From Candidatus Hydrogenedentota bacterium (lineage in GTDB: Bacteria; Hydrogenedentota; Hydrogenedentia; Hydrogenedentales; JAEUWI01), in NCBI GenBank assembly GCA_034669905.1, contig JAXMOL010000027.1:30511-94510 (forward strand): 64,000 nucleotides of DNA, given 5' to 3'. The notes beneath the pieces are model-generated. The model had not been told where the DNA came from. It did not search any database and was given only the letters and a program-made list of their open reading frames with translations. The position numbers and the translations under genes were made by a program. Positions 1-64,000 of this stretch are shown in pieces (the first letter of the stretch is position 1; every line of letters begins with the position of its first letter).

Positions 1-947
1 CACCCCCCGAACAAATCGCCCTGGCTCGGCGCGGGTACCGGTGGGGTAAGTGCCGCGAGGAGTTCCTTCCGATGGAGTTCCCCATAGCGTCCGCCCAGGG
101 GTTGGGCGGCAGACTCGTTCCTTAGAAAGCCATCACGACAGGCACCGCCCCAGTAGAACACCGGCTTGCCCTGGGCGAGGGTCTGTTCCGCCGTATACAT
201 GCTGCCTCCTTTCTTACCCGGCTCGATGACACACGTGAGACGGGCGCAGGCGGTGATGCTTCGATTGCGGGTGATGGCCTGGGGCGTGGCCCACGCCGCA
301 GTAGGTAGAAATTCACTCACCAGGAGCGCCTGCCCATTTTCCACGCCAATGCGCAGGGACGGGGGGGCCTGGTAGGCGTGCAGTCCTTCCGGCAGCAGCA
401 CCACCGTGGTACCATCGGCCCGGAGCGCGGTGTTGTGGGCTTCCATGTCGATGCCCGCTGCGCCACCGCTTACCACCGTAACCCCTTCCTCCGCGAAGAG
501 TGCGGCGGCCTTCTGCGCCCAGTCTTTCCCCTCGAGGGAGGGCCTGCGGGTGCCTACAATGGCGGCGCCTGGCTCGGCCGCGAGGGATTCATTGCCCTGA
601 TAAAACAGAAAAGGGGGCGCCTGGGTGCCCAGACTTTCCTTCAAAAAAGACGGGTAGGATGCGTCCTCGCAGGTCCAGTGGCGGATGTCCCATTCGCCCG
701 CGAGTTTCAGGAGAAAGTGGGCCCGCTCCTGTTCCGCCTCGCCACAACGTGAAAGGGGCTCGGCTACCGCCTGCTCTCCCGGTGCGGTGAGGGCGAGGAG
801 CTCGGTCGTGTTTTGTCCGAAGAGGCTCTCTAAGGCGACCTCCTTTCGCTGCGCAATCTGCATGGCTGTGTGCACGGCCTTGCGCCCCGCCCCGGGCACC
901 AGGGCGAGGGCAATTAAATCGTGGATAGGAATGGGAGTGGAGGGCAT
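1..947 (-). CDS. dprA: DNA-processing protein DprA (Smf); the stop codon falls at or just beyond the window edge
   Basis: Not in the ORF track because there is no stop inside the window. Manual translation from ATG 947 gives MPSTPIPIHDLIALALVPGAGRK...YPSFLKESLGTQAPPFLFYQGNESL...AAIVGTRRPS...TVVSGGAAGIDMEAH, which are the hallmark DprA motifs. The frame is open to position 1. Confidence 0.92.
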   Translation of the reverse strand, partial: MPSTPIPIHDLIALALVPGAGRKAVHTAMQIAQRKEVALESLFGQNTTELLALTAPGEQAVAEPLSRCGEAEQERAHFLLKLAGEWDIRHWTCEDASYPSFLKESLGTQAPPFLFYQGNESLAAEPGAAIVGTRRPSLEGKDWAQKAAALFAEEGVTVVSGGAAGIDMEAHNTALRADGTTVVLLPEGLHAYQAPPSLRIGVENGQALLVSEFLPTAAWATPQAITRNRSITACARLTCVIEPGKKGGSMYTAEQTLAQGKPVFYWGGACRDGFLRNESAAQPLGGRYGELHRKELLAALTPPVPAPSQGDLFGG

Positions 948-1142
948 CGTTCGTTCCGCTTTTTGGGCCGCTTTGGGAAAGAATAGCAAATAGACGTTGT
1001 TTCATGAAGGCAGCAGGAGGGAAGTTTAGCTCACGCGGAAGATGCCCCCACAGCATGATAGACCAACACCAGTATTTCACAGCACAAGAATTGAATCCAA
1101 CCCACTCATGAAATACTATGACGATTGAGATGCGAAACTATT

Positions 1143-1215
1143 TTCCGTGTCTTTCTGTGCTTTCCGTGGTAGAAACCAACCTGATGGACCACGGAAGTCA
1201 CGGAAGGGCACGGAA
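1143..1215. repeat. Inverted repeat built from three 9-bp tandem units per arm (TTCCGTG core / CACGGAA core)
   Basis: ttccgtgtctttctgtgctttccgtggt - 17 nt - accacggaagtcacggaagggcacggaa. Confidence 0.7.
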
Positions 1216-1259
1216 GGAGAGGACAACGAACTTAGTCGTGCGGAAAAGGAGCGCGTTGC

Positions 1260-2825
1260 GTGAACCAACCTGTAGCCATTAAGCGACCGGTATTCCGTTT
1301 TTCCATGGCATCCGTGCTACTGCTGATTAGCCTGCTTCCCGTGGCCTTTCCAGTAGACGCTGCGGAGCTGCCCAACATCGTTTACATCCTCGCCGACGAT
1401 CTGGGGTATGGCGATGTAGGCTGCTACAACGCTGATTCGAAAATTCCCACGCCCCATATCGACCGGCTCGCCGCAGCAGGTATGCGCTTTACCGACGCGC
1501 ACACACCGTCGTCGGTTTGTACGCCCACGCGCTACGGTATCCTCACCGGACGCTATTGCTGGCGGACCCGGCTGACCCAGCGGGTACTGGATGGATTCGA
1601 CCCACCACTCATCGAAGTGGAGCGCCTGACGGTGCCCAAACTCCTCAAACAACAGGGCTACAACACGGCCTGCGTGGGCAAGTGGCATCTCGGCATGCAG
1701 TGGACTGATAAGAGCGGCAACCCCCTTCCCGCCGTCCCGGTGGATCGTCGCACGCCACCCCGGCCCGGGCAAGACGTCGACTATGGGGTGCCTGTTACGG
1801 GCGGTCCCCTCGACGTGGGCTTTGATGGGTATTACGGTATTTCGGCCTCCCTCAATATGTCGCCCTTTTGCTATATCGAAAACGACCGGCCGGTGCTGGC
1901 ACCGACCATCCTATCGCCCCGCATCAAGACGGAGTTTATCTCGGTGGACGAAGGCATCCGGTCGCCCGACTTCACGATTACCGGTGTCATGCCGACGCTG
2001 ACAGGGAAGGCGGTTGAATACATCGAGGCCCAGAGTCCCGACAGGCCATTCTTTCTCTACTTCCCCCTGACCGCGCCCCATCTGCCCCTGGTGCCCAACG
2101 TGGAGTTTCGCGGTACGAGTGCGGCAGGCGAGTATGGCGATTTCGTGGTGGAAGTGGATGCCACGGTCGGCGCCGTGCTGGACGCCTTGGACCGGGCGGG
2201 GCTGGCCGAGAATACCCTGGTCATTTTTACATCAGACAACGGTGGCCTCTACCACTGGTGGGAAGCCAGGGAAGCCGACGATCGGGCGAAGTACAAGGTC
2301 AGTGCCCGCGGTCAATATGTGAAAGAGCGGGGCCATCAGGGCAACGCCCACCTGCGTGGAACCAAGGCAGACATCTGGGAGGGCGGCCACCGGGTGCCCT
2401 TTATCGCCCGTTGGCCTGGACGCGTCCCGGCGGATGCCACCTCGGAGGTGCTCATCGAGTTGACCGACCTGCTCGCCACCTGCGCCGCGATCACCGGGGT
2501 CGCGCTCGCGCCCGAGCAGGGCGAGGACAGCCACAATATGCTTCCGGCCCTCCTTGCGGAAAAGCCGGAAGAGCCAGTGCGGGACTTTGCCATCCATCAT
2601 TCCCTCTGGGGGGATTTTGCCATCCGACAGGGCCCGTGGAAGATGATGCCTCAGCGGGGCTCCGGGGGCTTCAGTCGTCCGCGCACGATAGAAGTGGCCG
2701 AGGGCGAGCCCCAGGGGCAGCTCTATAACCTGGCGATAGACCCGTCGGAAAGCACAAACCTCTGGGCCGAGCACCCGGAAGTGGTCACTCGGCTGCAGGC
2801 CTTGCTGGCGACGGTCAAGAAGTAG
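1260..2825 (+). CDS. Arylsulfatase (sulfatase S1 family), secreted; the true start may be a little downstream
   Basis: PNIVYILADDLGYGD, formylglycine motif CTPTR, GKWHLG, FTSDNG and GTKADIWEGGHRVPF; hydrophobic signal peptide. Confidence 0.95.
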   Translation: MNQPVAIKRPVFRFSMASVLLLISLLPVAFPVDAAELPNIVYILADDLGYGDVGCYNADSKIPTPHIDRLAAAGMRFTDAHTPSSVCTPTRYGILTGRYCWRTRLTQRVLDGFDPPLIEVERLTVPKLLKQQGYNTACVGKWHLGMQWTDKSGNPLPAVPVDRRTPPRPGQDVDYGVPVTGGPLDVGFDGYYGISASLNMSPFCYIENDRPVLAPTILSPRIKTEFISVDEGIRSPDFTITGVMPTLTGKAVEYIEAQSPDRPFFLYFPLTAPHLPLVPNVEFRGTSAAGEYGDFVVEVDATVGAVLDALDRAGLAENTLVIFTSDNGGLYHWWEAREADDRAKYKVSARGQYVKERGHQGNAHLRGTKADIWEGGHRVPFIARWPGRVPADATSEVLIELTDLLATCAAITGVALAPEQGEDSHNMLPALLAEKPEEPVRDFAIHHSLWGDFAIRQGPWKMMPQRGSGGFSRPRTIEVAEGEPQGQLYNLAIDPSESTNLWAEHPEVVTRLQALLATVKK

Positions 2826-2899
2826 CGCCCATCCGTCAAGTCGTACCGTTTAACCAATAGGACGTCTCTGTACGCGCCGACAAGGTTTACGGGAATTTC

Positions 2900-2929
2900 T
2901 TGACTTTATTTCGGTGGCCTTTGTATTAT
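2900..2929 (+). promoter_or_regulatory. Putative sigma70 promoter
   Basis: TTGACT-N18-TATTAT upstream of an AGGAG RBS and ATG 2950. Confidence 0.4.
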
Positions 2930-2949
2930 TTCTGGACGGGGCAAGGAGA

Positions 2950-4089
2950 ATGACCATGATGGATGACATTAATAACGCCCCCAACGAAGGCACGATTGCC
3001 AAGAGTGCCCGGATTGTGTCCGTCGATGCCCTTCGCGGTTTTGACATGTTCTGGATTGTGGGGGCCGACCATTTCGCCCGTGCACTCGGAAAAATCAGCG
3101 AGTCTCCGGTCGCCCAGACCTTTGGCACCCAACTGAAGCACGTCGGGTGGGAGGGCTTCCGTTTCTACGACCTTATTTTCCCGCTCTTTGTTTTTCTGCT
3201 GGGCATGTCCACCGTATTCTCCCTGCCCAAATATGTGGAACAAAAAGGGAAGTGGGCGGCCCATGTGCGGCTCTTCCGTCGCTTCATCCTGCTCTTTCTG
3301 CTGGGCGCCTTTTACGACAGCGGCATATCCGAGATGGCGAACGAGAGTCCTTTCAGCGGTGTCTTACAGCGAATGGCCTGGTGCTATCTCTTCACGGCCC
3401 TGTGCTTCCTTAACTTCCGGCTGCGCGGGTTGATTATTATCTTCGCCGCGATTCTTGTGGGCTACTGGGCCTTGCTCAGTTTCGTGCCCCATCCCGATGT
3501 AGATGGCGTCACCTTTGAGCGTAACAAGAACATCGTGAACTGGTTTGATTCCAAGTATCTGCCCATGAAAGAAGAAGGGCAGTATTCGGATCCCGAAGGG
3601 CTCTTAAGCACGATACCCGCCGTGGCCTCGGGTCTCATCGGGCTCTTCGCCGGTCTGCTGATGGTGAATGGGCGCTTCAGCCCCTGGAAAAAGTTTGGGG
3701 TCTATCTCGGCGTCGGAATCCTGCTGGTGGCCCTGGGCTATGGGCTGGGCTATCAAACACCCATCATCAAAAAGATATGGACGTCGTCCTTTGTGCTCGT
3801 CGCGGGCGGCTACAGTTTACTTTTACTCAGCCTTTTTTATCTGGTGGTCGATATTTTCAAATTGCAGAAATGGGCCACACCCTTTATCTGGATTGGGGCC
3901 AATCCGTTGATGATCTATCTCGCCAGTGAGTTCCTCGACTTTCACAATATGGCGGAGCGCATTGTGGGTGGTCCCGTGGCGGAAAGTCTGGGAGACTATG
4001 GCGAACTGATGGTGACCACGCTCGGCATCGTATTCGTTTTCGCCTTTGCGCGCTTCCTCTATAAGAAGAAGATTTTCCTGCGGGTATAG
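2950..4089 (+). CDS. Heparan-alpha-glucosaminide N-acetyltransferase-like membrane acyltransferase (DUF5009/DUF1624 family)
   Basis: RIVSVDALRGFDMFWI, HVGWEGFRFYDLIFPLFVF, DPEGLLSTIP and PIIKKIWTSSF; multiple TM segments. Confidence 0.88.
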   Translation: MTMMDDINNAPNEGTIAKSARIVSVDALRGFDMFWIVGADHFARALGKISESPVAQTFGTQLKHVGWEGFRFYDLIFPLFVFLLGMSTVFSLPKYVEQKGKWAAHVRLFRRFILLFLLGAFYDSGISEMANESPFSGVLQRMAWCYLFTALCFLNFRLRGLIIIFAAILVGYWALLSFVPHPDVDGVTFERNKNIVNWFDSKYLPMKEEGQYSDPEGLLSTIPAVASGLIGLFAGLLMVNGRFSPWKKFGVYLGVGILLVALGYGLGYQTPIIKKIWTSSFVLVAGGYSLLLLSLFYLVVDIFKLQKWATPFIWIGANPLMIYLASEFLDFHNMAERIVGGPVAESLGDYGELMVTTLGIVFVFAFARFLYKKKIFLRV

Positions 4090-4150
4090 GGCGGGTACGT
4101 ACGTGTTTGTCGCAACACGGCGTTTGGATTCTTAAAATGTTACGTTTGCC

Positions 4151-4176
4151 AATCCCCTCTTCGGAGGGGATTTTTA
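4151..4176. terminator. Rho-independent terminator between convergent genes
   Basis: aatcccctc-ttcg-gaggggatt followed by a T tract. Confidence 0.8.
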
Positions 4177-4230
4177 TATTGCAGCCCGAACGTGCGTGGT
4201 TCTTTGAGAATGCCGACGGGCCGCGCCGTT

Positions 4231-5922
4231 TTATAGCGGTGCTACGTATCCTGCCGCCCATGCTGCGACCAGTAGAACAACCGCCACCAGGTCGCGCCGG
4301 TTGAGTGCGGTCTCGTGCCGTCGGGTCCGTGCGTAATCGAGGATGAGTCCCGTCGGGCAGCCGTACTTGCAATAGGCCTGGGGCACAAAGGCGGAGGCGA
4401 CCAATCCGACGACCGCGATGACGAGGGTGGCTATTCCGCCGACGCCGAAAATCCAGGCGTCGAAGGGTTCCAGATCCGACAGGCTGACGGGAATCCCGAG
4501 GAGCAGGACCGCGAGCCCGGCCACGACGCCGAAAAAGGGGAGGGTGAGCAGAAGGTGATGGAGGCCGCCCCGAATGCGGAGTCGCCCCGGCACCCAGCGA
4601 TAGAGCAGGGATTGGGCCGCACCGTGGGGGCACAGCTGCTGGCAGTAGACGGGTTTGCCGGTGGCCCAGGGCAGGGCAAAGGCCAGCCCGACCAGGGCGA
4701 CGAGTCCCGGGGCGCTCTTCCAGGGGATGGCGCCGGTGGCCCACCCCCCGAGCACGGACAGGGACACCATGTCGCCCACCCAGAGGCCGAGGACGAGCAC
4801 GAGGTATCCGTGGAGGGCATAGCGCACGTAGCGATTGGCCCGGTAGCGGGTGAAGGCCACGATACAGGCGAAGAGTATGGCCACGAAGGTCGCGCCATCG
4901 CGAAGACGGAGGGTCATGGGCGGCCCCGTTTTCTTTGGTACTTCCGGCGGGGCGACGAGTGCCTTCGCTTTTCGTACGACCCCTTCCATCACGGCACCGC
5001 TGGTCATGGTGGCCCCGGAAACCCCATCGCCCCAGGCGCGACTCCCGACGACCTGTGCCAGTTCGTCCACCGTCTTGCCCGCGTGGCGCTCCGTGAAGTA
5101 ATCGTCCTCCCGCACGTAGTCGGCGTAGCGCTGGCTCTCATAGGTTGCGCCCATGGTGATACCCACGACCGTTTTCTCCGGGGTGAAGCCAATCAGAGCG
5201 TCGGAGGGGCCCTGATAGCCCATGATGCCATCGGCATCGGGGGCCGTGCGCACGACGGTTCCCAGCACGGCACCGTCTTTATCACGGACGGGCTGAAAGG
5301 GATCGTCGTCGTGTCCTTCATCAATTGTGGCTGCCTCAGGGAAGAGGCGTTGTACATCCCGCAGGGCGACGGCCTCGGGAAACTTGAGGGAGGGCGCGTC
5401 GCCGCCCAGGCGGTAGGCCACCGATTGAATGATGGCCAGGCTGGTGAGGGTCGCACCCGAGACGGCGTCGATGGACGTCGCGTCATTTTCGCCGCCGAAG
5501 TGCCACCCCGAGAAGGACGCGAAGAAGTCTGGCGCCTTGTGGATGGCCTCCAGGTGTTCCTCCGTGTCGCCACTCCAGAGCAGGGTGGTGTTGGTGACGG
5601 TCCCGTCTTCGTCGAGGCCGATGAGGATATCGGAGGGGCCTGCGTAGCCGACAATGGATTTACTCATGGGGAGGGTTTTTACGGCATAACCCAGGACCGT
5701 GCCATCTTCGCCTTCTACGGTGGTGACGTCTCTTCCGGGCCGAAGGGAAAAGGCCGTGGGGAAGAGGGGGAGGGTGTCGCGGAGACGCAGTTCACTTTCA
5801 ACCGGCGTGCCGCCCCCGCCGTGAAAACGGAGGACCAGCACGAAGGTGACGAGGAGTCCGGCGCGAAAAAGGCGCACGCCCCCGTGGCGTGCGCCGTGTA
5901 TCGTGGGCCTGAAAGCGGTCAT
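4231..5922 (-). CDS. FMN-binding (two domains) plus 4Fe-4S membrane protein (NosR/NirI-like)
   Basis: Two flavinylation motifs, DAVSGATLTS and DGVSGATMTS. The C-terminal TM region carries YCQQLCPHG and YCKYGCPTG (CX3CP). Confidence 0.85.
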   Translation of the reverse strand: MTAFRPTIHGARHGGVRLFRAGLLVTFVLVLRFHGGGGTPVESELRLRDTLPLFPTAFSLRPGRDVTTVEGEDGTVLGYAVKTLPMSKSIVGYAGPSDILIGLDEDGTVTNTTLLWSGDTEEHLEAIHKAPDFFASFSGWHFGGENDATSIDAVSGATLTSLAIIQSVAYRLGGDAPSLKFPEAVALRDVQRLFPEAATIDEGHDDDPFQPVRDKDGAVLGTVVRTAPDADGIMGYQGPSDALIGFTPEKTVVGITMGATYESQRYADYVREDDYFTERHAGKTVDELAQVVGSRAWGDGVSGATMTSGAVMEGVVRKAKALVAPPEVPKKTGPPMTLRLRDGATFVAILFACIVAFTRYRANRYVRYALHGYLVLVLGLWVGDMVSLSVLGGWATGAIPWKSAPGLVALVGLAFALPWATGKPVYCQQLCPHGAAQSLLYRWVPGRLRIRGGLHHLLLTLPFFGVVAGLAVLLLGIPVSLSDLEPFDAWIFGVGGIATLVIAVVGLVASAFVPQAYCKYGCPTGLILDYARTRRHETALNRRDLVAVVLLVAAWAAGYVAPL

Positions 5923-5932
5923 GCCCGACCCG

Positions 5933-8233
5933 TTACTCTTTCACCCGAATAATCTGGACCGCGTCGGTGTGTACCGCACCGGCGACGCCATTGGTATCGA
6001 CGGTTACGATGGGTTGCTCTCCCGCGTTGAAGGAAAAGACGCCGAGGCTCTGGAAACCCATATCGCCCGTGGGAGGCTCCTGCATGTTGACGGTCACCGG
6101 CACATCGCCATCGGCACTATGGACGATGAGCACGGCGGCGGCGGCCCGGTTTTCGTGGGGCTGGTGGGCGTGTCGAATTTCATAGCGCCCGGCGGCCTCG
6201 AGGGTGGCGGAATAGATGGCCTTGGCACTCCCGCCGGCATAGACGTAGCCAAAGGCGACGAAGCCGGGAAGGCCCGTGCTGTCATGCCACTTGCCTGTTT
6301 TCTCGGCGGCCATGTCATCGATCACGATGCCCGAAAGGCTCGCGGGGTCGATGCCGGGCATGGGTCCGAGGGACGAGGCCAACTCGAGGGCATCTTCGGG
6401 AATGATGATGGCATCGGTCAGCGTGGCGCGATAGGCCTTTCCAGGAAGCTCGAGCATTTCGAGTAATTGGGGCAGGTGTTTTTCGTAGACACCCCGGGGC
6501 AACGTATCCTGTTCAATACAGATGGCGGCCGCCTTACCCACGACCTCGCCCACCATGCCGAGGGTCTGCATGACGCGCACCGTGCCGAGGGCCTCGTGGG
6601 TCACACTGATGTCGCGTCCGGCCATGAAGAGGTTGTTGATGTTACGCGAGTAGAAACAGCGGTAGGGGACCGGGTAGCCATAGAGCCGATCGACCTGGCG
6701 GTCATGCACGGCATAGGAAATGAAGGGGTTGTCGGGGAACTTCTCCGCGTATTGCTCCTTGGGATAGTGGAGATCGATGGACCAGGTGCTGGGCACGCAG
6801 CCATCGGGGAAATCGCGCTTGGCGACGATATCGTCTTCGGTCAGCACCACATCACCCATGAGCCGGCGGGATTCGCGCGGTCCGCCAATGTAGGCGATCC
6901 ATTCGAGATAGGCGTTTTGATGTTCTGCCGCGCCATCGCAATTCTTCATGGCGTTGAAGGCGCCATAGGCGGCCCGAAGATTCCAATCGCGGATACCTTC
7001 CGCATCGGAGAGCGGGTTTTTGTCGTAGCCCCCTTCCCAGAACCACTCCGCATGATTGTTGCGCGGATAGGGAAAGTCCTTCATCTCCATGTTGAGCGCC
7101 CAGGGCGTGAGCGGGAAGGCCACGGGCGTTTCCGCCTCGGCCCAGCGCCACATGTTACTCATCCCCATGCGGCCCTTCGCCGTCATCTCCCAATCGGCCC
7201 CCGCCAGGGCGCCAATGGTGCCGTGGCCGGTGGCGTCCACAAAGAGGGGCGCACGAAACACGGAGCGGGCAGACGTCTTGGTGTTGAAGGCCCAGACCCC
7301 CGCGATTTTTTCGTCGGCCATTTCCACGTCATAGGCGTGGTGGTTCAGGAAGAGATCGATATTCTTTTCCGCACGAATGATGGCTTCCTTGTGGTCATCG
7401 CCAAACTCTTCCGCACGGCCCGGTGACTTGGTGGCGCTGTCGCGGAACTCGGCGATAATCTCGCCAATGCGCGGGAACTTGCCCCGGCGGATGTTGCCCT
7501 TGGCCCACACCCGCACTTCCGAGGAGCCATTGCCCCCCAGAACACCCCGGTTCTGGATGAGAGCCACCTTGATGCCCATGCGCGCTGCCGAAAGGGCACT
7601 GCCCATACCCGCATAGCCGCCGCCAATAACGACCAGGTCATAGCCATCCCGCACCGCCGGTTCCGGCAGGCCCAGCTTTTCCTGACGCCACGTGCCCAGG
7701 ATGTCCGACGTGTTCGGCGGGACATCCGTCACATCCTGCGTGAAATAGAGGGCATCTACCCGGCCATCAAAGCCCATGGCATCCAGTATCGCCAGAGCCG
7801 TCGCCTCGGCTTTCACCGAAACCGTGCCGCCATATTCCCAATGCCATTCCGCCCCTTCATCACCAAAGATCTCCTCCAACACGTGGCCGCCCACCGCCAC
7901 GCGAAATTTGCCCGGCGTGCCCTCCGCATTCCAGCGGGCCACCCAATCCTTCGTGCGGACATAGACATGATAGTCGCCCGTCGCTGGAAAGGTCACCGTG
8001 CCCTCGGCATGGGCCACCGGCGTGCCCAGGCCATGGGCCAGCAGATAGGGCGAACCCATCTCGTGGATAAACTGGGTGTCCAGTTTCCAACCGCCATGGT
8101 CGGAAAGACTCTCCGCCTCCACCAGCAGGGAAGCCGCCTGAGACGACGGTGCCAGACCCACCGCCGCCAGAACACACAGGGACATCCACATCACACGGGA
8201 CCTGAGCCCCGAAGGGAATACAGGGGAATTCAT
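5933..8233 (-). CDS. Secreted FAD-dependent oxidoreductase (FAD_oxidored family) with a C-terminal carbohydrate-binding-like beta domain
   Basis: Signal peptide; DLVVIGGGYAG, LGGNGSSE, FVDATGHG, PRESRRLMG and VPYRCFYSRNINNLFMAGR. Confidence 0.88.
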   Translation of the reverse strand: MNSPVFPSGLRSRVMWMSLCVLAAVGLAPSSQAASLLVEAESLSDHGGWKLDTQFIHEMGSPYLLAHGLGTPVAHAEGTVTFPATGDYHVYVRTKDWVARWNAEGTPGKFRVAVGGHVLEEIFGDEGAEWHWEYGGTVSVKAEATALAILDAMGFDGRVDALYFTQDVTDVPPNTSDILGTWRQEKLGLPEPAVRDGYDLVVIGGGYAGMGSALSAARMGIKVALIQNRGVLGGNGSSEVRVWAKGNIRRGKFPRIGEIIAEFRDSATKSPGRAEEFGDDHKEAIIRAEKNIDLFLNHHAYDVEMADEKIAGVWAFNTKTSARSVFRAPLFVDATGHGTIGALAGADWEMTAKGRMGMSNMWRWAEAETPVAFPLTPWALNMEMKDFPYPRNNHAEWFWEGGYDKNPLSDAEGIRDWNLRAAYGAFNAMKNCDGAAEHQNAYLEWIAYIGGPRESRRLMGDVVLTEDDIVAKRDFPDGCVPSTWSIDLHYPKEQYAEKFPDNPFISYAVHDRQVDRLYGYPVPYRCFYSRNINNLFMAGRDISVTHEALGTVRVMQTLGMVGEVVGKAAAICIEQDTLPRGVYEKHLPQLLEMLELPGKAYRATLTDAIIIPEDALELASSLGPMPGIDPASLSGIVIDDMAAEKTGKWHDSTGLPGFVAFGYVYAGGSAKAIYSATLEAAGRYEIRHAHQPHENRAAAAVLIVHSADGDVPVTVNMQEPPTGDMGFQSLGVFSFNAGEQPIVTVDTNGVAGAVHTDAVQIIRVKE

Positions 8234-8385
8234 ACGCTCTCCTTAAACACCGCGCCCACGGGCGCGTCCGACCAGCCCCGACATCGCACCGTGCCGGGTT
8301 ACCCAGTGTAGGGGATAGGGGGAGGGGATTTCGAGTTGGCGGTGGGGGGGATGGCCTCGTTACATTGTTAACAGGTAACCAATGC

Positions 8386-8413
8386 TGGTTCATCCCCACG
8401 TGCGTGAGAATAG
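8386..8413 (-). CRISPR. Solitary, degenerate type I-E CRISPR repeat-like unit (no array)
   Basis: The minus strand reads CTATTCTCACGCACGTGGGGATGAACCA, compared with the recalled I-E style repeat GTATTCCCCACGCACGTGGGGATGAACCG. No second repeat is seen. Confidence 0.45.
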
Positions 8414-8415
8414 GG

Positions 8416-11400
8416 TCAGGTGTGGGTGGTCAATTCCGCCGCAATTAATTCGGCCTGTTTGAGCACCGTCTCCGTGGCCAGTTTCTGCATGTCGGGTGGG
8501 TAGCCAAATTGCCGCAGGGTCCGCTTCACGATAACCTTCAATTTGGCCCGCACGCTCTCTTTGATGGTCCAGTCAATGGTTGCGTTACTACGAACCCGCT
8601 CAAACAGCACCACGGCCAACTCACGGAGCTTGTCGTTTTCCATCACCTCACGGGCACTGTCGTTGTTGGCGATGGCCGTGTAAAAGGCATACTCAAAGTC
8701 GGAGAGGCCCATGGCCTTGGGTTCCTCGTCCATCTTGTGGATCTCTTTGCTGAGCTTGATGAGTTCCTCGATGACTTCCGCCGCCGTCAGCACCTTGTTG
8801 TGGTACTTCTTGATGGATGCTTCCAGCATTTCCATGAGGCTCTGGCTCTGGATGAGGTTCTTCTTCGTCCGGCTCTTGATTTCGTCGTTGAGCAGCTTCT
8901 TCAGCACCTCCAGCGCCAGGTTCTTGTGCTCCATGTCCTGCACTTCCAACAGGAACTCCTCGGAGAGGATGGAGATGTCCGGCTTCTTGATTCCGGCCGC
9001 GTCGAATACGTCGATGACCTGCTCGCTCACCAGTGCCTGGTCGATGACCTGCCGGATGGCCGTCTCGATCTCTTCGTCGGTCTTGCCCGTGCCCGTGGCG
9101 TCGAATTTCGCCAGCCGCGACTTCACCGCCTGGAAGAAGGCCACCTCGTCCTTGGCGTCCATGGCCTGCTCGTGGGGTATGGCAATGGCGAAAGCCTGCG
9201 ACAACGCCGTCACCTCGTTGATGAAGCGCTTCTTGCCGTCTTCCAACCCCAGGATGTGATCTTCCGCCGCCAGAATGAGGGACAACTTCTTCCGGGTGTC
9301 CGCGTCGAAGTAGTCCTCATAGGCGAAGCCGTGGAAGAGTTGGGAAACCACCTCCAGCTTCTCCAGCATGAGCGCCACGGCCTTTTCCTGTGCGATGGCC
9401 GGGTCACCCTTGCCGCCGCTGTCGGAATAGAAACTCAGGGCCTTCTTGAGGTCCGAGGCGATGCCCAAATAGTCCACCACGAGCCCCCCGGTCTTGTCTT
9501 TGTAGACCCGGTTGACCCGCGCAATGCCCTGCATGAGGTTGTGCCCCTTCATGGGCTTGTCGATGTAGAGCGTGTGCAAGGAGGGCACGTCAAAGCCCGT
9601 GAGCCACATGTCCCGCACGATGCACAGCTTCAGCGGGTCGTCGGGGTCCTTCATGCGCTCCGCCAGGGTCCGGCGCTGGTCTTTGGTGGTGTGGTGCCTG
9701 GCAATCTCGGGACCATCGGAGGAGGCCGAGGTCATGACCACCTTGATAACGCCCTTCTTCAGGTCGTCGTCGTGCCACGCGGGCCGGAGGGCGATAATCT
9801 CTTTGTAGAGAGCCGCCGCGATGCGCCGGGACATGGCCACCACCATGGCCTTACCCTCGGAGGCCAATTGGCGCTGCTCAAAGTGGGCCACCATGTCCGC
9901 CGCCACCTTTCGGAGGCGCTGCTCGCTGCCGATGAGGGCCTCCAGTTGGGTCCATTTCGCTTTGGACTTCTGGGTATCCGTCAGGTCTTCCTGGTCGAGT
10001 TCGTCGTCCAGGTTTTCGACCAACTTTTTGCCCGCCTTGCTCAGGCTGATTTTGGCCAGTCGGCTCTCGTAGTAGATGCGCACCGTGGCCCCGTCTTCCA
10101 CGGCCTGGGCAATGTCGTATACGTCCACATAGTTGCCAAAGACGGCAGGGGTGTTCACGTCCGTGCTTTCGATGGGCGTGCCCGTGAAACCGAGGTAGGT
10201 CGCATTGGGCAGGGCGTCCCGCATGTACTTGGCGAAGCCATAGACCACCTTCTTGCCGATGATGTTGCCGTACTCGTCCTTGTCATCGATGGTCTTGGCC
10301 TGGAAGCCGTATTGGGTGCGGTGCGCTTCGTCGGCGATGACCACAATGTTCTCCCGGTCGGAAAGGGTCTCATAGACGTTCCCTTCGTCGGGCTGGAATT
10401 TCTGGATGGTGGTAAAGACCACGCCGCCGGAGGCCACCTTGAGCAGGTCCTTCAGGTGGTTCCGGTCCGCCGCCTGCACCGGTTCCTGGCGGAGCAATTG
10501 CTTCGAGGCCGCGAAGGTGTCAAAGAGCTGGTCGTCCAGGTCGTTCCGGTCGGTAATGACCACAATGGTGGGGTTGTCCATGGCAAGGACCACCTTCCCC
10601 GTGTAGAAGACCATGGAGAGGGACTTCCCACTGCCCTGGGTGTGCCACACCACGCCGCCCTTGCGGTCGCCCGCGGGTTGACCCGCCACGCCTGGCAGGC
10701 CGTAGCTCTCGGGCGATTCGGCAGGCCCTGCTTGCGTCGTGGATTTCCCCACAAAGCCCGATGCCCGCAGGGTCGAGGTCACGGCACGGTTCACGGCGTA
10801 GTATTGGTGGTAGCTCGCCAGCTTCTTCACCGTCTCGATGGTGATAACGCCCGTCTCCCGGTCTTCCTTGCGGTTCTTCTCGAACACAATGAAGGACTTG
10901 ATGAGGTCGAGCAGGGTAGTCGGGTTCAGCATCCCCTTTATCAGGGTCTCCATCTGGCCCACCAGGGGCGAGGCCTTCGTCTTGCCGTCGCTCGTCTTCC
11001 AGGCCATGAAGCGCGTAAACCCGGCGGAGATAGTCCCGGCCCGCGCCTCCAGGCCATCCGAGGCCACCAGGAAGCCGTTATACGTGAAGAGGCTGGGGAT
11101 GGCCTGTTTGTAGGTCTGGAGCTGATTCCAGGCCGATTTCACCGTAGCGTTGGCGTCCGCCGCGTTCTTCAGCTCGATGACCACCAGGGGCAGGCCGTTG
11201 ACAAAGAGAATCACGTCGGGACGCTTGTTAACGCCGTTCTCGATGATGGTGAACTGGTTGACGCACCGATAATCGTTGTTCTCGGGGTCGTGGAAATCCA
11301 CCAGCCAGACCAGTTCCCCCCGTTCGTGGCCGTTGTGCTGGTAGGTAACCTTGATGCCCTCGGTGAGCATCCGGTGGAAGGATTCGTTGTTGGCGATAGG

Positions 11401-11646
11401 CTCCGGGGAACTGATGCGGAGGAGTTGCTTGATGGCGTCCTCGCGGGCGTCCGGCGGGATGTCGGGATTGATACGCGCCACGGCGTCGCGCAACCGCTCC
11501 AGCAGGAGCACGTCCTCGAAGCTCTGCCGCTCGGGTGACTCGCCGTCGGGCGCAATGTCTGGGCCATAGGTATACGCATAGCCCTTCTTCTCCAGGAGCT
11601 CGATGGCGAGGTGCTCTATGGCGTCTTCGGTGATCTTCTCCATCAT
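8416..11646 (-). CDS. hsdR: Type I restriction enzyme, R subunit
   Basis: RPDVILFVNGLPLVVIELKN nuclease motif, WHTQGSGKS Walker A, IADEAHR DEAD box and MWLTGFD. Confidence 0.97.
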   Translation of the reverse strand: MMEKITEDAIEHLAIELLEKKGYAYTYGPDIAPDGESPERQSFEDVLLLERLRDAVARINPDIPPDAREDAIKQLLRISSPEPIANNESFHRMLTEGIKVTYQHNGHERGELVWLVDFHDPENNDYRCVNQFTIIENGVNKRPDVILFVNGLPLVVIELKNAADANATVKSAWNQLQTYKQAIPSLFTYNGFLVASDGLEARAGTISAGFTRFMAWKTSDGKTKASPLVGQMETLIKGMLNPTTLLDLIKSFIVFEKNRKEDRETGVITIETVKKLASYHQYYAVNRAVTSTLRASGFVGKSTTQAGPAESPESYGLPGVAGQPAGDRKGGVVWHTQGSGKSLSMVFYTGKVVLAMDNPTIVVITDRNDLDDQLFDTFAASKQLLRQEPVQAADRNHLKDLLKVASGGVVFTTIQKFQPDEGNVYETLSDRENIVVIADEAHRTQYGFQAKTIDDKDEYGNIIGKKVVYGFAKYMRDALPNATYLGFTGTPIESTDVNTPAVFGNYVDVYDIAQAVEDGATVRIYYESRLAKISLSKAGKKLVENLDDELDQEDLTDTQKSKAKWTQLEALIGSEQRLRKVAADMVAHFEQRQLASEGKAMVVAMSRRIAAALYKEIIALRPAWHDDDLKKGVIKVVMTSASSDGPEIARHHTTKDQRRTLAERMKDPDDPLKLCIVRDMWLTGFDVPSLHTLYIDKPMKGHNLMQGIARVNRVYKDKTGGLVVDYLGIASDLKKALSFYSDSGGKGDPAIAQEKAVALMLEKLEVVSQLFHGFAYEDYFDADTRKKLSLILAAEDHILGLEDGKKRFINEVTALSQAFAIAIPHEQAMDAKDEVAFFQAVKSRLAKFDATGTGKTDEEIETAIRQVIDQALVSEQVIDVFDAAGIKKPDISILSEEFLLEVQDMEHKNLALEVLKKLLNDEIKSRTKKNLIQSQSLMEMLEASIKKYHNKVLTAAEVIEELIKLSKEIHKMDEEPKAMGLSDFEYAFYTAIANNDSAREVMENDKLRELAVVLFERVRSNATIDWTIKESVRAKLKVIVKRTLRQFGYPPDMQKLATETVLKQAELIAAELTTHT

Positions 11647-11667
11647 CGATTCCCCCAATTCATTCGT

Positions 11668-11889
11668 AGTCCCGAAGGGACGGCATAGAGTAGCCCAGGC
11701 GTGAGCGAAGCGAACCCTGGGATCACGCCCAATAGAAATCCGGAGCGCCGAAGGTGCGGCATAGGTGAACCGGCGCCATTCCCCCGACGTAGTCTATGCC
11801 GCCCCGCTGGGGCTCGTGGGATGGGGACGGCCAGACCCAGGGCTTGCTGCGCGGCGCCCTGGGCTACGATATGCCGTCCCTGCGGGACT
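11668..11889. repeat. REP/REPIN-like ~220-bp element with long terminal inverted repeats (copy 1)
   Basis: AGTCCCGAAGGGACGGCATAGAGTAGCCCAGG ... CCTGGGCTACGATATGCCGTCCCTGCGGGACT. A related copy lies at 57035-57265. Confidence 0.85.
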
Positions 11890-11971
11890 ATGACGTTACA
11901 GTTTTTGCGCTTTTCTCCGGACATCACCTTGGTATCCAACCCTCCGTATATATCCCATTCCACAAACGAAT

Positions 11972-12946
11972 CTACAGCCGCCTCTTCGAGTTTACTTCGT
12001 AGTTTTCACCCGTCATAACAGATTCTAGGTAGTCGTCATCCAGTAACCTAAGAATTCCCCATTTGTCTTTGTCATCAAACATCAATTTCTCATTCTTTCC
12101 TTTTCCAACGGTCTTAATGGGGAGTTTGTATTTCTTGATGACTTTCCTAATGTCACTCATGGTAATCGACGCGAAATAGGGCTTTGAGGCGATGTTTTTC
12201 AGCTTGGCAATTTTCTGAAGATGTCCCTCACACGCGATCTCGAAGGCATCAAAGTTTTTTATCGGAATCCTTTGCTTTATTTCATCCAGCGTCTCACGCG
12301 CTGTTTCGATGAGAAGCTCATAGAATCGGAAAATCCGCTGGAAATTGCCTTTATTGATTATAAAGAGGTGGTTGCCATAAACAATGCAGTCTACTCCCTG
12401 ATCGAAGAGAAGCATGGCGTCGCGATAGCGGTCATAATGTCCCTTCTGGAGCACAATCGCAAAGAGCCGTGACCGCGTCAATTCCTTCTTCGGACTGTAG
12501 GTGCGAAAGAATAAGAGCGGTTCTCCCTTCTTAGGGGTCAAGGTAATAACGTAAAATCGCATTCCATTTATGAAATCCCTGTCCTGGGAGAAGGTATCTA
12601 ATTCATTGACAGTCTCGAGGCTTTCAATTTGGTCCGCTACAGCGTCATGTTCGTCGAGATCTAAGCACTCGACTTCGTGAGTATCCAGTTTTGTACTGGG
12701 GTCGTATGCCTGAATAACGATATCGTCGGTTGCATACCCCACCTCCAGTTTCGTAATGGCGCCACGGCAAATGTCTTTGAAGTCATCGGCAAGATCAATT
12801 GAAATAGCGAGGCGTTGAAAGTCCGGCGTGTCGTCGTCTCCGGATAGCGACGCCAGGCACACTTGCACGTCACAATCATCAATCTCGGTATCCAAGATTG
12901 CTTTCAATGAATCCCGAAAAAAATCCTTTTGCTTCCTCGATGTCAT
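11972..12946 (-). CDS. kwaB: Kiwa anti-phage protein KwaB (DUF4868)
   Basis: 324 aa with LLFDQGVDCI...NKGNFQRIFRF and the C-terminus LRLLDDDYLESVMTGENYEVNSK, typical of DUF4868. ATGA-coupled to an upstream 4-TM gene. AT-richer than its neighbours. Confidence 0.85.
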   Translation of the reverse strand: MTSRKQKDFFRDSLKAILDTEIDDCDVQVCLASLSGDDDTPDFQRLAISIDLADDFKDICRGAITKLEVGYATDDIVIQAYDPSTKLDTHEVECLDLDEHDAVADQIESLETVNELDTFSQDRDFINGMRFYVITLTPKKGEPLLFFRTYSPKKELTRSRLFAIVLQKGHYDRYRDAMLLFDQGVDCIVYGNHLFIINKGNFQRIFRFYELLIETARETLDEIKQRIPIKNFDAFEIACEGHLQKIAKLKNIASKPYFASITMSDIRKVIKKYKLPIKTVGKGKNEKLMFDDKDKWGILRLLDDDYLESVMTGENYEVNSKRRL

Positions 12947-13455
12947 GCTTTCGCCTCCAGGTAGAGTTCGTCACCGGCCTTCACCGCACTCACTGCTGTA
13001 CCCCGACGTACGCGATTCTTGGTAATTAAGGATGCGGTCTCTCCGCTTTCCAACTCCACTTCATAAATATGATAGCCAAATAGGTTTAACATCGGGTTGA
13101 TATGCAACATATCCGAGTTTATATATAGAATCCCAAGAACGACGAAGAAAATGGCCAGGCTCATCCCTTCCTTGAACGTGCCCACAGGCAGGTCAAGAAA
13201 GGGCAGCAAATACGTTACGATGTAACTCATCGCCTCCCCGTCGCGCCGATTGACCGCAGCAACTTTGATTGAGATCGGGTTTACTTTCCGTATTACCCAT
13301 AGGTACGACACCATCCCAGCCAAGCCAATGGTTACCGCAACTGATATTCCGAATGCCCACTTGGGCTCGTCCTGATACAACTGGACGCAAAATATGGCCC
13401 CAAGGGGAAAGTAGGAACTCAAAAAGAGCATTACTCGGATCAGGAAACTTGGCAT
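12943..13455 (-). CDS. kwaA: Kiwa anti-phage membrane protein KwaA
   Basis: LFLSSYFPL, SYIVTYLLPF and INPMLNLFGYHIYEV motifs; about 4 TM helices; directly upstream of DUF4868. Confidence 0.82.
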   Translation of the reverse strand: MPSFLIRVMLFLSSYFPLGAIFCVQLYQDEPKWAFGISVAVTIGLAGMVSYLWVIRKVNPISIKVAAVNRRDGEAMSYIVTYLLPFLDLPVGTFKEGMSLAIFFVVLGILYINSDMLHINPMLNLFGYHIYEVELESGETASLITKNRVRRGTAVSAVKAGDELYLEAKA

Positions 13456-13471
13456 ATCCGTGCCCCTTTCT

Positions 13472-13500
13472 CTTCTATGTCTATACTATACCGTTGTCAA
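13472..13500 (-). promoter_or_regulatory. Candidate internal promoter for kwaAB
   Basis: Perfect TTGACA, 17 nt, then a weak -10 (TAGAAG) in the hsdS-kwaA gap. Confidence 0.35.
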
Positions 13501-13526
13501 CGAATATTATTCACGGTTGCTCCCAG

Positions 13527-14690
13527 TTACTGAGCAACCCGGACTTCACCGCTCATGAGATTAGGAAGTAAAGTGTCGCGGAGATTTTCGAGCTTGTGAA
13601 GCTGTGCGTTGTTCAAAATCAGCTTGTCAATCAGTGGCTCCATGAAACCATTCATGGTATCAAGTTCGTCGTCATCAGGAACGAGCACCATCGAGTTGGA
13701 GAGGTCTCTTCGCTTGATGTGCCCCATAGTCGTTGCTTTGCTCTCAGCGATAGCAATGAATTCCTGAAGGTGGTACCTCGTCCACAAGTAAATGAACCAT
13801 TTCGAATATCTCTGGGAGGTAACCTTGAACAGGTGCTGGTTCAAGACGCATTCGCTGCCGTCCCAGAGTTTCACCACCAGACTTCCGGACCAAGAAAAGA
13901 TGATGTCACCGCTACGAACGATGTATTCCTCTTTCACGTCGGAAGTCGCCCAGTCAGAGTTCTCGGTGACTCCTCCCTTAAGTTCTTTTATCTTGAGCAC
14001 GGGCAGCTTATCGACTTCGTTTTGAGGTGGATACTTCTGGCACGCCAAACCGTTTAAGAAGTCTGCGACTACATCCAGCGGCATCTCCTCCCAATCGTCC
14101 TGGGCTTCCTCCACGAACCACTGCCGGAACAGCGTTTCGGCCATGGCTTCGAGGGTCTTGTTCTGGCGGTGGAGCAGGTCGATTTTGTCGTCCAGACTCG
14201 AAAGGACGGCGGCGATGGCTTTTTGTTCCGCCAGCGGGGGGAGGGTTACCGGAAGGTCTAGGAGGTGAGGGACTTTAATGCTCGGCTGCACCCCACCGAT
14301 GTCCAAGCTCAACATAAGATCTCGACCCAGTGGACTGGATAGGAAATAGTAGAGAAACTCTCCCGAATTCTCCGGACTACATCGCAAAGCAACTAGGTTT
14401 TGGGCTATTGCGCCGTTCCGTGCAGACATCATTGCGACGTTACCTATGGTGCCAACCGTTGGCACCAGGACATCCCCTACATCCGGGTGGCCAGAGCGAA
14501 ACCACGTCTTAAACGTTTCTTCGCTCACGAACTTTCGAACCGTCGTGTAGTTAGGCGAGCGAAGAGTGGAGGAGACTGCATTTACTTCCAGCAATGGTTG
14601 ACCGAACTCCTGTGTCGGTGGAGTCTTACCTCTGTTGTCGACAACCTTTTGTAGAAGGTCACCGAGCCGCTCTGTCCTCCACTCACCCAT
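13527..14690 (-). CDS. hsdS: Type I R-M specificity subunit
   Basis: Two TRDs separated by the conserved PPLAEQKAIAAVLSSLDDKIDL...LFRQWF; ends in LRDTLLPNLMSGEVRV. Confidence 0.95.
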   Translation of the reverse strand: MGEWRTERLGDLLQKVVDNRGKTPPTQEFGQPLLEVNAVSSTLRSPNYTTVRKFVSEETFKTWFRSGHPDVGDVLVPTVGTIGNVAMMSARNGAIAQNLVALRCSPENSGEFLYYFLSSPLGRDLMLSLDIGGVQPSIKVPHLLDLPVTLPPLAEQKAIAAVLSSLDDKIDLLHRQNKTLEAMAETLFRQWFVEEAQDDWEEMPLDVVADFLNGLACQKYPPQNEVDKLPVLKIKELKGGVTENSDWATSDVKEEYIVRSGDIIFSWSGSLVVKLWDGSECVLNQHLFKVTSQRYSKWFIYLWTRYHLQEFIAIAESKATTMGHIKRRDLSNSMVLVPDDDELDTMNGFMEPLIDKLILNNAQLHKLENLRDTLLPNLMSGEVRVAQ

Positions 14691-14695
14691 CAATC

Positions 14696-14732
14696 TTCAC
14701 CTCCGCCAGATTCTCCGCAATCGCTTTATTCA
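14696..14732. repeat. 37-bp direct repeat of the hsdM 3' end (other copy at 15942-15978)
   Basis: ttcacctccgccagattctccgcaatcgctttattca vs ttcaccttcgccagattctccgcaatcgccttgttca, 34/37 identical. Confidence 0.9.
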
Positions 14733-14746
14733 AGAGGGCCCGGTGG

Positions 14747-14795
14747 GAATAGAGAATAGAGAATTTAGAATAGTGAATGGTGAATAGTGAACGGT
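14747..14795. repeat. Seven degenerate 7-bp tandem repeats (GAATAGW-like)
   Basis: gaataga gaataga gaattta gaatagt gaatggt gaatagt gaacggt. Confidence 0.85.
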
Positions 14796-14870
14796 GCGTG
14801 AAAGACGGGGCGCATCCCGTCCAGCCCATTCTCCGTGGCAGCGCATTGCTGTTTGTGGTGGTCATGGTAC

Positions 14871-15935
14871 TCATAGCGATTCCTCGCGCAATTCGGCCTC
14901 GATCTGCTCGATGGTGGGCAGGGCGGGCTTGAGGTCGTCGGGCAGCGTGCGGGTGAGGGTGTATTCGCTTACACCGATGGGCTGTTGGGTGTTTTTCAAG
15001 GCGTATTCCACCACGGTATCGTTCTTGGACTTGCAGATAAGCATGCCGATAGTAGGCTTGTCTCCGTCGGCGCGCAGGTGCTCGTCCACGGCGGTGACGT
15101 AGAAATTGAGTTTTCCGGCAAACTCGGGCTGGAACTTGCCGGTTTTCAACTCCACCACCACATAACAATGGAGCCCCGTGTGATAGAAGAGCAGGTCGAT
15201 CTGGAATTCGTCGCCGCCGACCTCGATCCGGTATTGCCGCCCGACAAAGGCGAACCCCGCGCCGAGTTCCAAGAGGAATCGGGTCAGGTGGTCGACCAAG
15301 GCATGCTCCAGTTCCCGTTCGTCGTAGCGTTCGGTCAGGGTGAGAAAATCGAAGGTGTAGGGGTTCTTCAGCGTTTCACGCGCCAGGTCGGACTGGGGCG
15401 CGGGGAGGGTAGCCTCGAAATTGGTCACCGCCTGGCCCGCGCGCTGGTGGAGGCCGCTCTCGATCTGGTGGGTCAGCACGGCGCGGGACCAATTGTTTTC
15501 GATGGTCTTGCGGACGTAGAAGAGCGCTTGGTCACGGTTCTGAATTTTGGTCAGAATGACGACATGATGCCACCAGGGTATTTGGAAGATGCCTTTTTCG
15601 CAGTTTTCTTCCAATTGCGTAGCAGCCTGCTTCGCAATTGGACGGTCGCTTGACCAGAAGAGATACCAACGGCGAATGTGCTCCAGATTTCGTTTGGAAA
15701 AACCCCTTAGCTCAGGGAATTCCGCCGAGAGGTCCTTACTCAGGTGTTCCAAGAGGCTGTCGCCCCAACGGGCCTGTTGCTGCTTCTCCACGATGTCACG
15801 GCCCAGTTCCCAGTAAAACTCCAGCAGCGTGGTATTAACCCGAACAGCCGCCTTGAGTTGAGACGTACGGACACGCGCTTTGAGTTCACCCAGCCATTCA
15901 GCATAGGTGGTATCGGCGGAGAGTTCATGCTTCAT
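14871..15935 (-). CDS. DUF1016/YhcG-family PD-(D/E)XK nuclease
   Basis: FYWELGRDI...[10 protein letters not shown]...[16 protein letters not shown]...IDLLFYH...[21 protein letters not shown]. Confidence 0.95.
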
Positions 15936-17479
15936 GGGATTTTCACCTTCGCCAGATTCTCCGCAATCGCCTTGTTCAGCCGCGCCTCTTCCTCTAATTG
16001 CGCCTCAAACTCCGCCTTCAGCGCCGTGAAGCGCTCCTTGAAGTCGAAGTCGTCTTCCTCATCCGCCAACCCCACGTAGCGCCCCGGCGTGAGCACGTAG
16101 TCCAGTTCCTTCACCCGTTCCACCGTGGTGGACGCACAGAAGCCTTTCACGTCTTCATAATCCCCATCGGGATTACGCCAAGCATGGTAGGTCTCCGCAA
16201 TCTGCTGGATGTCCTCGTCGGAGAACTCCTTCGTCCGGCGATTGATGAGGTGGCCCAGGTTGCGGGCGTCGATGAAGAGAATCTCGTCCACCCGGTTGCG
16301 GAACTTGCCGCTGGCCTTGTTACGGCTGAGAAACCAGAGACAGGCGGGTATCTGGGTATTCAGGAATAGCTTGGCGGGCATGTTGACAATGCAGTCCACG
16401 AGGCGGGCTTCCACAAGGGCCTTGCGGATGTCCCCTTCGCCGGAGGATTTGGAGGTCAATGCGCCCTTGGCCAAGACAAAGCCCGCCTGGCCGCTGGGGC
16501 TGAGGTGGTAGAGGAAGTGCTGTATCCAGCCATAGTTCGCGTTGCCGCTGGGCGGTGCGCCGAACTTCCAGCGCCCGTCATTCCGCAGGAGGTCGCCGCT
16601 CCAGTCGCTGTCGTTGAAGGGCGGGTTGGCGATGACGTAGTCCGCCTTGAGGTCCTTGTGGGCGTCGTTGAGGAAGGAGCCTTCGTTGTTCCACTTCACC
16701 TGGGAACTGTCGATGCCCCGGATGGCCAGATTCATTTTGGCCAGCCGCCACGTGGTGTGGTTGCTCTCCTGGCCGTAGATGGAGAGGTCGTTCACCTTGC
16801 CCTGGTGGCTTTCCACGAATTTCTCGGACTGGACAAACATGCCGCCGGAGCCACAGCAGGGGTCAAAGACCCGGCCCTTGGTCGGCTCCAGCATTTCCAC
16901 CAGCAACTCCACCACGCTCTTGGGCGTGTAGAACTGGCCGCCCTTCTTCCCTTCCGCCAGGGCGAACTCGCCCAGGAAATACTCGAAGACATGGCCCAGC
17001 AGGTCGGCGCTTCGGGCCTTGGCATCCCCCAGGGCAATGTTGCCCACGAGGTCGATGAGCCCGCCCAGGGAGGTGGGGTCCAGGTTGCCCCGCGCAAAGA
17101 CCTTGGGCAACACATCCTTCAGGGACGGGTTCTCCCGCTCGATGGCGTCCATGGCCTCATCCACGGTCTTGCCGATAGTGGGCTGCTTCGCGTGGGACTG
17201 GAGGAAGCTCCACCGTGCCCCAGGCGGCACGAAGAAGACATTTTCGCCCTTGTACTCGTCCTTGTCCTCCGGGTCCGCCCCGGCGTATTCGCCCTCGCCC
17301 GCCGTCAGGGTCGCGTGAAGTTCTTCGAAGGCATCCGAGATGTATTTCAGGAAAATCAGCCCCAGGACAATGTGCTTGTACTCCGCCGCGTCAATGTTCT
17401 TCCTGAGTTTGTCCGCCGCCTTCCAAAGCTGTTTCTCGATGGGTTCTTCTGTGGTCGTCTTCTTCTTGGCTTTCGCCAT
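15932..17479 (-). CDS. hsdM: Type I R-M N6-adenine methyltransferase, M subunit
   Basis: [25 protein letters not shown] (SAM binding) and the catalytic NPPF motif. Confidence 0.97.
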
Positions 17480-17836
17480 GCGTCTCTCCTGCCTATTCTC
17501 GTGCGGATGGAGGGGGCTAGTTGGAAGAGGCCGCTACAAAGATGCTCTCATACTCCCCCCAAAATCACGCCCGGAATTGGGTGTGATCCGCCCTCTTCGT
17601 GGGACAAGAATACCCCCTTTACCTTCGGGATGCAAGATGGTAGCCAAACAGGAAGGGTGTATTTCTGGTGGTGGGCGCGAAAACGTGTGAGCCCAGTGGG
17701 CCTTGCCGCGGACAGGCGTATTCGCGGTCCTATGATCGCTATTGAAACGATGCTTCCCAATAGTGAATAGTGATCCCTTGACCTAATCCTCGCGACCGCG
17801 GTGGTGTCGCGTGCACTTTTCAGGAGAGAGCGCCTT

Positions 17837-19018
17837 ATGTTACCCACGATGATTTTGTTGGCGGCGATGGGCACGTTGCCCGGTGAGCCCTTGTTGGCGG
17901 CGGTGGGGGCGGAGCATGTGAAGGTCTATTATGAGCCGGGGCGTTTTGGGGGATGGCCGGCGAATTATGGGATGTGGAATTGGGAGGACGAAATCCTGGT
18001 GGCCTATAGCAAGGGCTGGGATAAGGATCTGGGGGCGACGGCGCACCATATTGATCGGGAGAAACCGGAGGAGTTCTGGTTTGCACGGAGTCTGGATGGG
18101 GGGAAGACGTGGACCCATGAGCATCCGGCGGCGGAGCAGGGGCAGATGATTCCCCGGGGGGTGGCCCTCCATGGGACGGAGACGCCAGGCCTGGCGCTGC
18201 CGGAGATTGTGGACCAGACGGAGCCCATGGATTTCAGTCACCCGGATTTTTGTCTGACCTTCCGCATGGACAATTATCACGGCGGCACGTCGCGCTATGA
18301 GTATTCCTATGATCGGGGGAAGACGTGGACGGGGCCCTTTGCCTTGCCGAATTTTGGGACGGCGGGTACGGCGGCGCGTACGGATTACATCATCAATGGC
18401 AAGCACGATATGTATATCTTCATCACGGTGGCGAAGGAGAACAAGCGGGAGGGCCGTCCCATGGTGGCCCGCACGCAGGATGGGGGGGTGACGTGGGATT
18501 TCGTTTCGTGGATCGGGCCCGAGCCGGCGGGCTTCGCCATCATGCCGTCGACGGTGCGCCTTTCAAGTCGGGAGTTCCTGACGACCTTACGCTGTCGGGA
18601 GGGGACCTTCCGGTGGATGGAGCAGTGGCGTAGTGTGGATGGTGCGAAGACGTGGACGAAGGAGGCGAACCCGGTGGATTATATGGGGGAGGGGAATCCA
18701 CCCATGTTGAACCAGCTGCCCAATGGCTACCTGTGTCTGACCTATGGCTTCCGGGCCTACCCCTTCAGCATCCGCGCGCGCCTGAGCACCGACTCGGGGG
18801 CGACGTGGGGTCCGGAGATTATCCTGCGCAATGATGGCATCGATCGGGATATTGGCTACGTGCGGAGCATTGTGCGCCCGGACGGCAAGGTGGTGACGAC
18901 CTATTACATCAGCGATGAGAAGACCGGTCCGGAGCGGTACATTGGTGCGACCATCTGGGACCCGATGAATGTGGCGGAAATCACGAGCGGTGAGGTGGAG
19001 CGGCAACTGGGCTTTTAA
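17837..19018 (+). CDS. Secreted BNR/Asp-box sialidase-family beta-propeller protein
   Basis: Five Asp-boxes (SLDGGKTW, SYDRGKTW, TQDGGVTW, SVDGAKTW, STDSGATW); signal peptide. Confidence 0.85.
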   Translation: MLPTMILLAAMGTLPGEPLLAAVGAEHVKVYYEPGRFGGWPANYGMWNWEDEILVAYSKGWDKDLGATAHHIDREKPEEFWFARSLDGGKTWTHEHPAAEQGQMIPRGVALHGTETPGLALPEIVDQTEPMDFSHPDFCLTFRMDNYHGGTSRYEYSYDRGKTWTGPFALPNFGTAGTAARTDYIINGKHDMYIFITVAKENKREGRPMVARTQDGGVTWDFVSWIGPEPAGFAIMPSTVRLSSREFLTTLRCREGTFRWMEQWRSVDGAKTWTKEANPVDYMGEGNPPMLNQLPNGYLCLTYGFRAYPFSIRARLSTDSGATWGPEIILRNDGIDRDIGYVRSIVRPDGKVVTTYYISDEKTGPERYIGATIWDPMNVAEITSGEVERQLGF

Positions 19019-19098
19019 CCGTCATCTCTCGGGTGCAGGTCCGCCGTGGCGAAGAGTCGGAGCTCCGGATGGGCGGCCCAATAACCGGATGAAACTCA

Positions 19099-19125
19099 CT
19101 GGATTCCCGCCTTCGCGGGAATGAC
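19099..19125. repeat. Short REP-type palindrome between convergent genes
   Basis: CTGG-ATTCCCGC-CTTC-GCGGGAAT-GAC. Confidence 0.7.
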
Positions 19126-19163
19126 GGTGGGTCGTTCCGTTGTACAGGTCTTCAGAGACCACG

Positions 19164-19724
19164 TTACACGGGGGGCTTGAACTCTTGCCGAGGGGGCTCG
19201 ACGCCGGGCTTGAGGGGGAGAAACATGACGCGCTCGTGGACGATACGTCCGTCGCCGGCCACGTTTTCCGTGTCGCCCGTGTGGAGGAAACCCATCTTCT
19301 GGTAAAGGGCAAAGGCCCGTTCGTTTTCCGGCACGCTCGTAAGGACGATGCCGTCTCGGCCTTCCGCTTCGGCGGTATCAATGAGGTGTTGCATCAGCGG
19401 TTCGCCGAGTCCTTCGCCCTGCCAGGCATCGGTGATGCCAATGCCGAGCACGGGAACGGGATCGCCCATGTTCCACAGGAAGGCATAGCCGATGATGCTG
19501 TCGTTGTTCAACAGGACCACGACGTAGTCGGTGCCATCTTCCGCACGGCCGAGGATGTGTTTAATGGTGTCATCGTCGTAGGCATGGGGAAGGAAGCGAT
19601 TGCGGGTCGTTTCGGACAGTCCGGCGTTGAAGGCCTGGAGGGCGGGGCCGTCGGAGCAAGCGATATAACGAAAAGCGACTTCATGATTGTCTCGGGTACG
19701 GAGCGGACGTGGTGGCATGGGCAT
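19164..19724 (-). CDS. GNAT-family N-acetyltransferase
   Basis: LGIGITDAWQGEGLG (motif A) and NERAFALYQKMGF (motif B). Confidence 0.9.
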   Translation of the reverse strand: MPMPPRPLRTRDNHEVAFRYIACSDGPALQAFNAGLSETTRNRFLPHAYDDDTIKHILGRAEDGTDYVVVLLNNDSIIGYAFLWNMGDPVPVLGIGITDAWQGEGLGEPLMQHLIDTAEAEGRDGIVLTSVPENERAFALYQKMGFLHTGDTENVAGDGRIVHERVMFLPLKPGVEPPRQEFKPPV

Positions 19725-19847
19725 CCTGAACGGTTGATGAACTACAGTGATCAGTGGTGTTTAATTTCTTCTCCTTAGATTGTACCTGATGGCGGCAGGA
19801 GATTTCGTCGTGCGGTATTTTGCGTGCAGGCTCCGGCGCGGCATGGC

Positions 19848-19882
19848 GAAAAAAACGCCCGGCGCGTGGGGTGCGCCGGGCG
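19848..19882 (-). terminator. Rho-independent terminator of the Clp ATPase gene
   Basis: GC-rich hairpin cgcccggcgc/gcgccgggcg followed by a T run on the minus strand. Confidence 0.75.
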
Positions 19883-19906
19883 GTGTGTTTCGGGGTGACG
19901 TGATAC

Positions 19907-22486
19907 TTAGCCGATGTTGTCTACCTTGAGAATGCAGGGGTCACCTTTCCCAATGTGGAGCAATTGTTCGGAGACCGCGTCTTCGATGTTCTCCACGAAG
20001 AGGGTGCGCAATGGCCGGGCCCCCAGGAGGGTGTCGAAGCCATTTTCCACGAGGTAGTCGCAGCACTGCTTACTGAGGGTGATGGAAACTTCGGGCTCGC
20101 TGGCCTCGGGATTCTTGCACACCACGGTGCGCACCCCGTCTTCCGCTTCGCTGACGTCAAACCACGTGTTGCACTCCTGGCGGTCGGGCGGAAGGATGAT
20201 TTTCCGGGCCATGGCCACCCGTTCACAGAGATCGCGCATGAGCTTGTTGAGGATGTTGGATTGTTCCGCCATTCCCAGGGGGCCAAAGACCAGCGGGCGT
20301 CCCATGCGGCCGAAGAGTTCGGGGGGCAGGCCCGGTACGGCGAGCATGGCCTGCTTGACGATTTCTTCCGCCGAGGGCACGTCATCCGGGTCGGCTTCAC
20401 CGGCCGCCACATCCAACAGGCGATTGGCTTCGTCCTGCAAGATGGCAAAGGTCTGAGGCGTCAGGTTGGGCGTGGTGGACGCGATTTCCTGGAGGATGGC
20501 TTTCACGGCCTGATTCTGTAACTCGGGTTCGGCCTCGGGATTGGCCTCCAGCCATCCGGTAATCCGGTGGCGCAATTCACCCAGCTGTCCGAGGATAGCC
20601 GCACCCACGTTGGTCGTGATGATGATCACCGTATTCTGGAAATCGATGTTCCGTCCCATCGAGTCAGTCAGGCGGGCTTCGTCGAAGAGTTGGAGGAAGA
20701 TACGCCAGATATTGGGGTGGGCCTTCTCAAACTCATCGAGGAGCACCAGCGAATAGGGCTTGCGGCGCACCGCTTCGGTGAGCATGCCGCCTTCTTCCGC
20801 GCCCTGATAGCCCCGGTCTGAACCGATGAGCCGGTTCCGCGCCGTCTCCGTGCCATATTCCGAAAGGTCCACGCGGATGAGGGCTTCTTCGCTGCCATAC
20901 CAGTCGGCCGCGAGGGCCTTGGCCAACTCGGTTTTACCGACGCCGGAAGGTCCGGCAAAGAGGAAGACCGCCTGGGGCTGCTTGGGCGGGGTAAGGCCGA
21001 CAAAGGCGCGCTTCATGGTCTTGACCACCGCCTTGATGGGATCGGGCTGGCCAAAGACCCGACTCGACAGGTTTTTGTTCAGGTCGAGGAGTTTGTGGCG
21101 TTGATCTTCCGACATGTTTTCGATGGGGATATTGGTCCGTTCCGATACCGCCTGGGCCACGTGCTTGCCATCCACCGGGGGCAGGTAGCCTTCCGGGTGA
21201 TCGGCAGTGACGTGGTTCAAGGTGACCATGGCACCCGCTTCATCGAGGATGCCCAATTCACGGGCAGGGGAGCGCACTTCACCGATGTAGCGCCGGGCCA
21301 GGGTGTTCACCCGATTGAGGGCGTCTTCCGTGTAATCTACGGCGTGGTGTTTGCCATAGACCGGGCGGACGCGCTTGAGGATGTCGGCCACTTCCGCGGG
21401 GCTTTGTTCTGGCACGATGACGGGGCTGAAGCGCCGTTTCATGGCACCATCTTTTTCGATGACGCGGAATTCGGCAAAGGTGGTGGCGCCGACGCACCAG
21501 AGTTCGCCCCGGGCGAGGGCCGGCTTCATGAGGTTGGCGGCATCCATACCGCCACTTTCACCCGTTTCGCCCAGCCCGATGAGCTGGTGGATTTCGTCGA
21601 TAAAGAGAATGACGCTGCCCTTGGCGGCCTGGAGTTCGCGGAGCACGGCGGTGAGGCGCTGTTCGAATTCACCGCGGTACTTGGAGCCGGCCATGATCAG
21701 GCCGAGATCCAGGCTGATGATTTTCTTGCCTTTGAGTCGTTCGGGCACCCGGTCTTTGACGATGTTGATGGCCAGGCCTTCGATAATCTTGGTCTTACCC
21801 ACCCCCGCTTCACCCAGGAGGACCGGGTTGTTCGCTTCCTTCTTCAGCAAGATGCTGGAGATGCGGCGAATCTCGTCGGCGCGGCCAATCACTTCTTCCA
21901 GGCCACCGGCCGCGGCTTTTTCGGTGAGGTCAATGCCGTAGGTTTTCAGGGCTTCAATGGACGATGCCGTGGCCGTTTTGCGGCTTACGGCACCCACGGG
22001 GATTTTTCGGTCGCCATCCAGAATGGAGCTGGTAAGGCCGAAATCCGATGCCAGGAAAGAATCCATCGCGTGGGTGCGGTAGTCAATGATACCGGCGAGG
22101 AGATCGTCCCACTCAATCTGGTCTTTTTTCTTGGCGGCCACCGTCTCAATGACCCGCTCCAGATTGTGGCCGGTTTTTTTCGGACGGTTATCGAGGATGC
22201 TGCAAAGCTGATTCAACTCATCGGAATACTGGCCCTTGGCGACTTTTTGCTTGGGCAGATTGCTGATGAACTGGTGGTTGAGGGCCACACGAAACTCACC
22301 AAAGGAACGGCGATCCTTGCCATCTTCCCCTTCGAAGAGGCGGCGAAGAGAGCTTTTTTCACGGTCCATGGCGTCGACCCACAGCAGGTGCTGGAAATCG
22401 ATGGGGCCCAATCCGAGGGCGCGGGCTTTGTCGAAGCGCTCCTCTCGGGTAAATCTGTCGAAACGGTCTTCATTTACTTCGGGCAT
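19907..22486 (-). CDS. Divergent ClpA/B/C-family AAA+ ATPase with two NBDs
   Basis: NBD1 has GEAGVGKT, KYRGEFE and LFIDEIH. NBD2 has GPSGVGKT, LLDEFEKAH and GARPLR. Confidence 0.9.
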   Translation of the reverse strand: MPEVNEDRFDRFTREERFDKARALGLGPIDFQHLLWVDAMDREKSSLRRLFEGEDGKDRRSFGEFRVALNHQFISNLPKQKVAKGQYSDELNQLCSILDNRPKKTGHNLERVIETVAAKKKDQIEWDDLLAGIIDYRTHAMDSFLASDFGLTSSILDGDRKIPVGAVSRKTATASSIEALKTYGIDLTEKAAAGGLEEVIGRADEIRRISSILLKKEANNPVLLGEAGVGKTKIIEGLAINIVKDRVPERLKGKKIISLDLGLIMAGSKYRGEFEQRLTAVLRELQAAKGSVILFIDEIHQLIGLGETGESGGMDAANLMKPALARGELWCVGATTFAEFRVIEKDGAMKRRFSPVIVPEQSPAEVADILKRVRPVYGKHHAVDYTEDALNRVNTLARRYIGEVRSPARELGILDEAGAMVTLNHVTADHPEGYLPPVDGKHVAQAVSERTNIPIENMSEDQRHKLLDLNKNLSSRVFGQPDPIKAVVKTMKRAFVGLTPPKQPQAVFLFAGPSGVGKTELAKALAADWYGSEEALIRVDLSEYGTETARNRLIGSDRGYQGAEEGGMLTEAVRRKPYSLVLLDEFEKAHPNIWRIFLQLFDEARLTDSMGRNIDFQNTVIIITTNVGAAILGQLGELRHRITGWLEANPEAEPELQNQAVKAILQEIASTTPNLTPQTFAILQDEANRLLDVAAGEADPDDVPSAEEIVKQAMLAVPGLPPELFGRMGRPLVFGPLGMAEQSNILNKLMRDLCERVAMARKIILPPDRQECNTWFDVSEAEDGVRTVVCKNPEASEPEVSITLSKQCCDYLVENGFDTLLGARPLRTLFVENIEDAVSEQLLHIGKGDPCILKVDNIG

Positions 22487-22740
22487 GACGCGAAGCTCCC
22501 TGTACGGTTCAAAAAAATTGCTGTTCCCATGGCGGTGCTGTGGGTGTGATTCTCAGTTTTTACAGCACCGGTCAATAGACTAAGTAATTGGGCCGGGAAA
22601 AGCAACCTGTTTTTGTCGAGCAGGGAGCGCCGGAGTGGCAATGATACTGAGTTTGCCGACACGTTTGGCGCTTCGGGAACGTAATACCCGAAAAATTGCG
22701 CCTTCCACGCGTCGGGCATTTCGCTGGATGACCGATAGTG

Positions 22741-25458
22741 TTACTTACCCAACGCGGCGTTCATCTCCACGATCATGCGGGCGATGTCCTGTCGTTTCTT
22801 GAGCAGTACCTGGGGGTCCCGGGTGAAATCCACGAGACTGGGGATGACTTCGCCCAGGTTGTAGACCTTGGCGGCCCGCTCGAGGAGGGCTTCGTGTCCG
22901 GGCGTCTCGAGGAGTTTCCGACGGCGATCATTGAAGATGGCCAGGTAGTCATAGTCTTCGATGCCGTCCCGGATGTTTTCCCAGCGGATGGAGTTGACCG
23001 GACCGTTCTTGTCGGTGTAGAGGAGTAGCCCATCACCGTTTACGGGGGTCACATCCAAGAGGCTCTGCCAGGGATTAATTCCATTGGGGGGCGTGTTGAT
23101 GCTCCAGTAGTACATGCCCCGAACCCCAAGCGCCCAGGTCTGCCAGAAGAGGATGCGGTGCTCGATGGATTCGAAGTCGACGAAGAAGTTGCCATAGGGC
23201 CGGGGGGGCGTCTGATCCACATACCACCAGACTTCTTTTCCGGAGTGAATCCGTTCCAGAATCTGGGCGTTGTTGGCCGTGTCGAACAGGGGGGCATGGA
23301 CCGCCCACCGGTCCAGTCCATCGGGCAGAAAGGGGTCGAGGCCATAGGTCGTCACCATGATGGGGATATCCGGTGCGGCGTCTTTCCACTGCTGCATCCC
23401 TTCCATGAGGCGCGGCCAGGCGGGTCGTGCTGGCTCGTTGGAAACGTGGGAAAACACGCGGTCCTGGAGCTTGTGTTTCACCACAAAGGCGTTCGCTTCG
23501 GCCAGGTTGTTGGGATAGGCCACGAGAGACGGCGGCACGTTGATGGTGGTCGTACCGGCGGGGTCCGCCTTGTCGAGCGCGGCCTTGAATTCGTCCAGTG
23601 CCCGCCCAAAGTTGGCCTGTTCCGCCGGGAAGTTGAGGGCACCACGGAGGGTGATACGGTGTTCCGCCGCGTTTTTCATGAAACGGGCCGTGAGGGCGCT
23701 GTCACTCAGGGTTCCGCCGGTCTGTTGGTGCTGCTTGCGGGCTTCTTCCAGATCAAAGACGAAGTCGGTCTTGAGCATGGGGCGTTGTGGCAGCTTGAAG
23801 CCGAAGACTTCTACTTCCAGGAACACCTCCACCGGGGGCAGGCCGACCCCCTGGATCTCTACGAGACCGCTGTAGGTCCCTGGTTTGGCGCTGGCGGGCA
23901 CGTCCACGGTGAACCAGACGGGAGCCGTCTGCCCACCGGTCACGTCGAAGGGCTTGAGCGGGAGCAGGGCATCGGGCCAGGAGCCCGTGGGGCCTTCAAA
24001 GTGGCTTGAGATAGCGACACGATGAAAGTGGGGGGTATAGATATGAATGGCTTCCGCGGAAATACGTTCTCCACCCGTCGCACGCAAGTCGTTGGCGACC
24101 AGGTGGACGTCGCGCAGGTTCTTGCCCTTGGGGGGCCGGATGGCGATCTGGAAGGATTCGGATTCCCCCTGGGCGGCGGCAATGGCAATGGTGGGGTCGG
24201 TCTTGTCCGTGGGGCTGAGTTGATCCTGAGCCAGGATCTTGTGGAGGGAGGTCTCTGCCCAGAGATTCGTCTCGCCACTGCTTAAGCGGGGGCGCTTAAC
24301 CGTGCGGGGTTGCTGATCCAGGGCATGGGGGGCATCGGTCCAGGCCGGGAAGCTTTTTCGGGCGGGATTGCCCACGATGAACTGGGTGTCGATGCCGCCG
24401 TGGGGCGAACTGGTTTCCGTGCCCAGACGGACCACCTTGCCGCGTTGGGTAATCTGCGCGAGGATTTCATAGGCACCGGGGCCCGGGGCTTTCCAATTGA
24501 AGGTGCATCGGGCCAGGCGATTGGGGGCCAGGCTGAACTTCTTTTGAGGCAGCGCCCAGGTCTCGCCATCGGCGGCCTTGACGTGGGCGTTGATCTGGAG
24601 ATCGGGCATATCCTTGATGGGGGAGAAAAGAATGGTCAACGTGCCGTTTTCATAATCGATCTGGGCAGCGAACTCTTCCGTCGCAAAATCCACATGTTTG
24701 AGGCCGCGCACGATGTTGAGACGGTACTGGGTTTCCCACTTGGCGCCCGGTTCCAGCAGAAAGGGAACGAAGGCGGTCTGGATGCCCATGCGTGCCCGGG
24801 GGCTGTCTTCCGTCGCGGCCTGATAGGGTTCTGTGAGGAAGGCATAGGTGTGGTTGGCGTCAAAGACGGCGTAGAGACTTTCCTGCTCAATAGGGTCGGT
24901 AAAGGCGAACCAGTTTCGTGCGGCGGGGTGGTAGGCCTTCTGGGTGGGCTGCAAGATGCCCCCGGTGGTGGGGACGTCCAATCGGTCCCGCTCCGACACC
25001 GAGCCACCGGGGGTCACATCATTGCGGACCCAGGGGGTGACCCATTGCCGCTCGTCGCCCCCGTTCGTGACGGTCCACGTAACGCGTACGGAGGCTTCGT
25101 CCGGGAGTAACTCGAGTTTCCGAACGACTTTCAGTCCACGAATGTTGGGCCCGTCGCAGTCATAGCTATACTGGATAACGGGGCGGTCGGAAATGCTGTC
25201 CAGGGCTTCCATTTTTTCGTTCAGGCGTCGGTTGGGCACATAGAAGTTCCCCACACCAAAGCCTTCCTGGAGGAGGCCGTCATCGCCTGCGAAGCTGGTG
25301 GGGGTGGCGAGCAAGCCGAAGGTGTGGAGCATGCCGCCCTCATTGGGGTGCATACCCAATTCGATGAGATGGCCCTTAATCTCGATTTCTTCGTTAATGA
25401 CTGCCGCAGTCGAGATGAGGGGAAGGAGGAAAACGGTAAGATAAAAAAGGACGCGCAT
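22741..25458 (-). CDS. Secreted DUF4091-containing putative glycoside hydrolase (GH123-like)
   Basis: Signal peptide; GESESFQI, WPDALLP, QTAPVWFTVDVP, and the C-terminal NGDGLLLY...SIRWENIRDGIEDYDYL. Confidence 0.8.
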   Translation of the reverse strand: MRVLFYLTVFLLPLISTAAVINEEIEIKGHLIELGMHPNEGGMLHTFGLLATPTSFAGDDGLLQEGFGVGNFYVPNRRLNEKMEALDSISDRPVIQYSYDCDGPNIRGLKVVRKLELLPDEASVRVTWTVTNGGDERQWVTPWVRNDVTPGGSVSERDRLDVPTTGGILQPTQKAYHPAARNWFAFTDPIEQESLYAVFDANHTYAFLTEPYQAATEDSPRARMGIQTAFVPFLLEPGAKWETQYRLNIVRGLKHVDFATEEFAAQIDYENGTLTILFSPIKDMPDLQINAHVKAADGETWALPQKKFSLAPNRLARCTFNWKAPGPGAYEILAQITQRGKVVRLGTETSSPHGGIDTQFIVGNPARKSFPAWTDAPHALDQQPRTVKRPRLSSGETNLWAETSLHKILAQDQLSPTDKTDPTIAIAAAQGESESFQIAIRPPKGKNLRDVHLVANDLRATGGERISAEAIHIYTPHFHRVAISSHFEGPTGSWPDALLPLKPFDVTGGQTAPVWFTVDVPASAKPGTYSGLVEIQGVGLPPVEVFLEVEVFGFKLPQRPMLKTDFVFDLEEARKQHQQTGGTLSDSALTARFMKNAAEHRITLRGALNFPAEQANFGRALDEFKAALDKADPAGTTTINVPPSLVAYPNNLAEANAFVVKHKLQDRVFSHVSNEPARPAWPRLMEGMQQWKDAAPDIPIMVTTYGLDPFLPDGLDRWAVHAPLFDTANNAQILERIHSGKEVWWYVDQTPPRPYGNFFVDFESIEHRILFWQTWALGVRGMYYWSINTPPNGINPWQSLLDVTPVNGDGLLLYTDKNGPVNSIRWENIRDGIEDYDYLAIFNDRRRKLLETPGHEALLERAAKVYNLGEVIPSLVDFTRDPQVLLKKRQDIARMIVEMNAALGK

Positions 25459-25522
25459 GATGTGCCTTTGGTTAATGGGGGTAAATCAGGACAAGCCGTC
25501 TATTGTAATGGGCAGGGAGGGC

Positions 25523-27733
25523 CTATTGCACCTTGTGACTGCCGGGCTCCCGAGTGGGGGACTGGCGCCGGTTTCGATACAGCAGTCCGCACCAGATGCC
25601 GAAAGTGAGCAGAAGGCCCATTGCGCTTATCGCGCGACCCCACTGGAAGCTCCGGGGGGTGAATTCGAAGCGCACTTCGTGCTCGCCAGTGGGGACAATG
25701 CAGCCCATAAAGTCGCCATTAACCCGCAGGAGCTCGCGCCGGGTACCGTCGATATGGACTTGCCATCCGGGGTGGAAGCGCTGGGCGAAGACCAACAGTT
25801 GGTCATTGGGGGTCACGGCGTCCCAGACGACATGGCCAGGCTCATTTCTTGTCCACGTAAGCGTTCCGGGGGTGGCCTCCAGTAAATCGATGGGCTTCAT
25901 CACCAGGGCGGTCGTGGCCACGTCGATGCCTTCGATATCTTCCCGGGGGGTGTCGGACAACGCCGTACGGGTCACCAGTCGGGCCATGGGAAGCGCATCT
26001 TCATGAAGGGTCCAGTTTCTTGCACCGAGGGGTTGTTTTTCCCAGCGAACGCCCGCGAGCCGTTTGGTCACTTCGGCGTCCGGGTCAAGGACCCATGCCG
26101 GGGGCAGGCCCACATAGCCCATATAGCTGGAGAGGCCGAGTTGGCTCAGTCGGGCTACGCGCCAGTTTCCGTGGGCACGGTATTCCCCGTCAAAGGCCTG
26201 AAATGCCGGGTCGTCGGGGAGTTCTTGCGCCAGGGAAGTTTGCAGCGCGTCGTAGGGAGAAGATTGGGGTTGGTGTTGCCAGACGAAGGGCATGGCGTAG
26301 AAGGCGGCATCGAGGGTTGCGAAAAGGATGAGAGCCGCGATGACGGTCTGGCGGGCGCGGGGTGCCAGGGCCACCAGCACGATGGCCAGGGTGATGAGGG
26401 TTGGTCCCACCAGGAGCCGTCCCCAGTGGGTCGTAAAAGCGTCGGAGAGTTCCGCCGTTCCCAGTCCGCGCAGGGACAAAACGAGTAGCAGGGATGCCCA
26501 GGCCGCGACGCCGATGGCCCACCACCGTCCGCGATTCGTGTGGGAAGCGTCTGTCCCACGGGCCATGCGGGCCAACGCGAAGGCACTGATGAGGGCCACG
26601 GCAAACTGAAATAAGACCAGGTGCCGCGCGGGACACCGGAATGCGCCCAGCACAGGGATCATGGCGATGAAACGATAAAGTCCGCCATAGTATCCCAACG
26701 CGAGAACCGGTGTGAGAACAAGGAGCGCGAGGCCATAGCGCCGGAGTCGTCGAGGGAATTCGGAAGACGGGGATGTCCCGAGCAGCCATAGCGTGAGGAC
26801 CATGGGAACGGCACCGACGTAGACCACATATTCCCAGGGGGGCGTGCCGTGGGCAATACCGTTGGCGAACCAGTAGGGACTTACCCATTGGAGAAGGTTC
26901 AAGGGATGGAGGGAGCCTTCTTTCCAGAAATCGGCCTCGCCACTCCGTTGGGCATAGTCCAGCAGATCAAAGGTCGGCAGTACCTGAACGGACGCGATGC
27001 AAAGTCCCAGCGCCAGGGCGGAGGTGAGGGCGGCCAATCGCCGCACCGGTTGGTCGAAGGGCCGCTGACAGAGGATGTAGAGGCCTACGGCGAGGAGGGT
27101 AAACAACACATACTGGGGGTAGCCAGAGAGCAACTGGGAGGCGGTGAGGAGGCAGAGGCCCAGCCACGCACGACGAAATGCGACTGCCTGGGGCGAGCTC
27201 AAAAGGAGGTGGACGGTCAGGAGCACCCAGGGAAGGTGGCTGATGACGGTGACAGCCTGGATATGGGTGTAGTGATAGAGGAGGAATCCGGAGAAGGTAA
27301 AGAGGTTGGCCCCGAAGAGGGCGGCGAACAGGGGAAGCCGATAGTGGCGCAAGAGGGCCACCATACCCGCATAGAGAAAGACATAGCTCGCCATAAACTC
27401 GACGTTGAAGGCCAGCGGCAAGGGAAGAACCCGATAGAGGCCCCATTGGAGGGGATGGAAGAATGCGCCCTGACCTTCGGCATGGAGGTAATAGCCGCAG
27501 AATTGCTGGGGCCACCAGAGGAAGGAGTAGCCGTTTTCCAGGCAGTAGCTGTAGAAACTTCGATAGGGGAATTGCTGGGAGCCCAAATCGCTGCCCTGAT
27601 AGATATTTCCACGGAGCAGGGGATAGGCCAGGAGGAGGAATAAGAAGAGCCCGCAGCCGCTGGCGATCAGGGTCAGGCAAGGCGATTCAATCGGGCGAGG
27701 CGTCGAATTTTCATCCGCAGATGGTGCTGGCAT
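25523..27733 (-). CDS. YfhO-family multi-pass membrane protein (GT-C-like)
   Basis: Many TM segments; LWWPQQFCGY; C-terminal LVFAQRFHPGWQVHIDG...VPTGEHEVRFEF. Start is approximate. Confidence 0.8.
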   Translation of the reverse strand: MPAPSADENSTPRPIESPCLTLIASGCGLFLFLLLAYPLLRGNIYQGSDLGSQQFPYRSFYSYCLENGYSFLWWPQQFCGYYLHAEGQGAFFHPLQWGLYRVLPLPLAFNVEFMASYVFLYAGMVALLRHYRLPLFAALFGANLFTFSGFLLYHYTHIQAVTVISHLPWVLLTVHLLLSSPQAVAFRRAWLGLCLLTASQLLSGYPQYVLFTLLAVGLYILCQRPFDQPVRRLAALTSALALGLCIASVQVLPTFDLLDYAQRSGEADFWKEGSLHPLNLLQWVSPYWFANGIAHGTPPWEYVVYVGAVPMVLTLWLLGTSPSSEFPRRLRRYGLALLVLTPVLALGYYGGLYRFIAMIPVLGAFRCPARHLVLFQFAVALISAFALARMARGTDASHTNRGRWWAIGVAAWASLLLVLSLRGLGTAELSDAFTTHWGRLLVGPTLITLAIVLVALAPRARQTVIAALILFATLDAAFYAMPFVWQHQPQSSPYDALQTSLAQELPDDPAFQAFDGEYRAHGNWRVARLSQLGLSSYMGYVGLPPAWVLDPDAEVTKRLAGVRWEKQPLGARNWTLHEDALPMARLVTRTALSDTPREDIEGIDVATTALVMKPIDLLEATPGTLTWTRNEPGHVVWDAVTPNDQLLVFAQRFHPGWQVHIDGTRRELLRVNGDFMGCIVPTGEHEVRFEFTPRSFQWGRAISAMGLLLTFGIWCGLLYRNRRQSPTREPGSHKVQ

Positions 27734-27897
27734 GGCGCGATTATAGGGGAGTGGGGCACAGGGCGCAAACCTGGCATGGGTTGACTGCCGTCGCAAAAGA
27801 TGGCTACCATGAACCTCCCTCCGGTGCCGTAGGAGAGCACGGCCCCATCCCTTCGGGGGATATTTTCGTTATTTTCCACAACAACAGGGTGATTTAT

Positions 27898-28125
27898 ATG
27901 GTCGACATGGCGCGTGTCTGGCCCATTCTATGTCAATTTGGCATAGGGGGGCTGCTTTGTATCGTCGGAGTCTGGGCAGGGCTGTCCAGCGGGTATCTGG
28001 ATATGAACCTGAAAGATGACCGGCGTCTCATCGCGGTAATCGTTGGTGGCTTCGTCGGCTTGTTGGTCCTGTCGTGTGCCTTTACCTTCTGGCTGCCCTT
28101 TGTCGGTGGAGGAGATGCATCATGA
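27898..28125 (+). CDS. Small two-TM protein, probable accessory subunit of the downstream symporter
   Basis: 75 aa with two hydrophobic helices; ATGA overlap with the SSS gene. Confidence 0.7.
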   Translation: MVDMARVWPILCQFGIGGLLCIVGVWAGLSSGYLDMNLKDDRRLIAVIVGGFVGLLVLSCAFTFWLPFVGGGDAS

Positions 28126-29942
28126 TCGGTACACCGCTGGACCTGATCGTCATGATTGCCTACTTTGTGCTTGTGGTGGGCTTCGGTGTCTATTTCGGCA
28201 AGTACAGCAGCACGACCAAGGATTTCTACTTTGGCGGTCAGCGTTTCGCCTGGTGGGTCATTGCCTTTTCTGCAACGGCAACCACGGTAGGGAGCTACAG
28301 TTTCGTCAAATACAGCGCAGCGGGCTACAACTATGGCCTGAGTAGCACCCAGTCCTATCTGAACGACTGGTTCTGGGTTCCCATCCTGTTGTTGATTTGG
28401 TTGCCTATCATCTACTTCCAGCGGATCCAGTCGGTCCCGGAATACTTTGAGCGCCGCTTCAGCAAGACGACCCGACTCGTCGCCACCGTCATTATTCTCA
28501 TCTACCTGGTGGGCTATGTGGGCATCAATCTGCTGACCCTGGGCCAGGCGCTCCATACCATGTTGGGCTGGTCCGTCTTTGCCGGTGCCTCCCTGGCCTG
28601 TGTTGCGGTGACCTTTTATGTCTTTGCCGGTGGTCAGACCTCGGTCATCATGACCGATTTGGTACAGGGCATTACCCTGCTGATCGTCGGTGTGGGGATC
28701 TTCCTCGCCGGCGTAGCCCACTTCGGGGGCTTCGTGGACTGGTGGGCCCTTATGCCAGAGAGTCACCGCTACATTTTTTCGGAGTTCAACAAGCCCGACA
28801 AATTCAGCTTTATCGGGGTATACGGTCAGGACGGATTGGCAAACACCGGGGCCTTCGTCCTGATGAATCAGGGTATCATCATGCGCTTCCTCGCCCTGCG
28901 GAGCGTGAAAGATGCGCGGAAAATGTCCATCTGTTGGATTCTGGTCCTGGCTCCCCTGGCGGCGATTACCGTGAGTGGTGGCGGCTGGATTGCGAAGGCG
29001 CTGGTGGAAAATGGGGAGATGGAGACGACCGCCAATGACGCGTTCATTCACGCGGCCCACTTCCTCTGCAGCCCGGGAATTTTTGGCTTCGTATTGGCGG
29101 CGCTCATGGCCGCCCTCATGAGTACGGCGGACACCCTTATCAACGCGTCGAGTGCCGTGTTCGTCAACGACGTTTACCGTCCTTATGTCCGGAAAGAGGC
29201 CCATGATACGCACTATTTGAAGGTGGCCCGGATTTCCAGTCTGAGTGTGGCGGCCATCGGGCTCATGCTCGTGCCCCTCTTCGACGGCGAAACCGTGTAT
29301 CAGGCCCACGCCAAATTCACGGCAGCCATCACGCCCCCCATCGTGGTAGCGATCTTGCTCGGTATCTTGTGGAAGCGATTCAATACCCCGGCGGCCCTGG
29401 CGGCCATGGTGGGTGGTGGTGCCCTGGTATTCTTGTCGACCTTCTCCCCCTTCGACGACATCTTCCTCAAGCCCCTCGCCTTTGGTATGGGTGAAGGAAG
29501 CTACAAGTTCATTCGCGCGGTGTTCGGCCTGTTGGTCAGCGGTGGTCTCGGTATCGTGGTCGCCCTCGCGACCCGGCCCCAGCCGCTGGAGTCAATTGCG
29601 GGACTTATCACCGGCACCCAGCTGCAGGCCATGGAGTTTTTCAAGGGCGGTCCCCTGAATCGCCGGGAGGGCGAAGTGGTCTATGTCCCCGTGCAGACCG
29701 ACACCTCCCTCTCGGGCGACGAAACGGTGTTGGTATCAACGGCCCACATGAAAACCCTCGCGGCGGACGTGGGTGATTTGCTCTATGTCTGTGACCGCCG
29801 GTGGTGGTTCGGTGGCCTCCGAAGCTTCCATACGAAAGCCATGGAAGGGGGACCCGGCGAAACGCTGCGCCTCAGTCCCGAGGCCATGGACCGAGGGCAT
29901 TTCCAGGATGGCGATGTGGTTTACATGGAGAAACAGTTCTAG
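28122..29942 (+). CDS. Sodium:solute symporter (SSS) with a C-terminal soluble extension
   Basis: KDFYFGGQ, SVPEYFERRF, GGQTSVIMTD and LAALMAALMST. Confidence 0.92.
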   Translation: MIGTPLDLIVMIAYFVLVVGFGVYFGKYSSTTKDFYFGGQRFAWWVIAFSATATTVGSYSFVKYSAAGYNYGLSSTQSYLNDWFWVPILLLIWLPIIYFQRIQSVPEYFERRFSKTTRLVATVIILIYLVGYVGINLLTLGQALHTMLGWSVFAGASLACVAVTFYVFAGGQTSVIMTDLVQGITLLIVGVGIFLAGVAHFGGFVDWWALMPESHRYIFSEFNKPDKFSFIGVYGQDGLANTGAFVLMNQGIIMRFLALRSVKDARKMSICWILVLAPLAAITVSGGGWIAKALVENGEMETTANDAFIHAAHFLCSPGIFGFVLAALMAALMSTADTLINASSAVFVNDVYRPYVRKEAHDTHYLKVARISSLSVAAIGLMLVPLFDGETVYQAHAKFTAAITPPIVVAILLGILWKRFNTPAALAAMVGGGALVFLSTFSPFDDIFLKPLAFGMGEGSYKFIRAVFGLLVSGGLGIVVALATRPQPLESIAGLITGTQLQAMEFFKGGPLNRREGEVVYVPVQTDTSLSGDETVLVSTAHMKTLAADVGDLLYVCDRRWWFGGLRSFHTKAMEGGPGETLRLSPEAMDRGHFQDGDVVYMEKQF

Positions 29943-30259
29943 TTCGTGGTGGACTCGGAAGATTATGTGAGCGTCTATCACGGTCCAGATTTACCGGGTG
30001 TTCCTGTGCCACGTTGTAGACGCGGCGCAGGAGGGCGATGCCACGTTACGCGAGGTTTCGTGTGCATGGAGCCCGGTTGACGTAGGGCCAGAGTAAATGA
30101 ATTGATTCGGGCGTCCTTCTATCCCCGTATAGTTGGACGCCCTCATTTCAGGTTCATGGGAAGTAAGTGGGGAGGTATTCTTGTCGATCACACGGTTTGA
30201 TGTCGTTCGTGCCACCCGAACCTTTTTCCGTTCGGGTCGGTTTCGACTCAGGCCATGGA

Positions 30260-31279
30260 CTATGCGTCTGCGATTTTGACGATGAGTTTGCCCTGATTGC
30301 TGCCATCAAAGAGACGCAAGATGGCCTGGGGTGCATTCTCCAGACCATCGACCACGTCTTCCCGGGACTTCAGTTTTCCTTCGCCCAACCACTGGGCGAG
30401 CTGCATGCCGCCTTCCATGGCGCGGTCCAGGTAGTTCGATACGATGAACCCCTCCATACGCGCAGAGCGAATCAGTAGGTTGAGGTAGTTGCTTGGGCCG
30501 GGGGGCATTTCGGTGGTATTGTATTGGGTGATGGCTCCACAGATGACGACCCGCCCCTTGAAATTAATGAGGCCCAGACAGGTGTTCAGGATTTCGCCAC
30601 CCACGTTGTCAAAGTAGACATCGATGCCATCGGGACAGGCCGAGGCGAGGGCTTCGGCGATGTTTTCGGTCTTGTAGTTGATGGCGACGTCATAGCCTAA
30701 CTCGTCGCGGATCCAGGCACATTTTTCGTCGGAGCCGGTGAGCCCGACCACCCGGCACCCTTTTATCTTCGCGATCTGTCCGACAATGGAGCCCACCGCA
30801 CCCGCCGCCGTGGAAACGACCACCGTGTCTCCTTCCTTGGGCTCACCCAAGTCCAGGAGTCCAAAGTAGGCGGTGAGCCCCGTGATCCCCAACACACCGA
30901 GGTGCTTGGTCAGGGGCACGGGCAGTCCCTCGGGGATTTTCATAAGCCGGTCTTCTTTCTTCACGAGGGCATAGTCCTGCCAGCCCCCCAAGCCCCGAAC
31001 CAGGTCGCCCGGTGCGAAGTCGGGATCATTGGAGGCGATTACCTTGGAGATCGTGGCACCCCGCATGGGACTGTTTAGGGGGACCGGGGGCATATAGGAC
31101 TTTCGGTCGGTCATCCATCCGCGCATGGCGGGGTCGAGGGATAGGTAAAGGTTGCGCACGAGGACTTCATTGTCGCCGGGCTGGGGAACGCTCCCCTCCT
31201 CAAAACGAAAATCCGTTGCTTTAATGGCGCCGACGGGGCGGGCAGCGAGGAGTATCTGGCGGTTGACAGTGTCGGTCAT
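30260..31279 (-). CDS. NADP-dependent oxidoreductase (prostaglandin reductase/CurA-like, MDR family)
   Basis: LYLSLDPAMRG, GLTAYFGL, AAGAVGSIVG and YFDNVGG. Confidence 0.93.
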   Translation of the reverse strand: MTDTVNRQILLAARPVGAIKATDFRFEEGSVPQPGDNEVLVRNLYLSLDPAMRGWMTDRKSYMPPVPLNSPMRGATISKVIASNDPDFAPGDLVRGLGGWQDYALVKKEDRLMKIPEGLPVPLTKHLGVLGITGLTAYFGLLDLGEPKEGDTVVVSTAAGAVGSIVGQIAKIKGCRVVGLTGSDEKCAWIRDELGYDVAINYKTENIAEALASACPDGIDVYFDNVGGEILNTCLGLINFKGRVVICGAITQYNTTEMPPGPSNYLNLLIRSARMEGFIVSNYLDRAMEGGMQLAQWLGEGKLKSREDVVDGLENAPQAILRLFDGSNQGKLIVKIADA

Positions 31280-31411
31280 GGTGATTGCTCCAGCAGGGTT
31301 AGGTGTTGTAACGGGTCGTATACTGCGTTGCAGGGTACCATTTAGACCGCCACTGGACCATCCTGGTTCACTCAGGAAGCCTCGCAGGGCCTGAGACGCA
31401 AAACAAACCCC

Positions 31412-31747
31412 TTATTCCTCTTCGTGGGACGGGGATTCCCATTCATTGCATACGGTGTTATCGGCCAGGGGAACCTTTGCCAGGAGGGAGGCCCGGGACA
31501 AGACATGGCCGACGATGGGCGCGGTGACCCCCAGGAAGAGGGCCACAAGCAGTGCTCGGACGCGGATGGCCGGGTCGTCGAAGTGCAGGGTCAGGGCGAT
31601 CAGGCTGGAGATTACCCCGATAGCGCCGGCTTTGGTTGCGGCGTGCATCCGGAGGAAGACGTCAGGAAAGCGCACCAACCCGATGGCCGCGATGAGGGTA
31701 AAGATGCCGGAAATCCAGAGCAGTGCGGCGATGAGATAAGCAGTCAT
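31412..31747 (-). CDS. mnhG: Multisubunit Na+/H+ antiporter subunit G
   Basis: GLVRFPDVFLRMHAATKAG and TAPIVGH. Confidence 0.92.
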   Translation of the reverse strand: MTAYLIAALLWISGIFTLIAAIGLVRFPDVFLRMHAATKAGAIGVISSLIALTLHFDDPAIRVRALLVALFLGVTAPIVGHVLSRASLLAKVPLADNTVCNEWESPSHEEE

Positions 31748-32013
31748 TCTCCCGCTCCTTTTTGAATGTACATGGCAAAGGCCACACTGCCGACGAAGCC
31801 GACCAGGGCCGCCACGATGGCCACGCTCAGGAAATAAGATGCCCCGCTGGTGATCGCGTCTACCACAATCATCCCGATAAGGCAGGTCGAAATAAAATCG
31901 AGGGCCACGACCCGGTCTGACAAGGTGGGGCCTTTGACGAGGCGCCACAGGGCCAGCAGCAGGGCGGTGCCGTAGAGCATCAGGACGCCATGTGTGGTTA
32001 TCGTTTCCAGCAT
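31744..32013 (-). CDS. mnhF: Multisubunit Na+/H+ antiporter subunit F
   Basis: RLVKGPTLSDRVVALD. Confidence 0.92.
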   Translation of the reverse strand: MLETITTHGVLMLYGTALLLALWRLVKGPTLSDRVVALDFISTCLIGMIVVDAITSGASYFLSVAIVAALVGFVGSVAFAMYIQKGAGE

Positions 32014-32025
32014 CGAAACCTTTCC

Positions 32026-32499
32026 TTAATCAAAGAGCCGCATGAGCCGGGCTTCCAGGCCTTCTTTAATATCTTTGCGCACGGCCTCGGGACTTTCCAT
32101 GTCGAGGACGTGGACATAGAGTATGCGGCCGTCGGGCGACAGGTCGATACTCATGGTGCCTGGCGTGAGGGTTACCGCATTGGCCAAGAGCGTATGCTCG
32201 GCGACGCTTCGTGTGTCGAGTGGCACGGCGACGATCCCCGGGCGGAGTTTTCGAAAGGGCCAGAGGGTTGCACCGGCCACGTCGAGGGCGCCGACAATTA
32301 CTTCCTTTACGAAATAGAGGAAAAAGGCGACGGCGTAGTACACCTTATTCCGGTAGGCCCGACTCTGAATGATTTCCGGTTGGGCACTCAGGATCGCGTA
32401 GCCCACCAGAAAGCCAATGACGAAGTTACCCGTGCTCAAGGTGCCCGATGCGGCGCACCAGGTGGCCGCCAGGAGAATATTGATGGAGAGGGACTTCAT
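32026..32499 (-). CDS. mnhE: Multisubunit Na+/H+ antiporter subunit E
   Basis: PGIVAVPL and LANAVTLTPGT. Confidence 0.93.
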   Translation of the reverse strand: MKSLSINILLAATWCAASGTLSTGNFVIGFLVGYAILSAQPEIIQSRAYRNKVYYAVAFFLYFVKEVIVGALDVAGATLWPFRKLRPGIVAVPLDTRSVAEHTLLANAVTLTPGTMSIDLSPDGRILYVHVLDMESPEAVRKDIKEGLEARLMRLFD

Positions 32500-33998
32500 G
32501 ACACGTCTCCCAATACGGCAGCGATATAGGCCGCCGGATCCAGAAGTTGGGTCGCCGTCGTCAGGGCAAGGTCAAAGAGGGGCATGGCCAAGACGGAAAG
32601 TAGAACACTGAAACTGGCAAGGGCCACACAGGGCAGGACCATGCCTCTCATCCGTGACGCCGAAAGGGGACGTTCTTTCAGGGCATCGTCCCCGTCCGCA
32701 GGGGCACTTTTCCAAAAGGCCTCATTCCATATTTTGGTCATGGAATAGAGGGTCAGCATGCTGACCACCAGTGATACCCCCACCGTAATATAGGCGCTTT
32801 CGTCCAGGCCCGCGCGTAGAAGGGCCAACTTGGAGATAAATCCGGAGAAAGGCGGCAGCCCGGCGAGCGACATGGCGGGTATAGCAAATAGAAACGCCAG
32901 TCCCGGGTGGAGTCGCATGAAGGAACCGAGTTGCTTAAGGTCGCTGGTACCACGGAGATACCAGGTGATGGCACTGATCACAAACAGGGCGCCTTTGGCG
33001 GCCATAACGTGTACGAGGAAGAAAAGCGTGGCGGCGAGTCCGGATACGGAGAAAAGGGCCAGGCCGAAAATCAGGTAGCCTATCTGGCTCACGATGTGAA
33101 AAGAAAGGAGGCGCCGAAAGTCATACTGGGCAACGGCCCCCAGCACGCCTGTGGCCATCGTCAGGGCGGCCACCGTGAGGAGGATGGGCTGGAAGTAGGC
33201 CTGCTCTGTGGCGAAGAGGAGCGTGTTGGTGCGGATGAGGGCGTAAATGCCCACCTTGGTCAGCAAGGCGGAAAAGAGGGTGGTCACCGCATGGGGCGGC
33301 GTGTGGTAGGAAGCGGGCAGCCAGGAGAACAGGGGGAAGGCACCGGCCTTGATACCGAAGGCAATCATCAGCATAGCGCCCGCCGCCTGTTTGAGGGGGG
33401 CATTGTCTAACGACGGAAGACGGACCGCGAGATCGGCCATGTTGAGTGTTCCGGTTTTGCCATAGATGATACCCACCGCCGAAAGAAAGATAACCGATCC
33501 GAGCAGGTTCATCGTGACATATTTCACGGCTCCATCCAGCTGATCACGGTTTCCGCCCAACACGATCAGGACAAAGGAGGCGATGAGCAGGACTTCGAAC
33601 CAGACGTAGAGATTGAAGAGATCGCCGGTGAGAAAGGCCCCGTTGACGCCCGCTATCAGCACATAATATAAGAAGAAATAGCCGTCGCGCAGACGCCGTG
33701 CTTCGATGGTGACCACCGAGAAAAGGGACAGGAGCAGGGCGATGATTCCGGTCATGAGCACCATGGTCGCGGCGAGGCCGTCGGCCACCAAGGTGATGCC
33801 ATAGGGAGCGGTCCAATTGCCCACGTGGAGCACCTCGATATGATCGGGGTAGACTTTCCATGCCACGGCCAGCGAGGCCAGCAGCAGGACTACACCGCCG
33901 AAAACGCCCAGGGCGCGCTGGGCTCTCGGGTGGGCCGTCACGCCGGCGCAGAGGGCGGCCAGGGCCAGGGGAATTATGATGGGGAGGGTGAGGAGCAA
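32496..33998 (-). CDS. mnhD: Multisubunit Na+/H+ antiporter subunit D
   Basis: GDLFNLYVWFEV, WLPASY and HIVSQIGY. Confidence 0.94.
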   Translation of the reverse strand: MLLTLPIIIPLALAALCAGVTAHPRAQRALGVFGGVVLLLASLAVAWKVYPDHIEVLHVGNWTAPYGITLVADGLAATMVLMTGIIALLLSLFSVVTIEARRLRDGYFFLYYVLIAGVNGAFLTGDLFNLYVWFEVLLIASFVLIVLGGNRDQLDGAVKYVTMNLLGSVIFLSAVGIIYGKTGTLNMADLAVRLPSLDNAPLKQAAGAMLMIAFGIKAGAFPLFSWLPASYHTPPHAVTTLFSALLTKVGIYALIRTNTLLFATEQAYFQPILLTVAALTMATGVLGAVAQYDFRRLLSFHIVSQIGYLIFGLALFSVSGLAATLFFLVHVMAAKGALFVISAITWYLRGTSDLKQLGSFMRLHPGLAFLFAIPAMSLAGLPPFSGFISKLALLRAGLDESAYITVGVSLVVSMLTLYSMTKIWNEAFWKSAPADGDDALKERPLSASRMRGMVLPCVALASFSVLLSVLAMPLFDLALTTATQLLDPAAYIAAVLGDVS

Positions 33999-34016
33999 GT
34001 ACGGGAATCCTTTATC

Positions 34017-34364
34017 TCAACGTTCCGTGCCGTGTAGTTCGTCAATATCATCAGAACCCAACACATCGAAGGCCCGCCGAAAGAGCACGAGGGCAAAGGC
34101 CGCCACACCAAAGCTGATCACGATGGCGGTGAGCACCAGGGCCTGGGGGATGGGGTCGGCACTGCCCGCGGGGGGCGCGATCATCGATTCCTGCACCAGC
34201 GGTGCGGGGCCCCGAACGATTCCGGCCGAGGTGAATACCAGCAGGTTGGCGGCGTGCCCCAGGAGCATGAGTCCGAGGATGATTTTCAGGAAGCTTCGGC
34301 GCATCAGCAGGTAGAAGCCACATCCGAAGAGTACGGCGATAAGGAAAACCAGGCTAAGCTGCAT
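34017..34364 (-). CDS. mnhC: Multisubunit Na+/H+ antiporter subunit C
   Basis: [17 protein letters not shown]. Confidence 0.94.
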
Positions 34365-34779
34365 GGCGTTTCTCCAACATGGAAAAGGTGATGGACAGGA
34401 CCACACCGGCAACGACCAGGTAGACGCCCAGGTCGAAGACGAGCGGTGTGCCGACCTTTACCTCGCCCACCAGGGGGAGGGCAACGGTGCCCCACTCTCC
34501 CGTGAGGAAGGGGCGGCCAAACCAGACACTTATCATGCCGCTCAGCAGACTGGTCGCCAGCCCGAGGGCAATCATCGTCTCGGGGGGAATTCGGACTGCG
34601 CGGCGGGCCGATGCCACGTTGCGTGCCAGGGCGTGGAGGATAAAGGCCGTGGCGGCCAGCAAGCCACCGACGAATCCACCGCCGGGCTCGTTGTGTCCGT
34701 GGAGCAATAGCAAGACGGATAAGAGTAGCATGATGGCCTTGATGATATGGGACCAGTAATAAAGCAGGGTGGAGTTCAT
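34354..34779 (-). CDS. mnhB: Multisubunit Na+/H+ antiporter subunit B
   Basis: [13 protein letters not shown] and FDLGVYLVV. Confidence 0.94.
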
Positions 34780-37082
34780 GAGGTGCCCTTTCGCTTCGTC
34801 CGTTGCCGCAAGAGGGCACGGGCGCCGAAGGCGGCGACGGCCAAGACCGTGATTTCCCCCAAGGTATCCAGGGCACGAAAATCGACCAGTATCACATTGA
34901 CGATATTGCGTCCGTGGGCCAACTCGAGGCTGTTCTGCCGGTAGAAGGTGGCCACGGGCTGGGTCTGGTCCGAGGCCAGGGTGCTATAGACGAGTACGCC
35001 CAGCAGCAATCCGGCAAGGGCGGCGATAAAGCCATCGCGCCGTCGTACGGCCTTGGGGGTCAGGGCCTTGAAGTCGGGCATCGCGGCGGCCAACAGGGCG
35101 AAGAAAACCACCGTAAGCGACTCCACGATAATCTGGGTTTTTGCCAGGTCGGGGGCGCCATAGTACACATAGAGCAAGGCCATGCCATAGCCCACCACTC
35201 CCAGACAGGCGAGGGCACCGAATCGGGACTGGACCCGGGTCAGGGCCAGGGCAGCCAGCGCGATGAGGGCTACGATCAGTAATTCGTAAGCCCGCACGGG
35301 CACGGACTCAAAGGCATCCTGCCGTACCTCGAGCTGGAGGGCACCGGCGACCGCCGCAATGAGGCATACGACCACGAGCAGCAGGTAGTAACGCAGGTAG
35401 CCATGTTGTATGAGCCGCGTCTGGCTTCGTGAGAACCAGAGCATGGCGGAGACTGTACGATGATAGAGCGATTCGGGACCTATCGCGTTCAAGCAATGAA
35501 GGGGACGGGTTATACGATGCCAGAAGTGTCGCAGCAGAATCAGGGTGAGTCCCAGGACCAAGGTGGCAATACTCAAGAGCAGGGCGACGTTGATACCATG
35601 CCAGAGGGCCAACTTGAAGGTTAAGTCGGATCCCAGCACTTTCGTGCCTCCGGGGGCGAGGATGTGCTCTCCGAGCACGTGGGGGTAGAGCCCGGACAAT
35701 AGCCCGAGGAAGCCAAGAATTATCGGGCCGAGCCAGAGTCCCAGTGGAATCGTATGTCGGGAGGGGGCAGGCGCCTCCTTATCCCGCCGCCAGAAGGGAA
35801 TGAGCCCCATGACCACGGCGACATAGACGTTGGATACATTGCCGAGTACGGCGGCAAGCACCAGTGCCTGGGTGGCTACGGGCGCGTAGAGCATGGCCTC
35901 ATAGACGCTTTCTTTCCCCACGAAGCCCAGCATGGGCGGCAGGCCGGCCATGGAAAGGCTGGCGCAAAGGGCGGCGAAGGCCGTGAAAGGCAGGGCCGAA
36001 GCCAGTCCGCGGAGCCGCTCCACCTGGGTCTCGTGAAGGGCATGAATGACTGTACCAGCGACCATAAAGAGGGCTGCTTTGTAAAAGGCGTGGACGAAGA
36101 GAAAGACTTTGAAGGCCTTAATGGCCAGGGGAGTTCCGAGGCCCAGGCAGAGGACGAGCGTGCCCAGGGCACAGATGGTGGAATAGGCGAGCATGGGCTT
36201 CAGTTCGGATTGCTGGATGGCCAGCCAGCCGCCCACGAGCATGGTGGCGGTGCCCAGACCGACGAGGAGCCAGAACCACAACGCCGTATCGCCAAGTGCG
36301 GGACTGAGTCGTGCGAGGAGGTAGATGCCAGCTTTTACCATGGTGGAGCTGTGCAGATAGGCGCTGGCGGGTGTGGGGGCGGCCATGGCATTGGGCAGCC
36401 AGAAGTGAAAGGGGAACTGGGCCGATTTGGTTGCGGCGCCTGCCACAATCAAGAGGACGATGGCCACATAATGGGGGGAGTCGGCAAGGCCTGCGGTCGT
36501 AATGATGGCACTCAGCTCAAAGGAGCCTGCGGCATTGCCGAGCAGGATGAGCCCGGCCAGGAGAGCGAGCCCGCCTGCCCCCGTGGTCAAGAGGGCCTGC
36601 AGGCTGGCATTGCGGGCGGATTCCTTTTGGTGCTCAAAGCCGATGAGCAGATAGGACGCGAGGCTGGTCAGTTCCCAGAAGACAAAAAGCAGCAGGATAT
36701 TGTCTGCAAAGACGACACCGAGCATGGCCCCCATAAACAGGAGCAGGAAGGCCATGAAGCGCCCACACCGCGGGTCACCACGAAAATAGGCCTCGGTATA
36801 CAGGCAAATCAACGCGCCAATACCTGTGATAAGGATGCCGAATGCGATACTCAGGCCATCCAGACGGAAGGAAAGGGAGAGGCCCAATGCCGGAAGCCAG
36901 TCCACCCGGGCCAACTGGGCAGAACCTTCCGCATCCAACTGCAGGAGCGAGTAGAGTAAATAGAAAAACGCACTGGCAGGGATGGTCGCGACAAGCCAAC
37001 CGAATCCCCTACCGGAGTGGCGAGCGAGGCCAGGGCATGCGAGGGCGCCGACCACGGGAGCTAGAATTATCAGGAAAATCAT
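34776..37082 (-). CDS. mnhA: Multisubunit Na+/H+ antiporter subunit A
   Basis: [27 protein letters not shown] and [18 protein letters not shown]. Confidence 0.95.
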
Positions 37083-37315
37083 CGTGCCTGTAGTTATACC
37101 ATACCGTCGTGGGCGTTTTTTTTAGATTTAAGGAGGGGCCGCCAATCGAGGGGCCGTGATGCGTTTACCGATACGCTGTAGTTCTCCTACAACGAATCGT
37201 CCTCCTTTATTCACGACGGGGGTCAATTCATTTCGGGGGTGGAAGACTTTCGGTAGCGGGCATTTCGGTGCAGGGGCGCTGCCGGGGCCCCCGACGGGCA
37301 TCTCTGGGGGGCTTA

Positions 37316-39139
37316 CTATTCGCGCGTTGACTTGAATGTCTGCTTGTGGATGCGGGCTACTTCCACTTTCGATAAGCCCAGGATGCGGGCGGCCCGTTCG
37401 GCGTCTCCATCGCATTGGCGTACCACCGCCGCAATAAGGGTCTGCTCGGCATGTTCCAACGGGTCGAGACTTACTTCAGCGATACCGTGCTCCTGGGATT
37501 CACTATCGCTCAGATCTTCGCTCTCTATCCAGCTGCCCTTGCCTTGCCGGGCTGCACGGGTGATGGTCGCCTGCAACTCTGCCGCGTTTCCCCAGAGGGG
37601 CAGTTCCTCCAGGTATCCCAACGCATCTTCGGTGAGTCCTTCGACGCTGCGCGGTGCCCGTTTTCGCTCGTTATGGAGGAAGTGCTGTGCCAAGGCGCGG
37701 ATATCGGCCCTGCGATGGCGGAGCGGGGGGATCTGGAGGCGAATGCGGCTGAGGGCCTTCACCAGGTCGCCCCGAAACTTCCCGTCGGTTACCAGGGACT
37801 CCAACTCAACCCGGCTCGTCGTGATGACCCGCCCGTGAAAGGAGACTTCGCCGGTACTCCCGAGCCGAGCGAAGGTGCGTTGCGCCAACGTGCGCGAGAG
37901 CAATTGTTGGTTTTCCAGCGTCAGGGCACCCACTTCGCGCAGTATGAGTGTGCCGCCGTTGGCCTGATCCAACAGCCCCGCATCAATGATGCGTCCACTG
38001 GATTCGGTGGGACGTTCTTCCCCGAGGAGGGTGCGGGCGAAGGGCGGGCCCGCGATCGTTTCACAGTTGGCGGTGATTAACGGACCCCGTGGTACGGGAC
38101 TCTGGTGATGGATCATGCGGGCTGCCAGCACTTTTCCCGTGCCCCGTTCGCCGACTATCAGCGTGGTGAGGCGGGTTTGTGCGGCCGAACGGATTTCGGC
38201 GCGCAATGCCGAGGCACCCAGACTACGTCCCAAAAACCCGATCCGCTCGTCTTCCGGGATGAGTGAGACTTCGTCGGGTGTGCTGTCACCGTCGGAAGCC
38301 GCGATGGGATGAAGACCCGCCACACTGGCGACCGCATTGAGCCGGGCCAGGTCCGTTTCTTCCAAGACGGCTTCCCTCAATGCGGCCCGGAGTACGAAGG
38401 CACCCAGAACACCGTCGACGGTGCGAATTGGAGAGACGCAGATCTGCTGGGCGGCCTGAAAAGCGTGCTTGCGATCAAATTTCAAGAGGCTGCGCCCACC
38501 GCCCAGTACCTTGGCGACCTGCTTCAGGATTCTATCAGGTAAAACTTCCCCTTTGGGATAGATGTCGAGGGCTTGCGCCTGGCTACCGAGGCATACATGC
38601 ACCCGAACGCCGACGGGAAACAGATCCTGGATGCACTGGATGCAGTTTGCCGCATAATCGTGGGTGGAGCGGGTTCGATTGAGTTGACGACTCAGCTGAT
38701 AAAGGCGCACCATTTCCTGGGCGGATGCGGGGTATTCGAAATGGGCTTCTTTCGGGTCGTCACTGTCGAGTGAGATCGTGGTACTCAGTGATTGGGTGGT
38801 ATTGTCCGTGCGCGGCCGCGCGGTGTTGGACCCCGAAGCATCGGTTACAACCGACTGGGTAACGATGAAGACGTCGTTTCCCAGGGAGATCTCGTCGCCT
38901 ACGGACAGGGGACAGCGCTTCGCGATGCGCCCATTGACCAGGGTGACGTTTCGGCTTCCCAGATCACGAAAGTATAGTCCCGTTCCGTCAAAGGTGATTT
39001 CGCAGTGTCGCCGGGATACGGTGGGATCGTTGATGCTGATGTCGCAACTCAGACTGCGGCCCAGGGTTACGGGCTGCTCTCCGACGGACCAACTGACGCC
39101 GCGCCGGGTGCCTGTTTTTGCTGTGATCTGCCACGTCAT
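37316..39139 (-). CDS. FHA + GAF-like + sigma54-activator-like AAA+ + HTH regulator with degenerate catalytic motifs
   Basis: FHA (LGRS...VSRRH...DLGSRNVTLVNG), Walker A GERGTGK, IPPLRHRRADI, WGNAAEL and a Fis-type HTH (AARILGLS). Confidence 0.85.
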   Translation of the reverse strand: MTWQITAKTGTRRGVSWSVGEQPVTLGRSLSCDISINDPTVSRRHCEITFDGTGLYFRDLGSRNVTLVNGRIAKRCPLSVGDEISLGNDVFIVTQSVVTDASGSNTARPRTDNTTQSLSTTISLDSDDPKEAHFEYPASAQEMVRLYQLSRQLNRTRSTHDYAANCIQCIQDLFPVGVRVHVCLGSQAQALDIYPKGEVLPDRILKQVAKVLGGGRSLLKFDRKHAFQAAQQICVSPIRTVDGVLGAFVLRAALREAVLEETDLARLNAVASVAGLHPIAASDGDSTPDEVSLIPEDERIGFLGRSLGASALRAEIRSAAQTRLTTLIVGERGTGKVLAARMIHHQSPVPRGPLITANCETIAGPPFARTLLGEERPTESSGRIIDAGLLDQANGGTLILREVGALTLENQQLLSRTLAQRTFARLGSTGEVSFHGRVITTSRVELESLVTDGKFRGDLVKALSRIRLQIPPLRHRRADIRALAQHFLHNERKRAPRSVEGLTEDALGYLEELPLWGNAAELQATITRAARQGKGSWIESEDLSDSESQEHGIAEVSLDPLEHAEQTLIAAVVRQCDGDAERAARILGLSKVEVARIHKQTFKSTRE

Positions 39140-39638
39140 GTTAGATACCCCACCTGCCCGGCTGCCGATTTGGATGCCCTTGTTGTTGTGTTATTCCCCG
39201 GTTTGGAGATACGTCAGTACCTGACGACGTATGTGTATATTTCCGATATGCGGTGCTTGCTTCACCTGGAGAACGGGAGGGTTTGGCGAATCCCCGCGCG
39301 ACGACAGGACGGATAGAAGTTCCACAGCCCATAAGGGCCACCAAGTACGAAGTACGGAACGGAAGTTGAGAGGGGCCAGCCAAAACAGGGAGCCCCGACA
39401 TGAAAAAAACGATACGGTAGCCCCTGGGAGGCGGCCATACCGACGCCCCGACCTGCACGTCGCGTTCTGTACTCAATTCGAACATAACTGTCCTGATTCA
39501 GGACCGCCCGTCCACCCGCCAAACTTACCTGTCCCCTATTGTAGACCGCTGACGCCCAAGGTGCAAGTACTATCTCACTGACGGGGTAGCAAAGGGGCAG
39601 ACGGCAGCTTGCGATGGGGGAGCGTGGAATTTCGGGGG

Positions 39639-41369
39639 CTACCCCTGGGAGTCCGGGCTCTGCCAACGCCGGGAGCCGGTACGTCGGATTCGGGAACTGG
39701 AAAGCAGGATGGCGAGGAGGAGCCCGTAAGCTATTAGCGTGGGCAGGTTTTGTGGGCCCCTGCCCAGGGCAGGCATCAGGCCCGCACCCTGAGCGGGCAG
39801 GACTTCGGGGGGCCTCAGGGAAATAGTTCCCCCATGGCGCACCTGGAACTGCGCATAGGCCTGTCCATCGCGATAGACAGTATCGATGACGTCACTCTGC
39901 AGCCAGCCCGTAACGTCGGGGCCGGGGTGCCAGGAGGCGGTCTCCGGGAGCCACAGCCAGGGGATGAGCGTGCCGGGGGAAAGGATATCTTCCCGGGGTA
40001 TCAGCACGGTCCGGGTGGCCCCGTAGGGGCGCAAGGGGCGAAGCGCATAGGATGCTGCTGAGGGGTCGGTGAAGATGACCCGATTGGCTTCCTGCATGCT
40101 GGTTGTTTCGGGGGGGGCAGACCCTACGCTGGCATCGACGCGGAACGCGTATTCACGCGAATGGGCGGAGCTGCCATCCAATACCGGCGCACCGGCGGAT
40201 GCAACGATTCCCTGACCTTCCCGCCAGGCTTCGTCGGGGGTGACAACAACCCAGCCGTCGTTCAGTCCGACGGCCTGCCAGTGGACCCGGTAGGGTTGCT
40301 CTGATTCGAGGGAAACGGTCGCCCAGGCCTGGGTGTAGTCAATCACGCCGATAGCCCGGACTCGGAGGGCAAGAACGGCTTCGGGCCCGATGTAGATCTC
40401 CCCATAATGGACGGGTTCGTTTGGCAATACGGAAACCGTAACCCCCCCGGATTTCACGACCCCTTCCTCCCCGCGGTAACCCTGGTCTGAGGCACTGAAA
40501 TCACTCGTGCCGCAATCAAACACCGAGCGGACCCAATAGTAGTAGCGGGTTTCGCTGGTCGTGGGCGGGGGCGCGGGGCACCCCATCCCGGTAATGGTCT
40601 CGGGGGCCGCGGCGGTCGTATCGTCGAAACGCGTGGCACTGGTGCGCCCCAAGAGGCTGGCCCCACTACTCTGATTCCGCGTATTGCGATAAACTTCGTA
40701 TTCCAGCGCGCCGCTTACCGCATTCCAGGAAACGGTGACCCTATCCGCCGGGACCATGTCGGTCGCCTGAACGCCCGTGGGCGGGATGGCATCGCATTCG
40801 CCCTCTCCTTCCCCTTCCCCTTCCCCCTCTCCTTCTCCTTCACTACTCCCCATTGTGACCGTTATCTGCCCAGCGTCAATTTGATGAATCACCGTGGCGT
40901 TCCCAGTGGCATCGGAGAGCCATGAAGCCGTGGCCACCAAGGTGCGATCGCCCAGGTCGGCCGCGTCGTCGATGGCGAAGACCAGGTTGGCGAGGGTGTT
41001 ATTGGCCCCGAAATTCAGCCGACCGGAATAGGCGATAAAGCCTCCCATCGATTGGGAGCCAGACTCGAAGTCATAGCCGTCGACCACGAACCCACTCAGG
41101 CCCGCGCCCGGCGTCACGGATTCCAAGGTAAGGCCTTCTGGAAGGGGGAACTCGAAATGGAGGCCTCCGTAAGTAGACGTGGTTTCACCAATCGACAAGG
41201 GGACGGATACAGATTCACCGGCAGCAGCATCGACGGTGCCGAGCGAGAAGGGCACCTGGGCAAAAGAGGGCACCACGGCGAAAAGCAGCGCCGCGAAGAA
41301 AGTAAGGGCGAGGTGGTTCGCCAGCCGCCCCCGTTCATGTTGTGTCCTGTCATTTCGCCGGGTTTTCAT
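39639..41369 (-). CDS. Secreted, C-terminally anchored protein: cohesin-like domain, EG linker, FN3-like domain
   Basis: Signal peptide; LGTVDAAAGESVSVPLSI...LANLVFAI...DAGQITV (cohesin-like); EG tract; VTVSWNAVSGALEYEVYR...YYYWVRS (FN3); final hydrophobic helix plus Arg-rich tail. Confidence 0.75.
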   Translation of the reverse strand: MKTRRNDRTQHERGRLANHLALTFFAALLFAVVPSFAQVPFSLGTVDAAAGESVSVPLSIGETTSTYGGLHFEFPLPEGLTLESVTPGAGLSGFVVDGYDFESGSQSMGGFIAYSGRLNFGANNTLANLVFAIDDAADLGDRTLVATASWLSDATGNATVIHQIDAGQITVTMGSSEGEGEGEGEGEGEGECDAIPPTGVQATDMVPADRVTVSWNAVSGALEYEVYRNTRNQSSGASLLGRTSATRFDDTTAAAPETITGMGCPAPPPTTSETRYYYWVRSVFDCGTSDFSASDQGYRGEEGVVKSGGVTVSVLPNEPVHYGEIYIGPEAVLALRVRAIGVIDYTQAWATVSLESEQPYRVHWQAVGLNDGWVVVTPDEAWREGQGIVASAGAPVLDGSSAHSREYAFRVDASVGSAPPETTSMQEANRVIFTDPSAASYALRPLRPYGATRTVLIPREDILSPGTLIPWLWLPETASWHPGPDVTGWLQSDVIDTVYRDGQAYAQFQVRHGGTISLRPPEVLPAQGAGLMPALGRGPQNLPTLIAYGLLLAILLSSSRIRRTGSRRWQSPDSQG

Positions 41370-41415
41370 GATGCGTTCCGTGACGGTGTTGTTGCGATGC
41401 GGTTTCCGTGTGAGC

Positions 41416-42834
41416 TTATCCCTTGGGTAGTGTGAGTCGTGCGCCGGACTCCGTTACGAGCACCAGTTTGCTGGGGGCACCGAGATCGGCCTGAACTTCC
41501 ACCCGGGCGAAGCGTTCGCCATTTGCCGCCAGACCGGTAAGGCTCTTGGGCAGGGCCGCACGTTGTTCGGGTGTTGATTTCGCTTCTGTAACACCATTCA
41601 CCGCCTGGGCAGTCAGGGTGCCCACGCCGGGCGGTACGGTCAGCGAAACGGTCGCCGTACTGGCGTCGAAGGTGCCCATGGCCGCCGCCGTCGCACTGGT
41701 GACGGCACCGAACTCCGGCCGTGCGAAAACGGTCACGATCGTGTCTGGCAACAAGTCCTGGCAGGAGACCACTACGGTCATGGGATTGGTTTCCGTAATT
41801 GGAAGCAGAATGTCCGGGCTGGCCAGGTCTCCTGTGGGGTTCGCGGGTGCCGCCATACCGGCTACACTGGTGATCGCCAAATCAGGTTGGAGGTTGTCGG
41901 GCAGCATGAGGATGCCGGCGCCTCCCGCTGTGGTGGCGGCACCGCTGATGGTGCCGGTAAATTCGGTCAGCCGTCCTTCCAGGCGTATGCGGCCTTGACC
42001 GCCCCCATTGCCAGCGTCGCCGCCGCTGCCGCCCAGGGCGGTTATGGTGCCTGTGCCGAAGATGTTGGGCGACGCGACCCGGAGTGCACCACCACTACCG
42101 CCGCCACTACGACCGCTGAAAGAGGGATTCGCACCGCTGCCGCCGCGGGCACTGAGGGTTCCATTCACGGTCACACTTTCATTGGCTGCGACAAAGAAGG
42201 CGCCACCGCCCCCGCCGCCACCGGCACCCTGCGTGCGGCCCCCGCCGCTACCGCCCGAGCCGCCAATGAGGGGCAATAGAAAGATGCTTCCATACGTGTT
42301 GCCAGGCGGGTGGTACGTCGAGGGGGAATTGGCTCCCCCGCCCGCTGTACCGTAAGAACCCCCGCCGCCCCGTTTGTCGTCTCCGGCAGAGACACCCGCA
42401 CCGCCCGGTCCGAGGCCCGGCCCGGGGTCAGTATCCACGTCAAAGGGGGCGCCATCCCCCCCTTCAAAACCACCGGGACCACCGGCGCCGCCCTGGAAGT
42501 CAATAGAGCCGTTGGTCGGGGGGGCACTGCCATCCACGCTGACATTGCCGTCGATCAGGCAGGTGGACTGGACCAACCACGTGACCGGTGTATTCTCGGC
42601 GTTGGGAAGGAAGGTGATGGTCACACCCGCGGGGATGTTCACGCTGACATATTGGTAGACGCCATCCGGATGGTCGGCCATATCGATCAGCATGTCTGAC
42701 ACGGGGGCCAGAACCCCGTCGCTTCCGTCACTGCCAGCGTCAAATTGGGCGTTGGCGCTGATTGCCCCGCCGACGAGTAACGCGGTCAGCAGGGTGCACA
42801 GCACCGTACTTCGTTGTCGATTGATGGTTCGCAT
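41416..42834 (-). CDS. Secreted Gly-rich hypothetical protein
   Basis: RBS GGAGA before ATG 42834; signal peptide ending ANA-Q; repeated GGSGG/GGGGGG stretches alternating with short beta strands; Ig-like C-terminus. Confidence 0.75.
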   Translation of the reverse strand: MRTINRQRSTVLCTLLTALLVGGAISANAQFDAGSDGSDGVLAPVSDMLIDMADHPDGVYQYVSVNIPAGVTITFLPNAENTPVTWLVQSTCLIDGNVSVDGSAPPTNGSIDFQGGAGGPGGFEGGDGAPFDVDTDPGPGLGPGGAGVSAGDDKRGGGGSYGTAGGGANSPSTYHPPGNTYGSIFLLPLIGGSGGSGGGRTQGAGGGGGGGAFFVAANESVTVNGTLSARGGSGANPSFSGRSGGGSGGALRVASPNIFGTGTITALGGSGGDAGNGGGQGRIRLEGRLTEFTGTISGAATTAGGAGILMLPDNLQPDLAITSVAGMAAPANPTGDLASPDILLPITETNPMTVVVSCQDLLPDTIVTVFARPEFGAVTSATAAAMGTFDASTATVSLTVPPGVGTLTAQAVNGVTEAKSTPEQRAALPKSLTGLAANGERFARVEVQADLGAPSKLVLVTESGARLTLPKG

Positions 42835-42919
42835 CGTTCTATCTCCCAAACGTGGTGTTTTCACCCAGGTTCGAATCGTGTGGTGCTGCCTGCCCGAGCG
42901 CGGGCCTGTTTTTCGGTTT

Positions 42920-44620
42920 CTATTCATACTGGTAGCTCAGCCCCTCGCTTAGTCCAAACAGGTCGCCGATGCCTGACTCGCCGGGTGCGTAGTAGTGATA
43001 ACTCACCGGGGGCGAAAGCTGAAAGAGATCGGAATCCCCCTCCGAACCGCTGACAAAATACCGGTAGCTTACCGGGGGACTGAATCCGATTATTTGCGAG
43101 CCATCGGTTGACCCTGCCGCGAAGTAGCGATAGCTGACGGCGGGACTGATACCGAAGACGTCGGCACCACTCTCCGAGCCTGCCGCAAAATAGCGGTAGC
43201 TCACGGGCTCACTGTAGGTCGCTGTTGGTGCGCCGCCTTCGGCATCGGCCGAGAAGAAGCGGTAGCTCACCCCGCGGGATGCCGCCATGCCGACCGGTGC
43301 GATCTGGGCGTCCAGTGGATCCCCTCCGTTGTCCAATTCTTCGCCATCACCAAACCCATCGCCATCCGTGTCCGCGTTGAAGGGGTTCAGTCCCAGGGGG
43401 ATTTCAGCCGCATCGCTGAGACCATCTTCGTCGCCGTCCTCCAGGCTGTCAGGTATTTCATCGCCATCACTATCGGCCAGGGTGGGATCAAAGCCGAGGA
43501 CAAACTCGACCCAGTCGGGGACTTCGTCGCTGTCGCCATCTTCCTCGCCATCAGGTATTTCATCGCCATCGCTATCCGGATTGGTCGGGTCGAATCCGAG
43601 AAACAGTTCCACGCCATCAGGGACCCCATCCTCATCCAAATCTTCCAACGCGATGGGGCTGAGGATGATAATTCCGGCGTCTGTCGTAAAGCCGGGCAGG
43701 AGAGGAAGCTCCTGGACCGCCCCAATCAGGAGAATCCCCTGGGTGCTCTGTTTGTCTGGGCCGGAATCATTAAACCGCGCGGTCACGGTGATGGTGTCGG
43801 TGAGTGCCGTGGCCACGTCGGTGAAGCGGAACATACCATCTTCATCGGAAAGTACACTGCGACTTTGCTCGGGTAGGGTAACCGTCGCACCAACAACCGG
43901 GGAGCCGTCATCCCGCAGCGTCAGTCCTTCCACCGTGGTCAGCGGATCGCCGGGAGAAACGATAATGCGGGTGACCGACGCCGCACCTTCATTGGTGGCC
44001 GTGACAAAGGCCGAGCCCGCGCCGGTGGCAATAACCAACCCATCTTCCGTTACGGTTGCAATGTCTGTGTTGCTGCTGCGATAGGTGGTCCAGGCGATTT
44101 GGGGGGTGACATCCTGCTGACTGCCATTGGCGAGGGTTGCTGTAACGCGGACCTGCGTCGTGGCACCCAGCATGGTCAGGGTGGGCGTGTCCGGTAGGGC
44201 CTGTATTCGCACGGGCAGGGGTGGCGGCAGGGTTGTGAAGACAAGCGATTGGGGATCGATGAAGACCGTCTGGCCCTGAACGACGAGGAAAGGCTCACTG
44301 AACACGTACTCGGTCACATCGCCCACCATTCGAAAGCCGGTGAGGCGCGTGAAATCATCGCTGACGAAGTCAGGACGGGTTCCGGGCCCGCCCGGGCCAA
44401 AGCTATCGGGCGCGCTGATGTTCGTTATACGGAAAGAGCCGTCGGGATTGGGCACCACCGTTTGGCCACGCACGGTTATGGTCCAGGATTCATCCAATTG
44501 GGCCACCGCGCAGGGCGTGCAATACAGGAGCAATGCCAGGCACAGCAGGGGCAACACGAGCCGCCCCGTTCGGGTGCCCGTAAGGTGTCGCGTCCTATGT
44601 GGGTATTCAGGATGGTGCAT
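42920..44620 (-). CDS. Secreted protein: Big_2-like Ig, carboxypeptidase-regulatory-like domain, TSP3-like Ca-binding repeats, 22-aa C-terminal repeats
   Basis: YRSSNTDIATVTEDGLV, GSPVVGATVTL...SDEDGMFRF, DxDGDxxPDxxE repeats and VSYRYF repeats. Confidence 0.8.
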   Translation of the reverse strand: MHHPEYPHRTRHLTGTRTGRLVLPLLCLALLLYCTPCAVAQLDESWTITVRGQTVVPNPDGSFRITNISAPDSFGPGGPGTRPDFVSDDFTRLTGFRMVGDVTEYVFSEPFLVVQGQTVFIDPQSLVFTTLPPPLPVRIQALPDTPTLTMLGATTQVRVTATLANGSQQDVTPQIAWTTYRSSNTDIATVTEDGLVIATGAGSAFVTATNEGAASVTRIIVSPGDPLTTVEGLTLRDDGSPVVGATVTLPEQSRSVLSDEDGMFRFTDVATALTDTITVTARFNDSGPDKQSTQGILLIGAVQELPLLPGFTTDAGIIILSPIALEDLDEDGVPDGVELFLGFDPTNPDSDGDEIPDGEEDGDSDEVPDWVEFVLGFDPTLADSDGDEIPDSLEDGDEDGLSDAAEIPLGLNPFNADTDGDGFGDGEELDNGGDPLDAQIAPVGMAASRGVSYRFFSADAEGGAPTATYSEPVSYRYFAAGSESGADVFGISPAVSYRYFAAGSTDGSQIIGFSPPVSYRYFVSGSEGDSDLFQLSPPVSYHYYAPGESGIGDLFGLSEGLSYQYE

Positions 44621-45521
44621 TGTTTCCCGTTTGCTCAGCCGAGGTGTCGGTGGCGATGACGAGGTCGAGTTGCTTTTTCAAGGTGATCCACTCGGGATGG
44701 AGCGTCGTGCTCCCCCGATTTTTTAAGGCCTGGTCCATCCACATGGCCGCAACCCGGGGTTGGGGAGGGCGGTTTCCATGGAGGTCAAGGGCGTTTCCCT
44801 GGGCCATCATGTAGGCGACGACCATTTGGGCCCAGCCGGTATAGGGACTGGACGAGGACATGCGCGCCAGTTCCTGGAAGGCCCGAAAGTCTTTTTCTTG
44901 CGTGACGTGGGCCACTGCAGCCGGATGAGCGAGCAACCACGGCTTCTCCAGCCGTCGCAATTTTTGAAGGGCGGTGGAGCCGGGGCCACTGGCAGGTGAA
45001 ATCGGGAGCGTAAGGGTGTTGCTGTTCCGGGTGTTTTCCCGGTCCAGTGGGGCTATCTCCGCGTCTTTGTCGGCCCAGCCACTGAAGCGGGCCTCCACGA
45101 GGAGTTGCTTCCCGGTGATAAGAGAGACCACCGCATCGGGCTTCCAGTCGTGGCTGAGGACAACGACTTCTTCCCAGGCATCACCGGCGGCCAGCACTAA
45201 GTCGGTGGGGGGCTCGGGGGGCAGGCCTTCCTTCCAGGGAGCAAAGTTGGGCACAACATACTGGAGGGGCCGCATGGACGCGGAATCAGTCCCCACATAG
45301 AGGTCGATGCTATGGTAGGGGTTGTCCCGCGTGCTGAGCGAAGGGGCAGGGATGGTGATAGCCGCGTCGCTTTTGTTGACCACGCTCACCTGGAGCAAAA
45401 TGGGGATTTCGGGGTAATAGGGGGCGTCGGATAGGGGTGCCAGTTCCACGGTAATTCCCGCAGGGACCGTCCCCAGCGCGACGATCCCAGTGAGGGCAAG
45501 CGTGCAATACATACTCATCAC
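44607..45521 (-). CDS. Secreted hypothetical protein (candidate partner/inhibitor of the upstream protease)
   Basis: RBS GAGGAG, N-terminal hydrophobic signal, EIPILLQVSVVNKS beta domain; starts about 20 nt after the stop of the giant gene. Confidence 0.7.
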   Translation of the reverse strand: MMSMYCTLALTGIVALGTVPAGITVELAPLSDAPYYPEIPILLQVSVVNKSDAAITIPAPSLSTRDNPYHSIDLYVGTDSASMRPLQYVVPNFAPWKEGLPPEPPTDLVLAAGDAWEEVVVLSHDWKPDAVVSLITGKQLLVEARFSGWADKDAEIAPLDRENTRNSNTLTLPISPASGPGSTALQKLRRLEKPWLLAHPAAVAHVTQEKDFRAFQELARMSSSSPYTGWAQMVVAYMMAQGNALDLHGNRPPQPRVAAMWMDQALKNRGSTTLHPEWITLKKQLDLVIATDTSAEQTGNNAPS

Positions 45522-45542
45522 GGCGTCTATTCTCCTCAATGG

Positions 45543-48500
45543 TCAGGATTTAGGACGGGTCAACTTACGTAGCTCGTCCAGGTGTCGATCGATAAACTTG
45601 GCATTGGCGGCATCGGGCGCCGACTGGGCGCTGGTATTCATGATGCCGTTCACATTCGGTTGATTCATGTTGTTTCCATGGTCCAGCCGCATGGCGTGGC
45701 CGACTTCGTGGGTGACCACGCGGTTTTCTACACCGGCCAGCATGCCATCTGCGGTAGGTCCCCGTTCCCGCAGGGTTTCCAGGTAAATCAACGAACCGCC
45801 CACGCCGGCTGTACTGCCCCCCGTGCCCCCTTCGGAGTCGGGATCCATATCCCGCTGCATCATCCGGAAGGAGTCCTGCAACGCGGAGAGCACATAGACC
45901 ACCCAGAATCGGTTGGTGTTGTTGGCACGGGACTCCCACTTGTAGACGGCCGAACTCTCGGTGTTCAGGACCACGGGCACGGTATGTTTGTTGTTGGAAG
46001 CGGCCCCACCACCATCGAAAACGGGCCGGATATAGGCGGTCGCATAGGGATTCAAGGTGGGGTCGTCGGAGGCCTGCATGAAGTCGAAGCGGGAGTTTCG
46101 TGGCAGCACCCCGGCGCCATCGTCGTCGGCAATGCGGCACGGAATGGTCTTCAGGGGGTTCACCGTGACCTGATTGTTGTCCACATCCTGGGCGGAAATG
46201 GTAAAGGCGACCCCGGCGACCGTGAGGGTGCCGCCCGTGAATCCGCCTGTCATGGTGCCGTCGGTGACGTTGAGGGTAAAGACGGCTCCTGCCCAGCTGA
46301 CAATCTGGCCGGACACCGTGGCAGGGGGTGGGGCCGGCAGGGCGGGCGGCACCGCGGTGAAGGGCAAGGTGAAGCCTTCATTTTTTTGAACAAAGTCGGC
46401 CCCATTCCCGAGGATGTCACTGCTCTCTACACCCGCACCCGCGCCAACAAATACAGACCCGTTCTCGAAGCGCCCATTACCCCCGGACATGTCGTTGGTA
46501 TCGGCCATGCCATTGCCGGTGGTGTCCTGCCGGGGCAGAATGTTGCCGGTAAAATTCAGATGGGTGGCCACTCCACCGGTGCTGGCGATTTCATGGATCT
46601 GGACGATGACACTGTTGGCCTGGGCGGTCGGGGGGTTGGGAGGCGCCACCATGGAATCGACTTCTACATGCATGAAACGCCAGACAGTCAATAGGTTGGA
46701 GGCGTACATGGTCGCGTTGCGCACTTCCTTATCCGCTGGCGTGCCGGAGATGGCGGGGTCAATGATACGAAGTTTATCGACATTGGCAGCGCCCAGGGTA
46801 CTGTCTTTGTTTTCGAGAATCTGGATGAAGTCCTTGTCGCCGTTTCCGGCAATCCGGAAGTTGTCGCCCGGCTGAATGGTGGTCTGAAATTCAACGCTTT
46901 CCATCTTGTTGGTGAAGGTATGCTCCAGGATGCCCGCCGCTTCCATTGTAAACTTCCCGGTCTGCGCCGGGTCCGTCCCGCGGTTGTCTTCATCTCTTGT
47001 ATCGTCATCAATGTCGCCCATGGCAGCAGTGGGGTCGTCCACGTCAAAGGAATCGAAGTAGATTTTCAGGGCTTCGATAGGTTTCACACTGAGGATCACT
47101 TCGACATCTACCTTGTTGCGTGGCGTCGCTTCCAGGGTGCTGCCCACCACCCGCGCACCGGGGAATACCCGGAGGGCCGAAGGCAGCAGGCCCGATGGGT
47201 GGTTGGGTTCCGCGTCGAGGACGTTGGTATTGGTCAGGCTGTTCGATTTGCCTTTCCACTGAATGCTTTCAATGCCGACGACGGTGATGGCGACTTCGTC
47301 GTCTTTGCTGTCGATCTGGTCATAGGTAAACTTCAACACCGTACCCTGGGGACTGCTATGGGGTGCGATCCCTTCGACCCAACAGGAAGTCTCCCAGCCG
47401 TCTGCGGTCTCGGTGAAGCCGCCGGGGACGGGTACGTCGGTACCGGAGCTGTACTCTTCCTGCTTATTCGCTTTCGTCCAGATGCGCACATTCGCACCGC
47501 CGGAGGTGGCGGTGAGCCGGGCAACGCCGGGCTTAATCATCTTCCCCTTGAGTTTCAGGACGACTTTCACCAATTCGTCATCGGCCACGTCGATATCGCC
47601 AACGCCGAGATCAAAGTTTCCATCCCGGTCATCATTGTCGAGGTTCACAAAGGTCTGGGCGCCCAGGCTGCGTTCGACGGCGTCCGGTACCTGCGGCTCG
47701 GCGGGGTGGGTGACCTTGGGTTTGTGGAGATCCAGTTCCAAGTCCACCACATAGATGTCGGCACGGGGAAGGACGAGCTCGGGCGGTGGGCAATCCCGGT
47801 CGGCGTTGGCCTTGAATTCGACAGAGTACTTGCCCGGTGCGCTGGGGAAGTGGGTCGCGATGACGCCTTGACCAGAGGCCACGGCCCCGCCATCGTCCTG
47901 AAAAATCTGCCAGGTCAAGTCGGGGGTAACAGGCGGGATCAACATGGACTGGGCACTGATGATTTCCCCCTCTTCGTCGCGACAGACTTCGTCCATGACG
48001 CCGCCGTTGTCGACCACAGGAGAGACGAGGGACCAGGTAATGGCCTGGCCGATACAGACCACATCCTTATCCTGGAAGGGCATGATGGTGCCACCGCTGA
48101 GGCTTCCGGTCTCAACGCAGCTGGTGGTACATCCGGGCTCGCCTTCGCCCTCCCCTTCACCTTCCCCTTCACCCTCGCCTTCCCCTTCGCCCTCGGTACC
48201 ACTTTCACAGTCGCCCGACACCGCGTAGGGGGGGCAATTGCAGCCCCAACCAGCCACGGACAACCCGGAACCCTGGTCACTCAAGATGGATAGTCCGTCT
48301 GCGGTGACACTTCCGGAAGAGACGATCTCAAAGGCCCCGGTGTCGTGGTTGAAACTCAAGAAGTAGGCAATGGCCCCCGCCGGGAGACCGGACATATTGG
48401 GATAGGTGATGGAGATCGGCGGATCAAAGGTGGCGCCGCTGGGCTGGAGGGTCCACGCAAAGGGCGGTGCCGCCCCATCGGGCATGGGCATGGGCACTTC

Positions 48501-50441
48501 GTCGTCATGGACCTGGTTGAGCGCGAGAATCGTGGGATTGCCGGGGCCGGGGACCGTGCCGTCGGCGAGTGTCATGGAGCCCGCCTGGATCAACATCTCG
48601 AGTCCATCGATTTCTTCGACGGTGAGGATAATATTTTCCGTATTGTCGAAGCTCCGCGCGTTGTTGGGATTGAGCGAAGGCAGCAAGACCGGCATAGGCA
48701 GCGCGTTTTCGGCATTGGGGACAAGGACGGGCTCAAAGGCCAGCGCGGGGAAGCTTCCCGGGGAAATGGGGACACCATTCACCGCCGTGGCGACGAGTCC
48801 GTCTATATGGAGGTGGGCCGCGCCGCTGGGTATATCGACAAAAGAGAATTGCCCGAGCTCGTCGCTGTGGGTTTCGAAGGAGTCATCCCGGATGTCCAAT
48901 ACGACATGGGCGCCTTCAATGGGTTGGCGGGCGTTGTCCAGCACGATGCCCATAAAGCGTGTGGGATTGGCGGGGTCCCGTTCCAGACCGCGCACGACAA
49001 AGGTGGCGGGAAGACCGGGGTTGCCCTCAAAATCGGCTTCAACGATGTTGTTCATCGTGAGGGGGCCCGGGATGAATTCCACCGACGCGTGGCCGGTCAC
49101 ACTGGAATCGATAGTGACGGACGACGCGCCATTGACGAGCCCGCCGCCTGCGACGACACGGAACGTGATGGGCACGTTGGGGATACCATTGCAGGAATCG
49201 TTGACCCACGCACGGAGGGGCTCTGGCGCGGGGCTTCCCACTTCGACCCGTTGATTGTTGCCCGAGCCCACATTGATCTGCGAACTGGGACCGGGCAAGG
49301 CAGAGGCGCAGAAGAACACCGTACCGTTTACATTCTTACCGGTCACCCGGAGTCGGTTGTTGCCACACCCGGCATCGCTACCCGTGGCCCAGAATACGGA
49401 GGCGACTCCGGTGCTGTCCGTGCGCACCTGGCGCATGAGGCCACCGCTGGTGCCTTTGGCATCGGTGTAGAGCCGACCATTACTGCGGGTTACTTCGAAG
49501 GTGATGAGCTTGTTGGGCAGGGGACGACCATCGTCCAGTGTCGCGCGGATAGCCACGGGCAGGGGAAGCATGGTGTCCACCATGCTTTCCTGACCATTTC
49601 CGAGGAAGGCGGCCATCTGGGGACCGGAAAGGGCCACCCGGGTGACCTGTATGGTGGCTGTCGCTTCATTACCGAGGACGTCCGTCGCGCGGACCGTGAT
49701 CGTGTTTTCACCCAGCGCCAGGGGGACTGCACCCCGCTCGTAAGTGCCGTTGGTCCCAATGCCGACCGCCACGTTTCCGGGCGCGCCGTTCACCGTGACC
49801 TCGAGGCCCATGAAGCCACTCAGCATATCGCTGACGCGGCCGGCCACGTCGATGGTCTCGTTGGTGAGTTCGGCACCATCATCGGGGAAGTCGATAAATA
49901 CGGAAGGGGGTTGGGCGTCGTGGATAATGAGCAGCGGCGAGGGCGCACTTTCGGGGCCGTTGGCACCCATAACACTGACGAAGAGGCGATTGAGCTGATT
50001 GGGTTTCAATTCCACCTCAATCTGGAAGTTTCCATTTGCATCGGCGACACCGGCAACGGTTTCCACGCCGCCGCGTATTTCTAACGCGCTCATGGGTGCC
50101 GCAGTACCGGTAACCGTGATGGTGGTGGCATTCGTCGGGGAAGTGAGCGGATCGACAAGCGGGGCGCTTACGGGAGCCAGCATGCGGGCGATGAATACGA
50201 GATCGGCCACATCCACCGCGCCGTCTTCATTGGCATCCGCATCGGTGAGGGCACTGCCCGTCAGGAGGGTTTCCTGTCGCAGGTGCGCGAAGAGTGCGTC
50301 GCGATCGGTGACCCCCACCATACCATCCGCATCGATGTCGCCGGGCCCGGCCACCGCGTTGCCCGTCAGCATCAGGAGCAGCATCCCTCCAAGAAGTCCT
50401 TGGAAAGTCGTCGTCCTGCGAGCTATGACACGCGAGAACAC
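45543..50441 (-). CDS. 1632-aa secreted protein: dockerin, several Ig-like domains, EG linker, C-terminal metzincin Zn-metallopeptidase motif
   Basis: GDIDADGMVGVTD...DANEDGAVDVADL (paired dockerin loops); Big_1-like GNGQ/SGNNQ domains; EG tract; HEVGHAMRLDH followed by a Met-turn-like GIM. Confidence 0.82.
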   Translation of the reverse strand: MFSRVIARRTTTFQGLLGGMLLLMLTGNAVAGPGDIDADGMVGVTDRDALFAHLRQETLLTGSALTDADANEDGAVDVADLVFIARMLAPVSAPLVDPLTSPTNATTITVTGTAAPMSALEIRGGVETVAGVADANGNFQIEVELKPNQLNRLFVSVMGANGPESAPSPLLIIHDAQPPSVFIDFPDDGAELTNETIDVAGRVSDMLSGFMGLEVTVNGAPGNVAVGIGTNGTYERGAVPLALGENTITVRATDVLGNEATATIQVTRVALSGPQMAAFLGNGQESMVDTMLPLPVAIRATLDDGRPLPNKLITFEVTRSNGRLYTDAKGTSGGLMRQVRTDSTGVASVFWATGSDAGCGNNRLRVTGKNVNGTVFFCASALPGPSSQINVGSGNNQRVEVGSPAPEPLRAWVNDSCNGIPNVPITFRVVAGGGLVNGASSVTIDSSVTGHASVEFIPGPLTMNNIVEADFEGNPGLPATFVVRGLERDPANPTRFMGIVLDNARQPIEGAHVVLDIRDDSFETHSDELGQFSFVDIPSGAAHLHIDGLVATAVNGVPISPGSFPALAFEPVLVPNAENALPMPVLLPSLNPNNARSFDNTENIILTVEEIDGLEMLIQAGSMTLADGTVPGPGNPTILALNQVHDDEVPMPMPDGAAPPFAWTLQPSGATFDPPISITYPNMSGLPAGAIAYFLSFNHDTGAFEIVSSGSVTADGLSILSDQGSGLSVAGWGCNCPPYAVSGDCESGTEGEGEGEGEGEGEGEGEGEPGCTTSCVETGSLSGGTIMPFQDKDVVCIGQAITWSLVSPVVDNGGVMDEVCRDEEGEIISAQSMLIPPVTPDLTWQIFQDDGGAVASGQGVIATHFPSAPGKYSVEFKANADRDCPPPELVLPRADIYVVDLELDLHKPKVTHPAEPQVPDAVERSLGAQTFVNLDNDDRDGNFDLGVGDIDVADDELVKVVLKLKGKMIKPGVARLTATSGGANVRIWTKANKQEEYSSGTDVPVPGGFTETADGWETSCWVEGIAPHSSPQGTVLKFTYDQIDSKDDEVAITVVGIESIQWKGKSNSLTNTNVLDAEPNHPSGLLPSALRVFPGARVVGSTLEATPRNKVDVEVILSVKPIEALKIYFDSFDVDDPTAAMGDIDDDTRDEDNRGTDPAQTGKFTMEAAGILEHTFTNKMESVEFQTTIQPGDNFRIAGNGDKDFIQILENKDSTLGAANVDKLRIIDPAISGTPADKEVRNATMYASNLLTVWRFMHVEVDSMVAPPNPPTAQANSVIVQIHEIASTGGVATHLNFTGNILPRQDTTGNGMADTNDMSGGNGRFENGSVFVGAGAGVESSDILGNGADFVQKNEGFTLPFTAVPPALPAPPPATVSGQIVSWAGAVFTLNVTDGTMTGGFTGGTLTVAGVAFTISAQDVDNNQVTVNPLKTIPCRIADDDGAGVLPRNSRFDFMQASDDPTLNPYATAYIRPVFDGGGAASNNKHTVPVVLNTESSAVYKWESRANNTNRFWVVYVLSALQDSFRMMQRDMDPDSEGGTGGSTAGVGGSLIYLETLRERGPTADGMLAGVENRVVTHEVGHAMRLDHGNNMNQPNVNGIMNTSAQSAPDAANAKFIDRHLDELRKLTRPKS

Positions 50442-50755
50442 GAGACCTGCATCCCAATGCGTTGCACGGTCCTATCTCACCGATTGCCTGAGACAGGTAC
50501 TGCCCAAGTAGTCATTAACCGAGTCGGGAAGAGACGGTCATTGTTCGTGTTGCACGAACCCAAGTAAAGTAATCGTAACAGGCATCGGGCTGTCTGTAAA
50601 GGAGTTTTAGGAGATTTGTAGCGTACTGGCAAAATAAAAACGCTCCCCGCTCCTCCGTACGAGCGCGTTGCGGAGGAACAGGTAGCGTTTTGTCGCGGGC
50701 CATTCACCCGGTCTTCGGATGATGCCGGGTCTACTGTGGTTTCAGACCCTAAAAG

Positions 50756-51517
50756 TTAGGGTGCCGGAATCCAGACTTCGCGGGTTTCGTAAACGGGTGC
50801 GATTTCACGTTGGCGGGTCTCATAGTGGCCTACCACCACTTCGCCCGTCGCCGGAATGGTGTACTGGGGAACCCACACACGATATTCCTCGGTGCGCCCT
50901 TCCTGGACGAGAATACGTTGCTGCTGGACATGGCCGCGGGGGGCAGCAGGCGCCTGTACGGCATGGACCCGTTGCTGTTGGTTGGTCGCAAGAATGCCCA
51001 CCACGTTGACCACCGCATTGGCAATGGCTGCGTCCCGGTAGGCTTTTGCATGGGCCTTCTCGCCCGCATAGGGGTCGAAATTGCGTCCGCCACCATATTC
51101 GTTGTAGAGGTACTGCTCCAAGAGTCCGCCGAGGGGGCCACCGTTACCAATACCGTTACCGCCATAGCCCAGGCCACGGCGATTGCCATTGCCGATACCG
51201 GGGTAGTTACCGATTCGGTTGGCGCTCCGGGCACCGCCGAGGCTGCCATTGCGGTTGGCACTTCGGGCACCGCCGAGGCTGCCGTTGCGATTGGCACTCC
51301 GGGCACCTCCGATGCTGGCCGTTGTGCGTCGTGCACTGCTCATGCTGCGGGGTGCCCCGCGGAAGGAGCGGCTGGGTGATGCGATGGGTGCACGGGCCTT
51401 ACTCACGTTGAGGTTGGGGCCGGTACGCCGGAACTTGGAGGCCCCCTGGGCTTCGGCATAGCCGAAGGACATAAGGGTCATACACATGGCTGCAATTAGA
51501 ATCCGTTCTTTCATCAT
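50756..51517 (-). CDS. Secreted low-complexity protein with 12-aa tandem repeats and a YXWGXW-like C-terminus
   Basis: Signal peptide; about 3 copies of GGARSANRNGSL; EYRVWVP...GHYE...EVWIP. Confidence 0.75.
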   Translation of the reverse strand: MMKERILIAAMCMTLMSFGYAEAQGASKFRRTGPNLNVSKARAPIASPSRSFRGAPRSMSSARRTTASIGGARSANRNGSLGGARSANRNGSLGGARSANRIGNYPGIGNGNRRGLGYGGNGIGNGGPLGGLLEQYLYNEYGGGRNFDPYAGEKAHAKAYRDAAIANAVVNVVGILATNQQQRVHAVQAPAAPRGHVQQQRILVQEGRTEEYRVWVPQYTIPATGEVVVGHYETRQREIAPVYETREVWIPAP

Positions 51518-51732
51518 GGCACTAACTCCTGGGTTGTAACGCCTGCAACCAAGACGCAGCGGGGGGAAGGGTATTCACGAAGAATCGAGATATTACGATG
51601 TTTGCGGATATCCTTCGGCCTAAGTCGGGAACCCACAGAGGGATAGGACGGAGAAAAAAAGTTTACGGGGGTGTTCTGTTATGGCGCAGATCGCGCCCCA
51701 TAAGGCGAAAAGTCGGCAAATACGTCCGGGCC

Positions 51733-51761
51733 TGTAACCTTCTCGGGCCTCGGTGTGTATC
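51733..51761 (+). promoter_or_regulatory. Putative ECF sigma-dependent promoter
   Basis: TGTAAC-N17-TGTATC upstream of a cluster that encodes an ECF sigma factor. Confidence 0.35.
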
Positions 51762-51823
51762 AGGGACAGCAACGGAGCGACGGGCTTTCAGTCCCGTTCG
51801 AAACCATCTTGGAGGAATTCCCT

Positions 51824-52345
51824 ATGATTATGGCCGACGTTTTTAAAATACTGTTTCTCATCCTGGGCATGTTGCTCTGTACGGTAAGCTATTGGCTGAT
51901 GTTCCAGGCGTTGTTCAGCGGGAGCGTGGAGCGGTGTCGTACGGCGTTGCTGGCCCGTCCCTATCGCGTCTTCATGACCGGGATGATGATTGGTGTGCCG
52001 ATGTTTCTCTTTGGTGCGATTCTGTTATCCAATGGCGCGGGTCCCCTCAAGTTCATGGGCGGGGCCATACTGGTCGCCCAAACGACCCTGGCGCTCTTCG
52101 GCTCCACCGGGTTGATTCGCCATATTGGAGAGCAGTTGAGTGATCGGAGCATGCACGGAAGGCCCGGGCTGACGGTGTTACGGGGTGGAGCCGTGGTCTC
52201 CATCGCCTGCGTCTTGCCGGTCGTCGGCTGGTTTCTCCTGATTCCGGTGGTACTTATTGCCGGTTTTGGTGCGGGTATTCGCCTGCTTTGGACGCGGCGC
52301 GCCGTTCCGACGGCCCCGGCGGTGTCCCAGGCGGTTCAGGCATGA
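51824..52345 (+). CDS. 4-TM membrane protein, paralogous to 56194-56769
   Basis: RBS GGAGG; RPYRVF...LRGG...LPVVGW. Confidence 0.75.
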   Translation: MIMADVFKILFLILGMLLCTVSYWLMFQALFSGSVERCRTALLARPYRVFMTGMMIGVPMFLFGAILLSNGAGPLKFMGGAILVAQTTLALFGSTGLIRHIGEQLSDRSMHGRPGLTVLRGGAVVSIACVLPVVGWFLLIPVVLIAGFGAGIRLLWTRRAVPTAPAVSQAVQA

Positions 52346-53754
52346 AGATCTCGCGCCGTCACTTTCTCGCCTCTTCCGGACTGGCGCTGGCCACCTTGGG
52401 TGGAAGCGCCCGGGCGGCCACCCCACCCCGCTGGGAGGCCACTCCGCCGCCTCTCGCGGAAATCCGTCACGTGCTGGATCGGGTCGCTTACGGACCACGA
52501 CCGGGCGAGATGGCCCGCGTGGCTTCCATGGGAATCGATGCCTATCTGGAAGCCCAACTGGCTCCCCAGGAGTTGAACGATCATGCCTGCAACCAGCGTA
52601 TCCGACGCCTGGAGACCTTGCGCTGTCCTACGGGAGAACTCTTTGAGTACAAGGAAGAATTGCTGTGGAAGGAACTGGCCACGGGAAAGCTGCTCCGAGC
52701 GACCTACAGCGAGCGGCAACTCTTCGAGGTGATGGTAGACTTCTGGACGGATCACTTTAACATTGACAGCTCCAAGGGGGACTGCCCCTGGCTTAAGACG
52801 GCCGATGACCGGGATGTGATTCGGGCCCACGCGTTGGGTACCTTTCCGGAGCTCCTGCGGGCATCGGCGCTGGGGCCGGCCATGTTGTGGTACCTCGATG
52901 GCCGGGTGAATCGTCGGGGGAATCCGGAGGAAGCGCCCAACGAGAATTATGCCCGGGAATTGCTGGAACTGCATACCCTCGGCGTTGAGGGGGGCTACAA
53001 ACAAAAAGACGTTATGGAAGTGGCCCGCTGTCTGACGGGTTGGACGGTGCGGACAGACACCTGGTTTGGCAAAGGGCGCGTTGAGTTTATCCCCCATCTT
53101 CACGATGATGGGGCGAAACGGGTGCTGGGGGTGGAAATACCCGCTGGTAAAGGCGCTCGGGACGTCGATGCCGTGTTGGACGTGGTGGCGAATCACCCGG
53201 CGACCGGGCACTACCTGGCGACCAAGCTGTGCCGTCGCTTCATCGGCGAATCGGTGTCGCCCGAAACGGTGGATGCCGTTTCGAACGCCTTTCTTTCAAG
53301 TGGGGGGGACATTGCCGCCACCCTCCGTGCCATTTTTCAAAGCGCCGCGTTTCGTACGCCGGGTCCGACCAAGTTCAAGCGTCCCTTCCGCTTTCTCGTG
53401 ACGTCCCTGCGTGCCTGTGAAGCGTACATCGCCCAGCCCGACGCATTGCTCGACTATCTGGCGCGCATGGGGCACAGCCCCTTTCAGTTCCCCACCCCCG
53501 ACGGGTATCCCGACGAGCCGTCTCCCTGGATGGGTAGCCTGCTCTGGCGCTGGCATTTCGTGCATGCTTTGGCTCACGACCGTCTGCCGGGGGTGACGAC
53601 CGACTGGAACGGTTTATCGGAGCGCGCAGGCGGTGGACTGGCCCTCGCGGAAGCCTTTCTGGGGCGGAAGCCGTCTCCGGCTGAAGTGCGACTCGTGCAA
53701 GGGGGGGCTACTCCCGGACTCATGTTGGCCGCACCGGCCTGGCAAGGAGCGTAA
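52342..53754 (+). CDS. DUF1800 family protein with a Tat signal
   Basis: MKISRRHFL; MVDFWTDHFN, AMLWYLD, NENYARELLELHTLG and DVMEVARCLTGW. Confidence 0.93.
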   Translation: MKISRRHFLASSGLALATLGGSARAATPPRWEATPPPLAEIRHVLDRVAYGPRPGEMARVASMGIDAYLEAQLAPQELNDHACNQRIRRLETLRCPTGELFEYKEELLWKELATGKLLRATYSERQLFEVMVDFWTDHFNIDSSKGDCPWLKTADDRDVIRAHALGTFPELLRASALGPAMLWYLDGRVNRRGNPEEAPNENYARELLELHTLGVEGGYKQKDVMEVARCLTGWTVRTDTWFGKGRVEFIPHLHDDGAKRVLGVEIPAGKGARDVDAVLDVVANHPATGHYLATKLCRRFIGESVSPETVDAVSNAFLSSGGDIAATLRAIFQSAAFRTPGPTKFKRPFRFLVTSLRACEAYIAQPDALLDYLARMGHSPFQFPTPDGYPDEPSPWMGSLLWRWHFVHALAHDRLPGVTTDWNGLSERAGGGLALAEAFLGRKPSPAEVRLVQGGATPGLMLAAPAWQGA

Positions 53755-53755
53755 G

Positions 53756-54877
53756 ATGACACAGCAAGGCCCACGCGTGACGATGCGCGAAGATGCAACC
53801 CATACCCTCGTGGTGGTGTTCCTCCGCGGGGGCGCCGATGGCCTCAATATGGTGGTCCCCACGGCGGACGATGACTATTATCGCGCCCGACCCCTCATTG
53901 GTGTGTCGGAAAAGGACACGACCCCATTGGACCATCTCTTCGGGCTGAACAATGCCCTGGCACCCCTGCACCGTGCCTACGATGACGGTGACTTGCTGGT
54001 TGTCCATGGCGCAGGTTCGGAAGAAGACAGTCGCTCTCACTTTGAGGCCCAGGATTATATGGAGCATGGGGGCTTGGGTGCGGGAGGCTGGCTCGGCCGT
54101 TATCTGCGCCAGAATCCCCGGGCGGCAAACAATCCACTGGCGGCGGTTGCGATGGGGAAGACCTCCCCGGAATCCCTCCGCTCGTCGCCCGCGACGGTCG
54201 TGATGGATTCTCTCGCGGAGCTTTCTCTGGGGGAGGATGCCGGTGGTTTTCTGGGGGAGCTGGAAGCGCTTTACGGCGAATCAACCCTTCCCTGGGGCGC
54301 TGCAGGCTCGGATTTGCTGGAGGCCATGGGGCGCATCGAGACCCTGCAAGCCAAGCCCGACGTGGCCCAAGGTGGCCACTACCCCGACGAGGCCTTCGCG
54401 CAACATCTCCGGCAGGTCGCCCAGCTTATCAAGGCGGGACTCGGTGTGGAAGCGGCCACCATTGATTTGGGTGGGTGGGACAGTCACGTGGTTTCTTCCA
54501 CCCTCATGAATCCCCTGATGACCCGCCTTTCAGAAGGGCTGATGGCCTTCTACGATGACCTGGGCGAACGGCGTGAACAGACGACCGTGGTGGTTATGTC
54601 GGAATTCGGGCGGCGCGTGTACGAGAACGCCTCTCTCGGGACCGACCACGGGCGGGGGAGTGTCATGATGGTGTTGGGCGGCGGCGTGAAGGGCGGACGG
54701 GTGTTGGCCGACTGGCCGGGCCTTGCGGAGGAGAATCTGGAAGGTCCCGGTGATCTTCCTGTGCGCTTTAACTACCGGGATGTGTTGGCTTCCGTCTTCC
54801 AACGGCACGTGCCCCAACTTGAGTTGAACCAGATTTTTCCGGGGTATACACTCACTCCCATGGAGATCATGCTGTGA
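53756..54877 (+). CDS. DUF1501 family protein
   Basis: LVVVFLRGGADGLN, SRSHFEAQ, GGWDSH and MSEFGRRVYENASLGTDHG. Confidence 0.93.
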   Translation: MTQQGPRVTMREDATHTLVVVFLRGGADGLNMVVPTADDDYYRARPLIGVSEKDTTPLDHLFGLNNALAPLHRAYDDGDLLVVHGAGSEEDSRSHFEAQDYMEHGGLGAGGWLGRYLRQNPRAANNPLAAVAMGKTSPESLRSSPATVVMDSLAELSLGEDAGGFLGELEALYGESTLPWGAAGSDLLEAMGRIETLQAKPDVAQGGHYPDEAFAQHLRQVAQLIKAGLGVEAATIDLGGWDSHVVSSTLMNPLMTRLSEGLMAFYDDLGERREQTTVVVMSEFGRRVYENASLGTDHGRGSVMMVLGGGVKGGRVLADWPGLAEENLEGPGDLPVRFNYRDVLASVFQRHVPQLELNQIFPGYTLTPMEIML

Positions 54878-54905
54878 CGGGTTGGTTTTTCAGAGGACAG
54901 TGCCC

Positions 54906-55589
54906 ATGACGGACCGTGTTTTACCCTGGTGTGTTGGCGGGCGTGCCTGCCCGGCGATTCATAGCTGGTTTCCGCCGCAGGGCCCCGAGCTTTCCATGAC
55001 GTCCGCCGTCTCGGAATCGAGCGCATCTGACGATGACGGGTGGGAGGCCGACTGCATCCGGGAGACCCAACAGGGACGTCCCGAAGCCTTCAATCCCCTG
55101 GTCAGCCGCTATGCCCCCCGAATTCGTGCCTATCTTTATCGCATGGTGCGGAATCAGGAGGAGGCGGAAGATCTGACGCAGGAGACATTTATTAAAGCCT
55201 TTAGGAATCTGTCTCGCTTTAATGCGGAGCGCCCCTTTCGCAGTTGGCTCTACACGATTGCGACCAACACGGGATTAAACGCCCTGCGGAGTCGGAAGCG
55301 GCGTGGCACGGCGGTGGAGTTGGATGCCGAGCGGGTGCCTTCCCCCGACAGTGTGAACGAGCGGCCCCGTTTGCACGGGATGGGGCGCGAAGAAGCGCTG
55401 GAGCGGGCCCTGGTGCAATTGAGCGAACGGGCCGCCCGCCTGATCGCCCTCCATTACCAGGAGGGCTTCAGCCTGGCCGAGGCCGGCACCATGATGGGGC
55501 TCAGCGAGAATGCCGCCAAGGTGGCCGTCTGTCGTGCCCGCAAGCAACTTCGGCAAATCATGTTGGAGGGTAAGCCCGATGAAATGTGA
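54906..55589 (+). CDS. ECF RNA polymerase sigma factor (start at 54906 or 54996)
   Basis: EAEDLTQETFIKAF, FRSWLYTIA and a region 4 HTH. Confidence 0.93.
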   Translation: MTDRVLPWCVGGRACPAIHSWFPPQGPELSMTSAVSESSASDDDGWEADCIRETQQGRPEAFNPLVSRYAPRIRAYLYRMVRNQEEAEDLTQETFIKAFRNLSRFNAERPFRSWLYTIATNTGLNALRSRKRRGTAVELDAERVPSPDSVNERPRLHGMGREEALERALVQLSERAARLIALHYQEGFSLAEAGTMMGLSENAAKVAVCRARKQLRQIMLEGKPDEM

Positions 55590-56160
55590 CGCCGTACGCA
55601 CTGCCCTGTCGGATAGTTTTGATACCGGCGAAGCACTGGAACGCGACGCGGAGGCCCACGTCGAGACCTGTGCCCAATGTGCCGCCTGGCAATCGGAGTT
55701 AGAGCGTCTGGATGAGATGTTGTGCCAAACCACACCCGTGGAAGATGATCCGGCGCTGGTGGCGCGTATTCAGGCTGCCGTCGCCCAATCCCGTCCGTGG
55801 GTGATGCCGCGCTGGTTGGGGGCGGCCGTTGCCGCCGCCCTGATCGTGCTCTCCATGGCGGGTGGCTGGGTGATTGATACCTATGGACAGGACCCGGCCC
55901 TTTCCTGGGCCGCAGTACTGCCCACGGAACCCCTGCTGCCCGACTGGGAGATGCTCCAGACGGAAATGGTGCTCTTGCCCATGCAGGTGGAGGCGGAGAT
56001 GGCCGAGATGTCGGACGGTGTCGTGGGGGTCTGGTCGACGACAGCCACGTGGTTGTCTACCCATCTTCAGGGAAACAGCATCGTGCTGTGGGGTGCCTGC
56101 CTCCTGGGGCTGGCACTGGTCATTGTGATTAATCGTCATGAAGCGCATCGGCTCTCCTAG
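55579..56160 (+). CDS. Zinc-finger (zf-HC2) anti-sigma factor
   Basis: MKC...HVETCAQC; two TM helices; overlaps the sigma gene stop. Confidence 0.85.
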   Translation: MKCDAVRTALSDSFDTGEALERDAEAHVETCAQCAAWQSELERLDEMLCQTTPVEDDPALVARIQAAVAQSRPWVMPRWLGAAVAAALIVLSMAGGWVIDTYGQDPALSWAAVLPTEPLLPDWEMLQTEMVLLPMQVEAEMAEMSDGVVGVWSTTATWLSTHLQGNSIVLWGACLLGLALVIVINRHEAHRLS

Positions 56161-56193
56161 ACCGCGCCGCGTTGAACAGAATGGAATAGATTC

Positions 56194-56769
56194 ATGGAAC
56201 GTCTTACCGCATTATCGCTCGCCACCATGGCGATAATCGCTTTTCTGTTGGTACTCAAGAGCAGTGTGATTGCCCTCTCGATTTGGCTTTGTACGACCTG
56301 GCCGGAGCGAAGCGAACACGTCGCGACGGCCTATCGGGAGCGGCCGTGGCGTTGTCTGCTGATTGGACTGGTGAATACGGTGGTACTGGTGCTTATCGGG
56401 CTCTTGCTCACCTCGGTTGAGCCCCTGGCATTGATTGGTTTGCTGCTTCTGGCTTTTGTGGCCTGTCTGCATTTGTGGGGCCGGAGTGCGGCCTACCGGC
56501 GGATGGCGACGAAGCTGGGCGAGCCGGAAGATGGTGGGTTGCCCCGGGCCCTGGTGCGGGGGGGCGTGGTCACGGAACTTACGTTTCTGCTGCCCGTGAT
56601 TGGTCAGGTGCTCTATCTGGGTACGACCTTGCGTGGGATGGGGGCGGTGGTGGTGACTTTGGTTGCGCGGGGAACGGGAAGTGGGGAAGGGGTACCGCCC
56701 TTGCCCGTGCCGGGGGATGATGAGGCGTGGAAACCCGATAAGATTTCCGGGCCACGCGATCCGGATTGA
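56194..56769 (+). CDS. 4-TM membrane protein, paralogous to 51824-52345
   Basis: RPWRCL...VRGG...LPVIGQ. Confidence 0.75.
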   Translation: MERLTALSLATMAIIAFLLVLKSSVIALSIWLCTTWPERSEHVATAYRERPWRCLLIGLVNTVVLVLIGLLLTSVEPLALIGLLLLAFVACLHLWGRSAAYRRMATKLGEPEDGGLPRALVRGGVVTELTFLLPVIGQVLYLGTTLRGMGAVVVTLVARGTGSGEGVPPLPVPGDDEAWKPDKISGPRDPD

Positions 56770-57034
56770 ACCGGTTTGTGAAAACAGGCATGAGCGTACC
56801 TGAACGGGAATCCAAATATGCAACCTAGCGGTGACGTCGGGTAACGGAGTTTATTCAGAAGGCGTTTTCACTACGCTCGCCCGAGAAACGGTCTTGAGAA
56901 CCCAGGTGTGGTTGCCCTCCATGCACACGAACCGGCTCAGGCCGGATCGCGTGGCACGAATTGGTCGGGCATTGCCGAATTGGGTTAGTTGCTGACATTT
57001 ATACACTGGGCGGTGTGTGCCATGTTCATTTTTT

Positions 57035-57265
57035 AGTCCCGTAGGGACGATATATCGTAGCCCGGGCGTGAGCGAAGCGAACCCTGGGATCGCTCGAATA
57101 CAAGAGATGTTTAACTCCGAAGGAGTGGCATAGGAAAATCTGCGCACGTATCCAATGCCACTATGCCACCCCTTCGGGGTTCATCCCTTTGTGGCCCGGT
57201 CTACCCAGGGTTCCGCTCGTACCTCGCTTCACCGCTGGGCTACGATATGTCGTCCCTACGGGACT
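57035..57265. repeat. REP/REPIN-like ~230-bp element (copy 2)
   Basis: AGTCCCGTAGGGACGATATATCGTAGCCC ... GGGCTACGATATGTCGTCCCTACGGGACT. Shares GCGTGAGCGAAGCGAACCCTGGGATC exactly with copy 1. Confidence 0.85.
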
Positions 57266-57378
57266 AACTGCTTTAGATTCGTAAATGAGTTGGACGAATC
57301 GCCCCCTCTTGGGGGACTTCCACATCCCCCTGGAGCTGTCGGTGCTTGCCTATGCTTATTGGAACGATTGGCCAGCGA

Positions 57379-58017
57379 TTAGGATTCTGAATCGACGAGG
57401 TCATCGCCGAAGTCGAGGCCTTCTTCAAGGACGACTTCGTTGGTGTGCTCCGGTACCATATGCTCGGGCTCGATGAAACGGCGTGTTGGTCGTGCTCCTT
57501 TTTCTGCAACTTCCAGTGCGGCGTGTTCTATCGAATAGAAGGACTTTTGATTCGGACCTTCGTGGAGCCGTAATACCCCGTTTATGATTACCGCCTGGCT
57601 CAGGGGATCGGCTGTCGTGCTTTCTTCCATGTGGACTACCATGACGTCTCTTGTCGGGGGGCGACTGCAGAAGTAGCACTCGATGGGGAGGGGGAGGAGC
57701 ATGAATTCGGTCATGTCCCGGAAGTCGTTTTCGGGTACCATGAATCCGACGACATTGACCTGCTTGTTATTCCACTTTTTTAATTCTTCGGAAAAGGTCG
57801 GTCCCTGCCGTAAATTGCCTGCCGTATCCCGCATATGGTGCCACTTGAGTACCTCCAGTCCCTCGCGCTGCCACTGGTCCTCAAACAATCGTCGGTCCGC
57901 GTCATAGCGCCGCGCGTCTTCCTTACGGCCCAAGTTGCTGTTCAGAAAGACGATAAGCGCCAAGACTATTGCGACGACGGCGATGGTTCGCAAGTCCCGT
58001 TTCGCACGTTGTCGCAT
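57379..58017 (-). CDS. DUF3299 family protein (paralogue 2)
   Basis: VNVVGFMVP...EFMLLPLPIECYFCSRPP; N-terminal TM anchor. Confidence 0.8.
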   Translation of the reverse strand: MRQRAKRDLRTIAVVAIVLALIVFLNSNLGRKEDARRYDADRRLFEDQWQREGLEVLKWHHMRDTAGNLRQGPTFSEELKKWNNKQVNVVGFMVPENDFRDMTEFMLLPLPIECYFCSRPPTRDVMVVHMEESTTADPLSQAVIINGVLRLHEGPNQKSFYSIEHAALEVAEKGARPTRRFIEPEHMVPEHTNEVVLEEGLDFGDDLVDSES

Positions 58018-58138
58018 GATGCTACCCCCCTAGTCTTGTCGTCCGACTCTCAGTTTGCACTTCATTGGTATCGAACCGGAAATTCTTCGGGCCGTATCAT
58101 CTCCGTCGCTTCCCAAAAAAACAACGACAAGGGTCCGC

Positions 58139-58783
58139 CTACGAATCCGATTCGGGATCGATGAGGTCTTCACCGAAATCCATGGGTTCTTCGAGCACGA
58201 CCTCGTTGGTATGCTGGGGGACCATGTGTTCCGGTGGAATGTAACGGCGCTGGAGGCGGGCACCCTTTTCGGCGGCTTCCAGGGCAGCGTGTTCGATGGA
58301 GTAGAAGGAAGTCTGGTTGGGCCCTTCGTGGAGCCGCAGTACGCCGTTAATCATCACCGCCTGCTCGTAGGGGTTGGTGGTGGTGCCTTCGGCCATGTGC
58401 ACCACCATGACGTCTTTCACGGGGGGGCGGTTGCAGAAGTAGCATTCCAGGGGGAGGGGGAGGAGCATGAACTCCTTCATTTCCCGAAACTCGTTTTCCG
58501 GCACCATGAAGCCAATGACATTGACCTGCTTGTTGTTCCACTTTTTCAGGTCTTCCGAAAAGGTGGGGCCGCTCCGGAGGCTGCCTTCCGTGTCCCGCAT
58601 GTGGTGCCACTTCAGGATTTCCATGCCCTCGCTCTGACGGGCATCTTCAAATCCCCGTCGCTCCAGATCCTTCTTCTTGGCGAGGGCGGTCCGGCCCACG
58701 TTGTAGTTCATGAAAATAATCAGCGCCAAGATGACGACGACGCCGGCGATGACGGTAAGATCTCGTTTTACTCGTTGTCTCAT
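58139..58783 (-). CDS. DUF3299 family protein (paralogue 1)
   Basis: VNVIGFMVP...EFMLLPLPLECYFCNRPP. Confidence 0.8.
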   Translation of the reverse strand: MRQRVKRDLTVIAGVVVILALIIFMNYNVGRTALAKKKDLERRGFEDARQSEGMEILKWHHMRDTEGSLRSGPTFSEDLKKWNNKQVNVIGFMVPENEFREMKEFMLLPLPLECYFCNRPPVKDVMVVHMAEGTTTNPYEQAVMINGVLRLHEGPNQTSFYSIEHAALEAAEKGARLQRRYIPPEHMVPQHTNEVVLEEPMDFGEDLIDPESDS

Positions 58784-58815
58784 GATTGCTACTTCCTGAA
58801 TCGTAGGGCTGCGTA

Positions 58816-60134
58816 CTACTGTCGGTCGGCCAAATCGTGGGCCACGTCACTGTTATAGGCCTGCCAGGCCGGGAGGATACCCGCGACGAGCCCGACAAGG
58901 GCCACGGTGGCGAAGGCCCGTATTTCTTCCGAACTCAAGCCAAAGGGAGTTACGACCAGGCCATACTCTTGTGCGAGTTTCAGACCCAGTAAATAGGTTA
59001 CCACATTGCCGAAAAGCCATCCGACGGCGATGCCCAGGGTGGTGACCCAGAAGGCCTCGATAAGGACGGCGCCAAAGATCTCATAGGACGATGCGCCCAG
59101 GGCCCGCATAATGGCCAGGTCCCGTTTTCGCTGCATGATGCTGAGGTAGAGTCCAATGAGAATGCTGATGGCCGAAATGACCACCACCAGGTAGCCCACC
59201 GCCATCATCAGCCCCTTAATGGGGTCGAGAAAATCACGGAAGAAGTCGCTGATTATCTGGATGGGCACGGCGGCCATGGCATCGGTCTGCTCGTTGATAT
59301 AGCCTTCATACTCGAAGCGCTGGGTGGCGCTGTGCAATTGGACCAAGACCGAGCTGATACTGTTGGACCAGTCCAACTCTGCTTCGGTAGGGGCCTCCTC
59401 CTCGGCGTGGTCATCGTGAGCGCCATGATCGTCATGGTCATCGTGGGCGCCATGGTCGTCCTCTTCGCCGTGGCCGTGACCGTGGGCCTCCCAGATGGAC
59501 TCAATGCTGCAATAGATGGCCCGGTCAAAGGGCGAGCCACTGGGCTCCAGGATACCGACGACCTTGTAGGGGTGGTCGGCATGATCGAATTCCCGGAGAT
59601 CTTCGGAGATGGCGAAGGAGCCATGGACGCTTTCGAACTCGTCCCCGAGTTGGAGACCCAGTTTGCGGGCGGCTACGGCACCGACCACCGCTTCCTGGGA
59701 GGATTCGAATTTGCGCCCATCCGCCAGGGTGAAGGGTTTGCGCACCTCGCCGCTGAACCCCTTCCATTCGTGATCCAGCAACTCGGGGGTGGTGCCGACG
59801 ATACGGTAGCCGTTGTAGGTGTCGCCCAGCCCAATGGGGAAGGCCGCCTTGACGAAGTCAGAATCTTTCTTTAGGTCTTCATAGACATGGAGGGGGGTGC
59901 GCCCAATCGCCGAGTCCATGAAGTAGACGCTGCCGAGCACGAGCTGAAGGGGGCTGCCCTTGGGGCCCACGACGAGGTCGAAGGCCTGCCCTTCTTCGGC
60001 GAAGCGCTGCTCGAGCTGTTGGCGGAGGCTCAACACCGATGAAATCAGTCCCACCGCCAGCGCGACGGAAATGATGGTCAGGCAGGTGGTGAGTTTACGG
60101 TTCCAAAGATACGACCATGCGATGTGCCAGAGAC

Positions 60135-60138
<4 letters not shown>
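58816..60138 (-). CDS. MacB/FtsX-like ABC permease (ZrgC-like) with a His/Asp-rich insert
   Basis: DLVVGPKGSPLQLVL, PIGLGDTYNGYRIVGT, RDLAIMRALGA and LPAWQAY. Confidence 0.9.
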
Positions 60139-60797
<659 letters not shown>

Positions 60798-61054
60798 GTA
60801 ATACGAAATTCCTGGCCGGTTGTAGTTTGCCGCGGCTTACTACGCCTAATTCGTCAAGGGCGAAAAATGATAGCACGGGACCTGGAAAATTTTGTAGATT
60901 GTCTTGAAATCAGACACCATGGCCCTTGCTCAGCAGGGGATAGTATGCCCCACAAAGGAGCGCACGGTCCAATCGATGGCCTGTCCCCCGGCAACAGATC
61001 GGGCACAAAGAGGGAATTATGAGAAAAGTATGTATGGTGGCGAGGATGATATTT

Positions 61055-61083
61055 TTGCGCATCCGCTCCAAATGGGCTATAGT
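61055..61083 (+). promoter_or_regulatory. Putative sigma70 promoter
   Basis: TTGCGC-N17-TATAGT about 45 nt upstream of ATG 61129. Confidence 0.5.
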
Positions 61084-61128
61084 GTAGCAAGTAAGTGACT
61101 TGGTGGTAATGGCCGGGGTTCGCACAAG

Positions 61129-62154
61129 ATGGGTACGGACACACGTATAACGCCGAAACTTTCCGGAATGGATGTGGTTAAGGCGATCATTGAAGAGCAC
61201 TATGACTTAGGTGCCGTGCAGTTGCCGCGTCAACTGGAAACGACGCACCAACGCCGCCACCGCAAAATGGTGGTGGAGACCGAGCAGGGGGTATTCCTCG
61301 CTAAGACCTATCACCGCGATGCGGTGGTGTTGGACAATCTCCGCTTTCAACACAATCTTTCCTCCCACCTGCTGGAGAACGGGATTCCGGTTGCGGAGAT
61401 AAAGCGGGCCCGGAACGGCAAAGGGATCGTGGAAGTCGATACTTGGGCGATGGAGTTGCAACACTTCGTGCCTGGCGAGCCCATGCAGGTAACTACGCCT
61501 TCGTTGGCCACATCGGCCGATGCCCTGGGCCGTTTTCACCATGTATGCCGGGGGGTGCCGGTGCCGCCCCGGGACGCGCGAAAGTGGCGTTTCAGCGAGG
61601 TGCCCCGGCAGGCCCTGCAAAAGCTTTTCCATGTGGCCCGCCAGATAGGCGGCGATCATCACCAGATTGATGCTTACTGCAATCAGATCGCCCTCTTTCT
61701 CCATGATTCCACGGAAGTGTTGAGTGCAGAGAAGCGTGAGGCCTTTGAGACTGGGCTAATCCATGGCGATTGGCACGGCGGGAACCTCCTGTTTCAGGGA
61801 GATACGCTGACGGCCATTCTGGATCTGGAGTTCGCGGGGGACGGGTGTTACCTGGAGGATATTGCGTATGCGGTATCCAACCTGTGTGTTCGGACCACCC
61901 TGAGTGCCGAGAAAATGCAACATCGGACCAATATACTGCTGGATCGTTACCAGGTTTACCGCACGCTCACCTACGCCGAACTGGTGGCGTTGTACTACGC
62001 GGTGGGGGTGAAGCACATCACCACGGTCTCGTACCAGGCACCACAGATGGGCGGTAAGGTGGCGGGGTATACCGCGTCGGAATGGTTGCAACGGCTGGCG
62101 GTGCAATGCCAATGGCTTGCCGAGCAGTCACGCAAGGCCCGATGGGGCGAGTAG
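61129..62154 (+). CDS. APH/homoserine kinase type II-like phosphotransferase
   Basis: Brenner motif LIHGDWHGGNLLF and ILDLE. Confidence 0.88.
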   Translation: MGTDTRITPKLSGMDVVKAIIEEHYDLGAVQLPRQLETTHQRRHRKMVVETEQGVFLAKTYHRDAVVLDNLRFQHNLSSHLLENGIPVAEIKRARNGKGIVEVDTWAMELQHFVPGEPMQVTTPSLATSADALGRFHHVCRGVPVPPRDARKWRFSEVPRQALQKLFHVARQIGGDHHQIDAYCNQIALFLHDSTEVLSAEKREAFETGLIHGDWHGGNLLFQGDTLTAILDLEFAGDGCYLEDIAYAVSNLCVRTTLSAEKMQHRTNILLDRYQVYRTLTYAELVALYYAVGVKHITTVSYQAPQMGGKVAGYTASEWLQRLAVQCQWLAEQSRKARWGE

Positions 62155-62272
62155 ACGAATTCCCTTCCCGTGTTTGGCGGAGCCCCCCCTGATCGTTATA
62201 CTGGGCCTGCACGCAGGCGACCCATCCATGAATTCCGTTGCGCACTGATACCGTTGAGAGGACTGTCCATTC

Positions 62273-64000
62273 ATGCCGTTTTTCCGCATTGCCGAATTAC
62301 ACCGCCCCTGGTCCGGGGTGCAGCTTCATATTCTGGCCGGATTGATTACCCTATCGCTTTTTCTTGCTCATTCCCCGTGGGCACAGGGGGAGACCGGAAA
62401 AGGGGTGGCTTCGTCGTCCGTCACCGAGGGTCTCAAGATCACCGAGATCATGTATAACCCGCCGACCGGGGGCGTGGACTTTATCGAGTTTCAAAACGTG
62501 GGTACGACGGCACTCGATGTGTCGGGTGTGACCTTCAGTGAAGGGCTGCTCTACACCTTCCCGGAAGGTACGGTATTGGCCGCCGGGGCGTTCTATGTGT
62601 TATCCGTCGATGAGGCGGCCTTTTCTGCACGGTATCCCGACGTGACCCTTGATGGGGTCTATCTGAATGGGCTGAACAACGACGAAGATCGCCTTACCCT
62701 GAATACGGCAACCGGTACGCCTTTTTTCTCGTTAAGATACGAAGATGAAACGCCCTGGCCACCGGCCGCCGATGGTCTGGGATTTTCCATTGTGCTCCGC
62801 GATGCCGCGGCGGCCGAGGATAATCCGGGCAACTGGCGGGCCAGCGGACAGGAGGGGGGCTCGCCCGGCGCGGTCGATGTGGCCGATCCCATCGCCCCCG
62901 TGCTCGTCAATGAGGCCCTGACCCATACGGATGCTCCCCAGGTGGATGGCATTGAGCTACACAATCCCACGACCGCCACGGTCGATTTGCGGGGGTGGTA
63001 CCTCACCGATGACCGGAGTGTTCCGCAGAAAGCGCGAATTCCCGATTCGGCGGAGTACCTCCTGGGGCCAGGCGGCTACACGGTGATTAACGAAACCCTG
63101 TTTCGCGATGCGCCCGGCACGGCTGACGGAATGGCGCTGCCGGGCTTTGGCCTGAGCGCTTTCGGCGGCGAGGATGTGTACCTCTTTTCCGCCATCGGCT
63201 CCGAAGGGCGCCTTACCGGGTATGGTCACGGTTACGCCCTCGGTGGTGCGGAAAATGGCGTCACCTTCGGTCGCTACGTGGCCGGGGATGGCACCGAGCA
63301 CTTTGTGGCACAGGCCCTGAATACCCTGGGGACGGCCAATAGCGCGCCCTTGGTCGGTCCGGTGGTCATCAGTGAGATTTATTACAGTCCCGTTGGTGCG
63401 GAGGTGGAATACCTGGAGCTGACCAACATCACGGATCGGACCGTCAATCTCTGGGACGACTCGACCGGTGGGAATCCCGATAACACCTGGCAGATTACCG
63501 GTATTGGATTTTCCTTTCCTGCATTGACCCAACTCAATGGGGGCGCACGGGTGTTGGTGGTCAACGGGGATCCGGCGGCGTTCCGCCTCCAATACGATGT
63601 GCCCCCTTCGGTGCTCGTTGTGGGGCCCTTCGGGACCGGGCTGGCGCTGAGTAATCAGGGTGAACGCATTGTTCTCCAACGTCCCGATACGCCGGATACG
63701 CTCAACAACGTGGCGCTCATTGAGGTGGATGGGGTTCGCTATGACGACAACAGCCCCTGGCCCGATGCCGATGGCAACGGATTGGCCCTGAGTCGGTTGG
63801 AGAACGACGTGTTCGGTAGTGACGCGACCAACTGGCGTGCCGCAGCGCCCCGCTTCGGTGCCGTGGAAGCGGCCGGTGAAGGTGAAGGTGAAGGTGAAGG
63901 TGAAGGTGAAGGCGAAGGCGAAGGCGAAGGCGAAGGCGAAGGCGAAGGCGAAGGCGAAGGCGAAGGCGAAGGCGAAGGCGAAGGCGAAGGCGAAGCGCCA
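62273..64000 (+). CDS. Secreted multi-lamin-tail-domain (LTD) protein, truncated by the window end
   Basis: Not in the ORF track because there is no stop. Manual translation from ATG 62273 (RBS GAGAGG) gives a signal peptide, KITEIMYNPP...DFIEFQN, VLVNEAL...IELHNP and VVISEIYYSP...EYLELTN, then (GE)20. Confidence 0.88.
   Translation, partial: MPFFRIAELHRPWSGVQLHILAGLITLSLFLAHSPWAQGETGKGVASSSVTEGLKITEIMYNPPTGGVDFIEFQNVGTTALDVSGVTFSEGLLYTFPEGTVLAAGAFYVLSVDEAAFSARYPDVTLDGVYLNGLNNDEDRLTLNTATGTPFFSLRYEDETPWPPAADGLGFSIVLRDAAAAEDNPGNWRASGQEGGSPGAVDVADPIAPVLVNEALTHTDAPQVDGIELHNPTTATVDLRGWYLTDDRSVPQKARIPDSAEYLLGPGGYTVINETLFRDAPGTADGMALPGFGLSAFGGEDVYLFSAIGSEGRLTGYGHGYALGGAENGVTFGRYVAGDGTEHFVAQALNTLGTANSAPLVGPVVISEIYYSPVGAEVEYLELTNITDRTVNLWDDSTGGNPDNTWQITGIGFSFPALTQLNGGARVLVVNGDPAAFRLQYDVPPSVLVVGPFGTGLALSNQGERIVLQRPDTPDTLNNVALIEVDGVRYDDNSPWPDADGNGLALSRLENDVFGSDATNWRAAAPRFGAVEAAGEGEGEGEGEGEGEGEGEGEGEGEGEGEGEGEGEGEGEGEAP
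63875..63994 (+). repeat. Perfect hexamer tandem repeat (GGTGAA)6(GGCGAA)14 encoding (GE)20
   Basis: Counted directly in the sequence. Confidence 0.95.

Follow-up and report, generated by a model that had tools for sequence, protein, structure and literature searches.

A five-gene locus of a Candidatus Hydrogenedentota bacterium is best read as encoding a polymorphic effector that would be displayed on the cell surface and probably directed at competitors; to this reading, in which the locus yields a candidate toxin, we give a probability of roughly 60%. The conserved core of the family is a pair of modules, here called A and B, and not cohesin plus dockerin. A and B are linked across genomes, have repeatedly fused and split, and exchange their payloads.

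The locus and its features

The window, meaning the whole stretch of DNA analysed (64,000 nt), comes from Candidatus Hydrogenedentota bacterium, assembly GCA_034669905.1, contig JAXMOL010000027.1, positions 30,511-94,510 of the forward strand, and the locus under study occupies window positions 39639..50441. An ORF check gave five minus-strand frames of 1632, 310, 566, 503 and 576 aa (genes 1-5), with intergenic gaps in that order of +3, -14, -8 and +46 nt measured from the longest ORFs; the true starts of genes 2 and 4 are probably later ATGs. The five closely spaced genes of the preliminary description thus have the coordinates and lengths it gave, and the signal peptides it placed on all five are also found by eye. 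Parts of all five genes recur on short contigs of four other runs, from four studies, which also span junctions 2/3, 3/4 and 4/5, and the identical five-gene order occurs on two metagenome contigs at 70-91% identity. No catalytic glycoside hydrolase family was matched by a Pfam scan of the five genes, as the earlier reading had it, and a promoter scan gave 3 sites vs 3.5 expected. That reading did not notice the ZU5 fold, the pairing of modules A and B, or the exchangeability of the payload. The features are as follows.

45543..50441, minus strand: gene 1, 1632 aa; signal peptide, dockerin, module A carrier, (EG)n linker, exchangeable payload
50178..50345, minus strand: dockerin, gene 1 aa 33-88, an optional N-terminal module (Pfam)
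48207..50174, minus strand: module A, aa ~90-745, ending GWGCNCPPY (homology span, model, fold matches)
48228..48671, minus strand: ZU5-fold domain, aa 591-738, where B is predicted to dock (fold match and model interface residues)
45546..48206, minus strand: payload, aa 746-1632, with mobile module aa 1050-1632 (relatives search)
45678-45710, minus strand: zinc motif HEVGHAMRLDH, aa 1578-1588, with Met-turn Met1601 (sequence)
44607..45539, minus strand: gene 2, about 303 aa, secreted; candidate immunity protein or inhibitor of the protease (homologues, locus pattern)
42920..44620, minus strand: gene 3, 566 aa; module B, TSP3-like Ca-binding repeats, C-terminal S-x-x-V-S-Y repeats
43655..44500, minus strand: module B, aa 41-322; ~93-aa N-terminal domain, Big_2, transthyretin-like (model, folds, linkage)
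41416..42927, minus strand: gene 4, about 470 aa; secreted Gly-rich accessory, candidate binder of the gene 3 repeat tail
39639..41369, minus strand: gene 5, 576 aa; cohesin, (EG)n linker, FN3-like part, C-terminal TM module; candidate anchor
40857-41249, minus strand: cohesin, gene 5 aa 41-171 (Pfam)

Module A and its ZU5 fold

Module A comprises Big_6, Glucodextran_B-type Ig, two intimin/invasin-like Ig, transthyretin-like and ZU5-fold domains, and its structure model has a pLDDT of 91 and a pTM of 0.80. Among the matches listed, aa 270-745 of gene 1 are kept at 52-64% identity in 120 of 120, and beyond aa 745 coverage falls from 120 to 22. The ZU5 fold was recognised through structure: model residues 322-469 match the ankyrin ZU5 of 3f59 (Z 10.0, rmsd 2.7, 122/149 aligned), and 6m3q and 3ud1 are further ZU5 matches. 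Pfam and solved-structure sequence searches found no ZU5 in gene 1; module A, its ZU5 part and gene 4 gave nothing useful against solved structures by sequence, and Foldseek with a four-domain model of A returned generic Ig chains only. The family, with modules A and B flanking a payload, is distributed over about ten bacterial groups, and a search of viral contigs for relatives of module A found none.

The ZU5 domain ends exactly at the payload junction of gene 1, as would be expected if this were a classical ZU5 autoprocessing toxin, whose ZU5 cuts the chain at its own end and frees the payload while B only holds the precursor. Zhang 2012 (PMC3482391), in the part available, assigns such a role to ZU5, and a His ~30 residues ahead of the last strand is conserved (68/71 module A sequences), as are the cysteines of the terminal CNC (63/71 and 70/71). 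However, the known site, H/S-F↓S, lies directly before the last strand in the accessible part of PMC3210808, and that place in module A, in a strand register read from the model's secondary structure and not from residue-level superposition, holds x-A/S-G-W, with the H/S-F↓S site absent and the Gly-Trp (G462 and W463, alignment numbering) invariant in 71/71. Furthermore, the first Cys is Gly in 7/71, and distant members have GWH or GWG there. The ZU5 of module A thus appears to be without the canonical HFS/SFS self-cleavage motif, and we regard autoprocessing as quite improbable.

Module B and its coupling to module A

Gene 3 had been described as a Big_2/TSP3-repeat protein, which agrees with a Pfam Big_2 match and a weak TSP3_bac match (E 0.002). 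The model of its module B reached a pLDDT of 95 and a pTM of 0.85; none of the listed fold matches spans the first 93 residues, and in the Atlas the module matches Big_2 clusters only, under 0.9. Across loci B is followed by FG-GAP, RCC1, LamG, IgGFc-binding, NIDO and Big_5 tails, and by these domain matches it carries tails of adhesin type.

Of 80 genome loci, 65 show linkage of B to A, with B fused to A in 29, downstream of it in 33 and upstream in 3; 14 of the remaining A loci lie near contig ends and one is without B. A search of 135 genomes from the phylum gave 23 B matches, of which 22 adjoin an A match and the last lies in a frame that runs off the end of its contig. Outside the phylum, one verrucomicrobial locus (L125) has a B match with no A beside it. 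Even distant A types (~35% identity; L100, L123, L124) retain the order A-payload, small secreted gene, B. On a quick tree of A, the fused or split state requires 14 changes, at least 6 of these being forced by starred branches. A wider ZU5 family is without the B N-terminal domain.

Complex prediction gave 0.81 for A:B and 0.01 for the best of three controls; the mark applied was reached by 116/157 solved complexes and 2/215 mismatched pairs, counts that apply here only approximately, since own alignments were used. At least 87% of contacts agree between runs, with partner pLDDT of at least 83. A is predicted to bind B via its second Ig, transthyretin-like and ZU5 domains, and the predicted contact surface takes in the HDD/PMPMPDG and YPN stretches. 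Interface residues of B are conserved above the rest (0.60 vs 0.49, p=0.001), and those of A have no significant excess (0.68 vs 0.64, p=0.10). We found no description of the A:B pair in the open-access literature searched; PMC12419801 does not mention ZU5, and PMC8195603 mentions it only generally. Tentatively, A/B may be an undescribed high-affinity coupling that would accept any payload and any adhesin tail; it would be a further pairing of the "cohesin-dockerin" kind, with a bacterial ZU5 that does not cleave as its basis.

The payload and its exchange

The payload of gene 1 is likely a metzincin-type zinc protease, a putative activity suggested by HEVGHAMRLDH and Met1601. The metzincin motif noticed earlier at the end of gene 1 is thereby borne out, its three His being kept in 94 of the 150 best payload relatives. 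R stands where metzincins carry G; G occupies position 8 in 69 of the 94 relatives with HExxHxxxxxH. Pfam matched no peptidase family in the zinc-motif region of gene 1, and 5 of 31 payload relatives scanned with it match M10/M12. The module of aa 1050-1632 has 1087 representatives at E<=0.001, and an A-type core carries it in only 6 of the best 150 relatives.

Elsewhere the same slot holds other contents. The 75 payloads scanned by Pfam include PLA2-like (10), RHS (6) and M10/M12 (2) members and one each of M74, M15, alpha/beta hydrolase and phosphodiesterase; 39 have no match, some of them Cys-rich and non-catalytic in look. Of the 37 split loci, 14 have a payload ending with an HExxH peptidase motif. 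Two loci, L018 and L025, have an A that terminates directly behind the core and is separated from B by a radical-SAM/methyltransferase cluster. Payload similarity is undetectable in core pairs that are 92.5% (P0131/P0133), 93.9% (P0157/P0169) and 80.4% (P0160/P0167) identical; close cores mostly retain their payload (9/11 pairs at 90-99% and 6/7 at 80-89% identity), and read mapping among near-identical strains revealed no swap. Inspection of 80 loci with flanks up to 10 kb recognised no tandem orphan toxin cassettes, and two or three extra small genes occur in L035, L040 and L076 only.

These comparisons indicate a hypervariable payload slot between A and B, in which the protease appears to be one of many exchangeable payloads. 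As in polymorphic toxins, a constant N-terminal stalk precedes a variable C-terminal domain, and the C-terminal domains are exchanged among close relatives and found on other carriers. We accordingly place the family with polymorphic toxin/effector systems, its toxicity being putative and its A:B coupling undescribed.

Gene 2, a candidate cognate immunity protein

Gene 2 had been taken for a structural subunit; a payload-specific immunity protein is likelier, given its faster divergence, an orphan copy and the locus pattern. It has only 9 homologues, and relatives' copies are 70-72% identical where gene 1 is 91%. The orphan copy lies in genome G069 (94% complete), where the payload was not found. 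In all 14 split loci with an HExxH-ending payload the next ORF is not B, and in 13 of them it has a hydrophobic N-terminus; small genes also come after the Rhs payloads of L023 and L076, but these have no such N-terminus. The genes between payload and B matched no named immunity family. The fused loci, 29 in number and with all 10 Pfam PLA2 matches among them, leave no slot for an immunity gene, and B directly follows three toxin-like payloads (L081, L083, L084). In the Atlas, gene 2 matches Acidobacteriota/Planctomycetota clusters, some TPR-like (0.91). Taken together, gene 2 likely behaves as a cognate immunity protein or inhibitor of the payload protease.

The same data bear on a planctosome-like nutritional surface degradosome, in which the A:B and cohesin-dockerin pairs would keep hydrolases on the cell for digesting proteins, lipids and cell-wall debris, with gene 2 as a chaperone or a pro-domain in trans. 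Payloads are often hydrolases, B tails could bind substrate, another dockerin protein of the source genome bears a thermolysin domain, and evidence of this kind underlay the planctosome proposal (PMC6461901, as far as its available text goes); ZU5 surface proteins for biopolymer remodelling are noted in the accessible portion of Zhang 2012 (PMC3482391). But Rhs shells that bear toxin-like tips and have small genes downstream, payload exchange on near-identical cores, and a fast-evolving, sometimes orphan gene 2 fit conflict better, and none of the 75 scanned payloads is a glycoside hydrolase. We therefore consider a degradosome unlikely, though deserving of attention.

Genes 4 and 5 and the cohesin-dockerin tether

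Both domain types of a cohesin-dockerin complex are present by Pfam. The two-loop dockerin reported at the start of gene 1 scores 25.2 bits for Dockerin_1 (cut-off 22.9), and the cohesin-like domain reported in gene 5 scores 23.4 bits in the whole protein (cut-off 24.1) and 27.3 bits, above it, in the genome scan. A dockerin occurs in 16 of 66 pre-core N-termini of A and was not detected in 50. Cohesin genes adjoin A only where A bears a dockerin (L017, L033, L034, L043 and the window locus), at three places of the quick A tree, and 12 of 16 dockerin-bearing loci have no cohesin nearby. Genomes with dockerin loci (7-10 Mb) have about 4-5 cohesin matches in four of five cases and 14 in the fifth, and with cohesins so sparse their placement beside dockerin-bearing A lends the tether indirect support. 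Since 4 dockerins and 5 cohesins were matched in the source genome, other pairings are possible. It is plausible that a dockerin-cohesin tether holds gene 1 to gene 5 as an add-on, optional because cohesin lies beside A in only four dockerin loci and the window locus.

In related genomes, frames of 1000-6800 aa end in sequence that matches gene 5 aa ~190-569, and the C-terminal TM-helix module of gene 5 is common to giant surface proteins of this family. Gene 4 has 1261 homologues and, by eye, occurs alongside gene 3-type tail repeats across loci; the repeat regex missed L035 and L052, where repeats were seen by eye, and the B tail of L043 was left out. Its matches in PHROGs are one weak family of unknown kind, and the protein may resemble polyglycine-II adhesin tips.

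A fixed five-subunit complex around cohesin-dockerin, or a purely adhesive or self-recognition display with a variable identity tag, would agree with the five-gene order kept in close relatives, with cohesin and dockerin occurring together in five loci and with the many payloads that have no enzyme signature. On the other hand, no full-length counterpart of gene 5 exists in 79 loci outside the sister species, and gene 4 is present at 5/80 and gene 2 at 1/80 A loci. The proposed conserved five-gene set thus fails, and three of its members (2, 4 and 5) are not syntenic, synteny being the test that the preliminary description had set. The dockerin missing from most A N-termini and the catalytic motifs retained in many payloads likewise speak against these readings, which we judge very improbable. 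Of the surface apparatus with a protease proposed earlier, the secreted multi-subunit set is supported and the fixed five-subunit cohesin-dockerin core is not.

Proposed working and significance

In the polymorphic effector that we favour, gene 1 would be a secreted carrier, with the Ig-stalk/ZU5 module A followed by an exchangeable payload, here likely a zinc protease, and the predicted clasp joins module A to the module B that gene 3 encodes. Gene 2 would inhibit the protease and protect the producer, gene 4 may bind the repeats in the gene 3 tail, and the whole assembly is likely held, through its dockerin, by the cohesin that gene 5 anchors in the membrane. In fused A-payload-B forms the payload would be enclosed in a loop shut by the clasp, and in split forms it would join the payload chain to the adhesin chain, presumably in the service of antagonism against competitors.

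If so, Planctomycetota, Verrucomicrobiota, Hydrogenedentota and others would combine payload and tail as one looped chain or as two, multi-locus genomes, such as G068 with its three paralogous loci, could mix payloads and targeting tails, and L018 and L025 may display modified peptides by the same clasp. Modules A and B would mark a secreted effector family in mostly uncultured bacteria, and the payload slot offers a candidate list of new enzymes or toxins (39/75 without Pfam match) with candidate inhibitors adjoining. A bacterial ZU5 serving docking and not self-cleavage would bear on the origin of eukaryotic ZU5 adaptors, a clasp tolerating very different inserts between its halves is a possible protein-engineering tool, and one non-cellulosomal cohesin-dockerin pair gains testable context.

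Comparison with known systems

The ZU5 polymorphic toxins, in the portion of Zhang 2012 (PMC3482391) at hand, share with this family a signal peptide, a constant N-terminal part with ZU5, a variable C-terminal enzyme or Rhs domain and a small downstream cognate gene. Their ZU5 is an autopeptidase, mostly in an SpvB/beta-propeller (TcdB/TcaC) context, whereas here the HFS motif is absent, the predicted role of the ZU5 is to hold a dedicated partner, B, of a kind that portion does not mention, and the payload can sit between A and B in one chain. The planctosome (Andrei et al. 2019, PMC6461901) and the cellulosome-like complex of Ca. Stygibacter (PMC8542988), from the available text of both, likewise have non-cellulosomal cohesin-dockerin, a Zn peptidase, TSP3 repeats and proposed surface display. 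They are scaffoldin-centred nutrition hypotheses; here gene 5 has one optional cohesin, in place of the multi-cohesin scaffoldin or adaptor of cellulosome and planctosome, and a constant A:B pair goes with an exchangeable payload and a cognate gene. Eukaryotic ZU5-UPA supramodules (ankyrin, UNC5, PIDD, CARD8/NLRP1), as covered in the accessible part of PMC3210808, also use the ZU5 fold for protein docking, and ankyrin-spectrin (6m3q, among the fold matches of module A) offers a parallel. Unlike them, module A is extracellular and bacterial, with an Ig/transthyretin partner, no death domain and no SFS/HFS site.

Locus and domain content

The five minus-strand reading frames at 39639–50441 are borne out as the preliminary description had drawn them. 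According to Pfam, gene 1 (45543–50441, 1632 aa) carries Dockerin_1 at aa 33–88, above the cut-off, together with Big_6, Glucodextran_B and CarboxypepD_reg, and gene 3 carries Big_2, CarboxypepD_reg and a weak TSP3 match. Gene 5 matches Cohesin at aa 41–171 with 23.4 bits against a cut-off of 24.1, and genes 2 and 4 have no Pfam match. Among genome records, the nearest is L005, a MAG of Candidatus Hydrogenedentota, at 92% identity. Since contigs from four other runs span all but one of the four gene junctions, and the gene order is repeated on two metagenome contigs, the locus is not an assembly artefact. An FHA and sigma-54 activator gene (37316–39139) lies 500 bp downstream of gene 5. On the other side, 50756–51517 encodes a secreted protein, rich in Gly and Arg and containing three short tandem repeats, whose upstream position is kept in the related locus L117; a DUF1800/DUF1501 pair lies beyond it.

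Gene 1 as a carrier

With aa 270–745 of gene 1 as query, 455 proteins were found. Among the 120 matches listed, identity was 52–64% and similarity ended at GWGCNCPPY, with aa 701 covered by all 120, aa 751 by 22, and aa 951 onward by 2–3. By these alignments, gene 1 appears to be a carrier with a swappable C-terminal end, the payload (aa 746–1632); its conserved part, aa ~90–745, is named module A. The model of aa 270–745 (pLDDT 91, pTM 0.80) contains two intimin/invasin-like Ig domains (Z 12.7), one transthyretin-like domain and one ZU5 fold, the last matching ankyrin 3f59 with Z 10.0 and rmsd 2.7 over 122 of 149 residues. Self-cleaving ZU5 domains are cut at H/S-F|S ahead of the last strand (PMC3210808). 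Canonical autoproteolysis is unlikely in module A, because where that site is expected it has x-A/S-G-W, its Gly and Trp being unchanged in every one of the 71 rows, a register read from secondary structure only. Giant surface proteins of a wider family (L126–L128, L096–L099; up to 11 matches per genome) combine a transthyretin-like domain with a ZU5-type domain that ends in GWH; behind it come Cys-rich inserts, which vary, and LVIVD, TSP3 and Big domains.

The genome of the window also holds a gene 1 paralogue (L001, 7575–13832 on G000:C7), with a PKD N-terminus and no dockerin. In it, module A is followed by a different, helical insert without a Pfam match and then, in the same chain, by a stretch that resembles module B, the part with which gene 3 begins, and by an FG-GAP tail, so that the order is A-insert-B in one fused protein.

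Module B and the predicted A:B complex

One genome per species was scanned for module A; 129 stretches were confirmed and the best 80 kept. These are mainly from Planctomycetota and Verrucomicrobiota, the rest coming from Acidobacteriota, Hydrogenedentota, Gemmatimonadota, Methylomirabilota, Kiritimatiellae and Lentisphaerales, plus a single Deltaproteobacterium and a single Gammaproteobacterium. In 29 loci module B sits behind the payload in the same chain, and in 36 it is a separate gene, lying downstream in 33 and upstream in three; one locus is without B, and 14 end inside the gene or less than 3 kb from it. Across 135 genomes of the phylum, B matches occur in 11, the same 11 that have strong A matches, and 22 of 23 adjoin an A match. 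Among 301 sampled Verrucomicrobiota-class genomes, four of five B matches adjoin an A-type ZU5, unlike the fifth; the wider ZU5 family occurs there in giant surface proteins that lack the N-terminal domain of B. Across the A tree, a quick tree with labels on 60 of its 71 rows, the fused and split forms are dispersed, with 14 changes, at least six of them forced. In its model (pLDDT 95), module B starts with an N-terminal domain of 93 residues, continued by Big_2 and a transthyretin-like domain. Judged by its distribution, module B seems to be the constant partner of module A.

Complex prediction for A with B scored 0.81 against 0.01 for the best control; among solved complexes, 116 of 157 reach this mark, and among mismatched pairs 2 of 215 do, a calibration only roughly valid here, where our own alignments were used. 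Runs agreed in at least 87% of contacts, with partner pLDDT of at least 83, and the predicted complex supports A:B binding. The modelled interface draws on the most conserved ZU5 motifs of A. Interface residues are more conserved than the rest in B (p=0.001), and not significantly so in A (p=0.10). Sequence searches against solved structures returned no complex like A:B, and we know of no solved complex resembling it.

Payloads and the candidate inhibitor

Pfam scanning of 75 payloads (74 loci and the window) assigned 10 to PLA2 families, six to RHS, two to M10/M12, and one each to M74, M15, alpha/beta hydrolase and phosphodiesterase, with no match in 39. Unrelated payloads occur on three core pairs (92.5, 93.9 and 80.4% core identity), and the payload is kept in 9 of 11 core pairs at 90–99% identity. 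The window payload (aa 1050–1632) has 1087 relatives among cluster representatives, some matching Peptidase_M10 or reprolysin; of the best 150, 94 keep HExxHxxxxxH and only six carry an A-type core. It is a mobile module of metzincin type. The 63 tails scanned behind B are adhesin-type (FG-GAP, RCC1, LamG, IgGFc-binding, NIDO, Big_5). At roughly 60% probability, we read the locus as a Sec-exported, polymorphic-toxin-like surface effector with an A:B clasp; its main rival is nutritional display of the payload enzymes at the cell surface.

At two loci (L018 3295–9517, L025 11456–17655), A stops three residues past the core, and the payload slot between A and B is taken by a candidate cluster for peptide modification. 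It comprises a radical SAM enzyme, genes resembling methyltransferases, a gene with a PH domain and a possible precursor whose tail is hydrophobic and of low complexity. Vanadium haloperoxidase-like or PAP2 genes (DUF6851/VCPO) come directly after B at L060, L065, L084, L057 and L112.

Among the 37 split loci, HExxH ends the payload in 14, none of which has B as the next ORF; 13 of these ORFs have a hydrophobic N-terminus, the candidate at L019 being doubtful. Behind two Rhs payloads lie small genes that lack such an N-terminus, which is what cytoplasmic immunity would predict. B directly follows the payload in nine cases, three of which were assigned by visual inspection. Gene 2 has nine homologues, is 70–72% identical where gene 1 is 91%, and occurs as a lone copy in one genome, G069, where the payload itself was not detected. 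Neither gene 2 nor the other intervening genes match named immunity families. Because position after the payload, few homologues, faster divergence and the lone copy all fit, gene 2 is a candidate cognate inhibitor of the payload.

A candidate optional anchor and gene 4

The preliminary description is partly supported: the evidence favours a surface apparatus with a protease, but its constant part is the A and B pair, not cohesin and dockerin. A dockerin, one N-terminal option of several, occurs in 16 of 66 pre-core regions of gene 1 relatives. Of 96 neighbouring genes scanned with Pfam, three match cohesin (L017, L033, L034), and a four-seed profile over all ORFs added L043. All four loci bear a dockerin and belong to Verrucomicrobiota (three genomes); two further such dockerin-bearing loci are short contigs. 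By both searches, no cohesin was found in dockerin-free loci, nor was any found in the 10 dockerin-bearing loci of Planctomycetota type. As L017, L033 and L034 form one clade in the quick A tree, these, L043 and the window make about three independent cases. The cohesin proteins of that clade end in a short module, which we take to be typical of secreted Verrucomicrobiota proteins, and gene 5 has its C-terminal module in common with giant surface proteins from the family to which it belongs. Confinement to dockerin-bearing loci and these C-terminal modules favour cohesin–dockerin as a candidate optional anchor.

Elsewhere in the genome of the window are further cohesin proteins that end in TM tails, with three consecutive matches at the end of a contig, and further dockerin proteins, one a thermolysin. 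They lie at:

L108, 9012–11430 (G000:C68)
L111, 4844–5980
L109, 4781–8629
L110, 1212–6965

Gene 4 has 1261 homologues, yet is present in only 5 of the best 80 A loci. Where inspected, its neighbour carries short strand-like repeats in the window, L018, L025, L035, L052 and L127, and N-terminal short repeats in L086, L090, L091 and L092; at L089 and L094 none were seen in its first 200 residues. The association is a lead only; gene 4 is a candidate for a module that binds such repeats and does not depend on the A:B pair. Gene 4 homologues lie beside SSREVS/SPVVSY-type repeat proteins at L107 (2112–5492, G000:C5), L086, L090, L091 and L127.

Comparison with known systems

The A:B pair was not found described in the open-access literature searched. 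With the planctosome, as proposed in PMC6461901 and PMC8542988, the locus has cohesin, dockerin and a Zn peptidase in common; it differs from that account in having no scaffoldin. It would work like the Sec-exported polymorphic toxin loci with ZU5 domains described in PMC3482391, from which this family differs in its non-canonical ZU5, its dedicated partner B and the predicted loop of its fused form.
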